A stretch of DNA of 64,000 bases. Origin: a virus. Lineage: Duplodnaviria; Caudoviricetes. Below, in pieces: positions 1-64,000 of this stretch (position 1 is its first letter; every line of letters starts with the position of its first letter). The translations under genes were made by a program, and so were the position numbers. The stretch is taken from positions 23,197 to 87,196 of IMG/VR virus record IMGVR_UViG_2974649007_000001; one strand, given 5' to 3'. The notes beneath the pieces are model-generated. The model did no database searches. It was not told the origin of the DNA and saw only the letters and a list, made by a program, of their open reading frames with translations.

Positions 1-732
1 GGCTCGGACTTCCCGGTGTCCTACGGCTATTGCAGCGTCACCTACTCCACCCCGTACCTGTCCCAAGTCCCGCCCCTGGTCTTCGCGCTGCCCACCAAGT
101 GGATGACGCCGGCCGGCCTCGGGCTGTTCGCCCACACAGGAGGGCCTGGAGCCTGGACAGGCTTCACGGTGCTGGTCACGCGCGACGTGCTGTGCCAGGA
201 GTGGTGGTACATGGAAGCAGGCTGGGACACCGGCTGGGAGTACCGCGTCTGCGGCTTCGCCCAGGCTGGCGATGCGGGCATGGATGAATACGGCATGCGG
301 ATCTGGGGCCCGCCCCCGGAGCTGAAGGTTATCTACGATACAGCCTGGCCGGTGGTGCGATTCAAGGGGCTGCTCGGCGGCTGGGAGCTACATGGCTTCA
401 CCCGATTCTACGAGGTCTACACCTACTGGGGTGACCGAGAGACGGACAACGTCGACATCGACTACACCATCGCCACAGGCTCACACGCCTGGGGGTACGC
501 TGACTGGACGACAGGTTTCCTGCTGTCAGCCATCGGCACCATCGGCACGTCGGTCGACATCGGTGACGACGACGTCGACTTCACAGCCGTTGTGCTGGTA
601 GGGTTCCCCAACCCGGCACTCCGAGACCGGCTGTACGCCTGCGCCGTCATCGGTAAATCCCAGCACCCTAACGGCGATGTGTCAGCACTGAACTACTGGA
701 AGATGCTGCTCGCCGACTTCACTGGTACATAA
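1..732 (+). CDS. Tail/virion structural protein, 5'-truncated by window edge
   Basis: Frame is open from base 1 to TAA at 730-732; aromatic/Gly-rich; first gene of the + strand tail cluster. Confidence 0.55.
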   Translation, partial: GSDFPVSYGYCSVTYSTPYLSQVPPLVFALPTKWMTPAGLGLFAHTGGPGAWTGFTVLVTRDVLCQEWWYMEAGWDTGWEYRVCGFAQAGDAGMDEYGMRIWGPPPELKVIYDTAWPVVRFKGLLGGWELHGFTRFYEVYTYWGDRETDNVDIDYTIATGSHAWGYADWTTGFLLSAIGTIGTSVDIGDDDVDFTAVVLVGFPNPALRDRLYACAVIGKSQHPNGDVSALNYWKMLLADFTGT

Positions 733-745
733 TTAAGGACTGCCC

Positions 746-1564
746 ATGGCTACCCAGATGGAAGAGTTTGAAGCCAGCACACAGCTGCTGGTGCAGAAGG
801 TCGAACAGCTGATCACCAAGATCTCGGCGATGGTCGGCACCGAGGACGAGCAGGCGGCTGCGCACGCTGCTGATGCCCTGGCAGCCAAGAACGCAGCGCA
901 GGCTGCCGCTACCGCCGCCAACGACACCCTGGTAGCCATCCAGGCGCTAGACGCCAACCAGATCGTGATCGACGTCGCCCAGGTCCTCGCCTACAAGAAC
1001 GCGGCTGACGCCTCAGCAGCGGCGGCAGCGCAGGATCTGGCTGCCATCACCCAGCTGAAGGCCGACATCGTCCTGATCCAGACTGAAGTCCTCGAGGCAC
1101 GCACCTTCTGCAACAGCGTCAAGGCTCTGGCCCAGTCGGCGCAGGCTGCGCTGGAAGCCACCACCCTGGCACAGGCAGCCATAAACCAGGGCTTGCAGCA
1201 GATCATCACCGCGCGCGACAACGCGGTCAGCGCTGCCAACTCGGCTGTCGAGAAGGCCACAGCTGCTGCCGCCAGTGCCCAGAAGGCCGAGGACGCCGTG
1301 TTGGAGAACATCCGGGACATGGTCGACCACTCGGTGCTGTCGTTCCCGATCAGCCAGACTGTGATCCGTGTCGACCTGCCACAAAACCGTTACTCCATTG
1401 CAGAGCCTGTGATAATTTGCGTCGTGAATGGCGCGGCTACCAACGTGTCGTTCGTCTGCTCTCACGAGCTGGTGGCGGGCGTTGGCGAGGTCTACACCTA
1501 CGTCACCTTCACCTTCCCGCCAGCACTGGTGGGCAAGAAGTGCAACGCATGGATCTCAGGATAA
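746..1564 (+). CDS. Ala/Gln-rich coiled-coil virion protein (fibre/collar-like)
   Basis: AAGGA RBS; long Ala-rich heptad region followed by a short beta-rich C-terminus; directly upstream of the depolymerase. Confidence 0.55.
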   Translation: MATQMEEFEASTQLLVQKVEQLITKISAMVGTEDEQAAAHAADALAAKNAAQAAATAANDTLVAIQALDANQIVIDVAQVLAYKNAADASAAAAAQDLAAITQLKADIVLIQTEVLEARTFCNSVKALAQSAQAALEATTLAQAAINQGLQQIITARDNAVSAANSAVEKATAAAASAQKAEDAVLENIRDMVDHSVLSFPISQTVIRVDLPQNRYSIAEPVIICVVNGAATNVSFVCSHELVAGVGEVYTYVTFTFPPALVGKKCNAWISG

Positions 1565-1573
1565 GGACTGTCA

Positions 1574-4500
1574 GTGGCCAACCCAAAGAAACTCGCCAAC
1601 ATCGTTCTGTGCCTCCACGGCATCACAACTGTGCGTGCCGAAGTCAGCAACTTCGTGGCCCACGTCGACGATGTAAAGGCCCAGATCGCTTACATCCAAG
1701 CGAAGGGGTACACCTTTGTCAAACCCAGCCAATACGAATCCTGGCAAAACGGAACCGCGGCCGACATCGGCCCCATTTGCTGCGTCATATACGATGACGG
1801 GCTACTGTCCAATGAGCTTATCGTACCCTGGCATATCGCGCAGGGCATCCCGTGTGGCCTCGCCATTATCACCGCGCGACTTCGGCAATTTACACCAGAA
1901 GAAGGATTTTTCAGCTGGGCTACTCTTGGAGGATGGGTCAATAGTGGTCTTGTAGAGGTGATGACGCACACCGACAACATCCACTACACCTGCCTGGGTT
2001 TGGACGAAGACAGCGGCCTGATTGACTCGGTCCCTATCCTCGAGAACCCTTGCTACGTGGACAACGGTGACTACGTCTTCCTGCGCCCTGGCGACACCAG
2101 GTACTACTGGGATCAGACCCTGCTGGAGAACGCGCTGTCCGTGCCGATCGTGGGCTGCGATGCCTATGACGGCAAGCTGCTGACCACGACCATCAAGATC
2201 ACGCCGAAGTACACCGGGCCGGTGGCTATCCTGCGCTTCTTCACCACGCTGTCTGTGCCTATGAGCGAAGGTTACGACGCCTCTGTGGAGATCCGCGCCA
2301 ACGGCGTGCTGGTCTTCAGCGGCATCGTTGCCCAGAAGGACTACGGCACACGCATCCAGTGGGAAGAGCGTGAGTTCAAGACCATCGTGCTGACCACCCC
2401 GTTCAACGTCACAGCTGGCACCGTGGTGAACCTCGAGTTCAAGACGCTGACCACAGGACCGGCGATGATGAACATCGCCGCGATCCCGACCAGCGAGGAC
2501 GCGCTGTTCAGCATCACCACCAACTCGCAAGGGTTCGTGGCAGCGGGTACAGGCGAGGCGCCTGGTCGCTGGTGGAACTACACCGACTATCCAGCAGGCA
2601 CGCCATGGGCTGTGCTGCCAATGATCATCCTGTCCAACGGTACAGGGTCCACGGTCAGCCAGGCTGCCTACGAGGAGTACATCGAGAAGGACATCCGCGC
2701 CTCCCAGTGGAAGCTCAGGGATCTGCTGCACGCTAACTGGCAACTGGTCAATGTTTGGACAGGCAGCTTCACCGCAGAAGGCTCTGGCGGCTTCCAGCAG
2801 GTAGGCTGGATGAACCCCAACAAAGTCAGTGCCATGGTCAAGGCCACCTCGCCAGTAACGGGCGTGGCCAAGTACCTGAACATCGACATCGGCCCAGTCA
2901 TCCCGGTGGATTACCCGCCTGAGCAGTGGGACGCTGTGTGGGAAGACGTGCAGCTGCGCAGCTACAACGCCACGTTCGACATCTACATCGCGTCCAATGG
3001 GTCAGGCCCATGGAAGAAGATCGGCACGGTGTCGCTGTGGCAGATCTACCGCGACATGGACATCGAGATCACGCCGATTGAGTGGAAGGCCAAGGTCACC
3101 AGGTACTTCATGTTTGTGCCGGTGAACGCTGGCCCCGTCGGCGTGCCTGAGCAGAACACGGTCTACACCATCGCAGCCCTCAGCATCGGCATCCATCTGC
3201 CTGGCCCACTGGCACCCAAGCCTACGCAGATTGCCTACCCGTTCGGTGCGTATCAGCCAAACTGGATCGACCCACAGCCGTACATCCGTGAGTCCAAGGA
3301 CATCAGCCTCGCGCTGCGCAACATCTTCGCGCGCAACGGAATCACGTTCGGCTACACGATCCAGGCTTACCGCAATTTCCCTCGCAGCCAGTTCCAAGGC
3401 TACGAGCTGCGCCAGACCGAGTACGTGATGGGTCGCCTGATGCTGCTGGGTGACACATCGCAGGAGGTCAACTACAACCTGATCGACGCCTACACCGGCG
3501 ACATGTTTCCGAACACGCCACACAAGGGGCTGAAGTTCCAGGTGTCGCTCGAGGGTGATCTGGTTGGCCACGGCACCGTGCGCCAGCGTGTAGGTGTGAT
3601 CGACTACTTCGCCTTCGACGCCTGGGCATTCAACGGCCAGGGTGCAGCCGGCACCGCTGACATCGTAAAGGATGTGGCCCCGGTGAACGACGGCAGCACG
3701 TTTGAAGGCGAGGTCTACGACAACGAGCGCCGGTTCCTGCAGGAGCGGGGTGCCTACGCGCTTATCATCATCAACAACAACCTGGGCACCGGCGAGCCAA
3801 ACGATGCGATCGCGGCCGACATCTTCGACCACGCTGATGCGTACATCGAGAAGATGATCTACCACGCCAAGCTGGGCAAGTGGGACGGCATCACCTCCAA
3901 CATCGAGGGTGCCCCGCCGGAGTACCGGGCAAAGGCTGTGGAGTTCTACAAGAAGCTGGGCCGGCGCTGCCACCAGGAAGGTCTGATTCTGCACATCACC
4001 GCGCCGGCCACCACCAACACCGACTACGACCTGCCATCGTGGACAGGCTGGTGTGACCACGCTGCGATCCTGCCTTACGTGGACGGCATGAAGATCATGT
4101 CCTACACCGAGACGGCTGAGTGGTCTGATCCGGGTCCTGCAGCGCCTACCGACTTCTGGAACCTGGTGTACAACTACATGTCGGCGATCTTCAAGCCGAT
4201 GATGAAGCACAAGATCCTGGTCGGTGGCCGCGCGTTCGGCACCATCTGGTACTCGGCCAACCCTGATGACAGTGGGTACACCACCTACAACGAGATGATC
4301 TCGGAAGCAGCCACCCGTGCGCTGCCCATCAAGATGGGCGACACCGAGATGACCTGGAGCACCAGTGACCCGCTGATCGGCCCAAGCGGAAACAACTTCG
4401 CGCCCTTCACGCGCGTGCTGCCAGACGTCAGTGGCTGGTGCGGCACGCCACTGACCTTGCAGCGCAGCCAGGATACGGCTGAGGCTCGAGGCTTCGGCGG

Positions 4501-4630
4501 CGTGGGCATCTGGAAGATCGACGACGGCGACATCGACGAGTTCTACCCGGCGAACCGCATGTTCGGTAAGTCGCATCGGCTGTACAAGCGGACCTACAAC
4601 GAGATCGTGATTCCGCCAGAGCCGCCATAA
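1574..4630 (+). CDS. Polysaccharide deacetylase (CE4, PgaB/IcaB-like) fused to a GH18 glycoside hydrolase; putative virion depolymerase
   Basis: CE4 motifs LCLHG, IYDDG, HTDNIH, AYPFG; GH18-like motifs WDGITSNIE, MKIMSY, KILVGGRAFG, GFGGVGIWKID. Confidence 0.85.
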   Translation: MANPKKLANIVLCLHGITTVRAEVSNFVAHVDDVKAQIAYIQAKGYTFVKPSQYESWQNGTAADIGPICCVIYDDGLLSNELIVPWHIAQGIPCGLAIITARLRQFTPEEGFFSWATLGGWVNSGLVEVMTHTDNIHYTCLGLDEDSGLIDSVPILENPCYVDNGDYVFLRPGDTRYYWDQTLLENALSVPIVGCDAYDGKLLTTTIKITPKYTGPVAILRFFTTLSVPMSEGYDASVEIRANGVLVFSGIVAQKDYGTRIQWEEREFKTIVLTTPFNVTAGTVVNLEFKTLTTGPAMMNIAAIPTSEDALFSITTNSQGFVAAGTGEAPGRWWNYTDYPAGTPWAVLPMIILSNGTGSTVSQAAYEEYIEKDIRASQWKLRDLLHANWQLVNVWTGSFTAEGSGGFQQVGWMNPNKVSAMVKATSPVTGVAKYLNIDIGPVIPVDYPPEQWDAVWEDVQLRSYNATFDIYIASNGSGPWKKIGTVSLWQIYRDMDIEITPIEWKAKVTRYFMFVPVNAGPVGVPEQNTVYTIAALSIGIHLPGPLAPKPTQIAYPFGAYQPNWIDPQPYIRESKDISLALRNIFARNGITFGYTIQAYRNFPRSQFQGYELRQTEYVMGRLMLLGDTSQEVNYNLIDAYTGDMFPNTPHKGLKFQVSLEGDLVGHGTVRQRVGVIDYFAFDAWAFNGQGAAGTADIVKDVAPVNDGSTFEGEVYDNERRFLQERGAYALIIINNNLGTGEPNDAIAADIFDHADAYIEKMIYHAKLGKWDGITSNIEGAPPEYRAKAVEFYKKLGRRCHQEGLILHITAPATTNTDYDLPSWTGWCDHAAILPYVDGMKIMSYTETAEWSDPGPAAPTDFWNLVYNYMSAIFKPMMKHKILVGGRAFGTIWYSANPDDSGYTTYNEMISEAATRALPIKMGDTEMTWSTSDPLIGPSGNNFAPFTRVLPDVSGWCGTPLTLQRSQDTAEARGFGGVGIWKIDDGDIDEFYPANRMFGKSHRLYKRTYNEIVIPPEPP

Positions 4631-5237
4631 CCACCACTGGTTATCCCAGCCATCGGCGGGGCGCTGCAGGGGCGGGTTCTACTACGGCCAGATCAAGATT
4701 GGCACCAAGACCTACGCCCTCATTGTGTCGCCGCGCGCCACCGGCAACATCGACGGCCCTGTCATGCAGGTCGACACGGCGTACACGTTCACCGGCAACA
4801 ACATCGACAACGACGGCAAGCAGATCCAGGCCAACATGATCGCCTACGGCATCACCAAGTTCCCAGCGCAGCAGGCTGTGATGGCGCTGACCATTGGTGG
4901 CTACAGTGACTGGTACATCCCGTCGAAGTACGAGATGGAGATCCTGTACCGGGCGCTGAAGCCGACCACGACGAACAACAACACCGTGGCGGGCGCCAAC
5001 CCATACGCTGTGCCGACGGCGACGGTCAAGTACACCAACCCGGCTCGCACAGCGCTCACCGACTTCCGCCCAGCCGGTACAAACTTTATGACAGCGGACT
5101 TCTATTACACTGCCACGCAAGGACCATCTGGGACGGCTTACTGCCACGCCAAACGGTTCACAAACGGGGCAGATGGGGAGGATCTGATGGAGTACGACTA
5201 CCCAGTCCGAGCCATTCGTCGCGTGGAGATCAAATAA
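4631..5237 (+). pseudogene. DUF1566/Lcl (C-type lectin-like) protein, copy 1; N-terminus lacks a start codon and is frameshifted
   Basis: Paralog of 9735-10388 (DWYIPS, YY-ATQ, VRAIRR). PPLVIPAIGGALQG lies in the depolymerase frame after its TAA; an extra G at ~4670 then shifts to GFYYGQIKIG. Confidence 0.65.
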
Positions 5238-5331
5238 ACTAAGGCCCAGGAAGAAGTTTGCCATCTACTTTCTTGTGGAGAAGGTGGCAAACAGCTATCC
5301 TGCCGACCACGTTATAAGGAAATAGCAGCTG

Positions 5332-5730
5332 ATGATCAACGAACCAGCTTCGAGTTCAGGGTGGCTAACACTCTTCTTCGTGTACGCCTGGTCGGTGTTG
5401 GAGCAACTCCATCCCGGCTCTGCCATGGGTGCCTCCTTTGGCTGCGTATTCTTCATTCTCCTACCTGACCCAGTCGTTACTTCCTGGGTTCAAAAACTTA
5501 TTCGCAAAGTGGGACTCACAGTAGTGTCCTGGGGGTTCGGCTACGCTGTAGGGATTGCATTCTCAAACGGCAGTTCTATGCTGGCAGCGATCATAGGAGC
5601 GGCTGTAGCTTCCGGCGTCCTGGGTGCCATCAACCTGATGGTGAAGAACGACGGCGATCTGCCACAGTGGATGTCCTCACTGATTAACGCAATCCTAAGA
5701 TTGAAGCGAGGCGGCGATGATGGGCAATGA
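5332..5730 (+). CDS. Putative holin/antiholin (multi-TM)
   Basis: 3-4 hydrophobic segments, charged C-terminal tail, first gene of the lysis cassette. Confidence 0.55.
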   Translation: MINEPASSSGWLTLFFVYAWSVLEQLHPGSAMGASFGCVFFILLPDPVVTSWVQKLIRKVGLTVVSWGFGYAVGIAFSNGSSMLAAIIGAAVASGVLGAINLMVKNDGDLPQWMSSLINAILRLKRGGDDGQ

Positions 5731-6037
5731 TCCGATCTACGGTGAAGTGCTTCTAAGCATTCGCATTATGCTCCACGTTATTACTTTTCTGTCCGTGCTC
5801 TCGTACTCGAGCGGGAGCCGGACACGCTGGTTCTCCAGCGTATTGGCCTTCGCGTTGGCGGGGTCATCGCTGGCGCTGGCCATGCAGTCCTACACCCGTT
5901 TTACCGAGATCGCACCCAACTCCGAAGTCTGGCTGGTTATATTCGTAGCGGTCGTAACCATCCTCGTGGTCGCCAACGGCGGCAACGTCGCAAAAGTCCT
6001 TCACAACACCCGAAAGAGACTACCCTATGGACGCTAA
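5717..6037 (+). CDS. Putative 3-TM holin
   Basis: Three TM segments, basic C-terminus, overlaps the endolysin start. Confidence 0.6.
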   Translation: MMGNDPIYGEVLLSIRIMLHVITFLSVLSYSSGSRTRWFSSVLAFALAGSSLALAMQSYTRFTEIAPNSEVWLVIFVAVVTILVVANGGNVAKVLHNTRKRLPYGR

Positions 6038-6569
6038 AACCTTGGCACTGGCTGCAGGGATTCCATTGGCACGCGCGCAGGTGTGGGTTGAGCCGATCAA
6101 TGAAGCAATCAAGTACGCCGACATCACCCTGGCACGCTCGATTGCTTCGTTCATTGCACAGACCGGCCACGAGAGCCTGGGCTTCGGCCTGACCAAGGAA
6201 CTGGGCAGCAACAAGTACCTGGCCAAGTACGACACCGGGCGCCTGGCTGAACGCCTGGGCAACACCCCGGAAGCTGATGGTGATGGACAGCTGTACGCCG
6301 GCCGTGGGCTGATCCAGGTCACCGGCAAGCGCAACTACAAGCTGTGCAGCCTGGCACTGTTCGGCGACGAGCGTCTGCTCGAGCACCCGGAGATCCTCGA
6401 GGAGCCGAAGTACGCAGCGCTGTCCGCAGCCTGGTACTGGAAGCTGAACAACCTGAACCGGCTGTCCAATGACATCATGGCTCAGACCAAGGCAATCAAC
6501 GGGGGCTACAATGGCCTCGAAGATCGCAAGGCACGTATGAGCGTTGCGCTCAAAGCACTTGGTGGCTGA
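6027..6569 (+). CDS. GH19 chitinase-like endolysin
   Basis: FIAQTGHES, YAGRGLIQVTGKRNY, INGGYNGLEDR motifs. Confidence 0.92.
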   Translation: MDAKTLALAAGIPLARAQVWVEPINEAIKYADITLARSIASFIAQTGHESLGFGLTKELGSNKYLAKYDTGRLAERLGNTPEADGDGQLYAGRGLIQVTGKRNYKLCSLALFGDERLLEHPEILEEPKYAALSAAWYWKLNNLNRLSNDIMAQTKAINGGYNGLEDRKARMSVALKALGG

Positions 6570-7102
6570 TGTTTGACCTTAAAGTCCTGATCATTGCCGT
6601 CGCCGCCGCCCTATTGGGCGGCGCTGCCGTTGGTGCCTGGCTTGCCTGGGACATCCGCGACACACGCGCAACAGTACAGCTGCTCGAGCTGAAGGACACC
6701 TTCGAGCAGGCCGTGGCTGCGGCCAAAGAAGACAACCTGGTGGTGGAGCGTGACCTCCAGCTGCAGGTCAATGAGCTGAGCAAGAAGGGTAAAGAAAATG
6801 ACGCGACAATCGACGCTAACGCGGCTGCTGTTACTGACTCTATTGGCGGGTTGCTGCAGGCAGTTGCCGCAGGTCTCGGTCCCGCCACCTGTGATCCCGG
6901 AGTTGCCCGCCGAGGCGCGTCAGCGACCCGCGCAGCCGCTTTGTATTCCGAGCTGCTTGCTGAATCTCAACACATGGCAAAAGGGCTGGCGGAAGAAGCT
7001 GACCGATCCCGAAGTGCCGGTGCCGCTTGTGAAGTAGCGTATGACCTGGTGCGAAAAGGGATTGGTGGTCTTGCGAAAGGACCGGCACTAACCGGCAAGT
7101 GA
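6569..7102 (+). CDS. Rz-like inner-membrane spanin
   Basis: N-terminal TM, coiled coil, C-terminal ACEVAYD; follows the endolysin. Confidence 0.75.
   Translation: MFDLKVLIIAVAAALLGGAAVGAWLAWDIRDTRATVQLLELKDTFEQAVAAAKEDNLVVERDLQLQVNELSKKGKENDATIDANAAAVTDSIGGLLQAVAAGLGPATCDPGVARRGASATRAAALYSELLAESQHMAKGLAEEADRSRSAGAACEVAYDLVRKGIGGLAKGPALTGK
6798..7037 (+). CDS. Rz1-like outer-membrane lipoprotein spanin, nested in Rz in the +1 frame
   Basis: Lipobox LLAG-C followed by a Pro-rich region; fully embedded in 6569-7102. Confidence 0.8.
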   Translation: MTRQSTLTRLLLLTLLAGCCRQLPQVSVPPPVIPELPAEARQRPAQPLCIPSCLLNLNTWQKGWRKKLTDPEVPVPLVK

Positions 7103-7151
7103 AGGGTTGGTGTATATTGCGGGCAGGATAGCTATTTCACAGGGAGCATGT

Positions 7152-7460
7152 ATGCAGATCAACCGCGGCGACTCGTTCATGCTTCCGCTGCAGGTCTTCG
7201 TCGATGGCCAGGCACAGGACTGCACGCTGTGGCGTGTGTTTGCCTCCTATGGCAGCCCGACTGAGCGCCTTGGCGACTTCGATGTAATCTGGCAGAACCG
7301 TGTCGCGGGCGAGTTCTTCCTCGATGCTGACACCAGTGCCTGGCCTCTGGGCACCATGCACTTCGACATCACCTACGTCACTGACGCCGGCCAGGAGATC
7401 ACCACGCAGCGTGTCGAGTTCAAGGTGCTCAAGCGCCTGACTCCGGTGCCGCTGCCATGA
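7152..7460 (+). CDS. Small beta-sandwich virion protein (BppU N-terminal-like)
   Basis: GGAG RBS before ATG 7152; INRGDSF start and D-T--WP-G--HFDI-Y pattern. Confidence 0.5.
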   Translation: MQINRGDSFMLPLQVFVDGQAQDCTLWRVFASYGSPTERLGDFDVIWQNRVAGEFFLDADTSAWPLGTMHFDITYVTDAGQEITTQRVEFKVLKRLTPVPLP

Positions 7461-7753
7461 TCGTCGCAAGCCACACGCCTCAAGGCGTCATCACCACGCA
7501 GATCACCCTGAAGGATTCCTGCACGCTGACTGTGACCACCGAAGGTGTGTCCACGGCCAGCATGCCCGCGTTCAAGGTCGACACCAAAGAGGTGGCCTTG
7601 CGTGGCGCACCTGGTGCGTCGGCTGAGAAGGCGCAGATCAGCGACGATGCAGATAACAGGCTGACGCTGGGATCTGACCAGAAGCTGTACGTTGCAGACA
7701 CATTCATCCCTGATCCACTGGCCTACTACTTGCTCGAGCGAGGAAACATCTAA
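7457..7753 (+). CDS. Fibre-module adaptor, hypothetical
   Basis: Coupled ORF with ISDDADNRLTLGSDQKLYV..DPLAYY pattern, in the fibre cluster. Confidence 0.5.
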   Translation: MIVASHTPQGVITTQITLKDSCTLTVTTEGVSTASMPAFKVDTKEVALRGAPGASAEKAQISDDADNRLTLGSDQKLYVADTFIPDPLAYYLLERGNI

Positions 7754-8247
7754 TGTCCCAAGAACTGAAACTCATTGCGCTCGCGCAAGCCATTGCCGGT
7801 GACGTCAAGACGCTGACCAACCGGATCGGCGACCTGACCTCCCTGCCTACCACGGCCAAGGGCAACATCGTTGCTGCCATCCAGGAAATCTACACCCTGA
7901 TGGGCCAGGCAGGCGCCGTGATCGACGACGCAGCCGGTAACGGCGCCACGTCCGTCACCTGGTCGGCTGACAAGATCTACGACATGATCGAGCTGGCCAA
8001 GGCGGCTGTGAAGACCGATCTGCTCGGCGGTGCCACTGCGGCCTTCGATACCCTGAAGGAACTGCAGGACCTGATCACCAACGACGAGAGCATCGTCTCT
8101 GCCCTGGCCACCAAGGTTGGCGAGAAGGTCAGCTTCGCCGAAGCCCAGACCCTCACCAGCGGCCAACGGCTGCAGGCTTGCCAGAACATCGGCATCGGTG
8201 ATCCTGAATCCGACCTGGTAGCGGCCTACAACGCAGCGAAGGTGTAA
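7753..8247 (+). CDS. Short fibre/shaft protein
   Basis: N-terminus LIALAQAIAGDVK shared with the next gene; FDTLKEL motif. Confidence 0.55.
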   Translation: MSQELKLIALAQAIAGDVKTLTNRIGDLTSLPTTAKGNIVAAIQEIYTLMGQAGAVIDDAAGNGATSVTWSADKIYDMIELAKAAVKTDLLGGATAAFDTLKELQDLITNDESIVSALATKVGEKVSFAEAQTLTSGQRLQACQNIGIGDPESDLVAAYNAAKV

Positions 8248-8250
8248 TCA

Positions 8251-9738
8251 ATGAGCCTGATCACGAAGCTGACCAGCCTCGCTCAGGCCATCGCGGCTGA
8301 CATCAAGGCGCTGTACACGGGCAAGGCTGACGTTTCAGCGCTGTCCGAGTACCGGACTATCCTGGATACGCGGTTCACCAAGGTGACCACGCAGACAGCC
8401 TATGTGCCGGTGGTGGACAGCCTCGATTACGGCGTGCGCTTCGACTACACACTGTATCCTGACGGCCCTTCGGAGGCTGTGTCGCCGGCTATCCTGACCA
8501 CGTTCACAGCCAACGTGAGCAACGGCGCGCTGGTAGGCCAGGCACACGGCATCGGCCACCTGGACATGTACAACATCATCGGCGGTGGCGTCGTCAACTT
8601 GATCTTCGGCAAGGAGACGCGGATCGCGCTGCAGGGCGGAGCGCACCTCGAGGAGTTCCTGCTGCACAAGTGGGTGCTGGAGCCGAACGCCACCAACAAC
8701 GGCACCATTGGCACCATCACGCTGGACGGCCTGGACGACATGAGTTCCAGTGCGCCCTACGTCGCCAAGTTCCGCAAGCTCTACGCGGACCCGCGCTTTA
8801 TCGAATACAACGCGGGTGGCCACGTCATCTCCCCGGGCATCATCGACGGTAACGTCACGCTCGAGGATCGTCACAGCGGCAAGGTCGTCTACCTGAACAG
8901 CTTCAGTGACGTCACCGTGACTATCGGCACCGTGACCGACGGCTTCAGGGTGAAGATCGTGCAGGGCACCCTCGGCGGGCGGATCACCATCGCACCAGGA
9001 GCTCGCACCGCGCTGGCCGGAATCACGCGCATGCAGACGCAGGCAGCGTTCGACAACGTCGAGGTGTTGGCTGCGGGCGGGAGCTTCCTGATGATGGAGT
9101 GGCCACTGTCGGTCAAGCCAATCGTCAGCGTCGACACCACCACAGCGCGCACGCTGACGGCGAACGACGGCTACGTGCAGATGAACAACGCTGCAGCCTC
9201 CGTCGTGACCGTGCCGCCTCAATCGACGGCTGCCTGGCCAGACGACGCCGAGGTCCTTATCGAGCAGGCAGGCGCGGGCGCTGTGACCATCGCGGCAGGC
9301 GCGGGCGTGACAATCAACACGCCGACCACGCTGAAGGTGCCAGGCCGGTACGGCGCTGTGATGCTCAAGCGCACGGCCCTGAACACCTGGACGCTGCGAA
9401 ACGCCAAGGCAATGATCTTCGACGACCTGGTGGTTAACGGTGCAACCACAGGCACGCAGTCGCTGAACGTGGGTGCAGCGCAGGTCTTCAACCTGACCTT
9501 GTCGGGTAACACCACGATCAACTTCACGAACGTACCAGTGCCTGTTGGCCAGAGCTATAGCTGGTTGGTGCGGGTCACTCAAGGTGGCACAGCCCGCACG
9601 CTTACCATTAACGGCGTCACCTGGCTGACGTCGGGCGGCACCTACCCAGGCGCGCCTGCGGCCAACAAAATCATTGAGTACATCTTCAGCACCGAAAACG
9701 GCACCACGATCCTCGGCAGGAAGGGGGCGTTCACTTGA
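8251..9738 (+). CDS. Tail fibre / receptor-binding protein
   Basis: Thr/Gly/Ala-rich; N-terminal coil like the previous gene; two tandem beta modules and a terminal domain. Confidence 0.7.
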   Translation: MSLITKLTSLAQAIAADIKALYTGKADVSALSEYRTILDTRFTKVTTQTAYVPVVDSLDYGVRFDYTLYPDGPSEAVSPAILTTFTANVSNGALVGQAHGIGHLDMYNIIGGGVVNLIFGKETRIALQGGAHLEEFLLHKWVLEPNATNNGTIGTITLDGLDDMSSSAPYVAKFRKLYADPRFIEYNAGGHVISPGIIDGNVTLEDRHSGKVVYLNSFSDVTVTIGTVTDGFRVKIVQGTLGGRITIAPGARTALAGITRMQTQAAFDNVEVLAAGGSFLMMEWPLSVKPIVSVDTTTARTLTANDGYVQMNNAAASVVTVPPQSTAAWPDDAEVLIEQAGAGAVTIAAGAGVTINTPTTLKVPGRYGAVMLKRTALNTWTLRNAKAMIFDDLVVNGATTGTQSLNVGAAQVFNLTLSGNTTINFTNVPVPVGQSYSWLVRVTQGGTARTLTINGVTWLTSGGTYPGAPAANKIIEYIFSTENGTTILGRKGAFT

Positions 9739-10388
9739 ACCTGGCCATGCTGTGTATGACTATCCCTCCGGTGGTGACCGTAGCTCCACCGGCGATCGGC
9801 GCTGCCTACGAGGGTGGCTTCTACTATGGCCAGATCACCATCGACGGCGTGATCTACAACCTCGTGCTGTCGCCTCGAGCATCCGGTGAGGTGCCGGCCA
9901 GTGTGTACAAGAACGACGCCCTCGGCTTCTCGGGCAACACGTCTCTTAACGACGGTAAACTTATCCAGGAGAACATGGTTGCGGCTGGCATCTCCAACTT
10001 CCCGGCGCAAGAGGCTGTGATGGCGATGACGATTGGAGGGTTCAACGACTGGTACATCCCGTCGAAGCTCGAGCTTGAGATCGTCTACCGTAACCTGAAG
10101 CCTAACGCCACACGGAACGTGAACTCGTCTGGCGCCAACGCTTACGCTGTGCCTCCTACGTCGAACTATGTGGCAGGTAACCCGTCAAGGACGACGCTGT
10201 CGGACTTCAGGTCTACCGGCACCAACAACATGACGACTGACTATTACTACTCGGCTACCCAAGGCCCAAGCGGCGCGCTGTGGGTACATTCCAAACGGTT
10301 CACCACCGGCGCCGACGCACAAGACAAGGCTGAGTTCGACTACCCCGTCAGGGCGATCCGAAGGGTGTCCACGATTATTGCTACATAG
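9735..10388 (+). CDS. DUF1566/Lcl (C-type lectin-like) protein, copy 2
   Basis: GGFYYG, DWYIPSKLEL, YYSATQ, VRAIRR motifs; ATG at 9747 or 9756 is a likelier start. Confidence 0.75.
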   Translation: MNLAMLCMTIPPVVTVAPPAIGAAYEGGFYYGQITIDGVIYNLVLSPRASGEVPASVYKNDALGFSGNTSLNDGKLIQENMVAAGISNFPAQEAVMAMTIGGFNDWYIPSKLELEIVYRNLKPNATRNVNSSGANAYAVPPTSNYVAGNPSRTTLSDFRSTGTNNMTTDYYYSATQGPSGALWVHSKRFTTGADAQDKAEFDYPVRAIRRVSTIIAT

Positions 10389-10420
10389 GGGATTTGTTGC
10401 GGTACAAGAGGGAGTGGGGG

Positions 10421-10446
10421 AAGGGGCAGCGATCGCTGCCCCTTTT
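10421..10446. terminator. Perfect 24-bp palindrome between convergent operons; probable terminator
   Basis: AAGGGGCAGCGATCGCTGCCCCTT followed by TT. Confidence 0.6.
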
Positions 10447-10450
10447 GCTG

Positions 10451-10729
10451 TCAGCCGTGTGTCCAACGGAACCGGCCGAAAACATAGCTGCCGTCGAGCA
10501 GCTCGTACCGCATGGCGCGGGTCTTGTCAGAGATGTGCGCCGTGCGTTTTACCTGGACGACCTCGTCCTTGTTGCTGATGGCCGCGTCCGGCCACTCAGG
10601 GTGATGGATCGCAGTGCCCGTCGGCATCTGGATCATGATGTCGCTGCCCACCGGAGCCAGGCTGCCTGGATCGTTCCAGGCGGTGCTGTCGTCCGTGTAG
10701 TCAGCCGGGTTGTGGACGACCTGCTTCAT
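10451..10729 (-). CDS. Hypothetical protein
   Basis: Last coupled ORF of the - strand operon. Confidence 0.6.
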   Translation of the reverse strand: MKQVVHNPADYTDDSTAWNDPGSLAPVGSDIMIQMPTGTAIHHPEWPDAAISNKDEVVQVKRTAHISDKTRAMRYELLDGSYVFGRFRWTHG

Positions 10730-11250
10730 CCCCGTGGACCCATGGCAGCCGGCGGCACGGAGATCGAAGCGACTTGATGCAGCTCCAGTTGCTTGCGCGC
10801 CACCGTAAACTGGATGCCGCCGCGTTCGTCGAAGCCATACTCACCGCCGACCGAGCCCATGTGCTTCAGGGCACGAACGATGGAAGCCTCGGCACCTGGT
10901 GCGACGTGGACGAAGCCGGTGGGCCCGCCCTCTTCCCGCGAAGCATAGTCAGTGCCGGTGAACACCACTTCAGGGAAGTAGTCGTGCATGTCGAAGTCGC
11001 CTCCGGACGTGGCCAGGTCCGCGATCTCTTCCGCAATCAACGCTGCCACCAGGGACTTCACCATCAGCTTGCCCTTCTCGCTGCGCACGGTGCGCAGCGC
11101 CTGGTGGGCGGCGTCCAGGAAGTCACCCTCCTGGTCAGCCTTGATCAAGGACTCGAGCCCTTTCATGCGCTCGACCAGGCTGGTGAGGCGGCGTCGTTCT
11201 TCGTCAAGTTCAGGCAGTTTCATCGGCTTGCTCCTCGGTGGGTAGTTCAT
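10726..11250 (-). CDS. Hypothetical protein
   Basis: Coupled ORF with phage-like codon use. Confidence 0.6.
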   Translation of the reverse strand: MNYPPRSKPMKLPELDEERRRLTSLVERMKGLESLIKADQEGDFLDAAHQALRTVRSEKGKLMVKSLVAALIAEEIADLATSGGDFDMHDYFPEVVFTGTDYASREEGGPTGFVHVAPGAEASIVRALKHMGSVGGEYGFDERGGIQFTVARKQLELHQVASISVPPAAMGPRG

Positions 11251-11476
11251 CGTCGTTGTTGATCAGCACTTCAAAGTCCATGACGACACGGTCGCCCTGC
11301 TCCACGGTCAGTACGCCGCGGGGGCCAGGCATGTCGAACACCGTCTCCGCGCCTTCCTCGGTCAGCTTACCGCTGACCACGCGCTCATGCCCACCAGGGG
11401 AGGTGAACTTGACTTCGGCGCCTGAGATCAGGCCACCGACTTCGCTGAACAGCCTGGTGATTCGTATACGCCACAT
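11210..11476 (-). CDS. Hypothetical protein
   Basis: ATG at 11476 with GAGGA RBS. Confidence 0.55.
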   Translation of the reverse strand: MWRIRITRLFSEVGGLISGAEVKFTSPGGHERVVSGKLTEEGAETVFDMPGPRGVLTVEQGDRVVMDFEVLINNDDELPTEEQADETA

Positions 11477-11478
11477 GC

Positions 11479-11721
11479 TCAGTCCTCGCATTTTACGTGG
11501 TAGATGGTTTCGTTGCGGTCGCGGTAGGCCTTAGCCTGTGCTGAGAGCTCAGCCTGGATCTCGCTGCGCGTCTTCACCGAGCCGTCGGCGTTGGTGTTGA
11601 AGGGGTTAAGCGTCTGCATGAACTCCTTCGTCCGGGTGCATTTTTTGCCGCACTTTCCGCACGGCGCCGTGGTTTTGTTGGTCAGCTTGACCACTTCAAA
11701 GGTGCATCGGGTGGTACGCAT
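11479..11721 (-). CDS. Small Zn-finger-like protein
   Basis: CGKC..C and H-x2-C pattern; abuts the SbcC stop. Confidence 0.55.
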   Translation of the reverse strand: MRTTRCTFEVVKLTNKTTAPCGKCGKKCTRTKEFMQTLNPFNTNADGSVKTRSEIQAELSAQAKAYRDRNETIYHVKCED

Positions 11722-11722
11722 G

Positions 11723-14008
11723 TTAAACCCCCACGTTGATGATGTTTTCGGCCAACGCCTGGTCGGTTTCGCGGTGAGTGATCAGCAGCACCTGCTTGGC
11801 GCTGCCAGCAATCATCGCAGCCAACGACGCGGCGTTGTGTTCACGGCACGATTCAGTCGGCTCGTCGAAGCTGAGCAGGCTGTCCTTGCCGTACAGGGCA
11901 CGGGCCAGGCCCACACGCAGCGACACACCGATCATGGCCTTCTGGGCGCCGGAAGCGGACGCTGTAGGTGCCAACGTGCCGTCTTCCACGTAGAAGAACT
12001 CACCTTCATCGTTGCTGATGGCGGTGATGGTGTCCTTCGACGCTGTGCGAACCAGCTTGCTCGAGACGCCCATGATGGTGTCCCACACTTCCTTCAGGTA
12101 AGCCTGGCGGCGATCGCGCAGGAACTGAACCAGGCGGCTGTACTTTTTGGCCGTGGTCAGGAACTCCAGCGCCTTCACAGCCGCTTCCTTGTGCTGCTGG
12201 CACTTGCCTTCAGCGTTGGCCAGGGCCTGCTCGGCAAACTTCAGCGCCGACTTGGCTTCGGTGACCGCGAAGGTCAGCCGCTGCTTCTCGCTGTTGAAGT
12301 TGGTCTGGGCCAGTTGGAAGTCGGCCTCGGCCTTGACGGCTGCAGCCAGCTCTTCATCAGTCGGTGGCTCAGGCAGGGCCTCCAGGTCAGCGTTGAACCG
12401 CTCCAGGTCCTGCTGGGCCATCAGCAGCTCCTCTTCAGCGGTGTTCAGCGCGCGGCGATCGGCAGCCAGCTGCTCGTTGGCTGCGTTGACACCCTTGATC
12501 TTGGCCTGCAGCTCGGCGTATGCCTCACGGCTGGCTGTCAGCTTCTCAGTGGCCTCGTCCAGCTCGGACTGGATCACAGCCGCACCGCGCAGGGCAGCCA
12601 GGGCAGCGGTGTTCTCCTTGAGGCCCTCAGCTGCACTGTCAACGGCTGCGGCAGCCTTGTTGTAGGCAGCCAGTTTGTCCTGCAGCGCAGTGCGGCGGGT
12701 CTTGCTGGCGTTGATTTTCTCCTGCAGCTCCACCACTGATGCCTTGCGATTTTCCCTGTAGACGCGAGCCTCTTCAGCCTCGGCAGCCAGCTTGACCGGA
12801 TCGTGGTCTTCCTTGGCGCGATTGCAGGTTGGGCACACGGCACCATCGGACAGCATGACCAGGTTGTCGTAAGCCGCCTTGGCCTTGCCGACTTCTTCCT
12901 GGCGCGCTGCCAGGTCGGTTTCGGCGGCTGGGATGGCCTTGTCGAGCAGTGTGATCTCGGCCTGCAGCTCGTCTTCATCGAACTCGGCCCAGTTAGCCAC
13001 GAACTCGACCTGGCGGGTGTTCAGCGTCAGATCCGACTCGTCGGTGTCCTGCTGCACAGCCTTGCGGTGGTCGGCTTCTTGCTGCAGCTGCTTCTCAACC
13101 GTTGCCAGGCTGATGCCCATGGCCTTGGCTTCGTCCAGCTCTTCACGCAGGGCGTCGGCGTCCTGCTCCTTCTTGCCTTCCACTCGAGCAGCCGCTTCAG
13201 CCACTCGCTTGGTGCCGTTGGCGACCTGCACCTCGGCCACTTCGATCTTGTTGGACAGGGTGTCGACGTCGCGGATCGCTTGGCGCATTGCGTCGGTCGA
13301 AGGCGGCTTCTCCAGGGTGAATTCGCCGTGGCCGTTCAGATCTACCTCCGCGGCCTCGACGTTGAAGCTGGCCAACTGGCGCGCTTCGCTGGCTGCCTGC
13401 TGCTCGGCACCGGCCTGGGCGATGTACTCCTCGCTCACGGTGTTGGCATCGGCGTAGCTGGTGTTCTGCACAGCCATGCGCTGCGCCTCGGCCTGCACCT
13501 TGTCGATCAGGTCGACACCGGCGAACTCTTCGACCTTGCGGTTCAGCGCTGCGGCGCCGAAGTCCAGGATGCCGGCCGACGAACCTTGCTTCGACTGCAC
13601 GAACAGGTTCCAGTCCTTGGCGCTCAGGCCAAGCAGCTGCTCAACCATGGCGGTGACCGGGGTGCTGCCGTTGGCAACGATCTCCGGCTCCTTGATCTCG
13701 CCGACCTGAACGAGCCAGTTGCGGATCAGCTTGGCGGTGGTGCCGGTGCGGGTCAGCTCGTAGAACTCGTTGCCCGGTGCCAACTTGAAGCGCAGCACCA
13801 GGCTGAACTTGGTCTGGCCCCAGGTGGGGATGTTTTCTTTCTTGCCAGGCACGACGGTGACGCCGAACAGCGCGGCTTCAATGGCCTGCAGCGTGGTCGA
13901 CTTGCCCTGTGCGTTGTCACCGGCGATGACGTTCAGGCCTTTGGTGAATTCACAGCTGAAGTTGCCCAACTTCTTGAAGTTGGTGGTAACGAGAGAGAGC
14001 AGTTCCAT
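11723..14008 (-). CDS. sbcC: SbcC/Rad50-like SMC ATPase
   Basis: Walker A GDNAQGKST, coiled coils, zinc hook CPTC, signature ASGAQ, Walker B FDEP, H-loop ITH. Confidence 0.9.
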   Translation of the reverse strand: MELLSLVTTNFKKLGNFSCEFTKGLNVIAGDNAQGKSTTLQAIEAALFGVTVVPGKKENIPTWGQTKFSLVLRFKLAPGNEFYELTRTGTTAKLIRNWLVQVGEIKEPEIVANGSTPVTAMVEQLLGLSAKDWNLFVQSKQGSSAGILDFGAAALNRKVEEFAGVDLIDKVQAEAQRMAVQNTSYADANTVSEEYIAQAGAEQQAASEARQLASFNVEAAEVDLNGHGEFTLEKPPSTDAMRQAIRDVDTLSNKIEVAEVQVANGTKRVAEAAARVEGKKEQDADALREELDEAKAMGISLATVEKQLQQEADHRKAVQQDTDESDLTLNTRQVEFVANWAEFDEDELQAEITLLDKAIPAAETDLAARQEEVGKAKAAYDNLVMLSDGAVCPTCNRAKEDHDPVKLAAEAEEARVYRENRKASVVELQEKINASKTRRTALQDKLAAYNKAAAAVDSAAEGLKENTAALAALRGAAVIQSELDEATEKLTASREAYAELQAKIKGVNAANEQLAADRRALNTAEEELLMAQQDLERFNADLEALPEPPTDEELAAAVKAEADFQLAQTNFNSEKQRLTFAVTEAKSALKFAEQALANAEGKCQQHKEAAVKALEFLTTAKKYSRLVQFLRDRRQAYLKEVWDTIMGVSSKLVRTASKDTITAISNDEGEFFYVEDGTLAPTASASGAQKAMIGVSLRVGLARALYGKDSLLSFDEPTESCREHNAASLAAMIAGSAKQVLLITHRETDQALAENIINVGV

Positions 14009-14043
14009 GGAAACTCCTAGAGAAACGTCGCTAAACAGCGAGG

Positions 14044-14433
14044 TTACATTGATTTGATGGCTAAGGAAACCGCCAGCGATAACCTGCTGGCGTTGAGGTT
14101 TACTTCACGAGGCATGCAGAACTCGTGGTACAGCCACTCGATGTGGCGATCCACCTGCGCAGGGCTGGCAGCTGTGTTGACCATGTAGTACCGACGCTGC
14201 GACTCAGCCTTGGCCCTGGCCACCTCCGGGTCGGGGTAGAACAGGTTCGTCGGGCGCAACTGGTACAGCATCGCCGCCATCTTTTCTTCGGTGTAGCCGG
14301 GACGCGCAAAGGCGTCCCTGATGCGATCCATCCGGGTTGGGTTGCTCAAATTCAGCAACCGTTCGGGGAACGGTGTCAGTCGCTCCCCACACCACTCGGT
14401 CAGCCCGATGCCGGTGGTCTTGTGGATGATCAC
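14044..14433 (-). CDS. Hypothetical protein
   Basis: Coupled ORF between the MazG-like gene and SbcC. Confidence 0.55.
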   Translation of the reverse strand: MIIHKTTGIGLTEWCGERLTPFPERLLNLSNPTRMDRIRDAFARPGYTEEKMAAMLYQLRPTNLFYPDPEVARAKAESQRRYYMVNTAASPAQVDRHIEWLYHEFCMPREVNLNASRLSLAVSLAIKSM

Positions 14434-15002
14434 AGCGACTCCACGACGTCGAGGTACTCCTTGAAGTCTTCGCCCTGGTGGTGGCAGTAGGCGAGCTTCT
14501 TGCGCAGGGCCTTGTCGATCGCACCGTCCATGTACTGCTCGTCGGCCAGCAGCGGCAGATCCAGGTGCAGCATGCCGATGGCTGCGCCGACGTCGGTCAG
14601 TTCACGTAGCAACGCTTCGCCGTTGGTCTCTTGGCTGGCGCCGAACGGGCTGCAGCTCTCCACGCCATGGCGCAGGATCTTGCCGATGACTTGCACCACC
14701 TCGCCGCACTCTTCCATCAGGATGACCAGGCGCTCATGCTGCGCTGGTGTCAGCTGGTTGAACTGCGCGTCAGCCAGCTCACCGATCCACGGTGCCGGCT
14801 CAACAGCCTGTGGACGCAGGAACAGCTCAGCCTTGCCAGCTGCGCGCTCGAGGCGCTCAATGTCGCCCTCGCAGAGCAGGCCCTTGGTGGTCAGCGTGTC
14901 GACCTCGCTGACCAGCTCCTCAAGGATGCCTGCCACCTCGTTGGTGGAGCCAGGGATGCCCTGCTGGATGTTGCAGTAGCCGTTGAATCGGAAGTTGTTC
15001 AT
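14430..15002 (-). CDS. MazG-like NTP pyrophosphohydrolase domain protein
   Basis: LMEECGEVVQVIGKILRHG...RELTDV (ExxE..ExxD). Confidence 0.7.
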   Translation of the reverse strand: MNNFRFNGYCNIQQGIPGSTNEVAGILEELVSEVDTLTTKGLLCEGDIERLERAAGKAELFLRPQAVEPAPWIGELADAQFNQLTPAQHERLVILMEECGEVVQVIGKILRHGVESCSPFGASQETNGEALLRELTDVGAAIGMLHLDLPLLADEQYMDGAIDKALRKKLAYCHHQGEDFKEYLDVVESL

Positions 15003-16072
15003 GCCGTCACCTTCTTCACCAGGTCGTTGAACAGCGGCAGCAGGTCGGTGCCTGCCAGGTCTTTGGAGATCCGCGTCTGCAGATCCTCGACGATCACCTC
15101 GTTGAACTCAGTGTCGACGTCTTGCAGGCTGTCCTTGATGTCGACCTTGTTGCGCACGGCGAACATCTCCGTGACGTAGCCAGGCTCGCCTTCAGGTTGG
15201 TAGTAGGACGCCTTCCAGACCTCGCGGATGAACTCGCTGACCTCGACCGCGTTGGCCACGCTGTCGGTGCCGGTGACGTCCACGAACTGCACGCCTTCAA
15301 GGTCGGGGATCTCGCCGCCGATCTTGATCTCACGGTAGTGAGTGGCTGCGGCCCACACCAGCTCCTTGGTCAGCGTTGCCGTCTCCAGCTCGAGGTGGTA
15401 GATGTACTTGTCGCCTATGTCGTGGAAGCTGGTTGGGTGAGTGTTGCCCAGGACAACCACCTGGCCACCCAGATCGACCGAACCGTTGTGCTCGTGGCCG
15501 ATGAAGATGAAGTCGAACGCTGCGATCAACTCCTTTGCCAGCTCGCGGCGCAGGTTCAGCGTGTTGTCTTCGGTGGCCAGGTTGAAGTCGTAGTTGCAGT
15601 GCAGGAACAGGTAACTGGCCAGGCCGTCACGGTTGGCTGCAGCGTGCTCTGCGGCGTTGCGCATGGCCTGCTCGAAGACTTCCTGGCTGGCGTGGTGCGG
15701 CACCATGTACAGCGACTCACGGGCCTCGAAGTAGGGGTTGGTGAGGTCAGGCGTGGCGATGATGTCCAGGCCCTGCTGCTTGAGCAGGCGCAGCGTGGAC
15801 AGCGTGCCTTCGCGGTTGGTCTCGTCGTGGTTGCCGGCCAGGACCCACTCGCATTCTTTGGCCACGTCGTGTGCCTGGCCGATGATTACTTCGTTGTTTG
15901 TCGACTTATCCAGCAGGTCACCGACGCAGACCTTGGGGTAATCACGGTTGTTGACGATGGACATGGCCTGCCAGTACAGGGACATCTGCAGGGCGGCTGA
16001 CGACTCGCGGGTGGTGTGCGCTTGGCGCGCTGTACCGAGGTGCGGGTCTGTAAAGATCGTGATGTTCTTCAT
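14999..16072 (-). CDS. sbcD: SbcD/Mre11-like metallophosphoesterase nuclease
   Basis: DPHLG, GDLLD, GNHD, FLH, GHEH motifs. Confidence 0.9.
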   Translation of the reverse strand: MKNITIFTDPHLGTARQAHTTRESSAALQMSLYWQAMSIVNNRDYPKVCVGDLLDKSTNNEVIIGQAHDVAKECEWVLAGNHDETNREGTLSTLRLLKQQGLDIIATPDLTNPYFEARESLYMVPHHASQEVFEQAMRNAAEHAAANRDGLASYLFLHCNYDFNLATEDNTLNLRRELAKELIAAFDFIFIGHEHNGSVDLGGQVVVLGNTHPTSFHDIGDKYIYHLELETATLTKELVWAAATHYREIKIGGEIPDLEGVQFVDVTGTDSVANAVEVSEFIREVWKASYYQPEGEPGYVTEMFAVRNKVDIKDSLQDVDTEFNEVIVEDLQTRISKDLAGTDLLPLFNDLVKKVTA

Positions 16073-16122
16073 GGGTAGTCCTTATGGGAACCCGGACTGC
16101 GATCGCAGCCCGGTGACGCGGT

Positions 16123-17277
16123 TTAGAGAGGGTTGTACCAGCACTTGGCGGTGGCGATGTTCGGGATGCCGTCCGGCGTGAAGCCGAAGTGGGCGATGGT
16201 CAGCATGCGGCCCATGTTCTCGCCGCGCACCAGGGCTTCCCACTCGGCGTGCTTCTCCGGCACCGTACCGTGCGCTGTAGCCTTGGCCGTCTTGATGCCA
16301 GTCGGGGTTTCGACTTCGTAGATGAACTTGGGAATCTGGTAGACGACACCCTTGACGGTGGCTTCCTTGGCCAGTTCCCAGCCTACAACTTTCACCTCGA
16401 AGTCACTGAAATCCTTCAGCTTTACCAGTTTTTTCGTGCGCTTGCCGTCTTCGTAGCCTTCGCGGCCCCAGCGCAGGATGCTGCCCTCGTAGCCTTCCTT
16501 CACCCACTTGCGGTGCCAGACCATGGCCTCGGCCAGGTTGCGCACCTTGTGGGTTTCCACGAGCTGCAGCCGAACGTCCAGGCCGGACAGCCAGGAGGCT
16601 GCAAAGGCGTCTGCGACCCGCGCATAGCGGTCTTCAAACGGCTGGTCGCTAACGCAGTCATAGACCACGTAGGTCAGAGCCTTGGATTCTTCGCGGGGCT
16701 TGGTGATCAGGCTGCCGATCGCCTGCAGCGTCATGCCGTGGATGTACAGCTCACCGTCCAGGTGCAGGGCATCCAGTGACGGGTTCGCTTTGATGATGTC
16801 CTGGATGTGCTGTACGTTGTGCCCCACACCGCCGCGGCTGTAGATGAAGTCGTCGCTCAGGCAGCGGTGACCGTCGAACTTGCGCTGCACGAAGGCGTTG
16901 TCCCAGTCGATCTCGTCGATGTCGACCTTCTTCAGCGGCTCAGCCAGCATCGGCAGCTTCTTGCCCAGGCCGTTGGTCTTCGGCGCGTCTGCTTCTTCGA
17001 TGGTGGCGACGTAGCCGAGGCGCAGCTGCTTGTCTACGCGGGAGTTCAGCTCGCTGACAGCTTGATCGTAGGCTGTGGTTTCGTTGGCACGACCAAGGTT
17101 CTTTCCCTTCACAGCCGAGAACTTCTCGACCACGGCGCCGTCCATGGTCTTGGCGAAGCGGAGCACCAGGCGGGCGGTGTCATCCGGCAGACCTTCAGCG
17201 GTGATTTCCCACCAGCCTACCGTCTTGCCGTGGTTCTTGAACAAACGCTTCTTTGAGAGCAGTACGTTATCAGTCAT
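16123..17277 (-). CDS. lig: ATP-dependent DNA ligase
   Basis: KFDGHRC (KxDG), LDGELY, VYD, EGSILR, KLK motifs. Confidence 0.9.
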   Translation of the reverse strand: MTDNVLLSKKRLFKNHGKTVGWWEITAEGLPDDTARLVLRFAKTMDGAVVEKFSAVKGKNLGRANETTAYDQAVSELNSRVDKQLRLGYVATIEEADAPKTNGLGKKLPMLAEPLKKVDIDEIDWDNAFVQRKFDGHRCLSDDFIYSRGGVGHNVQHIQDIIKANPSLDALHLDGELYIHGMTLQAIGSLITKPREESKALTYVVYDCVSDQPFEDRYARVADAFAASWLSGLDVRLQLVETHKVRNLAEAMVWHRKWVKEGYEGSILRWGREGYEDGKRTKKLVKLKDFSDFEVKVVGWELAKEATVKGVVYQIPKFIYEVETPTGIKTAKATAHGTVPEKHAEWEALVRGENMGRMLTIAHFGFTPDGIPNIATAKCWYNPL

Positions 17278-17310
17278 TTTCCGCAGTCCTTAAATTAGAA
17301 ACCCCGCTAC

Positions 17311-17832
17311 TTAGCGGGATTTGTTAAGCGTATCAGCATATGGAGGGATCTGGAAGTAGTCGATCAGGAGGTCAGCCACGCGCTGCTTTTGCAGCTTGTT
17401 GATCACCCCCACGCCTGTCCAGGTTGCGAGGAGAAACTTCTTGTCGATCCGGCTTGTGTCGTGAACAGCCATCCCGTCCCACAGTTGCATCACCCCGTCC
17501 TGTGAATCCCAGAACAGGATGTAGTAGGGGATGCCCAGCATAGCGCGGAACCTGCCGATGGCTCCGCGCTGCGCCGGCCTTACAGCGTCCTTGGGCATTG
17601 AGTGGTACTTCTCGCTGGCCTTGACCTCGAGGAAGCACAACCGCTGCCCATCCTGCAGGTTACCGCTGCCCGAAGGCAGCCCAAGCAGGTAGTCACTCGG
17701 CTGATCAGCGACCACTGAGCCTGCGGCGGCGGTGTCCGTGAGGCGATGGAAGCTCACCAGGCGCTGCTCAAACAGCATCCTGAAGACCAAGACCATCTCC
17801 TTCTCGAACACGCCGCCGATGCTCGCAGCCAT
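17311..17832 (-). CDS. PD-(D/E)xK nuclease, RecU/Holliday junction resolvase-like
   Basis: QPSDY...FLEVKAS. Confidence 0.65.
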   Translation of the reverse strand: MAASIGGVFEKEMVLVFRMLFEQRLVSFHRLTDTAAAGSVVADQPSDYLLGLPSGSGNLQDGQRLCFLEVKASEKYHSMPKDAVRPAQRGAIGRFRAMLGIPYYILFWDSQDGVMQLWDGMAVHDTSRIDKKFLLATWTGVGVINKLQKQRVADLLIDYFQIPPYADTLNKSR

Positions 17833-18434
17833 CAGAAACGCCCCAACAGCTCGTCGACGATGCCCATCAGCTTCATGTCGAAGTCGAACAGCGTGCCGTC
17901 GTTGACGATGGTGTGGGTGATGTAGTGACGGCTGATGCCCTTCTCGCTCTGGTGGCCGGCGATGCCGACTACCGACTTGAGCTTTTCACCCAGCGTCTTC
18001 TGCTCCGGCCGGACGATCTCCAGGATCACCCCGCCGTTGAGCTGAATCCACTCGGCTTCCGAGTCGAAGCGCACATCGCTAAGGATCATCCCCCGCGCCA
18101 TGTAGCTGGCTATGGTGCCGTTCTGCACCAGTGTATTGCCCTCGCTGACCTCCCGCCAGCGCCGCGCCACCAGATTCACCCACACCTGTGGGTTCATCAT
18201 CTCGCGGCCCCACTCCGTGCCGAGTGTCTGCATCATTACCCGGAACGACTTGCAGGTTTCAGGACAGATACCGCTGCGATCGCCTTCATGGAAGTGGTCA
18301 CCGAAGACCGACTTCAGCATGGTCTTCAGCGGCTCCGCGAAGGCGTACTTGTACAGCTGCATCTCCTTGGCCAGGTAGTCAGATGCGTGGTCTTTACCGG
18401 ACCTGGCCAGTCCGGTCACGCCTACCAGCATCAT
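17832..18434 (-). CDS. Deoxynucleoside monophosphate kinase
   Basis: GVTGLARSGKD P-loop, FAEPLK, RVMMQTLGTEWGR, SDVRFDSE, GHQSE. Confidence 0.9.
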   Translation of the reverse strand: MMLVGVTGLARSGKDHASDYLAKEMQLYKYAFAEPLKTMLKSVFGDHFHEGDRSGICPETCKSFRVMMQTLGTEWGREMMNPQVWVNLVARRWREVSEGNTLVQNGTIASYMARGMILSDVRFDSEAEWIQLNGGVILEIVRPEQKTLGEKLKSVVGIAGHQSEKGISRHYITHTIVNDGTLFDFDMKLMGIVDELLGRF

Positions 18435-19177
18435 ATTGCTTGCGCCAGGCGCAGATACAGCGCCTCGCGCAACTCGGTGGAGAACAGCATCTCGCACTTG
18501 TCGCTGAGCAGCCACTTGCAGTAGGACTGGTCAAGGTTTTTCACCTTGCTGCCCTTGTGCTTGCCGAAGCCGATCTTCATGTCGAGGGTGCCGTCTTCGC
18601 CCTTCATCCAGACCATCAGCTCGTCGAGGGTCTCGACCTTGGCCCAGCTGAACAGCGGCTTGATGCACTTCAGGGTGGCGTCCACGTCGACCGAGGCGTC
18701 GTGGGCGCCGCTCATGGGCTCACCGATCAGGTGCTCGTAGAAGTGAACCAGCTTGGCGCTCGGCCACTTGTGTTCGGTCTTCAGCTTGCGGGCTGCCTTC
18801 ATCAGGTCAATCGACTTCGGTGCCTGAAAACCTACCCGGGCAGCGATGCGGTTGTCGAAGGAGGCGCTGTTGTAGCCGATGACCGCGTCGAGTTTCATCT
18901 CGTTGACGGTCTGCATTTGCTCGCCCAGGTACTTCTCCCACGGCAGCTCGTCCACCAGGTCGTGGGCATAGTAGCCGTGGACCTTGGAGGCTTCCGGGTG
19001 GATGTCCATGCCGGGGTTGAGCAGCATGAGGTCCTTGTCCTCGACGCTGAACGTGCCGTCCTGGTGGAGGTTCACGATCCACAGGGCCGACTGGAGCACG
19101 CCGCAGGTGCCTGCGTCGACGCCGGTGGTCTCGTAGTCGTGAGCCAGTGCTCTGACGCTCTGTCCGTTAAAGCTCAT
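18431..19177 (-). CDS. DEDDh 3'-5' exonuclease (ExoX-like)
   Basis: DYETTG, GYNSASFD, HDASVD; C-terminal FGKHKG..YCKWL. Confidence 0.85.
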   Translation of the reverse strand: MSFNGQSVRALAHDYETTGVDAGTCGVLQSALWIVNLHQDGTFSVEDKDLMLLNPGMDIHPEASKVHGYYAHDLVDELPWEKYLGEQMQTVNEMKLDAVIGYNSASFDNRIAARVGFQAPKSIDLMKAARKLKTEHKWPSAKLVHFYEHLIGEPMSGAHDASVDVDATLKCIKPLFSWAKVETLDELMVWMKGEDGTLDMKIGFGKHKGSKVKNLDQSYCKWLLSDKCEMLFSTELREALYLRLAQAI

Positions 19178-19578
19178 GATGCGGTTCCTTGTGCGGTGAA
19201 AAACTGTTTATGGATGGCAGGCCACTTCTTGCGCAGTACCTCGATACGCCGCATCAGCAGGCTTTCAGCGTGCTGGGCGTTGCGCAGTAACAGCCGGGTC
19301 TTCTGCAGATCCTCGAGCAGCCGGGTGTTCTCCGCGAGCATCTTGTCGATGTCGAGGATCGAACCGTCTGGCAGGTAGACCGCTGTGGGATCAGGCAGCT
19401 TGTCAGCCGTGGTTACGAGGAGCGGTTGCCCCGGCACCTTGTAGCCGACCGCGATGGGCCGGCCTGGCTCGGTTCGGTTGATAGGGCCGTCAGGGAGGCT
19501 GTTGACAGCCTCCTTGAACTTCTCCCACCAGCCGCCTTTAGTCGGCGATGATTTCAACTTCAGCCTCCTCGTCTTCAT
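19174..19578 (-). CDS. Hypothetical protein with C-terminal coiled coil
   Basis: ORF between polA and the exonuclease. Confidence 0.55.
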   Translation of the reverse strand: MKTRRLKLKSSPTKGGWWEKFKEAVNSLPDGPINRTEPGRPIAVGYKVPGQPLLVTTADKLPDPTAVYLPDGSILDIDKMLAENTRLLEDLQKTRLLLRNAQHAESLLMRRIEVLRKKWPAIHKQFFTAQGTAS

Positions 19579-22500
19579 CCAGCTCGACGTAGGTTGGTTT
19601 GCGGATAGGATCGAACGGCTGAATCAGGTCTTTCTCCCAGATGTCCGTCCCTTCCTCGAGCGCTCGAGCAACAAACTTGGCGACGTTCTCTTTCGAGATG
19701 TCGCGGCCCAGCTCCCGCACTCTACCCCAGTCGGCGCCGATAGAAAACTCCGGCACTTGGCGAACTTTGTGCCCAGGAGGTGTCGACTCTTCCATGTACC
19801 GCCCGACTTCCTGGCAGTAGTCGTACACGTCGTCTTTATGCACCCACGACACCACTTCGTCGTAGATCGGTGCGAAGAACACCATGCGCAGCCGGTCCAT
19901 GATGCCGCTCTCGGCGATGCGGGTCAGCACGATGCGCAACATCTGCGCTGCCGAGCCCTGGATCGTGGCGTTGGTGCCCTGGCGATGCTGCCTGGCCACC
20001 TTGCCCTTGTCCTCGCTGAAGATGTCGTTGGTGGCGTGACGCTTGGTGCCGAAGGCCGTCAGCGTGTAGCCGTGCTGCTCCATGAACCTCCCGGTCTCTT
20101 CCTGCCAAGGACGAATCCGGGTGTACAGCTCGAAGGTGCCGTCCAGCAAGGCCTTGGCTTCTTCGACCGGCACGATCAGGTTGCGGGACAGCGTGCCTGC
20201 ACCAGCACCGTAGGCCATACCGAAGTTTACGGTCTTGGCCTTGCCGCGAATCGCCACGGTGATCTTGTTCAGCGGGTGGTTCTCGTCGTCCTTGGCCGCG
20301 ATGAAGTCCTCATAGGACTTCTTGGCGATGCCCGAGCCGGTCATGCTGTGCAAGTCCTTCTCGTTGGCCGGATCGTAAACCGACATCATCACCGGATCGT
20401 TGGCCAGGTTGGCCATCAGCCGGATCTCTTGCCCGTTGAAGTCGATTGCCACCGCGACATAGTCAGGGTGCGGCGGGATGTAGATCGTCCGCATGACCTT
20501 GCCTTCGCCGCGTTTCGCCACTGCCAGGATGTTCGGCGAGCTGCCGGTAGGCCTGGTGGTGTCGGTGCCAGCGTCGGTGATGGTCGGGTGGACCTTGCCG
20601 TCGACGTGCCGCCACATCGGGTACTTGTCGTGGTAGAGGCTGCAGCGTGTATTGGCCGACTTGACCCGACGAAGGATGGTCAGCGCATCACGCTGCCAGC
20701 ATTCCTCGAGCACGTCGTTCGCCAGCGCTGTGAGGATCGCCTGCTCGTCTGTCGACGGGCCTGCTTCCTTGATGCCGACGGACAGCCGGCCGACGCCTGC
20801 CTTCTTGCCGCGCAGCTTGACCGGGATACCGATCTTGCAATACAGCAGGTGCTGCATCTGCACCGGGCTGCCCACGTTCAGCGGGTCGCCGAACTTGACC
20901 ACGGTTGGCTTGACATCGGCATGGTGCTGCACCAGGCGACCGAACTCTTCGTAGGCCTTTTCAGCCTTCTCGAGCTTGGCGTAAGCCTTGTCGTCCTGCG
21001 TTTCCTCGGCCTTCTTGCGCAGTTCGGTGACCTTCATGGCACCGTCTGCGATCGCCGCAGCCATTGCCTTGATGAACGCCCGCTGCTCGCCGTTGACCAG
21101 CCACTCGTCCTCGAACCCCGCGGCTCCGGACTCCTGATACCAGGCTGCGATCGCAGTCTGCGTCAGCTTCTCCAGCACCGGCAGGCCCAGCTTTTCAATC
21201 GCCGGTGCCAGCTGCTTCTCGGTGAAGGCGAACGACGGCATCACGTTCTCTTCCCGGTACGGCGTGTATTGGCAGGACGCTTCCAGCTTCTTGCGCCACT
21301 CAGCCACCTTGCCCTTGGCCACGTCGACGTTGCCGTCGGCTTTTTTCTTGGCCGCGCGGAACACATAGTCCTGCTCGGCGTCGATCAGCGTCTTGCAGCC
21401 GTTGGTGATGTTGCCGGTGACGTTCTTCTCGAGGATCTCGCGCAGCTCAATCATGCCCTCCTCGATGGTCTTCAAGTCCTGGGCATGGATGCGCTTCTGC
21501 GCTGCCCAGTTCATGTCGACGCCAGCCACGTAGGCTCGCTGCAGCACCTCGGTAGGCTTCACAGCCCAACGGCGGTAGAACTCCCACTGCCCGTCCAGCT
21601 TGAGCAGCAGCTTGAGCAGATCGTACAGGCTGCCGGTGACCAGGGAGTCGTCGGCGCCGTAGCTGAGGGTTTCCTCGGCGGTCAGCTCGCACATCATGCT
21701 GGCGCCATCACCGTCGTTGCCCTTGGCCAGGGTGTCGTGGAACGACTCCTGCTCGTAGGCCAGGTAGCTCAGCGACAAGGCCTTCAGGCCCGCTTCCATG
21801 TTCTCGTCGTAGAAGCGTTGCATCATGCGGGTGTCGTGGATGTCCTTGAGCCAGACTTCCAGGTTGGTCTGGGTCACCACACCCTCGAACATGGCGTTGT
21901 GAGCCACGCGCTGGGTGTGCTTGCCAGCGAACTCGAGGATCTCGAGGATCACTTCCTTGTTCACGTTGTTCGAGGCACGGTGGTCAACCGGAACGTAGAT
22001 CACGTTCTCCAGGTGGCGACCGAAGTTGAACGACGCCCCGGCCAGCACCTGGCTGAGCATATCGACGTAGTTGCCGCCCTGCGTGGAGGCGATGCGGAAG
22101 TCCCGCACCTGGGTCTTGTCGGAGGACTCATAGTCGAACGCGGTAACGTCGCCCGCTTTGATCTTGGCGAAGATGGCGTCCTTCAGTTCCGCCCAGTTGG
22201 TCGAGTCGACCAGCATTGGCGTCGGCACCAAGCCGCTGTATTCGTCTTCCCACATGTCCTCGCAGCCGATCTCTTTCAGGCATTCGTACAGCAGCCTGGC
22301 GTTCGGCACACGCTTGAGGATCTTCGGCTTCACCAGCTTACGCAGGCGAGGCTTCCAGCACAGCTCCGGCTTCAGGCAGGCCAGGCGCCAGCCCAGCTTC
22401 CAGTCGGAGAAGTTTTCTTTCAGCTTGATCAGGTTCTTGTCGCCGGACGCCTCGATAGCCTCGTCCAGCAGGTCGGTGTTGCCGCTGTCCACGATGGCAG

Positions 22501-23188
22501 CCAGCTCGTCCAGACCGTCGATGCCCACGGACTTGATCAGCGCGTGGATCTTCGCCGGACCCATGCCCTTGACGCCTTTGTAGTTGTCAGAGTCATCGCC
22601 GATGATCGACTTGACGAAGCTGGTCAGCCGGTAAGGCACGCCGGCCAGCTCGTGGTCTTCAGGGTAAACACCGTTGGTGCCGTGGTACGGCACGCCCTTG
22701 ATGTTCACGATGGTGTCGTCATCCACCAGCACCAGCATGTCCTGGTCGACGGTGTGGATGTCCTTGGGGCCTTCGATCATCTTGCAGATCCAGCCGATCA
22801 CGTCGTCCGCTTCCACCTGGTCAACCAGGATCTGGGTGGCGCCGATGGCTGCGAAGAACTTGCGGGCCCAGATCATCAGCTCTTTGTACTGAGCGATCTC
22901 GATAGGGCTTTTGTTCTTGTCGTCTTTTGATGCCTGGCCTTTGTAGTCCTTGTAGATGCCAGTCCGGTACGCTTTGCCGCCATCGTGGGCGACGATCATC
23001 TCGCGCGGGGAACCCCCAGCCACGAGGATGGGGCGAATGTAGCGGGTCAGAAAGTCCGCTGCGCCAGCCTGCCACTCGGCAAACTTGCGGTCGAGCTTCA
23101 CACAGTGCAGCGACTTCTCGCTGACACCGTAGTAGGCGTGCTTGATGCACGCCCTGAAGTCGATGATCTGAAGGGGTTGGTCAGCCAT
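19538..23188 (-). CDS. polA: Family A DNA polymerase with fused 5'-3' nuclease and 3'-5' exonuclease
   Basis: 5' nuclease EADD, DQD, GDDSDNYKG; exonuclease DYE, HNAMFE, YGADD; motifs A IDFNGQEIR, B KAKTVNFGMAYG, C YDE; ATG 23188 with GGAG RBS. Confidence 0.93.
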   Translation of the reverse strand: MADQPLQIIDFRACIKHAYYGVSEKSLHCVKLDRKFAEWQAGAADFLTRYIRPILVAGGSPREMIVAHDGGKAYRTGIYKDYKGQASKDDKNKSPIEIAQYKELMIWARKFFAAIGATQILVDQVEADDVIGWICKMIEGPKDIHTVDQDMLVLVDDDTIVNIKGVPYHGTNGVYPEDHELAGVPYRLTSFVKSIIGDDSDNYKGVKGMGPAKIHALIKSVGIDGLDELAAIVDSGNTDLLDEAIEASGDKNLIKLKENFSDWKLGWRLACLKPELCWKPRLRKLVKPKILKRVPNARLLYECLKEIGCEDMWEDEYSGLVPTPMLVDSTNWAELKDAIFAKIKAGDVTAFDYESSDKTQVRDFRIASTQGGNYVDMLSQVLAGASFNFGRHLENVIYVPVDHRASNNVNKEVILEILEFAGKHTQRVAHNAMFEGVVTQTNLEVWLKDIHDTRMMQRFYDENMEAGLKALSLSYLAYEQESFHDTLAKGNDGDGASMMCELTAEETLSYGADDSLVTGSLYDLLKLLLKLDGQWEFYRRWAVKPTEVLQRAYVAGVDMNWAAQKRIHAQDLKTIEEGMIELREILEKNVTGNITNGCKTLIDAEQDYVFRAAKKKADGNVDVAKGKVAEWRKKLEASCQYTPYREENVMPSFAFTEKQLAPAIEKLGLPVLEKLTQTAIAAWYQESGAAGFEDEWLVNGEQRAFIKAMAAAIADGAMKVTELRKKAEETQDDKAYAKLEKAEKAYEEFGRLVQHHADVKPTVVKFGDPLNVGSPVQMQHLLYCKIGIPVKLRGKKAGVGRLSVGIKEAGPSTDEQAILTALANDVLEECWQRDALTILRRVKSANTRCSLYHDKYPMWRHVDGKVHPTITDAGTDTTRPTGSSPNILAVAKRGEGKVMRTIYIPPHPDYVAVAIDFNGQEIRLMANLANDPVMMSVYDPANEKDLHSMTGSGIAKKSYEDFIAAKDDENHPLNKITVAIRGKAKTVNFGMAYGAGAGTLSRNLIVPVEEAKALLDGTFELYTRIRPWQEETGRFMEQHGYTLTAFGTKRHATNDIFSEDKGKVARQHRQGTNATIQGSAAQMLRIVLTRIAESGIMDRLRMVFFAPIYDEVVSWVHKDDVYDYCQEVGRYMEESTPPGHKVRQVPEFSIGADWGRVRELGRDISKENVAKFVARALEEGTDIWEKDLIQPFDPIRKPTYVELDEDEEAEVEIIAD

Positions 23189-23190
23189 AG

Positions 23191-23505
23191 TTACTCCTTG
23201 GTCGGCATCACTGCCAGGGCAGGAGACGGTTTCTGTACGTGGAGGGCGTGGACAACGAAGCCACCGCCTGCCATCAGCACGGTGCCCAGGCTGGTGTAGT
23301 GGAAGCCTTCCGGCAGTTCTTCGCCGGTGACGCAGACGTAAACGTCCTCGGCCACGGCCTGCTCGGCTGTGTCGACCAGCTGCCACAGCTGCAAGGGCGC
23401 AGGCTGCCCAGGCTGGTGGGCTACGTGGCAGTTGTACTTCAGCCCACCAGGGATGCGCAGCGTGTTGGCACCTGTCTGCAGGGGAAACTTGAGCATTGCT
23501 TTCAT
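23191..23505 (-). CDS. Small beta-rich hypothetical protein
   Basis: MKAMLKFPL start coupled to the thyX stop. Confidence 0.6.
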   Translation of the reverse strand: MKAMLKFPLQTGANTLRIPGGLKYNCHVAHQPGQPAPLQLWQLVDTAEQAVAEDVYVCVTGEELPEGFHYTSLGTVLMAGGGFVVHALHVQKPSPALAVMPTKE

Positions 23506-23507
23506 GA

Positions 23508-24206
23508 TTACACCGCCGTGAGTGCTTTCCAGCTGAATGGGAACAACTTGGTCATGATCTCGCCTACCGGCTCGAACAGGTCTTGGATCTCTTCCTGTGC
23601 GTGGCTGTCGGTACGTTTGATCCAGGCCTGGGCGTAAGCATAGAGGCTGCCAGTCCAGTACCAGTTCACCTCGACGCCCTGCGGCAGCACCAAGCGGGCC
23701 TGCTCTGGCGCCACGCCCTGCTTCACCAGCTCTTCGTAGAACTTGATCATGTCCTCGCAGCGTTGCTTGTACGCCTGCATGATCACGTCGCTGTTCGGGT
23801 GAACACCGGCGCTGCCCTGCTTGACCTTGTCGCCGTCGGGCGCCAGGCGGAACGCCTTCGGGACGAACAGCACCGGGCGCTCGCTGATGTAGCGGCGGCT
23901 CTCTTCGTTCTCGACGAAGCCGACCTTGTGCTTGAAGCACTGGGTGCGGATCGGCACCGGCGCTGCCATGCGCAGGGTGATGCTGGTGTGAGCGAACGGC
24001 GTCCAGTGGTCGTGGCTGGCCAGGTACTGGATCAGCGCCTCGTGGCTGCGGATCTTCTGGCCGGTGGCCTTTTCGTGCAGCTCGGCGTCGAGCCGAGTTA
24101 TGAAGCTGGAGACCTCGACGTCGTTGGCGAAGCTGACTTTCGCAGCCTTCACCACCGAGAGGTCGTTGCCCATGTGATCGACGTAGATTGCGTGCATCGG
24201 TGACAC
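23508..24206 (-). CDS. thyX: Flavin-dependent thymidylate synthase
   Basis: HDHWTPF, KHKVGFVENEESRRY, PEQARLVLPQ, HAQEEI. Confidence 0.92.
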   Translation of the reverse strand: MSPMHAIYVDHMGNDLSVVKAAKVSFANDVEVSSFITRLDAELHEKATGQKIRSHEALIQYLASHDHWTPFAHTSITLRMAAPVPIRTQCFKHKVGFVENEESRRYISERPVLFVPKAFRLAPDGDKVKQGSAGVHPNSDVIMQAYKQRCEDMIKFYEELVKQGVAPEQARLVLPQGVEVNWYWTGSLYAYAQAWIKRTDSHAQEEIQDLFEPVGEIMTKLFPFSWKALTAV

Positions 24207-24211
24207 TCCTT

Positions 24212-24240
24212 AAACAAAGCTCCCGCCAGAAGGCGGGAGC
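24212..24240 (-). terminator. Intrinsic terminator-like hairpin
   Basis: GCTCCCGCC-AGAA-GGCGGGAGC with an adjacent A-rich tract (U-rich on the - strand). Confidence 0.6.
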
Positions 24241-24254
24241 GATGGGGTGGCGGC

Positions 24255-24707
24255 TTAGCCTTGCAGGCCGTAGTCTTCCAGGCGCAGGCCGAACTCGCGG
24301 CCGATTTCCTGCAGGACTTTCTTCTCGTCGGCGCTGATGTCGCCGTCGGCCTGGGCCATGGCGATCGCGTTGACGAACACTTCTTCAGCGTCCTGCTTGT
24401 TGTTCTTGATGTCGCCGATCTCGCGCTTCACATGCACGCGGCCCACCAGGAAGTTGGCTTTCAGCTGAGCGCTGATGCGGTTGATGGTCTGGCTGATCTC
24501 GCTGCCGAAGTGGGCCAGCGCAGGGTTGGAGCGCACCAGCTCGTCCAGCTTGAGGATCTCGTCGTCACCGCAGCTGCCGTCGGCGTAGGCCACCAGCAAG
24601 CTGGCTGCGACGATGGCTTCCATCAGGTCCTTGTTCTCGACCTTCTTCAGTTCAGCCATGGAGTTGACTGCTTTTTTACCCAGGATACGACCGATTGCAC
24701 CGAACAT
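24255..24707 (-). CDS. terB: TerB-family protein
   Basis: AASLLVAYADG..E and AMAQADGDISADEKKVL repeats. Confidence 0.85.
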   Translation of the reverse strand: MFGAIGRILGKKAVNSMAELKKVENKDLMEAIVAASLLVAYADGSCGDDEILKLDELVRSNPALAHFGSEISQTINRISAQLKANFLVGRVHVKREIGDIKNNKQDAEEVFVNAIAMAQADGDISADEKKVLQEIGREFGLRLEDYGLQG

Positions 24708-24763
24708 AATGTGATTCCTTGTAGCGAATGGATTGAGGTTTTTACAGCGGGTGTTGCTGCCCC

Positions 24764-25030
24764 TTACAGCCGCGGGGCGTCACGGTTGGGGCCACCGTTC
24801 TTCTCGGCCTGCACCGACTTGGCGGTGATGCCGTCGCTGACGAACTCCACGCGGCCGGTGTCGAACCACTCACTCGGCGACGTCTTGCCTTCAGCGTTGA
24901 CCTTGGGGGTCAGGCCTACCTGGTCGCAGCCGGTGAGGTAGCTGCAGAACGCCGTGACCGTGCCGGTGAAGCCGGTGATCTTGTCACGGTATTCCTTGCC
25001 CAGCATGTTCTCTTTGGTCAGAGTGCTCAT
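24764..25030 (-). CDS. Conserved-looking phage hypothetical protein
   Basis: DKITGFTG..YLTGCDQ..WFD..GGP pattern. Confidence 0.6.
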   Translation of the reverse strand: MSTLTKENMLGKEYRDKITGFTGTVTAFCSYLTGCDQVGLTPKVNAEGKTSPSEWFDTGRVEFVSDGITAKSVQAEKNGGPNRDAPRL

Positions 25031-25032
25031 GG

Positions 25033-25659
25033 TTATTGTCCTGGGGCTTTGTCAGCGCGGGCTTGGGCTGCAGCATCGCTGTAGCCGTTCTTGTAGCGCT
25101 TGCCGAGCAGCTTGGCCTTGTTGGCCGTCAGCGTCTCGTCCAGGTCGGTCTGGATGCCGTTGAGCAGGCCGACGATGTAGAACGCAGCATCACCGCCTTC
25201 TTCACGGACGTTCTCACCGTCCAACTGGGCGCCGAGGACGTAGCTTACAACCTGCTGCAGCATCTCAGCCGCTTCACCGGCCAGGCCGACGGCCATGTGC
25301 AGCATGTGCATCTTGTCGGCGTCGAGAGCGTCGTAGGCCATGCCCAGGCCCTGGCTGCTTGGCAGGTTGAAAGCAGGTTCAAGCGGCAGGTCCTTGTTGT
25401 AGACGATACGCTTCTTGACGTTGTCCAGCTCGTTGCCGCGGTTGATCACCGCGCCGCAGATCTGCAGCAGTTGAAGGAAGCCGGTAAACTTCAGCTCGTC
25501 CTTCATCGTCTGGCCAGGCTTGGCCAGCTCGTCGACCATCACATGGAACGGTTTGTCCACGATGGCCTGTTGGTCTTCAGGGGTCAGGTCTGGGCAGATG
25601 TGCTTGACCAGCGCGAGGGCGCTGTTTGCTGACGTGAAGCCTTGGGTAAGTTCGTTCAT
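25033..25659 (-). CDS. MazG-like NTP pyrophosphohydrolase
   Basis: GLAGEAAEML, EEGGDAAFY, NKAKLLGKRY. Confidence 0.75.
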   Translation of the reverse strand: MNELTQGFTSANSALALVKHICPDLTPEDQQAIVDKPFHVMVDELAKPGQTMKDELKFTGFLQLLQICGAVINRGNELDNVKKRIVYNKDLPLEPAFNLPSSQGLGMAYDALDADKMHMLHMAVGLAGEAAEMLQQVVSYVLGAQLDGENVREEGGDAAFYIVGLLNGIQTDLDETLTANKAKLLGKRYKNGYSDAAAQARADKAPGQ

Positions 25660-25683
25660 TGGATCAGTCCTGTTTGCGGAGGG

Positions 25684-25713
25684 AAAAAAGCCCGACAGTG
25701 TTACCTGTCGGGC
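25684..25713 (-). terminator. Intrinsic terminator
   Basis: 9-bp stem GCCCGACAG/CTGTCGGGC plus A6. Confidence 0.7.
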
Positions 25714-25731
25714 CCCGGTCAAGCGCTGAAG

Positions 25732-26703
25732 TTACTCAGCAGCCATCGCGTTTTGGTCGCCGATGGCGGTGAAGTTCCAAGGGCGGAACGCCTTGTCGCC
25801 GGTGCCGACTTTCTTGCCGACGCTGCAACGGATAACCAGATCAGCCGGATCGCACTTGAACTTGCGCAGGCCTACAGCCATGGCACCAGCCAGACGCGCC
25901 TTGGAAGCAGGCGGGATGGACAGGGAGACCATGTGATCCATGTATTCGTCGTCGCGGTTTTTCAGCTGGGACATCGCTTCGATGTATTCCTTGATGTCCA
26001 GCGGGTCGGTCTCGGTGCCGTAGCCGTCGTCCTTCCACTTGTCCAGGGTGTCCTGGGCACTGGTGCCATCAGAGAGGGTCTTACCGAACTTGTCGTAGCT
26101 GTAGAACATCTCAGCGCCTTCACCAGCGAACTGGCGAACCACGTAGATGTTGCGGGTGCTCAGCACGACCAGATCCAGCACTTCGCCCAGCGAAACTTCT
26201 TCGCTGCCCAGTTGGAACTTGGCTTCATGCAGCTTCAGACGGTCGAAGGACATGCCGGTGATGGCCAGGCCTTCGTAGCCTTGCTCAGCCATGGACTTGG
26301 TGAACTGCTCAGCCGCACTTGCGTGGCGGTCAGCGTTGGTCACGGCCACAGCGCCTTCGGTAACGGTTGCCACTTCACGCGGCTTGATTTCTTCAGGCTG
26401 TACTTCTGGCTTGGCGGCTGCCTCGGCTTCAGTCGCGGCTGCGGCTTCGGCGACGGGCTCGGCGTCAGGCTGGGCTTCGGATTGAGCGTCAGTCGCGGCT
26501 GCGGCTTCGTCTTCTGCTTCAGGCTTCGCGTCACCTACAGGTGGGGCATCGTCCTTGACGTCGCTGGCTGCGGTGGTTTCGGTCGTGGTGGCTTCTGCCT
26601 TCACGTCGTCAACCTGGGAAGCGGCGGCTGCTTTCGCATCGGCTGCTTTCTTTTCTGCTGCCAGGGTTTCTTCGGTAGGTGCTGCTGCGCGTTTAAGTGC
26701 CAT
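25732..26703 (-). CDS. Acidic protein in replication cluster, possible ssDNA-binding protein
   Basis: Ala/Glu low-complexity N-terminus and globular C-terminus; function inferred from position only. Confidence 0.45.
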   Translation of the reverse strand: MALKRAAAPTEETLAAEKKAADAKAAAASQVDDVKAEATTTETTAASDVKDDAPPVGDAKPEAEDEAAAATDAQSEAQPDAEPVAEAAAATEAEAAAKPEVQPEEIKPREVATVTEGAVAVTNADRHASAAEQFTKSMAEQGYEGLAITGMSFDRLKLHEAKFQLGSEEVSLGEVLDLVVLSTRNIYVVRQFAGEGAEMFYSYDKFGKTLSDGTSAQDTLDKWKDDGYGTETDPLDIKEYIEAMSQLKNRDDEYMDHMVSLSIPPASKARLAGAMAVGLRKFKCDPADLVIRCSVGKKVGTGDKAFRPWNFTAIGDQNAMAAE

Positions 26704-26829
26704 GGTAATTATCTCTCTCAGCTTGAGTATCGGTATGGTTTGGGTGTCACTGTCATCGTCATTATCATCGGCAACTAGCGAGGTTTCCGCTAGCGCAGGC
26801 TGATTTATACAGAGCAGCCTTGCCCTCTG

Positions 26830-28545
26830 TCAACCCAGAAGTTCATGGAGCAAGTCATGCTTGTCCTTGATCGCCCGGTTGTTGCTCTCTTCATTGGCCA
26901 ACAGCGCCTTGAAGTTCCTATCCGACAACGTGCCCCGCACTCGCATGAAGTACACGTTGACGATGTTCACCTGCCCTTTACGGTCAGCCCTGGCGATCGC
27001 CTGCTTGGCTGCCTTGGGTGACGTTGGGCATTCGTAGAAGATGATGTAGCCGGCGACCTGCAGGTTGAGGCCGGCACCACCAGAGACCCACTGGATGATG
27101 ATCGTGTCGCATTCATCATCGTGCAGGAACTTGTCGATCTGCTCCTTGCGATCAGGTATGCCGCCGTAGACGATCGCCGTCTTGCGGTAGGCAAACTGCA
27201 TGGCCAGCTGCTCGATGGCTCCGCGGTAGAACGCGAAGATGATCAGCTTGCGCTTCGGTCCAGGGTTGATCGACTCGACCAGATCCCCAGTTGCCTTGGC
27301 CAGCTCGTCGCACTCGGTGAGTGTCGGGTCGAACTTGCTTGGGCAGCTGATCAGCTCGAGCGCCATGTGCCGCAGCGCCGAGGAGTTGTCCGGCGCCAGT
27401 ACCCGGTCGCCCAGGATGGCGAAGCGGTCGTTGATCACCTGGCGATACAGCTTCAGGTGGCGACCAGACAGCCTCACCGGCACTTCGCTGATGATTGGCT
27501 CCGGCATCGGGATCACGTCGCGCTTCTGCACTCGGTGAGCGTTCTTCCACAGGCTGTCGTAGATCTTCTCGGTGTTGAGATAACCCACGATGTCCTTGAT
27601 CTTCTTGGTCTTGCCACCCGGCAGCGGGATGCGGAACTCCTGCTGCTCGCAGTGCTGCCGGATGAACGAGGCCTTGTTCAGGTATGCCTCGGGGTTGATC
27701 AGTCTGATCAGCCCGTAGGCGTTGTGGAGCTTGGTCGGGATCGGGGTGCCGGTCAGGATGTAGATGGCGATGTCACCCTTGAGCGTCGTCGACATCTCGA
27801 ACACTGACTCCGACAGGATCGAATCCATGCCGCACAGCGCATCGCCTTCGTCGAAGAACAGCACGTTGTAGCCGTGCTCCTTCAGCTGCAGGCGCTTGGG
27901 GTTCGTGGCCTTGCCGGACTTGTTCACCATCCGGCCGTCCTTGGTATACGGCTGGGCGTTGGGAAAGCGCGGCTCGCCCTTCTTCCTGCCAGGCTTGCCG
28001 GGTTCATCAGGCTCGTCCGCTTCCAGGTGATAGCTGGTTGCGAACTCCAATGGAGTACCTAACTCATTGATATTCCTGATTTTCCATTGATTATTTCCGA
28101 TCTTCTTGACCAGGTTCTTGTCGTTGTACAGCCGGTAGATGTCGTAGGACAGCACCAGAATGTCTGGCCAGCCCTCCACGTCCCAGATGCGCTCCTTCTT
28201 TTTCTTCTGGTCAGCCGTGCAGTCCAGGTGCTCGATCTTCAGGTGCTTGGTGACACCCGGGAAGAACACCTCGAACTCGGCCATGAACTGAGGGATCAAG
28301 CCTGGCAGCGTGGTGAAGACCACGCGGTTGCCCATGGCTGCCATCATGATTGCGTGGACCTGGGCCGGGTACGTCTTGCCTGCGCCTGGCTCAGAAAAAT
28401 CCCCGTAACGGTCGTTCCAGGGATACTTGCGGATCATGTCGAGCTGATGCTGCATCGGCCAGAACGGCAATGGGATGTCCCTGAACCATCCGGGGTGGTT
28501 GCCCACCCCGACCGTGAGCATCAAGTCATGGAGACTTGCTGCCAT
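26830..28545 (-). CDS. SNF2-like SF2 helicase
   Basis: EPGAGKT, FFDEGD, LTGTP, SGGAGLNLQ, QAIARADRKGQ. Confidence 0.88.
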   Translation of the reverse strand: MAASLHDLMLTVGVGNHPGWFRDIPLPFWPMQHQLDMIRKYPWNDRYGDFSEPGAGKTYPAQVHAIMMAAMGNRVVFTTLPGLIPQFMAEFEVFFPGVTKHLKIEHLDCTADQKKKKERIWDVEGWPDILVLSYDIYRLYNDKNLVKKIGNNQWKIRNINELGTPLEFATSYHLEADEPDEPGKPGRKKGEPRFPNAQPYTKDGRMVNKSGKATNPKRLQLKEHGYNVLFFDEGDALCGMDSILSESVFEMSTTLKGDIAIYILTGTPIPTKLHNAYGLIRLINPEAYLNKASFIRQHCEQQEFRIPLPGGKTKKIKDIVGYLNTEKIYDSLWKNAHRVQKRDVIPMPEPIISEVPVRLSGRHLKLYRQVINDRFAILGDRVLAPDNSSALRHMALELISCPSKFDPTLTECDELAKATGDLVESINPGPKRKLIIFAFYRGAIEQLAMQFAYRKTAIVYGGIPDRKEQIDKFLHDDECDTIIIQWVSGGAGLNLQVAGYIIFYECPTSPKAAKQAIARADRKGQVNIVNVYFMRVRGTLSDRNFKALLANEESNNRAIKDKHDLLHELLG

Positions 28546-28772
28546 CAGTAAACCCTCTGGGCTCTGCTGCGTTGGATCTTCTCGTGGTCATCCCGGCAGT
28601 CCACGTCGCAGAAGCGAAGAGGATCTGCCAGGGGCTCACCACAGTTATGGCACTTGCCGATGTACGACAGCCGCTCGACGGGCTTCTCACGCGCTAGGCG
28701 CAAGTGCTCCTCGAGGAGGCGTTCCTGTTCAACGACCGCACGGTCAATGGGATCAGCGTAATTCTCATTCAT
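28545..28772 (-). CDS. TraR/DksA-like C4 zinc-finger protein
   Basis: DPIDRA (DxxDxA) followed by a helix, then CHNC..CDVDC. Confidence 0.7.
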   Translation of the reverse strand: MNENYADPIDRAVVEQERLLEEHLRLAREKPVERLSYIGKCHNCGEPLADPLRFCDVDCRDDHEKIQRSRAQRVY

Positions 28773-31660
28773 TGGCTTGCGGCCTCCGTGTCGCGGCGGA
28801 AGTTGTTCATGATGGTGCCCTTGAGCGAGAGCTTGGCGGCGTTGATAACGTACACCTCGATCTCAGGGTTTTCTGGGTGAGCCTCAATCCGCTCGAAGTA
28901 GACCTCGCCTTCGATCAGCTGGGTCAGTTGGTTGAACTGCTTGAAGACCGGCACCTCGCCGATGCTCTTGCAGTAGCTTTGGTAGCGCGGCACACAAGAC
29001 TGCAAGACCAGGTAGATCGAATCACCCTGGCGCCAGTAGTGCTTGGTGGGCAGCAAGCGCAGACGCTCGTCGAAGGTATCGTCGGCCATGATGTTCAGGG
29101 CAGATAGGACACGGTCGACTTCCGATGCCGACTTGCCACGCTCGACTTCCGCCACACGTCCACCCAGGTAGGCGATCAAGGTGGATTCCAGGCGCTGCAC
29201 TTCCTCAACGCCGCCGACCTCGAACTCTTCCATGGTGTGGATCAGCATGTGCAGCCCGGTGAGGACGCACTGCATGCTCCACCGTGGGCGATCGTCCATG
29301 CCCTTGTGGATCAGGCTGGCCTTGCTGTCCATGATCTTGCCGATGGCGCTAGGCGAGGTGCCCAGTGCCACGGTGACCAGGGCCCGCGCCATCCGCAACA
29401 ACGCGCTGCGGTTCTTCACCGCCACCTTGTAGCTGTCGCGGTAGGTTTGGTTCTGCAGCGACTTGGCCTGCAGCCTGACTTCAACTGACCGGCTGCGCAG
29501 CGCTGGGGCGGTGGCCGACTGCTCACTGGTATACACCAGTGGGGCCGACACCCGATCCTCGCTGACGCTCAACTCCCGGTCAGCGCCGATGCGGCCACGC
29601 TGGATAGGCGAGTGACTCCAGGCTGCCTTGAGGATGCCCAGGATCTGACCGTAGCGGTTCTGGCCCAGCTGCACCGGGTTCACTTCCTCGATCAACCGCG
29701 GCACCGTGGTGCTGCTGCTGACGTACTGCGTGAGGGGGAACATGGTGCCGACTTCCACGTTCTGGAAGTCAACGCGGCTGTAGTCGATGCCGTTGATGTT
29801 GCCCGTCAGCATGGCCAGGCAGGACTTGCCAGCACCGGCGTTGCCGAAGATGTTGAGCAGCGGAAACTGTGGCTCGTCGAACTGGATGTGCTCACGGAAG
29901 TGGCACGAGACGAACCAGCCCAGGATCAGTGCGACCTGCACGGGTTCGTTGACGTTGCACAGCGCCTTGATCGCGGTGGCCAGCTGCTCGTCGTCGGGCA
30001 GCGGGTTGCTGGCGTTGATCAAGGCTGGCGACTGCTTGAAGTCACCCCGGAAGCGGTAAGGGCTGCGGGCACCCAGCTGGGTGATCGCGTTGTTGGCTTC
30101 CACGTAGTGAGCGATAGTGGCCCGCTCCCCACGGTCAAACACAATCCCGCAGACGTTTGCTCGGACCATTTTCTCTAACTCCTTATCGTCGGCCTTGTCC
30201 CGTGCGAACTTGAGCAGGGCGACCATCATTTTCTGGATCTCGTTGTCGCCACAATACACCGCGGCGTTGTGACCCTTGAAGGTGTGGATCAGGTCACGCT
30301 TGGAGCCCCAGCTTTTTTCCGTTGCGATGATCTCCACCACCTCGGTGCTGCCGTCCACGATCAGCTTGCCTACCAGCTCCTTTCGAGCGCTGTTACGCCA
30401 GGCTGTATGGCCGGCCTCGTTGGTGTAGTGCTCCAGCTCGAACACCTCGGTGTGAGGCCAGTAGGTGAAGTTGGTCAGCTGCCTGCTGCTGTCCTCGCCC
30501 ACCAGGTAGTAGCCACTCGGGTCCCAGCGGATCTTCACCGCTGTGTTGAAGTTGGCCACGTCCGCCTGTGAGGTCTCCCCGTTGGCCACGTCGCTGCGGC
30601 AGATGGGGCACTGGCGGCACGGTGTACCGATGGTGGCGATCAAAGCACCAGGTGCAAACTTGATCGACCCACTGAAGGTACGGTGCAGCTGACCTTGCAC
30701 ATGCTTGCGCCGCTCGGTGGCCGATGGACGGCTGCTGGACTCGACGTTCTTCACGAACGGCTCGACCAACAACTGCATGTACTCGGCCTCCTCCGACTTG
30801 TCGTAGCGCGCGGCAATGTAGGCAGCCAGCTGCATGGCAGCCTGGTTCCAGTTGGAGTTGCCCGCGTCACCCTCGGTGATCAGCTTGAGGATGCAGCCCG
30901 GGATGCCTTCCCACTCCCGCATGGCCTCACGAGGCACCACACAGGCGGCGCTCATAGCCTTGACCTTGCGGGTCGCGGCTACCTTGGCAGCCTTGAGCAG
31001 CTGCTCGGCCTTGGGAAAGCTGACGTTCTTGCCTGGCTCCGGAGTGGCAATCTTCGGCCGCTCGGCGGCAACGATCGAGTGGTACTCGTCGCTGTCCATC
31101 TGCGACAGCTCGTTAGGGTTGGTGCCGACCTTGAAGGTGCCGGTGTTAGGGCGCGGTACGCCTTCACAACGCCACATGCGGCCACGCCCACAGCTGTACA
31201 CCGATTCATCCAGGGTGCAGGGCGAGGTCAGGCCGGCGCCCTTGAGGACGGTCAGCATGATCTCGCGGTAGATCATCGGCAGGAACTTTGTAGGTTTCTT
31301 GACGCCAAAAATCTGGGCAGGCACGGTGATGTGTACGCCCTTGCCACCTGACAGCCAGCAGTGGATGAAGTCAGCCGGGATGTCCAGCTTGTTCATCAGG
31401 TAGTCGATGACGGCGTTGACCTCACCGAGCACGTTGTCGATGTCGTCTGCGTCGTCAAAGTCAAAGTACATCGGGCCCATGTAGAGCACGGTTTCCACAG
31501 CGTTGAGGCCGTTCTCCGTGACCTCTTCAGGGTTTTGGTCAACCATCAGGACAGTTTTGAACGCAGGAGGACCTGGGAGATCAGCCTTCTCAAGCTGCTC
31601 CTCTGTATACATCCGCCATGGTTCCTTCTTGTCCGGTTTGAACTGAAGGAAATAGTACAT
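28769..31660 (-). CDS. AEP-type primase fused to a P-loop helicase-like domain
   Basis: YFDFD, SGGKGVH, LDESVY; CRQCPIC; Walker A GNAGAGKS. Confidence 0.8.
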   Translation of the reverse strand: MYYFLQFKPDKKEPWRMYTEEQLEKADLPGPPAFKTVLMVDQNPEEVTENGLNAVETVLYMGPMYFDFDDADDIDNVLGEVNAVIDYLMNKLDIPADFIHCWLSGGKGVHITVPAQIFGVKKPTKFLPMIYREIMLTVLKGAGLTSPCTLDESVYSCGRGRMWRCEGVPRPNTGTFKVGTNPNELSQMDSDEYHSIVAAERPKIATPEPGKNVSFPKAEQLLKAAKVAATRKVKAMSAACVVPREAMREWEGIPGCILKLITEGDAGNSNWNQAAMQLAAYIAARYDKSEEAEYMQLLVEPFVKNVESSSRPSATERRKHVQGQLHRTFSGSIKFAPGALIATIGTPCRQCPICRSDVANGETSQADVANFNTAVKIRWDPSGYYLVGEDSSRQLTNFTYWPHTEVFELEHYTNEAGHTAWRNSARKELVGKLIVDGSTEVVEIIATEKSWGSKRDLIHTFKGHNAAVYCGDNEIQKMMVALLKFARDKADDKELEKMVRANVCGIVFDRGERATIAHYVEANNAITQLGARSPYRFRGDFKQSPALINASNPLPDDEQLATAIKALCNVNEPVQVALILGWFVSCHFREHIQFDEPQFPLLNIFGNAGAGKSCLAMLTGNINGIDYSRVDFQNVEVGTMFPLTQYVSSSTTVPRLIEEVNPVQLGQNRYGQILGILKAAWSHSPIQRGRIGADRELSVSEDRVSAPLVYTSEQSATAPALRSRSVEVRLQAKSLQNQTYRDSYKVAVKNRSALLRMARALVTVALGTSPSAIGKIMDSKASLIHKGMDDRPRWSMQCVLTGLHMLIHTMEEFEVGGVEEVQRLESTLIAYLGGRVAEVERGKSASEVDRVLSALNIMADDTFDERLRLLPTKHYWRQGDSIYLVLQSCVPRYQSYCKSIGEVPVFKQFNQLTQLIEGEVYFERIEAHPENPEIEVYVINAAKLSLKGTIMNNFRRDTEAASQ

Positions 31661-31663
31661 GGC

Positions 31664-31909
31664 TTATTCCTGTGTCATTACGGCCTGAGTGAGTCGCTTG
31701 ACCAGGGTCTTGCCACCGTGGCTGAAGGCATCCACGTCGGTCTTCAGCACCAGGCCACGGCGGGCCAGGGCTTCCTTGAAGTTGGTGATGTTGTAGACAG
31801 CGTCCATCTCCACCGCGCCGCCGACCTCAAGCGCGTTGTAGAACTCAGCCAGCGTTGCATAGTCGATTGGTGTACGGGGTGCGTGGCCCGCTTTTTCTAC
31901 GACTTTCAT
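31664..31909 (-). CDS. Hypothetical protein
   Basis: Small ORF with RBS between dda and the primase. Confidence 0.55.
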   Translation of the reverse strand: MKVVEKAGHAPRTPIDYATLAEFYNALEVGGAVEMDAVYNITNFKEALARRGLVLKTDVDAFSHGGKTLVKRLTQAVMTQE

Positions 31910-31934
31910 AATTAGGCTCCTGTGCTGGGTAAGT

Positions 31935-33263
31935 TCAAGCCTTGAACCCCAGCTTATTGATGATCAATTCCACTTGTGGCCGGCTGAAGGCCACGTACAA
32001 AAGCCGCTGCCGTTCACTGCGGGTTGGGTTATCCAGCAGATCCTTGACATCGACCATGACACGTTTGAAGGTGCTGCCCTGGCTGCGATGGACCGTGATG
32101 CAGTAGCAATACTTCAGGTCGGCAAACAGGTCTTTGAACTGGTGCAGCTGCTTCCAAACCCAGTTGGGGTTGCCGCCCTTGGACTTAATGTCCAAGGCCT
32201 TGTCGGTCAGCTTCTGGGTGTGTTGGCGGTAACGCTCGAACTCGTCTTCGTGCAGCACATGGGCGAAGACCTGTTTGACGTCAGCATACACAGGATGGAG
32301 GGTGATCAGCCACGTCTTCCACTTCGTGCTGGTCTCCTCGTCGAACATCTGGCTCTCGACCACCGCGGCCACAATGGACTCCTCGTCCGTGGCCAGTATG
32401 GTCTCGCCATCCTTTTGGATCGGGCTGCCCAGTACCAGGCGTTCACCGATCTCAAAGCGGTTGGCATCAGGGCCATAGATTTTGGCGCGAATGGCATTGT
32501 TGATGTCGTTCACGCGGAAGTTGCGCCAGGCCAGGACACGGACGTCCTCGAGGTCGGTGGTCAGATCGAACTGATCGACAATCGTTCTCAGGAAGTCACC
32601 CGACTTGAGCACCGTGACGTTGTGGTCAGGCACCTTGTTGAAGTGGTAGATCGTGTTGTTCTTGATCGCTTCCCGCAGCGGGTGAGTGATCTCCAGGATG
32701 CCGTTCGGCGTGCCGTCCGGGTTGTTCTTCTGGCGCTCGACCTGGGTCAGCTCAGCCGTAGGGAACAGGGTGAAGGCCCGCGACTCCTTCTCCTTCACCG
32801 GCGGCAGCTGCATGTTGTCACCCATCAGCAGGCAGAACACCTTGGCGTTCTCCAGCTCCGGGATCATGTAGTTGAACAGGAAGATCTCGCCGAGCATCGA
32901 GGCTTCGTCGCAGACCACCATGTCGTAATCACCGACGACGCTGTCACGCACTTGGGCAGCGTACTTCTTCTCGTCGGTGGGCATCAGCGACAGGCCCAGC
33001 GCGCTGTGCGCTGTGCGGAAGCCGACGCGGTCCATGTCCAAGCCATAGGCTCGAGCAGCCTTCTCCAGCTGCTTGACGGCCTTGTTGGTAGGGGCCATGA
33101 ACAAAATCTTTTGCTCGTCTTCGAGCATCAGTTTGGCGATCTCCATGACGGAGTAGGTCTTGCCGGTGCCCCCTTCACCGATGATGGTGTAGCCTGGCTC
33201 GCCCGCCTCATAGGCGTCGAGGGCGCCGTTAACGCCGAGGGTCTGACCAGTGTTTAGTCCCAT
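31935..33263 (-). CDS. Dda/RecD-like SF1B helicase
   Basis: GEGGTGKT, APTNKA, CDEASM, GDNMQLPPV, LTQVERQ, ITVHRSQGSTF, YVAFSR. Confidence 0.9.
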   Translation of the reverse strand: MGLNTGQTLGVNGALDAYEAGEPGYTIIGEGGTGKTYSVMEIAKLMLEDEQKILFMAPTNKAVKQLEKAARAYGLDMDRVGFRTAHSALGLSLMPTDEKKYAAQVRDSVVGDYDMVVCDEASMLGEIFLFNYMIPELENAKVFCLLMGDNMQLPPVKEKESRAFTLFPTAELTQVERQKNNPDGTPNGILEITHPLREAIKNNTIYHFNKVPDHNVTVLKSGDFLRTIVDQFDLTTDLEDVRVLAWRNFRVNDINNAIRAKIYGPDANRFEIGERLVLGSPIQKDGETILATDEESIVAAVVESQMFDEETSTKWKTWLITLHPVYADVKQVFAHVLHEDEFERYRQHTQKLTDKALDIKSKGGNPNWVWKQLHQFKDLFADLKYCYCITVHRSQGSTFKRVMVDVKDLLDNPTRSERQRLLYVAFSRPQVELIINKLGFKA

Positions 33264-33297
33264 GAGTCCCACCTTAGAAGTTTAGTTGCTTACAAGA

Positions 33298-33322
33298 GGG
33301 GCACGGTAATAAACCGTGCCCC
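33298..33322. terminator. Intergenic hairpin (terminator or processing site)
   Basis: GGGGCACGG-TAATAAA-CCGTGCCCC. Confidence 0.5.
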
Positions 33323-33327
33323 GTAGG

Positions 33328-33654
33328 TCAAGCCTTGCGAGAGAAAATATCTACAACGGTAGTGCTTGACGGCGCCGCTTCGGCATGCCCAGCGCGGGGG
33401 AAGTCCCGCAGATGGATGCACAGTGCGAAGCGCTTGACTAGCTCGTCCTGGTCGATGCCCGTGGCATACAACTTCACGAACTCAATGTAACCAGCGCGGA
33501 TCTGCTCGAGGGTAAACGACTCGATGCCCTCGGTGGTGAAGTACACCTCCAGGGTCTCGACGTATGCCGCGATCATTGCGCGCTGCTTTTCGTTGTCACC
33601 CGTGTCGCCACGGTCGCGGCCTAACATCAGCAGCTGGGTCTTCAGTTTATTCAC
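33328..33654 (-). CDS. Hypothetical protein
   Basis: GTG start with AGGAG RBS. Confidence 0.6.
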   Translation of the reverse strand: MNKLKTQLLMLGRDRGDTGDNEKQRAMIAAYVETLEVYFTTEGIESFTLEQIRAGYIEFVKLYATGIDQDELVKRFALCIHLRDFPRAGHAEAAPSSTTVVDIFSRKA

Positions 33655-33689
33655 GTTATCTCCTTCAGGGCCCATGGCCGGGGTGTTGT

Positions 33690-34493
33690 TTAGTTCGGGA
33701 TACCTGACAGCAGCATCTCGCGGGACCTTTCGATCAGTCGCGGGTCAGCCACTTGCTTTTCGTTACGCACCTTCTCTTTGAACTCCGTGGGTAGGAACTT
33801 CACCGCTTCTGGAAACTGCTCTTCCAGTTGCTTGTCCGTGCGGATGGTGGACAGGATGGTGGTGAGGTCTTCAAACATCGTCCAGCCGGCATCCAGCACT
33901 GCGAAGTAGGCATTGACCAGGCGCTGCGCCTCGATGGACAGCTTGTAGGCCGCTTCCGAGTAGGGCAGCAGGTGGCGGTCCTTCTCTTCGACCGGCAGGT
34001 CTGGATGGAAGATGCAGGCCAGACCAGGCACGCCAGGCAGGTCAGCGTGGGAGGTCTTCCAGCTGTACTCGAAGTTGTAATCGCGGGTCTTCTTCTCGAA
34101 GAAGTTCAGGAAGCCACCCCACTCATTGGCTACAGCGCCCCGCACCTGGCTCCACTCACCACGCAGCTTGGCACGCTTGCTGCTGTCGTTGCCGTAGTGG
34201 CGGCTGCTCATGCCTACCTTGGTGCTGTCGGTCTTGCGGTACTTGTCACCCACACGCACGGTGATGACGCTGATCTCGCCCTTCATGCTGTGCAGGACAC
34301 CCTGCTGAATCAGCGGTGCCCAGCGATCGCGTGGCAGTTCAGGGATCACCAGAGCGATGTGCTTGGCGAACAGGTCGCGCCACATCTTGTCCAGCACACG
34401 GGCTGCCTTGGTGGTCGATGCCGCTTGACGCTTGGAAGCGTGGCGGATCATCTCGAAGATCAAGTGCTTCTTGGTGTCTTGAGTCAGGTTCAT
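33690..34493 (-). CDS. Nmad5-like protein
   Basis: N-terminus MNLTQDTKKHLI and C-terminal LSTIRTDKQLEEQFPEAVKFLP resemble Nmad5. Confidence 0.55.
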   Translation of the reverse strand: MNLTQDTKKHLIFEMIRHASKRQAASTTKAARVLDKMWRDLFAKHIALVIPELPRDRWAPLIQQGVLHSMKGEISVITVRVGDKYRKTDSTKVGMSSRHYGNDSSKRAKLRGEWSQVRGAVANEWGGFLNFFEKKTRDYNFEYSWKTSHADLPGVPGLACIFHPDLPVEEKDRHLLPYSEAAYKLSIEAQRLVNAYFAVLDAGWTMFEDLTTILSTIRTDKQLEEQFPEAVKFLPTEFKEKVRNEKQVADPRLIERSREMLLSGIPN

Positions 34494-34876
34494 TATTGCC
34501 GTCCGAGGTTCGTGTTGAAGTAGTTGACCAGCACGCTGTACAGCGTGGCGGTATCGGTGATGCCGAAGTGCATGACCAGCTCGGCACGTTCACGGTCAGT
34601 CCAGATCTTCATCAGGGCTGCCTCTTGTGGCACCTCCCAGCGCGCGCCTGGGGTGTACAGGCTGCTGAAGTTCAGCGACTTGCCCACCCGGCGCTGGTCT
34701 TTGCTGACGCCACTGTACATGCAGCCCAGCGTGATAGCCGTGGTGATCTTGTGGATGTCCAGCAGCGGCACAGCCTGGGCGACACCCGGGTAGGCTTCGC
34801 GGTACTGCTTGAGGATGCGTTCCTCGGTGGCTGTGAAGTCACCGACGAAGTCCATCTGTCCCAGATCTTTATTCAT
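34493..34876 (-). CDS. Hypothetical protein
   Basis: Coupled early-region ORF. Confidence 0.6.
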   Translation of the reverse strand: MNKDLGQMDFVGDFTATEERILKQYREAYPGVAQAVPLLDIHKITTAITLGCMYSGVSKDQRRVGKSLNFSSLYTPGARWEVPQEAALMKIWTDRERAELVMHFGITDTATLYSVLVNYFNTNLGRQ

Positions 34877-35307
34877 TTGTGGGCCTCGGGATCTTTAACG
34901 TGCTTGTCGAACAATTTCTTGTGGCGACGAGCGAAGCGGGCGGTGTGGGCGATGCAGTACAGCAGGCCAAGGCCGGCTGGCACCCACGGGAACAGGTAGC
35001 CGAAGTAGAAGAGGCATGGCAGCGGGATGGCACCGATGAACATGGCGAAGGTGAAGTCACTCGATGTTTGGCTCTTGCGACTGGCGTGGTGGAAGTCGTT
35101 GCTCTTTCCACCTTCGTGTTTGTAGCGGGCACACCATGCTGCGAACTTGGTCAGAGGGTACGGCCCCTCTTGCTCCTCGTCGTCCACCCAGCAGATGGCC
35201 TCCACCACCATGCCTGACAGGACGTTCAGGACAATGGTGGTAAAGCCGAGGCCCACGCCGAGCACCAGCAGAACCAAAACGAATTGCGCGGTATCAGGGT
35301 TGTTCAC
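34873..35307 (-). CDS. Hypothetical membrane protein
   Basis: Three hydrophobic segments. Confidence 0.6.
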   Translation of the reverse strand: MNNPDTAQFVLVLLVLGVGLGFTTIVLNVLSGMVVEAICWVDDEEQEGPYPLTKFAAWCARYKHEGGKSNDFHHASRKSQTSSDFTFAMFIGAIPLPCLFYFGYLFPWVPAGLGLLYCIAHTARFARRHKKLFDKHVKDPEAHK

Positions 35308-35726
35308 TTCAGGTACTCCTTACGGATTTTACGCAGCGATGCTGCATGGCTGAGCCCCTTCCAGGCATACAGTCGGGCCGATCCATCCTCGAGGAAGTGG
35401 ATCTGCTCGGTCCAGCTGTAGGTGTACGCCCCGGACAGGCTCAATGATTGGTCGGCCCGCTTCGACAACGCCAAGCGTGTGTCATCCCCGGTGCCGGCCG
35501 CAAACAACTCGAAGATCCCGCGCTGCGCCGCCGGTGTCAGCATGACGGAGCAGAAGCGGGGGTCCTTTGCGAAGTCCAACACCTGATCGTAGGGGATGAA
35601 CTTCGACTTTTCCCAGCGTTTTACGAACGCTTCCAATGGCTTACGTGTATCTCTCGTAGCCGTTTCAAGCAGCGTCTGTCCGGGGTGGGCCGGCCAGGTA
35701 GGCTGCAATATCGTGTTGATGTCCAC
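35304..35726 (-). CDS. Hypothetical protein
   Basis: Coupled ORF with GAGG RBS. Confidence 0.55.
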   Translation of the reverse strand: MDINTILQPTWPAHPGQTLLETATRDTRKPLEAFVKRWEKSKFIPYDQVLDFAKDPRFCSVMLTPAAQRGIFELFAAGTGDDTRLALSKRADQSLSLSGAYTYSWTEQIHFLEDGSARLYAWKGLSHAASLRKIRKEYLK

Positions 35727-36249
35727 GTTCTTCCTCCTCGCTGCGGTTCGGTACGAACACCCAGGCTTGGACGAACGCCCCTTGCTCGATGATCATTACC
35801 TCTGGGTTGGTGTCCAGCACCACGGTGTCCTGTACAGCCACCGCGATACCCTTGGCTCGCTCACGGAAGTCAGCCATCTTCAGCCGATCGCGCAGCACCG
35901 ATGGGTTCAGCTTGATCAGCTTCTCCCGTGGGTACTCGGCGCCCATCTTGCCGAGGATCTGCAGGTCGTCATCGCTGAGATACTTCGGCGCCTTGCCGCT
36001 TTTCTCCAGGTAGTAGACGACATGCTGGCGCCAATGATCTGGCGAGGCTTGCATGCACTTCATCAGCACCAGGCACTGGTCGGTGCTCAGCTCGCCGTGC
36101 CGGTCAATCGGCACGACGCGGAAGTCACCACCCTTGTTGACCCGGAACTCACCGTAGCGCTGCGCCTCCTCTTCCGAGTAGAACTTGCTGCCCGGTGACC
36201 AGTAGCCTTTGCGGCGCCACTGGATCATGTGGGTGAATGGTTTGGTCAC
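35665..36249 (-). CDS. Hypothetical protein
   Basis: GTG 36249 next to the upstream stop. Confidence 0.55.
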   Translation of the reverse strand: MTKPFTHMIQWRRKGYWSPGSKFYSEEEAQRYGEFRVNKGGDFRVVPIDRHGELSTDQCLVLMKCMQASPDHWRQHVVYYLEKSGKAPKYLSDDDLQILGKMGAEYPREKLIKLNPSVLRDRLKMADFRERAKGIAVAVQDTVVLDTNPEVMIIEQGAFVQAWVFVPNRSEEEERGHQHDIAAYLAGPPRTDAA

Positions 36250-36251
36250 GG

Positions 36252-36656
36252 TTATTCCCCAAACAGCTCGAGCAGATTGTCCAGGGGCACGTTGAGATCC
36301 ACACCGTGCAGCAGGGCCTCGTGGGCGCCGCTGGCGATGACCTCCTGCAGGGCCAGCTTCAGGCTGCGCAGCGGTGCCTCGTGGTCCTTGTTCATGCCGG
36401 CCGGCGTCTTGCTGTCGAGCAGCTGTGCGGCCTGGGCACGGTCCAGCCAGACGATGAAGGCCATCTTTTCCATGCGCGGCCCGGTGCGAGACAGCACCGA
36501 CGAGTTGTCCAGCGGCACGGGCGTCTGGAAGGTGACACTGCTGCCACCACCCTTGCGCTCGGATACCTTTTGGAACTCGGTCATGCACTGGTCAAGTGCC
36601 TGGATCTCCAGCGTGTCGGCCTGTGCCAGCACCAGGTTTTGAATTGATACAGCCAT
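36252..36656 (-). CDS. Hypothetical protein
   Basis: GAGG RBS, coupled ORF. Confidence 0.6.
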   Translation of the reverse strand: MAVSIQNLVLAQADTLEIQALDQCMTEFQKVSERKGGGSSVTFQTPVPLDNSSVLSRTGPRMEKMAFIVWLDRAQAAQLLDSKTPAGMNKDHEAPLRSLKLALQEVIASGAHEALLHGVDLNVPLDNLLELFGE

Positions 36657-36664
36657 GGGTCACC

Positions 36665-37123
36665 TCAGATAACGAGTGCGGGGTGGGCGTTGGTGCCGTC
36701 GAACCCGGCGCCGAGGCCGAGCACAACGTCAATGGCACGTTCGCAGGCGTCTTCATCGGTCAACGGCTCGGCCGATTCGATGACGACGTAGTGGTTTAAG
36801 CGGTGGTAGCCAGGCCGCTCGGGCCGGGGGTTGAGGAACATCACCACCTTGGTGACCACGGGCTGCTCGAACTCCCAGCAGCCCACCTTGTGGAAGTGGC
36901 CACCGTAATTGGAGTTGTCGGCATGCAGCTTGTAGTCCTCGGGCTTGAAGCCTGCGCCTACCATGCGCCAGTCTTCGCCGGTGTCATCGTGGGGGTGAGC
37001 AAAGGTCAGTTCGTTGTCGCCCGGGTCCATGAACACCACGCGATAGTCTACACCCTTGGGCGTGCCTCGGTAGACGTGCAGCCCCTGGTCGAGCAGTGGC
37101 TTGATCTGGTTAAGCTGAAGCAT
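36665..37123 (-). CDS. Hypothetical protein
   Basis: Coupled ORF. Confidence 0.6.
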   Translation of the reverse strand: MLQLNQIKPLLDQGLHVYRGTPKGVDYRVVFMDPGDNELTFAHPHDDTGEDWRMVGAGFKPEDYKLHADNSNYGGHFHKVGCWEFEQPVVTKVVMFLNPRPERPGYHRLNHYVVIESAEPLTDEDACERAIDVVLGLGAGFDGTNAHPALVI

Positions 37124-37562
37124 GGCTTGGTCTCCGCATGTCCACGATCAGTTGGTCGATAGGGTTGAGGCGCTCACCATCAGCGCGAGGCAGCCCGCGA
37201 GTGTGCTGCATCTCAAGGATCAGATGCGGCTGCTCCGGCGCCGACAGGGCATAGAGCAGGCTCTTCAGCGACTGCCGGTCCACCAGGCAAGTGGTCTGGA
37301 AGTATTCACGGCTCTGCAGCGCGTGGAACAAGGCCAGCACATCCGCGTCGTTGAGCGGCTCGTTCTGGTTGATGCAGGTCGTCAGCTCCTGCAGCAGGTT
37401 GGTGGCGCTGGTCTGCGCCAGGTCACGAGTCGGGTTGATGTCCTTACGGCGCTCCTGCAGCTCGTCGCACAGGAGGATGACGTCGCCGAAGCCATACGTT
37501 TGATCGTTGTCTTCGGCTGCCGCGCGGATGGCGGCGATGTGTTTATCAGTCAGGCGTGGCAT
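37110..37562 (-). CDS. Hypothetical protein
   Basis: Coupled ORF. Confidence 0.6.
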   Translation of the reverse strand: MPRLTDKHIAAIRAAAEDNDQTYGFGDVILLCDELQERRKDINPTRDLAQTSATNLLQELTTCINQNEPLNDADVLALFHALQSREYFQTTCLVDRQSLKSLLYALSAPEQPHLILEMQHTRGLPRADGERLNPIDQLIVDMRRPSHASA

Positions 37563-37870
37563 CAGCTTTTCCCCTTGAGGCGTGTGCCGTACACCTGGAA
37601 ACCCTGGCGTATCAGCGAGCGGACGTTGACGCCGTAGCCTGTTGGCGGCAGCGTGATGTTGAAGTCGAACGTGGTCCAGTGGTAGGTGTGACCGTGGTCG
37701 TCATCGCTGCCGACCTCGCTGCGGGCGCCGGTGATGGTGCCCTCGCCTACCTTGACGCCGTCCTTGTGGATCTCGACGGTAGGCTCGAGGTGAGCCACCT
37801 CCGTCAGGCGGTCGCCCTCCATCAGCAGGGCGCCGCCGTTCCAGTTCTGTTGCCAGTCAATCAGCTGCAT
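37562..37870 (-). CDS. Hypothetical protein
   Basis: MQLIDWQ start with GAGG RBS. Confidence 0.55.
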   Translation of the reverse strand: MQLIDWQQNWNGGALLMEGDRLTEVAHLEPTVEIHKDGVKVGEGTITGARSEVGSDDDHGHTYHWTTFDFNITLPPTGYGVNVRSLIRQGFQVYGTRLKGKS

Positions 37871-38483
37871 ATTCAGCCCTCGGGTGGCGGCTGCAGGTGC
37901 ATCGGGCCATGTACTTCTTGACCGCGACGTTCGCTGAGACGCTGACAGGTTGCTTCTTGATCTTGCGCTCGAGGATGCAGACGCAGCCGCTCTCGAAGTA
38001 GTCCCGCAGGATCTCGTTCTTGGTCTTGGGGATGGCGAACGCGCGGCGCTCACCTTCGTAGGTGGCTTCCATCCCGAAGCGCTCGCCCTTGGTGGTGTCG
38101 ATCAGGCGCCAGTAGGCTGGTGGGATCTGGTTCGGCACGCCGTGCGCGGGGTACTCATGGATGAACACCATGCTGCCTTCCGGCACCGGGCGCCCCGACT
38201 CGAGGATCTTCCAGCCTGCCGGTGGCTCCGGCACATGCAGCGTTGGCCCGGTACGCATGGTGCGGTAGCGAGCGTAGGCCTTGTTGCGGTCCCGGTCGCT
38301 GCCGTGTACCACCCACTCCCACACCGGCCGGCCATTGCTGACCATGCCGCGGCCGAAGCTGCGCATCTGCTGGCGCACCATCAGCACGCCCTTGACGTAC
38401 TTCTCGTCGCCTTCCTTCAGCTTGCGGGGTTGTGAGCCCCGGCGGATGTGGATCGTCATGCTGTCAATGCGAGGCTGGTTCAT
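37857..38483 (-). CDS. Hypothetical protein
   Basis: Coupled ORF. Confidence 0.6.
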   Translation of the reverse strand: MNQPRIDSMTIHIRRGSQPRKLKEGDEKYVKGVLMVRQQMRSFGRGMVSNGRPVWEWVVHGSDRDRNKAYARYRTMRTGPTLHVPEPPAGWKILESGRPVPEGSMVFIHEYPAHGVPNQIPPAYWRLIDTTKGERFGMEATYEGERRAFAIPKTKNEILRDYFESGCVCILERKIKKQPVSVSANVAVKKYMARCTCSRHPRAEYAAD

Positions 38484-38764
38484 TGTTTCGTCCTCGTTGC
38501 TTTGACCTTGGGCATCACCAACATAGGTGGCAAGGTCTTGATGTCGAACCCCAACTGCTGGAGCTCTGCTTTGATGCGCTTGGCCTTCTCGTCGATGACC
38601 TTCAGCGCGCCTGCCTTGGCCAGCTCGTAGAACTCAGGACGGACAGAGCCCATCACATGCACTGCGAGGTGGCCAGGTTGCTGCACCGTTGTGTGCAGCG
38701 TAACCAGCGCGGTCCACGCTTCGAGCCGACCGCGGATCTGGTTATGCGTCTGCAGGCTGATCAT
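38480..38764 (-). CDS. Hypothetical protein
   Basis: MISLQTH start. Confidence 0.55.
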   Translation of the reverse strand: MISLQTHNQIRGRLEAWTALVTLHTTVQQPGHLAVHVMGSVRPEFYELAKAGALKVIDEKAKRIKAELQQLGFDIKTLPPMLVMPKVKATRTKQ

Positions 38765-39086
38765 CGGCCTTCCCCTTGGCCATGACACGGATGTCACGGC
38801 CGCTGATGGTTACCTTGCGCTTGAGGATCTTCGACTCGACGCGGTACTTGTCGGCGCGGTCGTCGTATTCCAGCACCTTGCCCTTGTCCGTGACCTCGTT
38901 GTGTTCCCAGGTCACGACCTGGCCCACCTCGATGTCCGGCACCGGCAGGCCAGCGCTGTTCAGCGCCACGTCCACCGCCTTGCGGAAGTTGCGCGGCGAC
39001 AGCGCGAGGATCTCGACCGGCTGTTTCTCCAGCACGGCCACTTGTTCGGCGCTGAGCACAACGCCTTTATGGATCAGTTCGAGCAT
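38742..39086 (-). CDS. Hypothetical protein (SH3/KOW-like beta C-terminus)
   Basis: GQVVTW..GKVLEY..YRVES pattern. Confidence 0.55.
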   Translation of the reverse strand: MLELIHKGVVLSAEQVAVLEKQPVEILALSPRNFRKAVDVALNSAGLPVPDIEVGQVVTWEHNEVTDKGKVLEYDDRADKYRVESKILKRKVTISGRDIRVMAKGKADDQPADA

Positions 39087-40264
39087 GGCTTGCCCTCCAG
39101 GTCAGCAATCTTGTCGTTGAGGTCAGCGATCTCACCGGACAGGGCTTCGTAGTCCTGTTCGGTGGTGTCGCCAGTCATGGTGCCGTGTTGATCGGCGCGC
39201 TGTTGCAGGGCGTCACGGCTAGCCTTCAGCGTGTTGAGGCTGTCGTCTACCATGCCTGTGATGCTCTCTTCGAGCGCCTTGAGTTTCGCTTCGATGTCAC
39301 GACACTCGCTGTCGATGTCGTCGATGCGGTCGTAGTCAGCCTTGGTGGCCGTGGCGGTCAGCTGCTTGCTGTACGCTTGGCGCTCGGCCAACTTGCTGCG
39401 CAGGTATTCCAGCTTGTTGGCTGGCTCCAGACCTTCGTACCATTCTTCTTCGGTAGGGCTGCCCCAGTCGGGCACGTCGATGGTGCCGAACTTGCGCATG
39501 TTGTCGTTCATCGTGGCGGCGTCTTCCAGCGCGGCGGCTGCCTCTTCAGGCGACGGGATGTACTGGTCAGCCGTCGGATCACCCGGGGTCATCGCCACGT
39601 CGAAGCGATAACCCACACCGCCCATCTGGCTCACCGGCGTTTCAGGCAGCGCGATAGCCTTGGGGATGCAGGCAGGGCAGGTGATCTCGATGTGGTTGCC
39701 TTCGTGATCCACGTCCGTGGTGCTCACCACCTTGCTGCCGTTGCACACCTCGCAGGCGCCGAGCAGCTGATCGAGGACAGCTGCCTGCTCCGGCGTTGCC
39801 GTGGTGCTGAAGGTAGCTGTGCCTGGCTTGGCCAACCCACCCTTGATAGGAGGGAGTTGATCAGGATGCCCCTTGTATTCGTACTTGGACAGGTCGACCT
39901 TGCTGATCTGCATCTGGGCGCCGAGCATGGCCTGCAGGAAGCGGCCGGCACCGATGCGTTTGTGGATCAGGTTGTGCAGCGCGGCCTTGGCGGCTGCCTT
40001 GACCTCGTTGGACTTGAGCCCCTGGATGTTGGAGCTGGACAGTGGTGCGCCGGTCTTCGGGTGGCGGATGGTCGCCTTGGTGTCGAAGCCGGTCTCCAGC
40101 TCGCTGATCGCCAGCGGTGCCACGAACCCCTTGGGGTGGCCAGCGGCAATGTGCAGGCCGAACTCGAAGTCCATCCCGCCGATGTGCTGCTTCCACTGGT
40201 AGAAACAAGGTGCATCCACCAGGCCCACCGGAGTGCGGACCTGTACCTTCGATGTCGATTTCAT
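39074..40264 (-). CDS. Mosaic hypothetical protein with a DnaJ-like Zn motif and acidic coiled coil
   Basis: CEVCNG...CPAC; D/E-rich C-terminal coil. Confidence 0.65.
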   Translation of the reverse strand: MKSTSKVQVRTPVGLVDAPCFYQWKQHIGGMDFEFGLHIAAGHPKGFVAPLAISELETGFDTKATIRHPKTGAPLSSSNIQGLKSNEVKAAAKAALHNLIHKRIGAGRFLQAMLGAQMQISKVDLSKYEYKGHPDQLPPIKGGLAKPGTATFSTTATPEQAAVLDQLLGACEVCNGSKVVSTTDVDHEGNHIEITCPACIPKAIALPETPVSQMGGVGYRFDVAMTPGDPTADQYIPSPEEAAAALEDAATMNDNMRKFGTIDVPDWGSPTEEEWYEGLEPANKLEYLRSKLAERQAYSKQLTATATKADYDRIDDIDSECRDIEAKLKALEESITGMVDDSLNTLKASRDALQQRADQHGTMTGDTTEQDYEALSGEIADLNDKIADLEGKPCSN

Positions 40265-40273
40265 GCTGATTCC

Positions 40274-42337
40274 TTATGCCGTTTGTGCCAGCTCGCCGCG
40301 AAGCGCCCAGCGTGGGATGTTTGCTGCCACCAACGCCCTGGCCAGGCCTGGTGGTACTGAGTTGCCAACCATGCGTACCTGTGCATGCTTCGGCAATTTT
40401 TTACCCATCACCGTCTCGTGCTGGTAGTCAGCCGGGAAACCTTGGCAGCGGTACAGCTCGTGCGGCTCCAGCATTCGCATGCCGATGTCCACGATCTGAT
40501 AGTCCTGGCCCTGGATGGTGACCAGGCCGAAGCGCGCCTTGGCGGTGATGGTATCGAGCGGCTCGTCGCAGCTGACCGCTGTGCCGGTGCCGTAGAACTT
40601 GACCAGGAAGGCCTGCACCGCTGCAAAGTGGTTGCCTTGAGCAGCGATCGCATCCAGCGGACGGTCAAGTGACTGGCCGTGGTTGCAGGTGCCTTTGAGT
40701 TTGACCAGGCTGCTGGCGATGACCGCCGCCTTGCCGCCGCCACCCGGCATGATGGCGCCGAGTGGTTCGTCAGCCGAGTGGCCCACGCTGTTGCCGAAGT
40801 CCCGCTGGATGTGGGTCGCTGTGACTTCCAGCACCGCGTTGTGATCCGTGGCGGTGATGGTTGGCAGCGGCTTGTCCAGCGTCTGGCCTACGACCCCGGT
40901 GTAATGCTTCAGCAGCGCGGCGACTTGGATGTGCCGTGCTTTGCTGGTGATCACACCGAGCGGAGCGTCCAGGCCCTGTAGAGGGGCTGCACGGGCACCG
41001 CCGTGGTCGATGGTGGTGATGAATCCTTGCTGTAGGACCGGCTCGAGCGTTGCCTCGAGCACACCCAGTGCATGCGGTGCGCCGGCTGGCCGCGCTGCAC
41101 CACCACCGGCTGTGATGGTTGGCAGCGGATCGTTGCAACTGGTGCCGCCGGAGTCGCCGCGGAACTTCATGACGGCTGCCGAAGACAGGTGCGCTTCCAC
41201 CACGCCGAAGCGGGTGGCGCCAGCCATCACGGTGTCGATTGGCTGGTCAGCTGCCTGGCCCACGCTGTTCTGGTTGAACTTGGTCAGCGACACTGCTGCC
41301 AGCCCGGTGCCCAGCTTGCTGGTCAGGGTTTGCAGCGGATCTTCCAGGCCTTGGCCGCGGAACTGGTCGCCACCGTGGTTGGTTTTGACCAGGAACGCCT
41401 CGTCACCAGCGCCGACCACGAACTTTTCAATGCCCTTGAAGATGCGGGCCAGTGTCTTCTCGGCCAGCGGCTTCTTGCGGTCGAAGATCGACGGGCACGG
41501 GATGCTGAAGTCCAGGTTGTCACCGGCAGTCTTCCAGGGCTTGAGCGCTGGGTTGGCCTTGACCTGCTTCTTGTTGCCGTGGGTTGCCTCTGGCCAGATG
41601 ATCGGCAGCCCGTCCTTGCGGGCCATCAGGAAGAAACGGTTGCGGGTGGTGGGGTCGCCGTAGTCACAGGCGTTGAGCCCCTTCTCGCGCCACTCCACCT
41701 GGTAGCCTGCGGCGCGCAGCTGTTGGATGAACTGCTTGAAGGTCTTCCCGGCGCGCTTCTTGTCCGGCACCAGGGCCTGCGACCAGTACGGCACGCGCTC
41801 ACCGGGCTCGCTGACCACCTCGTTCATCACGGGGTCACCGTTCTTGTCCTTCTTCTTGGGGTCGGCGACCAGTTTGATCACGCGCTTGGTGACCTTGCAG
41901 CGCTTGGCGATCAGCGGCCCCCAGGTGGTGAACTCTTTGACGTTCTCCATGAAGAGCATGGCCATGCCGGATTGACCGGCCCACTTCTTCACGATCCAGG
42001 CCAGGCCACGGATGACCTTCTTGACTGGCTTGCCGCCCTTGGCCACGCTGAAGTGCGTGCAGTCAGGGCTGAACCAGCCCATCAGGACTGGCTCACCGTC
42101 AACTGCCATGGGGATGTTGATGTCCCAGACCGACTCGTTGTAGTGCTTGGTGTCGGGGTGGTTCTGCTCGTGCATCATCAGCGCTTCAGCGTTGTGATTC
42201 ACGGCGATGTCTGGGGATTGGCCGAGGGCCTGGGCGATGCCGGTGGAAGCGCCGCCACCACCTGCGAAGTTGTCAGCTACCTTGCCGCCGATCCAGCGAT
42301 ACCCGGCGGGCACCGGGTAGGTGTTGATGTCTCGCAT
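40274..42337 (-). CDS. dcm: C5-cytosine DNA methyltransferase with repeat-expanded variable region
   Basis: FAGGGG, SPDCTHFS, ENV, RNRFF, ELYRCQGFP, VGNSVPP. Confidence 0.92.
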   Translation of the reverse strand: MRDINTYPVPAGYRWIGGKVADNFAGGGGASTGIAQALGQSPDIAVNHNAEALMMHEQNHPDTKHYNESVWDINIPMAVDGEPVLMGWFSPDCTHFSVAKGGKPVKKVIRGLAWIVKKWAGQSGMAMLFMENVKEFTTWGPLIAKRCKVTKRVIKLVADPKKKDKNGDPVMNEVVSEPGERVPYWSQALVPDKKRAGKTFKQFIQQLRAAGYQVEWREKGLNACDYGDPTTRNRFFLMARKDGLPIIWPEATHGNKKQVKANPALKPWKTAGDNLDFSIPCPSIFDRKKPLAEKTLARIFKGIEKFVVGAGDEAFLVKTNHGGDQFRGQGLEDPLQTLTSKLGTGLAAVSLTKFNQNSVGQAADQPIDTVMAGATRFGVVEAHLSSAAVMKFRGDSGGTSCNDPLPTITAGGGAARPAGAPHALGVLEATLEPVLQQGFITTIDHGGARAAPLQGLDAPLGVITSKARHIQVAALLKHYTGVVGQTLDKPLPTITATDHNAVLEVTATHIQRDFGNSVGHSADEPLGAIMPGGGGKAAVIASSLVKLKGTCNHGQSLDRPLDAIAAQGNHFAAVQAFLVKFYGTGTAVSCDEPLDTITAKARFGLVTIQGQDYQIVDIGMRMLEPHELYRCQGFPADYQHETVMGKKLPKHAQVRMVGNSVPPGLARALVAANIPRWALRGELAQTA

Positions 42338-42372
42338 CGTATATCCTTGAGCGCCACGGGGCGCTGTGTAAG

Positions 42373-42723
42373 TTAGAGGTCCGAGTCACGCAGCCAGGCA
42401 ATAACCAATTGTCTGACGTCTTCTTCTACCAGGTCCCACGACACCAGGTAGTCCACCAACCTGTCGGCCAGGCTACCTTCGCTTGCGTCGATGAACCGTT
42501 CGTACCACACCACCCCGTCCCAGTCGTCCGGGAGCTGGCGGTGCATCACCGCGATGAAACCCAGCGCCAGCTCGGCGATGGTGTAGAACTCACCCAGGCC
42601 GGAGACCACCACCCGGCTTATCTCGCCTTCTTTCATGCGGTCTTCCAGCTCGTTGCTCACCATCATGGCTGAGATCAGGCAGACCTTGTCGTGGTCGTCG
42701 GCTTGTCGTTGGTCAAGAATCAT
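42373..42723 (-). CDS. Acidic hypothetical protein
   Basis: GAGG RBS; D/E-rich. Confidence 0.6.
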   Translation of the reverse strand: MILDQRQADDHDKVCLISAMMVSNELEDRMKEGEISRVVVSGLGEFYTIAELALGFIAVMHRQLPDDWDGVVWYERFIDASEGSLADRLVDYLVSWDLVEEDVRQLVIAWLRDSDL

Positions 42724-42796
42724 ACGGCACCTCTATGTTTCTGGCATAGGGATACCGCGCTACTTAGCGAAGTATCCTATGCAATGGTTGGTTTGG

Positions 42797-42970
42797 CTAG
42801 TAGCAGAGCACGAAGTTTTTGCAGCCGCTATCGTGGTTCCAGCCGTTGGTACTGGCAGCGAACTTGCAGCACCATGGCTTGCGGTAATACTTGTTCATCA
42901 GCAGGGCCAGCTCGTGCTCCATGTCGCGCAGCTGTTGCTCGAGCTGCTCGATCTTTTCTTCAGGTGTCAT
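42797..42970 (-). CDS. Small Cys-containing hypothetical protein
   Basis: MTPEEK start coupled to the upstream TGA. Confidence 0.5.
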   Translation of the reverse strand: MTPEEKIEQLEQQLRDMEHELALLMNKYYRKPWCCKFAASTNGWNHDSGCKNFVLCY

Positions 42971-43311
42971 CGGAAGAACCTCGCCTTTGGGTACTTGTCC
43001 TGCACCTTCTGCTTGGCAGCGCGCCGGGTCACGGCCCGCACAAACATCTCGATGTGGACAAGATCGTCGCCGACCTCTGCCATGTACCAGGCCCGGTACA
43101 TCCACCCGTTCCGTGGCGACGGGGCGCCCCAGTAGGCGCCGCCCTCGTCGTAGCAGTAGTCAACCATGGGGAGCAGCTGCAGACGCAGCGTGCCGTTGAA
43201 GTCCTCTGGCGCCTCGTGGATGTCGTGGCGACCCATCGGTGAGCCTCGACCGCTGCCGACCTCTGGCAGCGCCTCGAAGACCTTTGACTTGGGGTAGACC
43301 AGGCTAGTCAT
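42967..43311 (-). CDS. Early-type hypothetical protein
   Basis: GSPMGR..YDEGGAYWG pattern, familiar from phage early genes (from memory). Confidence 0.6.
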   Translation of the reverse strand: MTSLVYPKSKVFEALPEVGSGRGSPMGRHDIHEAPEDFNGTLRLQLLPMVDYCYDEGGAYWGAPSPRNGWMYRAWYMAEVGDDLVHIEMFVRAVTRRAAKQKVQDKYPKARFFR

Positions 43312-43648
43312 TGGCTTCTCCCAGTTGATCTACCGCGTCGATGTAGTTGTTGAACCCCGCCGCCTGCGACAGGCTGTCCAACGCCTCGGCCCTGGTGCAG
43401 CCCGTTGCCTTCATCGTGCGGGTGGCCAGGCGCTTGATGCCCTTGAGAAGCAAGGCCCGACCGTTTCCAACTTTTCGGGCCTCCCTTCCATTTGAAAGTG
43501 TCAGAAAAATTTTTGTAATTTTTACGAATTGGTCATAGCCTTGTGCTATCACTTCCGTCCATGGTGGTGGCGGCTCTCTATCACCGGCGTCAATGGTGCG
43601 AACCATGCGGGTCGCGTGGTTCACGAAGTAGCGCAGTTGTCGGCTCAC
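43304..43648 (-). CDS. Hypothetical protein with Glyoxalase_8-like helical C-terminus
   Basis: IKRLA..MK..G.T..EALD.LSQAAGFNNY. Confidence 0.55.
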   Translation of the reverse strand: MSRQLRYFVNHATRMVRTIDAGDREPPPPWTEVIAQGYDQFVKITKIFLTLSNGREARKVGNGRALLLKGIKRLATRTMKATGCTRAEALDSLSQAAGFNNYIDAVDQLGEAND

Positions 43649-43836
43649 AGCTTGCCCTCCTTCGTTCTCCAGCGGCTGATCCGCACCTTGGCTGCGTGGA
43701 TGCTTTTCACCGGGCGAGCCCGGTCCCCTTCGTAGCGCAGCACCGTGATCTCTTCCACACCCTTGGTGCGGTTGTGACAGGTGTTGATGAACCCACCCCG
43801 GTAGCCGAAGGTGTGGAACGTGTCTTTATTGTCCAT
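43645..43836 (-). CDS. Small hypothetical protein
   Basis: MDNKDTF start. Confidence 0.5.
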   Translation of the reverse strand: MDNKDTFHTFGYRGGFINTCHNRTKGVEEITVLRYEGDRARPVKSIHAAKVRISRWRTKEGKL

Positions 43837-44119
43837 CGTCGTCGCCCTCGAGCAGCAGGCTAACACCGTGACGGCTGCCAGCCAGGTGGGTATTGCACAG
43901 CTCGCAGTTGCAGCCGCTGAACTCCTCGTAGCCTGTGCCTTCCTCGTCCTCGTCGGTCGGCTCCACGCCGGCCACCCAGTGGCCTTTACGGCCGTTCAGC
44001 TCGCGCTTCATGCACGCCTCAACGTGGAAGCCGTCGCAGTTCTCGCTCTCTTCGCCGTTGGCAATGAGCAGCAGGCAGTCCTCGCAGACGCTGTATTCGA
44101 TCTGGTCAATGATCGCCAT
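43826..44119 (-). CDS. Acidic Zn-finger-like hypothetical protein
   Basis: CEDC and CELC; D/E-rich. Confidence 0.6.
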   Translation of the reverse strand: MAIIDQIEYSVCEDCLLLIANGEESENCDGFHVEACMKRELNGRKGHWVAGVEPTDEDEEGTGYEEFSGCNCELCNTHLAGSRHGVSLLLEGDDDGQ

Positions 44120-44402
44120 GGCCAGTCTCCTTCAGCAATTCTTTGATCTTTGTTACCAAGTCCGGCATCACGCCGCACTCCGGCTTGGTCAGGTGCTTGA
44201 GCAGTGCAACCATCCGCATCTCAGGCTCCTCCATCACCTTGCAGCTGTCACACACCACGCCGTTTTCATTGGCCAGTTGGTACAGCTCCAGGTCAGTGGC
44301 CGAGGTCGCACTGCGCCGCTTACCGCTGAGGTGGTCGTTTAGCTGCTCAAGCGTCTTGAAGTCGTAGAGCAGGTCGAATACGTAGGGAAGTTGTGTGCTC
44401 AC
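44106..44402 (-). CDS. Hypothetical protein
   Basis: GTGA coupling with the upstream stop. Confidence 0.5.
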   Translation of the reverse strand: MSTQLPYVFDLLYDFKTLEQLNDHLSGKRRSATSATDLELYQLANENGVVCDSCKVMEEPEMRMVALLKHLTKPECGVMPDLVTKIKELLKETGHGDH

Positions 44403-44725
44403 GAGAACACCTGCCCAACCACGACTTCGTGGACACACTCAAAGCTGATGACAATGGCGTGGAACGCCGACTGTGACGCGATGCCGAACCAGCGGCCCTT
44501 GTGGAGCGGGCCGTCAGGTTCGGTTTTGACGAACTCGTGCAGGCCGTACACCTGGCCCTTGAAGCGGAAGAACGCCGACCCGTCCAGCTCCTCGCCGAGG
44601 TAGTCGTACTCCTTCTTTTCCTGGGCGGTGAGTTCATCGCCGGGGAAGGTGTCGCGGGGGATCATGTTGGTTTTGACGCCGGTGCCGTCAGACAGCACGC
44701 GCAGTGGTTTCAATGCTGAAAGCAT
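44399..44725 (-). CDS. Early-type hypothetical protein
   Basis: KTN..PR..ELT..EYDY..FFRFKG pattern. Confidence 0.6.
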   Translation of the reverse strand: MLSALKPLRVLSDGTGVKTNMIPRDTFPGDELTAQEKKEYDYLGEELDGSAFFRFKGQVYGLHEFVKTEPDGPLHKGRWFGIASQSAFHAIVISFECVHEVVVGQVFS

Positions 44726-44735
44726 GGGAAAACTC

Positions 44736-44930
44736 CTATTGTTTGCTTTGTCGCCGTATCAGGGAGATGTCCGAATCCAGTTGGTAGCAGACCTTGCTGA
44801 GCAGGTCGGCGATCAGGATCATTTGTGCGGCGGTGATCACACCGTCGTTGTAGGGGTTGGGTTCGGCGAGGTCTTTGTGTCGCAAGACGATGATGCCTGG
44901 CTCCCACGGGGTGTGATTTGCTCTAGCCAT
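44736..44930 (-). CDS. Small hypothetical protein
   Basis: AGGA RBS; overlaps the next ORF by 94 nt. Confidence 0.4.
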   Translation of the reverse strand: MARANHTPWEPGIIVLRHKDLAEPNPYNDGVITAAQMILIADLLSKVCYQLDSDISLIRRQSKQ

Positions 44931-45091
44931 TCCTGCAAACTCCGGCGCGTGACGACCGGGCTCTTCATCTTCCGGTCACGTAAGCGCATTGTTTCGATGA
45001 AGGTGCGGCACTCGCCGACCCGGCCTTGATAAAGCTCTTCCCAGCCGCCCTCGGGGGTTCGGGCCAGCACCCGATGCTGTTTGTATTTCAT
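44837..45091 (-). CDS. Small hypothetical protein
   Basis: ATGA coupling. Confidence 0.45.
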   Translation of the reverse strand: MKYKQHRVLARTPEGGWEELYQGRVGECRTFIETMRLRDRKMKSPVVTRRSLQEWLEQITPRGSQASSSCDTKTSPNPTPTTTV

Positions 45092-45279
45092 CCTTCGCCC
45101 TCGAGTTCGGCGCGCAGTCGCTCAGCCGTCGCCTTTGCGCCGTCGAGGATGCCGGTGATCACTTCGTCTGCCATGCCGTCAACGTAGTTCCAGACCTGGG
45201 TCTGGAAGTCCTCGAGGGCTGCGATCGCTTCGTCTGCCACGCGCTCGGCGTTGGCCAGTTGTGCTGATTGTTTGCTCAT
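45088..45279 (-). CDS. Small acidic helical protein
   Basis: ATGA coupling. Confidence 0.55.
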   Translation of the reverse strand: MSKQSAQLANAERVADEAIAALEDFQTQVWNYVDGMADEVITGILDGAKATAERLRAELEGEG

Positions 45280-45947
45280 ACGCGGTTGCCCTCCTCGTCG
45301 AACTCCATTTCGTTGGCGATCAGCGAGTCACGGATCTGCTCGTCGCTGGTCAGGTAGTTGTATTCCGCTTCCAGGCGGCTGTAGATCCAGTCCATGAAGT
45401 CGCGGAGCAGCTGGGTGATGTCGGCCTCGGCCTCACCGATGTCTCGGTAGCGATCCTCGGCATGCTCCACCGTGACCCGTGTGCAGCCGCTGTGGCTGTA
45501 GTGGCCGTAGGTGCTGACCTTGGCTTCCAGCTGGTAGAAGTGCTTACGCTGCACGGCTGTCAGCGCCTTGCAGATCCGGTGCAGCTCGACGTTGCCTGGC
45601 TGCTCCACCCACTTCTTCGTCTGCGGGTCTTTGTAGCGGGCCGGGGCCGACGACTTCAGTTCTTTCAGCGAGCCGACCTTGTAGGTGTAGCTGCACTCGC
45701 AGCTGGCGCCGTCACCCTGGCTGCTGAAGCCGCTGAAGTAGATGGCCGGCTGCTTGCTGTCGCGCCGGGTGTCGATGCTGATGCCGATGATCTCGCCCAT
45801 CATGATGGCGTCGTCGTAGACGGCGTCCCACCATTCGTGGTCGATGTTCCAGTCATAGTTCTTTTCGAGCGCGCGCTTCTTGGCCTCGTCGCTCAGCTGG
45901 TCGAATTTGAAGACCGGTGTTTCGATGACGCGATGTGCAGTACCCAT
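45276..45947 (-). CDS. Acidic protein resembling the plasmid/ICE family annotated 'antitoxin of TA stability system'
   Basis: F.QLSDEAK..A; WWDAVYDD; YFSGFSSQGDGA; QRKHFYQL; YSRLEAEYNYLTSDE. Confidence 0.6.
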   Translation of the reverse strand: MGTAHRVIETPVFKFDQLSDEAKKRALEKNYDWNIDHEWWDAVYDDAIMMGEIIGISIDTRRDSKQPAIYFSGFSSQGDGASCECSYTYKVGSLKELKSSAPARYKDPQTKKWVEQPGNVELHRICKALTAVQRKHFYQLEAKVSTYGHYSHSGCTRVTVEHAEDRYRDIGEAEADITQLLRDFMDWIYSRLEAEYNYLTSDEQIRDSLIANEMEFDEEGNRV

Positions 45948-45985
45948 AGGTTTCTCCGTTGTGCTATTTCAGATGGCTCAAGTGA

Positions 45986-46007
45986 CAGGGCACTCGCAAG
46001 TGCCCTG
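45986..46007. terminator. Intergenic hairpin
   Basis: CAGGGCACT-CGCA-AGTGCCCTG. Confidence 0.5.
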
Positions 46008-46014
46008 CCTTGAA

Positions 46015-46185
46015 TCAACTGCGCTGCTTTTTCCGCTTCCGCAACTGCCACCAGGTGGCCCCCACTGCCAAGGCCAGGCACACCACGAACGCCACGAAAG
46101 CGAACAGGATGCTGACCAGTTTGGTCAGTACCCAGAGGCTGATGATGATCGACAGCGTGCGCCAGAAGAACTTTTCAGCGGCCAT
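46015..46185 (-). CDS. 56-aa membrane protein (not in ORF track)
   Basis: MAAEKFFWRTLSIIISLWVLTKLVSILFAFVAFVVCLALAVGATWWQLRKRKKQRS; coupled to the upstream TGA. Confidence 0.6.
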   Translation of the reverse strand: MAAEKFFWRTLSIIISLWVLTKLVSILFAFVAFVVCLALAVGATWWQLRKRKKQRS

Positions 46186-46553
46186 CAGCGGTCTCCTACC
46201 ATCGGGATGTCCTTCAGCGTGATGTACGCTGCCGGGTCACCGTTGGCGTAATAGCGGCCCAGGATCGCCGTCTCCTGGTCGGCCGGGTCACCGTGGTCGG
46301 GGATGTGCCCACCGTCACTGGTGGTGAGCATGAAATACTCACCGTTTGGCAGCATCTTGCGCAGCGCTACACAGCCGCCGCCGGTGTGGTAGACGTCGAA
46401 GCCGTATTCCTTCGGGTCGCAAGGGCCACGGCCGCATTCCGAGATCATCGGGTTGCGGATCTGCATGTCGTTGTGGACGAACGACATGTGGTCTTCCACG
46501 TAGGGCACCTTTAGGGTGCCGGTGGACAGGTGAATCGTGAGTGGTCTAGACAT
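46185..46553 (-). CDS. Hypothetical protein
   Basis: Coupled ORF. Confidence 0.6.
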   Translation of the reverse strand: MSRPLTIHLSTGTLKVPYVEDHMSFVHNDMQIRNPMISECGRGPCDPKEYGFDVYHTGGGCVALRKMLPNGEYFMLTTSDGGHIPDHGDPADQETAILGRYYANGDPAAYITLKDIPMVGDR

Positions 46554-46780
46554 CAGCTGCGCTCCACGACGTTTTCGTACAAGAGAACCTCGGCGAAGTC
46601 GTCGAGCTGGAGCACCACGATGCAGTCCTCGTCGGCCCCCCAGCGCACCGCAAACGGCTTTCCGGGGATAATTGGCCCGTCAGTGTAGGTCCGCATCTTC
46701 GGGTCGCCAGCGAACGCTGCCGCCGCCTTGAGGACGAACGCTTTGCGCTCCTCCTCCTTTTCTAAATTGATTGCTCGCAC
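46553..46780 (-). CDS. Hypothetical protein
   Basis: GGAGG RBS. Confidence 0.55.
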   Translation of the reverse strand: MRAINLEKEEERKAFVLKAAAAFAGDPKMRTYTDGPIIPGKPFAVRWGADEDCIVVLQLDDFAEVLLYENVVERS

Positions 46781-47007
46781 TGTGCCTCCTTCCTGGCCGT
46801 GAGCCAGTTGAAAAAGCGCCGCACCAGGTAGCTGCGGATCATGCTGATGATTGTGAAGATCGTGACGATCTGCACGTTTTCGGTTAGTGACAGGGTGCTG
46901 AACCCGTACATGGGGAAGATCACCGCCTGGGCATACACCGAGACGATGAACCCCACGACCATGTTGGTCGCCACCTCGACCAGGCTAGCCAGTTTGCTTT
47001 GGCTCAC
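46762..47007 (-). CDS. Two-TM small membrane protein
   Basis: MSQSKLASLVEVATN..RSYLVRRFFN. Confidence 0.6.
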   Translation of the reverse strand: MSQSKLASLVEVATNMVVGFIVSVYAQAVIFPMYGFSTLSLTENVQIVTIFTIISMIRSYLVRRFFNWLTARKEAQCEQSI

Positions 47008-47290
47008 TTGCGTTCCTCTTGTCGATCTCGGCCATGATCTCGGCGATCAGGTCGGGGTGGGCGTAGTAGTTGTCACCTACCCGGACAACGTCTCGGCTGG
47101 CCTTGTAGGTGGTCGTGTGGGTGGTGATCACCTCGGTAGCCTTGAAGGGGTTCCAAGGCGTGTTGAACAGCCTGGCTGCCCACGAGCGCTTGATCTCCAC
47201 CTCTTTGGACTCGGTGTGCGCCACCGTGAGGATGGGGCTGGCGATGAACCGCTGCCCCATGATCATGTGCTCAGGGATACCGTGTGGCAT
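46985..47290 (-). CDS. Hypothetical protein
   Basis: Coupled ORF. Confidence 0.55.
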   Translation of the reverse strand: MPHGIPEHMIMGQRFIASPILTVAHTESKEVEIKRSWAARLFNTPWNPFKATEVITTHTTTYKASRDVVRVGDNYYAHPDLIAEIMAEIDKRNASEPKQTG

Positions 47291-47634
47291 CAGCTGCCCT
47301 CCTGTGCCTTAGCGATCAGGCTTTTCAGGGCGATGACCGACGACATTTTGTAGATGCCGAAGTCGCCGCGATCGCCGCTGTCTTCGATGGACTGGAACTC
47401 GGCCAGCACCCGTTCGGATGCCTCAGCCAAGTCCAGCTGCAAGGTGCGCGGCGTGGACAGGTCGACCTCGCGGCCGTCGACCTTGAACACGCAGGCGCTG
47501 TCCGGCTCGCCGTTGGCGATGCGCGGCTGGAAATAGCCTTCGGCGACTGACTGGGCGATGTCCCGGTCGAGCGTGCCCAGCTTCACTTCCACGTCGGTTG
47601 TCCAGGTGACCCGGACGGTTTCAGTATCCATCAC
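47290..47634 (-). CDS. Hypothetical protein
   Basis: Coupled ORF. Confidence 0.55.
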   Translation of the reverse strand: MMDTETVRVTWTTDVEVKLGTLDRDIAQSVAEGYFQPRIANGEPDSACVFKVDGREVDLSTPRTLQLDLAEASERVLAEFQSIEDSGDRGDFGIYKMSSVIALKSLIAKAQEGS

Positions 47635-47750
47635 GCCCCCTTGATCACTTGAATGAGCAGGATGATGACGATCAACGCCACCACGAAGTTGCCGAGCCAG
47701 CCGCCTTGGGCGCGCTCCTCGGGATGATAACCACCAGGCTTATTTGCCAT
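47631..47750 (-). CDS. 39-aa single-TM protein
   Basis: MANKPGGYHPEERAQGGWLGNFVVALIVIILLIQVIKGA. Confidence 0.5.
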   Translation of the reverse strand: MANKPGGYHPEERAQGGWLGNFVVALIVIILLIQVIKGA

Positions 47751-47985
47751 TACGGGCCTCCAGGCGCCGGAGTTTTTCGGCGCGACGTTCACGTTTCGCT
47801 TCGGCGGCGCCGAGGCGGTTGAGGGAGGCCACCTTGTCGGTGTCCTCCCAGTTAGACTTGCTGGTGCGCGGCGGCGTTGGCACGTCGTCGTTGGTGTTGA
47901 GGATGCTGGGGAACATCTCGTGCGGCAAGTGCATGAATGCACCGCCGAGAATCAGCAATTTTGACAGCATGCTACTCTTCATCAT
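47740..47985 (-). CDS. Small hypothetical protein
   Basis: Coupled ORF, basic C-terminus. Confidence 0.5.
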   Translation of the reverse strand: MMKSSMLSKLLILGGAFMHLPHEMFPSILNTNDDVPTPPRTSKSNWEDTDKVASLNRLGAAEAKRERRAEKLRRLEARNGK

Positions 47986-48223
47986 CTTCGGGCTCCCCGA
48001 TAATGGCCTTCAGCTCCTTGTAGAGCGAGACCGCGGCTTCGTGATCAGGCACCAGTGCCATGACCACCTTGTACAGTTCGCTGGCGCCGAGGACGCCGAG
48101 CAACGGCTTGAGGCGCTTATCCAGCGTCTCGCGCACCGAGTCTGCCTCGGCCTCGTAGGCCAGCTTTGTGCTGGCGAAGCGACGACCGTCGGAGATCTCG
48201 TACACCGTGACCGAGCGGATCAC
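47972..48223 (-). CDS. Small hypothetical protein
   Basis: Coupled ORF. Confidence 0.55.
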   Translation of the reverse strand: MIRSVTVYEISDGRRFASTKLAYEAEADSVRETLDKRLKPLLGVLGASELYKVVMALVPDHEAAVSLYKELKAIIGEPEDDEE

Positions 48224-49185
48224 GATGTCAGTTCCAGTTGGCTGGCCAGACGCTCCACAACCCAGCGAGCGAAGCGGTGGCAGCCGACAACCACGGAACC
48301 ATCCTTCTCGATGCGGCTGAGCTGGAAGTTGCCGAAGCGTGCCGACTGGGCCTCAGTGAGCACCAGCCCGTCGCTGTACTTCGAGTCGTAGAAGCGCTTG
48401 ATCAGCGGCCAGGCACGGCGGCAGTCCTCGGCCGGCACCACCAGACCTTGCGTGGTGTCTACCGTCAGGCCGGTTGGCCCCAGGCGTAGACCGTCGGTGC
48501 CCAGGATCTGCCGGACGTTGTGCATACCGTGGGTGGCACGCTCGCCGTTGAACCAGGCTTCCAGCTCGGCGGTGACCGTCCCTACCTGTGCCTTGCGTTT
48601 CTTCTCGGCAGCAGCCCGCTCACGCTTGATGCGGGCCTCTTCCTTGGCGCTGAGGCTGGACATCGCCGCTGTGATGTTCACCTTGCAGGCTTCGATCAAC
48701 TTGGCGGTGTCGGCCAGCCGACGCTTCAGCGCGGCCGGTGTTTTCTTCCACTGGGCTTTGAAGTCGTCGAACGCGGCGATCTCGTACAGGTTGGCTACCT
48801 GCTGCCAGGCCGAGTGGATGTCGTCGTTGGCCAGCTCCTTTTTGCGGCGCTTGGAGGCAGTGTGCAGCAACGTGGTGACCGCGCTGATGGTCTCGTCGAT
48901 CCCGTTCTTGCTGAGCGGATCTTCCACGTCGTGGACATACAGCGTGTTCTTGTGGCTCACCGAACTCCAGACTTCGTGCTGGTGCTTGCTTGTGGTGTTG
49001 CTGTAGGTGGCGTAGGTCAGCAGCACATCGTTGAAGCTGATGTGCCTGGCCATGGGGAAGTGGCTGCCGTAGCTGTAGATGATCTTCCCGGTGAAGAATA
49101 CCGACGAGTTCGGGTTGCGACCGTTGTCACTGTGGCGACCTGCCCAGGCATGCACACACTCGGCAGTGTTTTTGTAGTATTTCAT
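48220..49185 (-). CDS. Early-type hypothetical protein
   Basis: H.WA..NSSVFF..IYSYGSHF..YSNTTSKHQ; ATG 49185 with GGAG RBS. Confidence 0.65.
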   Translation of the reverse strand: MKYYKNTAECVHAWAGRHSDNGRNPNSSVFFTGKIIYSYGSHFPMARHISFNDVLLTYATYSNTTSKHQHEVWSSVSHKNTLYVHDVEDPLSKNGIDETISAVTTLLHTASKRRKKELANDDIHSAWQQVANLYEIAAFDDFKAQWKKTPAALKRRLADTAKLIEACKVNITAAMSSLSAKEEARIKRERAAAEKKRKAQVGTVTAELEAWFNGERATHGMHNVRQILGTDGLRLGPTGLTVDTTQGLVVPAEDCRRAWPLIKRFYDSKYSDGLVLTEAQSARFGNFQLSRIEKDGSVVVGCHRFARWVVERLASQLELTS

Positions 49186-49334
49186 GTCAACGACTCCTCT
49201 CTTTCTGTCCGCATGGCTTCTGCCAGCGGAATAAATTCTTTCATCAGCGCTTCCATCCGCGCTTCGCACGCCTTGGCCTCGGCCATGGTGTGGAAGTCGG
49301 CCCACTCGGTCTTGAGTTCAGGAGTCAAGTTCAT
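49182..49334 (-). CDS. 50-aa hypothetical protein
   Basis: MNLTPELKTEW..., ATGA-coupled. Confidence 0.45.
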   Translation of the reverse strand: MNLTPELKTEWADFHTMAEAKACEARMEALMKEFIPLAEAMRTEREESLT

Positions 49335-49525
49335 GGGTGAAGCCCTCCAGCTTGTAGACGTCAGTCCACTCGCCTTCGCAATCGTTGCAGCCTACTGGCT
49401 GATAGGCTTTGCCTGCGTCGATGGTGACTTGGTCACCTTCGATGTCGGTCGAGCCGCAGAAGGGGCACTTATTGCCCCCCAGCAGCGGTGTATTCTTCGC
49501 TGCTTACCGGGTTTTCCTTACTCAC
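49318..49525 (-). pseudogene. Zn-ribbon protein interrupted by a +1 frameshift in a G6 run
   Basis: GTG..YTAAGG/NKCPFCGS..CNDCEGEW; 208 nt = 69 codons + 1. Confidence 0.65.
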
Positions 49526-49925
49526 TTTGAGCCTCCAGTGCCTTGCGGACCTTCTTGGTCAGCCGGCGGCTTACCGGGATGATGTGAGGGCAGGCGCCGA
49601 GGCGATCACCGATGCGAACGCTGGTGATGATCTCGAACACCCAGTGGTTGCCTTTGCGCCAGTTGCTGCGGCCCGCCAGCATTCCGTTCATGACCAGGTA
49701 GCTGCGATGCACCAGCAGCGCCTGACCTTTGAGCGTTTCCTCGATAACCCAGAGCGGGATGTCGAGGATGAACGCACCGTTGTTTTTGGTGTGCGCCACC
49801 ACCGCCTTGTGCTCGGCCTGGAAGAACGCGATGTTCTCCAGTGGCGTGCGGATCAGTACGCCGAGGCGGTAGGCCTCGATGTACTCCGTGTTGACGACGT
49901 CGGGCGCCTTATTAGGACGTGGCAT
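49518..49925 (-). CDS. Stand-alone LytTR DNA-binding domain protein
   Basis: IAFFQAEHK..LW.IEETL..LLVHRSYLV..IPVSRR. Confidence 0.75.
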   Translation of the reverse strand: MPRPNKAPDVVNTEYIEAYRLGVLIRTPLENIAFFQAEHKAVVAHTKNNGAFILDIPLWVIEETLKGQALLVHRSYLVMNGMLAGRSNWRKGNHWVFEIITSVRIGDRLGACPHIIPVSRRLTKKVRKALEAQSE

Positions 49926-50439
49926 GCTGGACCTCACTGGTCTTGTCGAACCACTCGAGCAGAGCGGCGCGGGGATACTGGTTGGCCTTGTTGATCAGGC
50001 TCAAGCGGCCCATCTTGAAGGGTCTGGGTTTGAACACCGTGGTGGCGGGGAAGGGCACCTTTCGGGCTCGCTTCTGCAAGGCCGACACGGTGATCCCCTT
50101 GAGCCGCGCCAGCTCGGTGAGGGTCATGCAGGGTTCGTTTTTCAATGGCACCTCCTCGACCAGCGCCGCCAGGCACTGCATCATTTGTCTGTGATATTTC
50201 ATGGTCGGCGGCACACAGTCGTCGTCCAGTTTTTCCACGGTGCGTTTCGGCTTGCTCAGCCAGGGAGGCCGGTTACCCGTACCTTCGTAGATGCTGAGCA
50301 TCAGGTCGCTGTGCAGCTTGCCAACCCAGTCCTCAAGGACCGGGCTGGCCCAGACGACAACGCCGCCCAGTGTGTACCAGTGGGAGGCGAGTGGCCGACC
50401 TTCAGTGCCCTTCTGCCAGTAGACGTTGTAGTGCGACAT
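49912..50439 (-). CDS. Hypothetical protein with C-terminal HTH
   Basis: MTLTELARLKGITVSALQKR. Confidence 0.55.
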   Translation of the reverse strand: MSHYNVYWQKGTEGRPLASHWYTLGGVVVWASPVLEDWVGKLHSDLMLSIYEGTGNRPPWLSKPKRTVEKLDDDCVPPTMKYHRQMMQCLAALVEEVPLKNEPCMTLTELARLKGITVSALQKRARKVPFPATTVFKPRPFKMGRLSLINKANQYPRAALLEWFDKTSEVQHATS

Positions 50440-50914
50440 CGTCGGTCTCCTCCCACACCACAAAGCGGTGCGGGTGAAAGTCGTTCGGGATGGTGTAGCT
50501 GTGCTCGGACACGTTGTATTCGATCCGACCGTCGACCACCCGGACATCCGGGAGGATGTCGATGGTCACCAGCCAGTGTTCGTCCTGCCCGACCAGCCGG
50601 GACATCGGCTTGAGCTGCAACGTGCCTTGGATGTCGAAGTCCATCATCTTGCGGTTTTCGTCGTCCACATACGGGACGATGTTGATGGGGCTGATCAGTG
50701 TGCCGGCCGGCATGAGCGCCAGCTGGGCCAGGGTGACGATGCGCAATGGCCTCATTGGAGACGCTCCCTTGCGCCGCATCGCACGGCGCAGCAACAGTTT
50801 GTTGATCTCCTCCGGCGTGGTGCCGAGTTCATCGGCCAGCGTTTGGAGCACCTTTTTCAGCTCGGCTGATGCAGCCCTGACCCGTTCGATCTGGGCCTTG
50901 TCGCCGGTGTACAT
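50402..50914 (-). CDS. Hypothetical protein
   Basis: Coupled ORF. Confidence 0.55.
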   Translation of the reverse strand: MYTGDKAQIERVRAASAELKKVLQTLADELGTTPEEINKLLLRRAMRRKGASPMRPLRIVTLAQLALMPAGTLISPINIVPYVDDENRKMMDFDIQGTLQLKPMSRLVGQDEHWLVTIDILPDVRVVDGRIEYNVSEHSYTIPNDFHPHRFVVWEETDDVALQRLLAEGH

Positions 50915-51453
50915 CAGAAGAACCCCTTGAACGCCGCGTCAACACGCAGGTAGCGGGACTCGTAGAAGAACGTGCCGTTGCAGTAAGGGCACGTCGCCAG
51001 GCTGTCCCACACCTCACCACCTCGTTTCGGCGGTCGGGCGATCTTCAGCACCTTGTCGCAGGTGGTGTTGGGGCAGTCCAGCTCGTGGTGGGAGCGGGTC
51101 AGATCCTTGGCCCAGTAGGCCTCGTAGCGGGCGACCGCTTCCGCCTTGTCCTTCGGGCTGCGCTTGTCCTGCAAGCTGACATCCGGCCAGTCCGCACGGT
51201 CGAACAGGTCGTCGATCTTGGCCTCGCTTTCCTCGCGGTGCTTGGCGTACTCGGCATCCATCTGCTTCCAGCGCTTATCAATCGCCGGATCTGCGATGCA
51301 GGCCGAGTAGCCAGCCTGAATGCACTCGTGGAGCGTCTGCTCCTTGTGAAAGCCCCGCGACCAGCCATCCACGATGATGGTCTGCATCTTCACGCCGGGG
51401 CGCCAGGCCTTGGCAGCCAGTTCAAGGCTGCGGGTTGGGGTGATCTCTTTCAT
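50914..51453 (-). CDS. Hypothetical protein with C-terminal Zn ribbon
   Basis: CPNTTC..CPYC. Confidence 0.6.
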   Translation of the reverse strand: MKEITPTRSLELAAKAWRPGVKMQTIIVDGWSRGFHKEQTLHECIQAGYSACIADPAIDKRWKQMDAEYAKHREESEAKIDDLFDRADWPDVSLQDKRSPKDKAEAVARYEAYWAKDLTRSHHELDCPNTTCDKVLKIARPPKRGGEVWDSLATCPYCNGTFFYESRYLRVDAAFKGFF

Positions 51454-51788
51454 ACGATCTTCCTCAGTGCGTGCTGGAAGGCGGCGAGGTCGAGCATGTC
51501 AGCCTGATGGCTGTCACCGCCCATCCAGTTCCACTTCCCGCTCTTGTCGTTGAGACGGTCGCCAAGGTCCAGCTCGATGGCTGCCTTGACGTCCACGAAG
51601 CGAGTGCAGATGCAGCAGTCGGAACCGATGCTCACCAGCAGGTCGCCGGCTTTCGTGGCGACCGTGTAGGGATAGCTGGCGTCGGCGGTGTAGACCGCGT
51701 TGAAGCGGTCCATGATGCCGCCCGCGGCGGCACCGTAGGCCGCGGTTTCCTTCATTTTACGTTTCATCACGTTCATCCTCGAGCGCAC
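51450..51788 (-). CDS. Hypothetical protein
   Basis: Coupled ORF; true start probably ~51770. Confidence 0.5.
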   Translation of the reverse strand: MRSRMNVMKRKMKETAAYGAAAGGIMDRFNAVYTADASYPYTVATKAGDLLVSIGSDCCICTRFVDVKAAIELDLGDRLNDKSGKWNWMGGDSHQADMLDLAAFQHALRKIV

Positions 51789-52065
51789 CGTGGCGCTCTA
51801 CTGGCAGTTCACCCAGCTCGGCGCGGATCTCCAAGATCGCCATGCGGGCTTTCTTGAGGCCGAAGCCGTCGAGCGGGAAGTCACGCACCGGCACCACCTC
51901 ACCGCAGGGGATGCGCAGGTAGATGCTGACGTGGTTGGCGTCGTCCTTCTCGCTGCACATCTCGAAGGTTTCGTCTTCGTCCTGCGCGGTGTAGACGCAT
52001 TGAATGCCGGTGGCGGTCTGGCCACCGAGCAGTTGAAGCAGTTCGGGTTTAGTGATGGCAGTCAT
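51757..52065 (-). CDS. Hypothetical protein
   Basis: MTAITKP start with GAGG RBS. Confidence 0.55.
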   Translation of the reverse strand: MTAITKPELLQLLGGQTATGIQCVYTAQDEDETFEMCSEKDDANHVSIYLRIPCGEVVPVRDFPLDGFGLKKARMAILEIRAELGELPVERHGALEDERDET

Positions 52066-52066
52066 G

Positions 52067-52462
52067 TTATTCGTCCTCGTTCTGCAAGCTGTTGTAGACC
52101 CAGTCCCAGTAACCGTCTTCACAGTCGCCGTTCTGCACGTCCTTGACCCAGTCGTCACGGACATAGGCCGGGTGGGATACCCAGTGCGTGCCGTCCGACG
52201 TGTATTTATGCTCCAGCTCCAGGCGCCCAAGGTCACGATCCTTGACCACCTCGCCGCCGAGGTCAGCCACGCTGACGATCTCGGCGTCGACCACCTTCTC
52301 GTTGCCGTCGCCGATCGACCAGTCGTGGCTGAACTCCGGCAGGCTGCGGATCGCATCCGCCTTGGCCTGCTCTTCGTTGAGCGCTTCCAGCTCGATACCC
52401 CAGCGCACCGGCAGCGAGCCCACGAACTCGATGTAGAATTTTTTCAGCTCTTGTTCACGCAT
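52067..52462 (-). CDS. Acidic hypothetical protein
   Basis: D/E/W-rich. Confidence 0.6.
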   Translation of the reverse strand: MREQELKKFYIEFVGSLPVRWGIELEALNEEQAKADAIRSLPEFSHDWSIGDGNEKVVDAEIVSVADLGGEVVKDRDLGRLELEHKYTSDGTHWVSHPAYVRDDWVKDVQNGDCEDGYWDWVYNSLQNEDE

Positions 52463-53714
52463 CTTGATTCCCCTTCCAGACCTTCACGTCGACCTTGTCG
52501 ATGCGGGTCGTGGTGTATTTGCCGATGTCATGGCCAAGGTCGCTTAGCAACTTGAGCCATACGTGTTCGCCGTCGTACATCATCACCTCGCAGAGGTAAA
52601 CGTCGACGACATCGAAGCCCCACAAGAGATTGTGCGGCGTGACCCAGAGGATGGTGCCGGGTGGCGGTTGACCGATGCCTTGCCACTCGTTCGTGCCTTC
52701 CATGTATGCCTTGGCCGTGGCGAGCATGCCTTCCTCGTCGTTGCTTTCGGCAATAGCGTGCTGCCAGGCTTCCTTGATGCAGTTGACCAAGGCTCCGGTG
52801 ACATAGGGCACCTGTTCGCACTTCCAGCCCCAAGTGCTGGTGAACTCGAACTTGTACCCGACGCACTCGAGTGTGCGCAGCTGACCTTCTTCAAGGCTGC
52901 CTTGCGGCACACCGTAGGCCCGCTTGGCGTTGCGCTGGTATTCCTCGACCTCCTCGAACGACTTGCCCCGCGACTTGTAGACCGGCGTGATCAACTTGCT
53001 CAGGTCAAAGGTCACGCCCTTGAGCTGCATCAGTTTGATCATCTGCTGGGCCTGCGCCGTGAGCTGCTTGTGTTCTTCAGGCATCTCGTCGTAGCCGGGA
53101 AAGCCTTGAAGTTCGGCCAGCTCGGCGGATGACAAGGGAGGGGGGAAGTTGCGGGCGCCTACCGTGAAGGTTGGGAGCGGCTTGTCATCGTGGATCGAGG
53201 ATGGCTCCTCGCCCTGGCCTGCTGCGTTCATCATGTTGACGAAAGAGTCAGGATCGCGGCGCGCCCAGTGGCGGATGGCGTCACGGATGCAGTCGGCGTG
53301 GCTCTTGAAGCCGACCACCTTGCAGCCGTCGAAGGTGAAGTAGATCTCGCCGCGACCGCTGTTGCTGAAAGCGTACCCAGCTGCTATGGCGCGGCTCTTG
53401 AGCCGGTTCAGCTCGACCGACTCGGCCAGAGGCATGCGGGCCACCCGATGCACGCCGGGGTTCGCCTTGACAGCGTCGACCGCTTCTTCATGGACCCGCA
53501 AGGCGTCACGCCAGGCTGCCTCGTGGTTGGGAAACAGCGCTGATTCACGAACGCCGCGAAGGCAGCGCCAGTAGCACATCTCGACCTTGCGGCCCTCTTC
53601 CATGGTGCAGGAAAAGCCCGCGTTGTAGACGATGAAGCCGTAGGTTTGGTGGAGCGCTTCCACACGCTCCTTTTCGTCCTTCGACAGGTTGAGGTCTTGC
53701 AGGTGCATGATCAT
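52455..53714 (-). CDS. Multi-domain hypothetical protein
   Basis: ATG 53714 with AAGGA RBS. Confidence 0.65.
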   Translation of the reverse strand: MIMHLQDLNLSKDEKERVEALHQTYGFIVYNAGFSCTMEEGRKVEMCYWRCLRGVRESALFPNHEAAWRDALRVHEEAVDAVKANPGVHRVARMPLAESVELNRLKSRAIAAGYAFSNSGRGEIYFTFDGCKVVGFKSHADCIRDAIRHWARRDPDSFVNMMNAAGQGEEPSSIHDDKPLPTFTVGARNFPPPLSSAELAELQGFPGYDEMPEEHKQLTAQAQQMIKLMQLKGVTFDLSKLITPVYKSRGKSFEEVEEYQRNAKRAYGVPQGSLEEGQLRTLECVGYKFEFTSTWGWKCEQVPYVTGALVNCIKEAWQHAIAESNDEEGMLATAKAYMEGTNEWQGIGQPPPGTILWVTPHNLLWGFDVVDVYLCEVMMYDGEHVWLKLLSDLGHDIGKYTTTRIDKVDVKVWKGNQDA

Positions 53715-53719
53715 ATTTC

Positions 53720-54250
53720 TTAGTCCTTTTGCGGGTATAACTCGTTGATTAATTTGAGAGTGTCGGGGAAATCCCGAGCATGCACACCCCTGTAGCCGGT
53801 GTGCAGATCCTTGGTCTTGTTGGTGAACCCGCGCTGCTTCTGGACATGCCAGCGCACCCATTCATGGAAGTGCGTAGTGCTGGGAAAATTCCTGAAGATC
53901 ATCACGCACCCAGTGCCAGACACCTCGGCGTAATACTCCAGCGTCTCGCCCCGGTGGTTCTCGCTCTTGCGGAGCGTCTTCATGTCCGTGCCGAGAAACT
54001 GGCCGACCGCATGGGCACCGTAATAGGTGATCCCCATCGGGTCGGTGTAGGTCATGCAGTGCTTATCAGGGCAACGGCCCCAGCCCACGGCCTGGAAGCG
54101 CGGGTCTTCCCACGCCACCGAGCTGAACAGGTTGTAGAGCAGGTGGCCAGACGCTCCCAGGATGGGAGGGCCGAAGTAAATCTCGGTACTTAGCGAATCA
54201 ACCATCTCCCAGTGGGATTTGATCAGCGCCGTTTTCAGTTGGTAGAACAT
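53720..54250 (-). CDS. Hypothetical protein
   Basis: Long ORF in the operon. Confidence 0.55.
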   Translation of the reverse strand: MFYQLKTALIKSHWEMVDSLSTEIYFGPPILGASGHLLYNLFSSVAWEDPRFQAVGWGRCPDKHCMTYTDPMGITYYGAHAVGQFLGTDMKTLRKSENHRGETLEYYAEVSGTGCVMIFRNFPSTTHFHEWVRWHVQKQRGFTNKTKDLHTGYRGVHARDFPDTLKLINELYPQKD

Positions 54251-54259
54251 GGCTGCGCC

Positions 54260-55615
54260 CTACTCGTAGACGTTGGGGGTGAACGGCTTTTTACGGAAGG
54301 TCGGCTCGCCGTGCTCGCCTTTACCATGCTCGTAATACATGCCGTTGGTGCTCCAGAGCGGCGCACTCGTGCATGCCCTTATCTTCGAGTGCCAGTGGTC
54401 CTTGGTCAGCGACTTGACGCTGTCGGCCATGGCGTAAATGCCTGCGCGCAGCTGATAGTCCGTCTCGTCGGTGTAGCCAGCCTGCACCTCGCACAACTCG
54501 ATCAGGCGCTCCAGGTCCTCCTGCATAATGATGCGCCCACCGCAGCGCTCCTTGTCCTTGACAGCGAACTGCACCCAGTTGACCACAGAAATGCCGGTAA
54601 GTAGCGACATTCCTATCATGCCGTAGGCATCCATAGGAGGCCTGACGCCCAGCTTCTGGATCAGCAGCCTGGCCATCAGCACCTCTGCATCTGCCAGGGC
54701 TGTACCAGGATCGCCACACACCAGATCGAGCTGATCCCAGTCCTGCTCGAACACCTTCTTCACGGCCCGTGCGAAGTTCGCCTCGTTCACCTTGACCGGG
54801 GCGCGCTTGTCAGCGGCACGAGTAGGCATGAACCCGGCTTCAGGGTCGAGCAGACGCTCGGTGCGGGCCATGATGGATGGTCGCCACTTCGCAATTTTGC
54901 GGCGTAACGCATCGTCATACGCCCCGTGCTCGATCAGCAGCGAGGCATAACTGCCGGTGCGCGGCAGGCCTAGCAGGAAGTCCTGACGGAAGCTGAGATG
55001 GTTGTGCGCCTTCTCGTCCAGGGTGTCGGTGCGGACCTCGTTGTTGTTGGCATCGTAGCTGACGCGGTACTCCCGATGGTTGTGGCGGATATGAGGGCCG
55101 AAGCCGAGCGAGGCCCCCAGTACGCCAAGCCTTGGCCAGTAGCCTTGCGAGTCGCTCATGTCGTCCACTTCGGTGAGATGGACAGCGCGCACGGCCAGCG
55201 CCTCGACTCCGTCCCAGGTCATGCCGCCCAGCAGGTAAGGCACCAGGGCTGGGCTGATCGGCTCCTTGAGGAACGGCGACTGCGGGCCCATCGCGCTCTT
55301 GAGCAGCTTGGCGCAATACTTCTCGAGGATGCGATCGCTGTAGCGCGCTGGGCCAATGAGGCTGCGGACGCCGGACTGGTTGCCACGCACAGCGTCGAGC
55401 AGGCCTTCGGCAAAATACATGGCCGCTGCCTCCATCTCCTTGCTGTCCGGGTCCAGGTGCGAGCCGGTGATGCGGCGGCTGGCTTGAACGTCACCCGGCG
55501 GGGTGTAGCAGTCCATGTTGTTGCCGCGAGGGCGCTTTATACCCTTGGCAGGTGGCCTGCGGGCCAATGGAACCAGGGCTGAAACGGATTCTGGGGATAG
55601 CGTTTTGAATGTCAT
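54260..55615 (-). CDS. Hypothetical protein (451 aa)
   Basis: Long ORF; no motif recognised. Confidence 0.65.
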   Translation of the reverse strand: MTFKTLSPESVSALVPLARRPPAKGIKRPRGNNMDCYTPPGDVQASRRITGSHLDPDSKEMEAAAMYFAEGLLDAVRGNQSGVRSLIGPARYSDRILEKYCAKLLKSAMGPQSPFLKEPISPALVPYLLGGMTWDGVEALAVRAVHLTEVDDMSDSQGYWPRLGVLGASLGFGPHIRHNHREYRVSYDANNNEVRTDTLDEKAHNHLSFRQDFLLGLPRTGSYASLLIEHGAYDDALRRKIAKWRPSIMARTERLLDPEAGFMPTRAADKRAPVKVNEANFARAVKKVFEQDWDQLDLVCGDPGTALADAEVLMARLLIQKLGVRPPMDAYGMIGMSLLTGISVVNWVQFAVKDKERCGGRIIMQEDLERLIELCEVQAGYTDETDYQLRAGIYAMADSVKSLTKDHWHSKIRACTSAPLWSTNGMYYEHGKGEHGEPTFRKKPFTPNVYE

Positions 55616-55669
55616 GGGAAGTTCTCAGGCAATTTGAGCTTTTAGACTATATTTTCGCCCTGTTTCTGT

Positions 55670-55870
55670 CTACACATATAATTTGGGCGAGCCGAAAGAA
55701 GGAATGCCGTTTTTTAGGCCCTCCAAAAACGTGTGCATTTCGTCGGTGAAGTCTAGATAAAAATGAGAAAAATAGCGCGAAATAAATCTTGACACTCGGT
55801 CTCCTTTACCCATTGCCTCACGATCACGCTTTTGCACTCTAATGCGCGCTCGGCGTCGAGCCCTATTCAT
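55670..55870 (-). CDS. Possible small Arg-rich protein
   Basis: ORF only, in an AT-richer segment. Confidence 0.3.
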   Translation of the reverse strand: MNRARRRARIRVQKRDREAMGKGDRVSRFISRYFSHFYLDFTDEMHTFLEGLKNGIPSFGSPKLYV

Positions 55871-56314
55871 TGACGCTAAGGGCTTAGCGTTGATAGGAGT
55901 CGTGAGGTTATGGGAGGCTGAGAGTGCCGTGGTAGAGGGCTGCGAGGGTTAAGGGGAGCACGGCGCCGTGGGTTTGGGCGCCGCTGTGCCTGAGATTTTC
56001 TGCTGAAACACCTATTTTGGATTTTAAGTTAACCCACCGGCATTAGGTTTCAGCAAAGTCCGCCTTCACGAAAGTACGAATATCCAGTCACCGAGAACTT
56101 GTCTGTCACTGTCGATTAGATATTCCCCCCTCATACTCCCCCTTATACCCCCTTACCTTGTAAAACTTAGTAGAAGTAGAAGTAGAGCCGTTGATCTGAA
56201 ATAGCTTGACACTATTCTTTTGTTTCGTACCGAAACAGATCAAAAGCCCCCTCCTTGGCTGCCCAGGTTGTGAAGGTGGGCGGGGCGTGGCACACTGCAA
56301 ACTCCTTTACCTAA

Positions 56315-56575
56315 ATGAGTGAGACGACCATGGCTGTCCCAACTGGCACCGGCAAAGCAAAGCGCGAGATGATCCGAATGGTGGGCACCAGCGTGCGGCA
56401 AGCGAAGGCTGTAGACCTCGTTGCCAAGTGCCACATGACTCACAACAACATCCGGGACTTCAAGATGAATCAGGTGCCGTCGATTTCCATGGAGAAATTG
56501 ATCAAGCACCTGCGGGACTTTGGATCGGAAGTCACCATCACCGTTGACGGCCTGGTCCTTCCCATCGGCGACTGA
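56315..56575 (+). CDS. XRE-family HTH regulator (HigA/HTH_37-like)
   Basis: ISMEKLIKHLRDFGSEVTITV C-terminal pattern; only + strand gene between 10.4 and 59.8 kb. Confidence 0.6.
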   Translation: MSETTMAVPTGTGKAKREMIRMVGTSVRQAKAVDLVAKCHMTHNNIRDFKMNQVPSISMEKLIKHLRDFGSEVTITVDGLVLPIGD

Positions 56576-56734
56576 CACGGCGAGCACCTTGCCGTGTGCG
56601 GTGGCTGCGCAGCTCCATACGCTCCAGGAAGGCCACACAGGCCACTCCGACCAGGGTGAGTACGCAGCACACCCCTAACGTGGCCCAGAGAGCCGCTGAA
56701 GGGGCACTGAGCCCATGTTGATGCAGCCAGAGTG

Positions 56735-57115
56735 CTAGATCCACAGGTCGATCTCCTTCTGGAAGGTGGTGAAGTCGGATTCGCTGTCCAGCCACTGATA
56801 GCCGCACACCGCGCTGCCCAACTCACCCGGACCTTTACGTCTGGCCTCAGCCAGGGTGAGGCGCTCGCCGCCGTTGAAGTACACGAACTCACAGTGATCC
56901 TTGATGATCGCTGTGACGTAGGCATCGCGCAGACCTTCGGCATACGGCAGAAAGCCGGGGTACTGGGTGTGGTTGATATTGGCTGTCACGTCCTCGGCGA
57001 ACATCTGCTCGAACTTTTCGCGGTGGAGGCGCAGCAGTTTGGTGATCTCGAACAGCGTGACGACCGCGCTGCAAATGTGGGCGCGGCTGGTCAATGCGGT
57101 TTTGTTCCGGTTCAT
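56735..57115 (-). CDS. Hypothetical protein
   Basis: GAGG RBS. Confidence 0.6.
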   Translation of the reverse strand: MNRNKTALTSRAHICSAVVTLFEITKLLRLHREKFEQMFAEDVTANINHTQYPGFLPYAEGLRDAYVTAIIKDHCEFVYFNGGERLTLAEARRKGPGELGSAVCGYQWLDSESDFTTFQKEIDLWI

Positions 57116-57118
57116 GGC

Positions 57119-57592
57119 TTACGCCCTCACTGTGCGGGTCAGGTTAGGCGCCAGCGCTGCTACCAGGCCAGGCGCGTCGAGGTTCATCTGGAATTCCGGG
57201 ATGGGCACGCCGGTTTGGGCGCTGATCCACTGCGGGATGCGGCGCAGGAGGGCGACGGTGTCCAGATTGCCCAGCGCCTTGGCGTTTTGCAGCGCTGCAT
57301 CCCACGCGCCGGGGTTTTCGATCAGGTCGAGCATTTTCAGCCGACGCACCGGCGTCTTGGCTGTGCTGCGCAGCGGGCGGAAGTCGTGGCGCATCTCACA
57401 CCAGTCGGACAGGCGCTCCATCACGACGGCGGTGTGAGGGCCAGCCACGAACGTATGCACGGGGTGGCTGTCGTCGAAGCGGTAGACCGAGCAGGCGTAG
57501 ATATTGCCCAGCTCGAACGGGAGGTCGACGTCGGCGCCCAGGTCGACGCGGCTGTTGCGGATGGCTGCGGACAGTTTCATCATCACGGACAT
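57119..57592 (-). CDS. Hypothetical protein
   Basis: AAGGA RBS. Confidence 0.6.
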   Translation of the reverse strand: MSVMMKLSAAIRNSRVDLGADVDLPFELGNIYACSVYRFDDSHPVHTFVAGPHTAVVMERLSDWCEMRHDFRPLRSTAKTPVRRLKMLDLIENPGAWDAALQNAKALGNLDTVALLRRIPQWISAQTGVPIPEFQMNLDAPGLVAALAPNLTRTVRA

Positions 57593-57725
57593 GGTTCTAT
57601 TCCTTATTTCAGTGAAATATCGTTGTGTGTCAGATACTTATGGGAAAATTTCAGAGTCCTTTTCGACTCTTAACCTTTCCGATAGGTACGTGAAAGCGTA
57701 GGTCCAGGCCCACGCGCGCGCGAAC

Positions 57726-57759
57726 AAAAAAGGCCAGGCACGTTAGGGCGTGCCTGGCC
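57726..57759 (-). terminator. Intrinsic terminator
   Basis: 11-bp stem GGCCAGGCACG/CGTGCCTGGCC plus A6. Confidence 0.75.
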
Positions 57760-57786
57760 AAAGGGACTCCAGTCTGCGGAGTGGGG

Positions 57787-58077
57787 TTAGAACGTGAAGG
57801 TCACGCGGGACGGTTTGACGGCGGCACTCGCTGGTAGCGGCTCGCTGTCGTCGTCGGGCGCCAGGCTTATCTCACACGTTGCTGTCTTGCTTTGCCAATC
57901 CACGTTCAAACCGCCGCGAATCATGGCGTCAAACGTGATATTCAATTCTTCGGCCATGGTGGCGCATGTTTCAAGTTCGTCGGCGGTTGGACCGTTCCAG
58001 CTTTCGGCCTGATAAAAATTCTCGCTGGCGCCAATGGCGGGAAGTACAGCGATAACCAACTTGGCGATAAGGGCCAT
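57787..58077 (-). CDS. Early hypothetical protein
   Basis: AGGA RBS; AT-richer codons. Confidence 0.55.
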   Translation of the reverse strand: MALIAKLVIAVLPAIGASENFYQAESWNGPTADELETCATMAEELNITFDAMIRGGLNVDWQSKTATCEISLAPDDDSEPLPASAAVKPSRVTFTF

Positions 58078-58132
58078 AATTCTAATTCCTAAGTGTGTGG
58101 GGCGCCTTGTGGCGCCCCTAGCAGGGTTGGGG

Positions 58133-58900
58133 TTAGGCGGCGGCCACTTCTGGCTTGACCTTGCCGTTAGCGCGGCTGTCGGCGCCTTTGTTGCTGCCGT
58201 TGATTTTGGTGCCGACGCCAGCCGATTGCAGGGCCTTGTCTACGTCCACGGTTTCGGCCTTCTTGGCTTCGGCGGTGAATTGAGCGTCAAGGGCCATATA
58301 CAGCGCTTTGGCATGGGCCAGGGCAGAAAACAACTCTTCCTTAGTGCCGATAAAGCGTTGTTCTTTGAGGCAAGCCAAGGCTTTTTCGGCTTGAGTGGCG
58401 AACGCCTTAGCGGTCATTTTCGGCGCTACTTCTTCTTTTTCGACATCTGGCTTTTCCAGGTTTTTAAACTCGGTGAAAGTCAGCGCAAAATCACCTTGCG
58501 GCATGTAGAACTTGCCGTTTACGTTTTTAACCGTGTCGCTTTCTTCAGTGGCACCGACCGCGACAAAGTGAGTCGCCAAAATGCTTTCTTTGTGCATTTT
58601 GGTCAAACCGAACTTTTGAGTTTCTTTATCCCACACAAGGCGTGGGCAATGCGCTTTCATGTACTTAACCAGTTCCTCGCCCAACTTGGACAAGTTACCG
58701 TTTTTAACGCGCAGGGCGGGAACTGCAATCAAGCTATCCAACCAATTGCGATTGCCGTGTACGATCATTTGCAGTACAGCCGCGTTAGACCAAACAGACA
58801 AGATTGTTTCGTGTTTAGCAAAAGACTTCTTGTAAGCGTTGATCAAGCGAGCGTCTACAGACACGCCTTGTACAGTCAGGGTTTTGATTTGAGTAGTCAT
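58133..58900 (-). CDS. First gene of the early operon, Lys/Ala-rich hypothetical protein
   Basis: AAGGA RBS; VHGNRNWL; codon use differs from the rest of the window. Confidence 0.65.
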   Translation of the reverse strand: MTTQIKTLTVQGVSVDARLINAYKKSFAKHETILSVWSNAAVLQMIVHGNRNWLDSLIAVPALRVKNGNLSKLGEELVKYMKAHCPRLVWDKETQKFGLTKMHKESILATHFVAVGATEESDTVKNVNGKFYMPQGDFALTFTEFKNLEKPDVEKEEVAPKMTAKAFATQAEKALACLKEQRFIGTKEELFSALAHAKALYMALDAQFTAEAKKAETVDVDKALQSAGVGTKINGSNKGADSRANGKVKPEVAAA

Positions 58901-59803
58901 GGCTTTAATCCTTATTGCTAGCGTAGTGGGTTATGGCAAGGGCTCTATGTGTAGGGCCCTTGCTCTATACCACTAGGAGGGGGTTATATAATGCTAGTGC
59001 TTAGTGCTAGTAGGCTAGGCCCTAGTGTGTAGGGCCTAGCCTGTATCTAGTAGGTGATGCTATGTAACATTGATTATTGAATCTTGAATCTAATCACTAT
59101 CCGTTGTTTGTATGTCGGTGATAAAGCGTTATGCCGTACCCCGTGCGTCTCGGTTAGTGTGTATCGGTTGGCTATGTTAAGGAGGGATAACAATCTACAG
59201 TACGCTCATTGCTTTACCTAACATCTAACTACCCGATAGAGGGTGTGAGTTATGGCCGATAAGTTGATAAAGGTTAAACGGGCAATGGGGCCCGCTAGCT
59301 GCTGCATCATGGCCGTGTGTATATCCATGGTGCCCATTGCCTGTATGGAAGTTATGACTGTTATCATGTAGCAAGTGACGATGTTCACTTTCTAACAGGC
59401 AAGTCTTCCCCGTAATTCAAATTGCTTATTTGAATTAGTGTTGTCGCGTTATCCGCGGTGATAGCGTACTGAATTGTTAAAGAGCGGGTAGGCCGAAGGC
59501 GCAAGGCCAGGGCCAGGGCAAGGCCCAAGGGCCTAGCCGGTGAAGCGTGTTCGTTCTTGCTTGGTACAGTTCTAATACTAGACATCTAATTATCTAAGAG
59601 CAAGCGAAAAAGAAGAAAAAAAGAAAATAAATTCGAGGCACCCCGGCCCCTATTTTCTAGCACGGGACTGACGTGCCACACTGCCTGGGTCAGCGCTAGG
59701 ATTTTTTCCTTTTTTCAAAATCTGGCCCTATACTCCCTCCACCCCGACGCCGTAAGCCCGCCAGACCCCCGCGCCGCCACCCCGCCCCACAAGGACCCCG
59801 ACC
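58901..59803. promoter_or_regulatory. ~900-bp non-coding divergent control region with multiple hairpins
   Basis: No convincing ORF; strand switch; AT-richer; stems at 58936-58963, 59012-59042 and 59281-59341. Confidence 0.6.
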
Positions 59804-60652
59804 ATGGATCATCCAGAGAGAGCCACGCGCAAACGCAAGCCCAAGCCGAACGCCCAGACCTCGTCGCCACCGACCCTGCCGATCAGCCCGAGCCTGGCGG
59901 CGCAGCCCACCGTGGCACCCGGGGCGATCCCCGACGCTGGCACCGGCACGGAACTCGAGGCCTTGCGCCGCACTCAGGAAGAGAAGGCGCCCGTGGCCAT
60001 CGAAGCGGACGGCGTGACCAGCCAAACCCTGGCCCGCCGCCTCGGTGCCCGCCAGCCCGAGAAGGTGTACGACGCCACCCTTGCTAACGGAGACGAGACC
60101 AAAATGACCATCGAGAAAGAAGGCCTGACCATCGTGGACCCCATGAACAGCACCTCGCATGAACTCGACAAGGACACCGGCACCCTGGCCAAGGTGGTCG
60201 ACAAGTTCAACGGCGTGCCCATGACCGAGATCGAGATCCCGCGCGCCGCCGCGATGGACTCACCTGCCCCGGTTGTCGGCGGCGTTGGTGCGTTGCAGCT
60301 CAGTGATGCCGAGGCCTATGCCGTGAAGCAGGCCGATGTGGTGGCGCAGGACCAGGCGGTGGTCGACGCCCAGGATGCGGCCTCGGCAGCTGAACCTCTC
60401 GGTGAGCCGCTGCGCACGACCCGGCTGAAGATGACGCTGCAAGCCCTGTCCGACATCCCGGGCGATGCCGACAACCCGTTGACCCGCTGCACGTTCGGCG
60501 CGGTCTACAGCCCCAACCCAACCGAGGAGGACGGTGTGTTCGGCAAGTACACCCCGTTCGGGCAGCTGACCTACAACGTGCGCAGCGACATCGCTGAGGG
60601 TCTGGAAGTTGGCCAGGCCTACTACGTTGACATTACGAAAGTGCCGAGCTAA
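59804..60652 (+). CDS. Acidic hypothetical protein
   Basis: AAGGA RBS; C-terminal FGKYTPFG..GQAYYVDIT. Confidence 0.65.
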   Translation: MDHPERATRKRKPKPNAQTSSPPTLPISPSLAAQPTVAPGAIPDAGTGTELEALRRTQEEKAPVAIEADGVTSQTLARRLGARQPEKVYDATLANGDETKMTIEKEGLTIVDPMNSTSHELDKDTGTLAKVVDKFNGVPMTEIEIPRAAAMDSPAPVVGGVGALQLSDAEAYAVKQADVVAQDQAVVDAQDAASAAEPLGEPLRTTRLKMTLQALSDIPGDADNPLTRCTFGAVYSPNPTEEDGVFGKYTPFGQLTYNVRSDIAEGLEVGQAYYVDITKVPS

Positions 60653-60691
60653 AGTTCGCCTGCACTTTCGTCGGTGTATGTCACACGGAGA

Positions 60692-60727
60692 TCCCAAGGG
60701 CCTAGTCCTCCCTTGGGGTCTTTTTTA
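60692..60727 (+). terminator. Intrinsic terminator
   Basis: CCCAAGGG/CCCTTGGG stem followed by a T run. Confidence 0.7.
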
Positions 60728-60741
60728 TTGCCCGCAGGAAA

Positions 60742-60942
60742 GTGACGAGCTACACTCGATCCGCTGACTACCGAGGTTTCCCTATGGAATGGACCGACCT
60801 GATTGTGTTCTACGCGGCCCAGATCACGGCCTACGTGGACGACCTGAACAAGATTGACCTACTGGTTTTGCTGGGCGCCTATCTGCTCGGCGATTATTTT
60901 GGGAGCAAGCGACATGCAGCATCCAGACAAACTGATGTTTGA
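60742..60942 (+). CDS. Possible small membrane protein
   Basis: AGGA RBS with GTG; one TM segment. Confidence 0.4.
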   Translation: MTSYTRSADYRGFPMEWTDLIVFYAAQITAYVDDLNKIDLLVLLGAYLLGDYFGSKRHAASRQTDV

Positions 60943-61864
60943 CCACCTGCAATCGGACAACTACGAGCCCGAGTCCTACCCTGGCGCCGGTGACGGCAAG
61001 GGCTGGCGGCTGAGCAAGAACGGCGACTGCCAGCTGGGCGACTTCAGCATGGTCAACGGCGAGATCTTCTCGCGCCACGGCAATGTGCGTGTGGACAACC
61101 GGCAGTACGAGCTGGGCTTAATAACCGAGGTTCGGATCGGCGACGATCAGAGCTTCCTGGACGAGAAGCACCTGCGCGAGGCCGGCATCGAGCCAGCGAC
61201 GATCTGGCCTAAGCGGGTGTACCTGACCCAGGAGCAGATCGAAGCAGCCAAGTGCGCCCTGCCTCCACACATCGTCCACAAGCCAGGTGCGAGCCGCGCT
61301 CACCAGGTGATGGCCACGCAGTGCGACCTCGAGGTGATTGTCCGCGTCGACCTGCCCGAGGGTGCCGACCCTGCGAACGCCGAAGGCTACGCCCACAAGA
61401 TCCGCCAGATCGTGATCGACACGATCAACAGCAGCGAAGTCCTGCAAGGCATGCGCTCCGGCCGGGTCACCACCGAGGCTACGGTACGTGCTGAGACGGA
61501 CTCGGCCCTGGCCTCACGGATCAGCGGCATGCGGGTACTGGACGAGTGGACGCACCCAGTGGACGGTGTGGGCTTACCCCTGCCACCTGAGAGTGCCCAT
61601 GCTCTGGCAGCTGCCATATCGGGTGTAAAACCTGGTGATGGTCAGGAGTTCTTGTACGTGAAGCAGCCTGGCGGGCCGGTGGAGATAGGCGACCTGCAAA
61701 AGTGCTGCGGCCGTGACACCTTCACCGAGCAGTTCCTGAACCGCGAAGTGCGCAGCGACATGAAGCCGGAGGTGGTCTGTGCGCTGAGCATGGCTGCGCC
61801 GATGACAGCCAACGGAAAGGTGCCGATAAATAATTTGCCTCGGCATATTGACGACGTTAAGTAA
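60914..61864 (+). CDS. Hypothetical protein
   Basis: MQHPDKL start with GGAG RBS; SDNY..GWRLSKNG N-terminus. Confidence 0.65.
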   Translation: MQHPDKLMFDHLQSDNYEPESYPGAGDGKGWRLSKNGDCQLGDFSMVNGEIFSRHGNVRVDNRQYELGLITEVRIGDDQSFLDEKHLREAGIEPATIWPKRVYLTQEQIEAAKCALPPHIVHKPGASRAHQVMATQCDLEVIVRVDLPEGADPANAEGYAHKIRQIVIDTINSSEVLQGMRSGRVTTEATVRAETDSALASRISGMRVLDEWTHPVDGVGLPLPPESAHALAAAISGVKPGDGQEFLYVKQPGGPVEIGDLQKCCGRDTFTEQFLNREVRSDMKPEVVCALSMAAPMTANGKVPINNLPRHIDDVK

Positions 61865-61876
61865 GCTCGCTAATCT
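61848..61876 (+). promoter_or_regulatory. Sigma70-type promoter for the tRNA cluster
   Basis: TTGACG-N17-TAATCT. Confidence 0.7.
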
Positions 61877-61882
61877 GCGGGC

Positions 61883-61932
61883 TCTGGCGAGGGACACGGA
61901 AGTCCCGCAACAGCGGACGTAGAATCGCCAGA
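61883..61932 (+). ncRNA. Structured leader with an RsmA/CsrA-type GGA hairpin
   Basis: TCTGGCGA/TCGCCAGA closing stem; GGGAC-ACGGAA-GTCCC. Confidence 0.5.
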
Positions 61933-61935
61933 ATT

Positions 61936-62012
61936 CTCCTCTTAGTTCAGTTGGCTAGAACACCTGCTTTGGGAGCAGGGGGTCGTAGGTTCGAGTCCTA
62001 CAGAGGTGACCA
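61936..62012 (+). tRNA. tRNA-Pro (UGG)
   Basis: Cloverleaf, anticodon TGG, TTCGAG T-loop, encoded CCA; U2:U71 mismatch. Confidence 0.93.
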
Positions 62013-62017
62013 GTTTT

Positions 62018-62096
62018 AGGGGGTTCGCCAAGTCTGGTTTAAGGCACCGGGTTTTGATCCCGACACGCCAAGGTTCAAATCCTTGACCCCCTTCCA
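62018..62096 (+). tRNA. tRNA-Gln (UUG)
   Basis: Cloverleaf, anticodon TTG, TTCAAAT T-loop, encoded CCA. Confidence 0.9.
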
Positions 62097-62100
62097 GAGT

Positions 62101-62210
62101 TCCAGGTTGAAAGCGCAAGCCAGTGCGCAGGGGGCCGTTCCCGCCGAGGGGGCCTAAAAACGGATACAACCGATCGGCAACCCCGGTAAGTCTGGCTCGG
62201 GGAACCTGGA
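62101..62210 (+). ncRNA. Unassigned 110-nt multi-helix RNA with two potential pseudoknots
   Basis: 8-bp closing stem, four hairpins, AGCCAG/CTGGCT and GCCGA/TCGGC complementarity. Confidence 0.6.
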
Positions 62211-62220
62211 CCGAAGCAAC

Positions 62221-62296
62221 AGCGAAGTAGCTCAGTTGGTAGAGCAGCGGGGTCATAATCCGTTGGTCGGGTGTTCGATTCACCCCTTCGCTACCA
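62221..62296 (+). tRNA. tRNA-Met or Ile2 (CAU), elongator type
   Basis: Cloverleaf, anticodon CAT, A1-U72 paired, encoded CCA. Confidence 0.9.
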
Positions 62297-62340
62297 GTTT
62301 GGCCCCCATGTTCTCGCAGGCAGTGGCAGGGTCATTTTTA

Positions 62341-62467
62341 CACGGAGAAGGATCTCCACCCGAGTGCGGGAGCTGAGGATAGCCACCCGGAAAGAGGCTG
62401 AATGAGATCTGGTAGGCCACCAGGTGCAGGTCAGTAATCATCGCCGGAGAAACACCTCAGCACTGAC
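62341..62467 (+). ncRNA. Unassigned GGA-rich structured RNA upstream of the terminator
   Basis: Six GGA in 120 nt; several stems; GTCAGT/ACTGAC potential pseudoknot. Confidence 0.45.
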
Positions 62468-62472
62468 ACACT

Positions 62473-62510
62473 GAAACCCCATGCGCGGCGCGCATGGGGT
62501 TTCTTTTATT
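62473..62510 (+). terminator. Intrinsic terminator of the tRNA/ncRNA operon
   Basis: 14-bp stem GAAACCCCATGCGC/GCGCATGGGGTTTC followed by TTTTATT. Confidence 0.85.
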
Positions 62511-62537
62511 TCAAAACCCCGCTAATCTGCGGACTAA

Positions 62538-62621
62538 GTCGGCCCGTGACCCCGAGGTACGCCTCGATTGACCCACGGATAACAGCCACCGGCTGTAACG
62601 GGGCAAGAAGCCCTAGCCGAC
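62538..62621 (+). ncRNA. Four-way-junction RNA leader upstream of the HU gene
   Basis: GTCGGC/GCCGAC closes three hairpins, one with a UACG loop. Confidence 0.5.
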
Positions 62622-62646
62622 CCCAACCACAGAATGGATTCCTATC

Positions 62647-62937
62647 ATGGCCAACAAAATCGCTAACACGCAGGACCTCATTGCCCTGGTAGCCGCCAAC
62701 GCCGGCATCAGCAAGGCAGAGGCCAAGCGCATCATCCAGGCCACGCTGCAGGGCATCAACCAGCTCGTGGCTGACAAGGACAAACTGCTGCTGCGCGAGT
62801 TCGGGATCTTCGAGCTGCGCTACCGTAAGCCGCGGATCAACAGCAAGCCCATCCAGGGTGAGCCCACCACGATCTCGGCCCGCGAAGTCCTGCACTTCAC
62901 GCCCAGCAGGCTGCTCAGCAAAGAGGTGGACTACTGA
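62647..62937 (+). CDS. HU/IHF-family DNA-binding protein
   Basis: DLI..VA..AGISKAEA..; FGIFE..RKPR.NSKPIQGE..I.AR.V..F.PS..L. Confidence 0.88.
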   Translation: MANKIANTQDLIALVAANAGISKAEAKRIIQATLQGINQLVADKDKLLLREFGIFELRYRKPRINSKPIQGEPTTISAREVLHFTPSRLLSKEVDY

Positions 62938-63533
62938 TGGCTGCCCGTCGCAAGCCGGTGGACACTGAAGCCGCAGTCCACGACGCGAACGGCAAGGCTG
63001 AGGGCAAGCAGCCCAAGAACTACCCGCCGATGGCGAGTCCGATCCCGGTCACCAGCATGGGCACGCTCAAGTACGCTGACCCGGTGATGTACGCGGGCAT
63101 CATGGAGCTGATGGTTCAGCTCAAGCACGACATGCTGCCTGAGTGCATCCAGATGGAGATCATCGAAGCCATGTCGCCGTCGACCAAGCGCGCGCTGGTG
63201 GCGCAGATGGCCGGCCTGGATGCGTCGGTGGTGGTGACGTTCAAGGCGCAGCTCAAGTTGATCGACGCGGTCTGCCAGCGGGTGATCAATCCGGACGGCA
63301 CCGCGCGCAAGGATCACGGTTTGGACATCAGCGTGAAGGACGCGCTGAATATGTCGATGAAGGTGGTCGGCATGCTGGTGAAGGATCTGCCAAAGGTACT
63401 CACCCTAGCCAAGGTGCAGCGCCTGGAGGAGGCCTTGCTCGAGGTCGTCCACACGCTGCCCAAGGACAAACAAGACGAAGTGCTGCTGCTCCTCGAGGAA
63501 CTCGAGAAGAAGGCGGCGAAGGAGGGCAAATGA
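62937..63533 (+). CDS. Helical hypothetical protein; possible terminase small subunit
   Basis: All-alpha, ~200 aa, at the start of a + strand late-type operon; positional inference only. Confidence 0.45.
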   Translation: MAARRKPVDTEAAVHDANGKAEGKQPKNYPPMASPIPVTSMGTLKYADPVMYAGIMELMVQLKHDMLPECIQMEIIEAMSPSTKRALVAQMAGLDASVVVTFKAQLKLIDAVCQRVINPDGTARKDHGLDISVKDALNMSMKVVGMLVKDLPKVLTLAKVQRLEEALLEVVHTLPKDKQDEVLLLLEELEKKAAKEGK

Positions 63534-63994
63534 GACTGATACCGTTCGTGACCTGGTCCAAGCATGACGCGCTGCAGCGCAAGCTGGACGAGGTGAACAA
63601 GCAGCTGGCCAGCCTGGGAGCGATCATCGCCCAACACCAGGCCATGACAGCCAAGGAGTTTTTCTTCCTGAAGAACCCGGACGTGAAGCCAACCACGCTG
63701 CACGATCCGCTCACTCCAGAACAAGAAGATATTGTGAGAGAATTCAATGAAAACAGGAAGTTACCTGAAGAAATTCGTCGCGGTTTTGCTTCTGGCGGGC
63801 ACATTGGAATGCGTGCAGCCCTTGGCCGATTCGGCGAAGCTCCGTCGGAGCAGACTCGTGCCAGCGATCAGTACCCCAGCCCTACACCCGGTGATGTGAA
63901 CATTGAAGTTTTGATCCGGGAAGAGCAACGTATGATGGACCGCGAGGCCTGGGATCAACTTGACCTGGACGACATCGGCAAACCCAAGGAGTGA
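63530..63994 (+). CDS. Hypothetical protein
   Basis: ATGA coupling, GGAGG RBS. Confidence 0.55.
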   Translation: MRLIPFVTWSKHDALQRKLDEVNKQLASLGAIIAQHQAMTAKEFFFLKNPDVKPTTLHDPLTPEQEDIVREFNENRKLPEEIRRGFASGGHIGMRAALGRFGEAPSEQTRASDQYPSPTPGDVNIEVLIREEQRMMDREAWDQLDLDDIGKPKE

Positions 63995-64000
63995 CAGCCT

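Follow-up and report, generated by a model that had tools for sequence, protein, structure and literature searches.

The window analysed here is a 64-kb stretch that comprises the last 64 kb (bases 23197-87196) of an 87,196-bp IMG/VR record from an uncultured Lana-like Pseudomonas phage. Its nearest cultured relative is Pseudomonas phage Lana (Lanavirus, 88.4 kb), with Pseudomonas phage UAntarctica farther off. Positions 62341-62510, flagged by an initial annotation as a GGA-rich, terminator-capped decoy RNA, lie inside an ORF-free stretch that extends from the end of a 336-codon ORF at 61864 to an HU-like gene at 62647-62937. The HU-like gene is followed by genes for a 198-aa protein, another small protein and the large terminase. 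The elements of the region are listed below.

61850..61880, plus strand: promoter-like element (TTGACG, 17 nt, TAATCT) including the 13-nt box CGCTAATCTGCGG, recognised from conservation only
61891..61906, plus strand: leader hairpin GGGAC-ACGGAA-GTCCC (C-ANGGAN-G), outside the flagged region, P unpaired 0.98
61936-62012, plus strand: tRNA-Pro
62018-62096, plus strand: tRNA-Gln
62221-62296, plus strand: tRNA-Met (CAT), last of the operon (ARAGORN; Rfam tRNA 65.2 bits)
62300..62339, plus strand: imperfect hairpin (62300-62334) followed by U5 (62335-39), from the fold and not called by the terminator scan
62344..62357, plus strand: 14-nt hairpin GGAG-AAGGAT-CTCC with GGA in an ANGGAN hexaloop (or AGGA tetraloop), loop GGA P unpaired 0.99
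62362..62473, plus strand: rod-like structured RNA, module B, about 110 nt (MFE, RNAalifold, covariation, covariance model)
62364-69/62463-69, plus strand: rod helix P1
62372-78/62455-61, plus strand: rod helix P2 (GCTGAGG/CCTCAGC)
62387-90/62444-47, plus strand: rod helix P3
62408-62425, plus strand: rod apical hairpin with loop AGGCC
62473..62510, plus strand: intrinsic terminator with a 14-bp stem (62473-62503), 9 G-C pairs and a T-tract (terminator scan)

Fifteen homologous loci were gathered, including those of Lana (L001), the IMG/VR contig L004 and UAntarctica (L005). The metagenome contig L029 was reached via a conserved 21-mer of the HU leader and was the one true relative found in the metagenome scan. 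Ten contigs (L030-L040) were reached via homologues of the 198-aa protein. A pattern scan of IMG/VR with a conserved 17-mer of the HU leader gave only chance matches beyond Lana and L004. All loci but L040 share a layout of promoter-like box, leader, variable tRNA set, structured spacers and strong terminator, and further 3' the CGCTAA(T/C)CT box appears again, ahead of a conserved leader and the HU gene. The arrays are mosaic: relatives differ in their tRNA sets, and at least four non-tRNA modules recur across the arrays in different combinations. Pairwise alignment of the leaders, spacers and trailers of the first four phages failed except for the 14-nt hairpin and the Lana/L004 leader.

Several arrays contain further elements. 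An ORF on the minus strand of L029 (1753-2166) carries CxxC...H...CxxC motifs and is HNH-like (Pfam HNH, E = 0.0023, below the cut-off). It stands in place of tRNA-Pro, tRNA-Gln and the spacer, and the tRNA-Met is left truncated. The tRNA array of L034 is interrupted by a 131-aa ORF (1902-2297) for which a Pfam search gave no match. In L039 a tRNA-like sequence (2177-2270) with T-arm GTGGTTCGATTCCAT and acceptor-like end GGCGGCACCA lies between tRNA-Gln and the GGA hairpin; it was called neither by ARAGORN nor by the Rfam tRNA model at gathering score, and may be an aberrant or intron-containing tRNA.

Two other cassettes were observed. The 124-nt spacer between tRNA-Gln and tRNA-Met (62097-62220), module A, is a conserved cassette that starts with AGTTCCAGGT(T)GAAAGCGC and is closed by CCAGG/CCTGG. 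Its long form occurs in L031, L035, L037 and L038, in the last two after tRNA-Met, and a shorter form occurs in L030, L033 and L036, there immediately 5' of the terminator. Module A has no match in Rfam nor among cultured phages. In Lana (L001 2357-2512) and L038 (about 2370-2520) the slot 5' of the terminator holds a different trailer, module D, of about 150 nt with 7 GGAs (e.g. GATGGAAG, ATAGGAAGT, CCAGGATGG and GGCGGAAAAG). The two copies of module D are nearly identical and have no Rfam match; two sequences are too few for covariation.

An equivalent of the promoter-like element, TTGAC(G/A)-N17-TAA(T/A/C)(C/T)T, is found in all tRNA-bearing relatives. A consensus promoter scan called no promoter, the 61850-61880 element falling below the scanner threshold. 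The box CGCTAATCTGCGG has exactly two copies in the 64-kb window. The first (61868-61880) heads the tRNA operon, and the second (62520-62532), which has no TTGAC -35 element, lies just past the operon terminator and before the HU gene. The box may be a phage-specific promoter or start-site box, or it may delimit the array of RNA cassettes. The HU-like gene has a 5' leader (62533-62646) that is highly conserved as DNA in all relatives, including GGCAAGAAGC(C/T)CT(A/C)GCCG. Its only Shine-Dalgarno-like element, A(C/T)GGA(T/C), lies 8-12 nt 5' of the ATG and is itself of the ANGGAN type.

The hairpin in the operon leader is strongly conserved, and nearly every relative has one of this type. In 12 relatives the A-N-GGA of the loop is invariant (12/12), the stem is 96.7% paired, and 13 cells of the alignment show compensatory double changes. 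The closing pair is C-G in 11/12 relatives, giving CANGGA(Y/A)G, which is close to the RsmA/RsmF consensus quoted as CANGGAYG (bioRxiv 10.1101/315341). The leader hairpin of L039 is without a GGA. Within the leader (61884-61935) a second GGA lies 12-17 nt downstream of the hairpin, and an outer stem, CTGGCG/CGCCAG, encloses the whole. After RNase P cleavage the leader would be a compact RNA of about 50 nt. Hairpins with an ANGGAN hexaloop are 32-fold denser in these operons (2.33 per kb) than in flanking DNA (0.074 per kb); the window's genome has 13 of them, 2/13 within the 627-nt operon.

Comparison of the related loci divides the flagged region into two parts, the 14-nt GGA-loop hairpin and the rod-like RNA of about 110 nt with its terminator. 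As annotated, both stand downstream of tRNA-Met and a hairpin with U5. That upstream hairpin (62300-62339) is kept in L029, L030, L033 and L034, has a covarying analogue in L039, and could be a terminator-like or RNase E-type processing element.

The 14-nt hairpin was annotated as an ANGGAN hexaloop, and the fold agrees. In the predicted fold it resembles a single RsmA/RsmE/CsrA site, with GGA in the loop of a short hairpin and A-N-GGA-Y flanks. The loop AAGGAU sits on a stem of 4-5 bp whose closing pair is G-C, where the consensus has C-G. Five loci share one and the same 19-nt core, ACGGAGAAGGATCTCCACC, placed in two contexts: L029, L030 and L033 carry it in the same position as the window, and L039 carries it 5' of tRNA-Met in otherwise unrelated surroundings. 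The UAntarctica leader has the near-identical GGAGA-TGGA-TCTCC, and L034 is without the trailer hairpin. A host origin of the hairpin was considered and rejected; a search of 596 Gb of prokaryote genomes returned the 19-mer 4 times, a chance-level number, and always in taxa without relation to one another.

The strong terminator that had been described is present. Its hairpin varies among relatives, with the rod and the TTTCTTTT tail retained. The fold of 62297-62512 has a free energy of -86.9 kcal/mol (z = -3.7 vs shuffles), of which the terminator provides much of the stability. A small peptide was rejected as the product of the region; an 11-codon ATG frame at 62402 and the short frames of the relatives are not conserved.

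A covariance model finds the rod in single copy, at 80-113 bits, in 11 loci (the window, L004, L029-L035, L037 and L039). It does not find the rod in Lana, L038, L036, UAntarctica or L040; Lana and UAntarctica possess the leader hairpin alone. The rod is accessory, since Lana, L038, L036 and UAntarctica either do without it or have other modules in its place. When the rod and the 62097-62220 spacer were compared by blastn with 50,697 phage records, the Lana terminator region alone matched, and the rod was found in no cultured phage. A search of the window and 14 related loci with Rfam, at gathering and E-value thresholds, gave only tRNAs plus terminator-level noise.

Ten rod sequences were aligned with MAFFT, and the RNAalifold consensus is one long imperfect hairpin to which the apical hairpin was added. 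The resulting fold has 26 pairs in six helices, and 91.9% of cells are paired vs 78% in shuffles. When partners were slid by 1-3 columns, 32-43% (about 38%) were paired. Compensatory double changes occur at 14/26 pairs, and 0/500 shuffles equal the alignment on any of five measures; these values come from about 9 distinct homologues, and the structure was partly derived from the same sequences. Covariation in related phages, which the initial annotation had proposed as a check, is evident in the rod. P1 is invariant in sequence. G-U pairs fit the plus strand only, becoming C-A mismatches on the other strand, and the window's own MFE structure is the same rod. Of the alternative structures that had been proposed, GCTGAGG/CCTCAGC is real as the conserved P2, and the accompanying GTCAGT/ACTGAC pseudoknot is not supported, as ACTGAC is the 3' strand of the conserved P1 and GTCAGT occurs in no relative. 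The GCT-GAGGAT-AGC hairpin competes with P2, and no relative has an equivalent of it.

The apical loop of the rod (62414-62418 and equivalents) always contains a self-complementary tetranucleotide. In one subgroup this is GGCC, and in the other it is AGCT within GTAGCTAC or TTAGCTAA. Such loops would allow loop-loop dimerisation.

The six GGA triplets counted in the initial annotation start at 62344, 62350, 62369, 62377, 62389 and 62446. Six per 125 nt places the region in the top 0.6% of windows in this genome, and the same number is unremarkable for the local purine-rich composition (mononucleotide shuffle mean 3.5, P(>=6) = 0.10). The 10 homologous rods contain 41 GGAs vs 28 expected from dinucleotide shuffles, a 1.5-fold excess, and 1/10 rods reaches P < 0.05. 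What goes beyond chance is the conservation and covariation of the rod fold and the conservation of the 14-nt hairpin.

Exposure of the triplets was compared with that in genuine sponge RNAs. GGA 62350 has a P(unpaired) of 0.99 and GGA 62344, which forms the 5' strand of the same stem, 0.00. The four rod GGAs (62369, 62377, 62389 and 62446) have mean values of 0.33-0.64. Altogether 1 of the 6 GGAs in the trailer exceeds 0.8 and 2 exceed 0.5, and 0/41 GGAs in the homologous rods exceed 0.8. Six genuine RsmZ RNAs (84-122 bits, from a sample of 151 Pseudomonadota genomes) treated identically as a positive control have 6-9 GGAs, 5-8 of them with P(unpaired) > 0.5. Having the majority of its GGAs, typically 4 or more, free in hairpin loops or linkers defines an Rsm/Csr sponge, and the predicted trailer fold lacks this property. 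The rod GGAs sit where the purine-rich 5' strand ends a helix, so that the Gs are paired and the A opens a loop or junction. In a structure-aware alignment some are replaced in relatives, e.g. GGAGAA by GCAGAA or GCAGUA. Three positions recur in most homologues, in the P1/P2 loop, at the P2 end and at the top of the apical stem, all at helix ends. GGAs conserved amid varying stems, as expected of RsmX/Y/Z-type RNAs, are seen at the 14-nt hairpin; in the rod the pattern is mixed. Protein-induced melting may expose the recurrent rod GGAs. GGA counts alone do not mark Csr/Rsm sponges, as the purine-rich strands of ordinary helices yield them.

The Rfam 15 models RsmY (RF00195), PrrB_RsmZ (RF00166) and related Csr/Rsm families gave no match in the window, either at gathering score or at E <= 10. 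The sole RsmY match in L031, with 19.5 bits vs a cut-off of 57, falls on the terminator hairpin read from the opposite strand. The element is not a member of the Rsm/Csr sponge families. The proposal of an RsmY/RsmZ-type multi-site sponge is not supported by these results, with 1/6 GGAs predicted to be exposed and the rest at covariation-supported helix ends. What survives of the broader proposal, a phage Rsm/Csr decoy in a tRNA operon, is that the DNA is phage DNA, that the region is the ORF-free 3' part of the operon, that a strong terminator ends it, that it is conserved at the RNA level and that it has one hairpin that would make a good Rsm-type site.

The trailer is best explained as a processed, terminator-ended, structure-dependent non-coding RNA that represents a new family and has a single 5'-terminal Rsm-type site, a reading to which we assign a probability of roughly 0.6. 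The region would be the non-coding 3' trailer of the phage tRNA operon, sharing with tRNA-Pro, tRNA-Gln and tRNA-Met a transcript driven by the promoter-like element near 61850-61880. Since the rods of L031, L032 and L035 start at the final A of the tRNA-Met CCA, the rod is inferred to be co-transcribed with the tRNAs and set free when tRNA 3' ends are processed. tRNAs are matured by RNase P and RNase E/exonuclease, and these host nucleases would cut the trailer free as a discrete RNA whose 3' end would be set by the terminator at 62473-62510. The hairpin at 62344-57 is predicted to display its GGA as RsmA/RsmE/CsrA sites do. Evolution appears to have preserved the shape of the rod rather than its GGA triplets, which would arise incidentally where a purine-rich 5' strand closes helices with the two Gs. 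Because shape and not GGAs is preserved, the RNA most likely acts in trans as a stable molecule dependent on its structure, like others kept by phages in their tRNA clusters, and its partner is probably a protein. A protein partner without a name makes for a weak mechanism. A phage-encoded CsrA was searched for in the phage and none was found.

RsmA would play a limited part. The 5' hairpin would dock one RsmA/RsmE dimer at most. Because most GGA triplets are locked in helices, the trailer is probably not an RsmY/RsmZ-style multi-site sponge. Limited RsmA binding is plausible, since relatives conserve hairpins of the same ANGGAN type in their operon leaders.

It is also possible, though unlikely, that the trailer is a cis-acting element of the operon, serving processing, stability or read-through, and not a trans-acting RNA. 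It is bounded directly by tRNA-Met and the terminator, and the downstream operon begins 10 nt past the T-tract with its copy of the 13-nt box of the tRNA promoter. The AUUUUUACA stretch past the first hairpin looks like a cleavage site of RNase E, and RNase III typically cuts long irregular hairpins in phage transcripts, e.g. those of T7. However, L029 and L030 have swapped terminators next to an identical rod, so no antiterminator pairing is conserved and a riboswitch or antiterminator coupled to the terminator is unlikely. Relatives without the rod retain the same terminator and downstream operon, and covariation over 110 nt together with the sequence-invariant P1 exceeds the needs of a mere 3' protector.

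A trans-acting decoy is another alternative, and we regard it as quite unlikely. The trailer and the RNase P-released leader would titrate host RsmA/RsmE via their GGA motifs, the trailer hairpin acting as the high-affinity site and the rod junction GGAs as secondary sites. The hairpins at 62344-57 and 61891-906 both obey the ANGGAN-in-loop rule, and the near-consensus leader loop with its covarying stem and the enrichment of such hairpins in these operons are in line with a decoy. Another GGA lies 19 nt past the hairpin GGA, a spacing that a CsrA-family dimer can bridge, and strong expression from the tRNA promoter could offset the small number of sites. Against this, the trailer has one exposed GGA vs 5-8 in genuine RsmZ, the rod GGAs take part in the pairing of a fold backed by covariation and are in part not conserved, the Rsm/Csr models of Rfam have no match, the trailer hairpin is missing from L034, and the L039 leader hairpin is without GGA. 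In P. aeruginosa, active Gac/Rsm signalling, in which RsmA is sequestered, impeded phage DMS3vir (bioRxiv 10.1101/2022.04.01.486733), and therefore mimicry of RsmY/Z offers no obvious advantage to a phage.

In its fullest form a decoy would mean that Lana-like phages use the non-tRNA by-products of a strongly transcribed tRNA operon to capture RsmA/RsmE and re-set the Gac/Rsm switch during infection, a suggestion that we likewise regard as quite unlikely. The captors would be the leader of about 50 nt with its invariant C-ANGGAN-G hairpin and the trailer with its 62344-57 hairpin and junction GGAs. If true, an Rsm/Csr decoy RNA would for the first time be known from a virulent phage, and unlike RsmY/Z it would combine few sites per molecule with many molecules. 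No phage-encoded Rsm sponge was found in the literature searched.

That the trailer is a functionless remnant, either a decayed tRNA gene or a scar left in a mosaic array by the shuffling of cassettes or the insertion of a homing endonuclease, would suit the differing tRNA sets, the ORFs in L029 and L034, the truncated tRNA-Met of L029 and the unalignable trailers of more distant relatives, but it is very improbable and largely refuted by covariation, since compensatory changes maintain six helices, the rod model scores 80-113 bits across loci although the neighbouring protein is only 61-90% identical, and the tRNA model finds nothing in the trailer.

The locus adds to the small RNAs of phage tRNA clusters a covariation-supported family absent from the catalogues. 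The slot 5' of the operon terminator takes interchangeable RNA modules in close phages, as the slots of accessory or anti-host genes do. The conserved CsrA-type hairpins offer a concrete and cheap hypothesis, that a phage RNA touches the Gac/Rsm system, which is linked to phage tolerance in Pseudomonas.

Among known systems, Y-RNA/Ro was rejected; a TROVE gene is absent from the phage, and a weak YrlA match falls on tRNAs. Theta ribozymes, which are minimal and HDV-like, adjoin phage tRNAs and start exactly at the tRNA 3' end (Kienbeck et al. 2024, PMC10879173). In L031, L032 and L035 the rod shares this start at a phage tRNA 3' end, but it is twice as large and begins with A instead of G. In most relatives the rod 5' end could alternatively pair with an internal CUCGCGCU, producing the topology of an HDV-like pseudoknot; this pairing is broken in the window. 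An HDV-like or theta fold was rejected, as its pairing was 79.7% vs 76.7% in shuffles, was reached by 57/500 of them and had no covariation support. The HDV-family models of Rfam gave no match.

The trailer resembles RsmX/Y/Z (RF00166, RF00195) in being about 120-170 nt long and non-coding, with a Rho-independent terminator (the transcript here being predicted), and in having several GGA triplets, one of which a hairpin loop displays; RsmA/RsmE occur in the likely host genus. It differs in that its body is a single long rod and not a string of short GGA-loop hairpins, and in that it would arise from a tRNA operon by processing and not from a GacA-dependent promoter. McaS is an sRNA that binds CsrA with only two exposed GGAs, whereas the trailer has a single clearly exposed GGA. 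The 3'ETS-leuZ of E. coli is a tRNA-operon trailer that works as a sponge RNA, but it sponges sRNAs by base pairing and not a protein.

Small stable RNAs are found in phage tRNA clusters, namely the species 1 and 2 RNAs of T4 (rnaC/rnaD) and the stable RNAs of T5, whose function is unknown. As in the T4 rnaC/rnaD type, the trailer is an ORF-free structured RNA in a phage tRNA unit and contiguous with a tRNA. It shares with the T4 and T5 RNAs that it is phage-encoded, about 110-140 nt long and located with tRNAs, from which it would be released by tRNA processing; homology in sequence or structure is not expected. It differs in that a CsrA-type hairpin precedes the rod and that related phages fill the slot with differing modules. 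In its way of working the element would be closest to these small stable RNAs, T4 rnaC/rnaD being the example.
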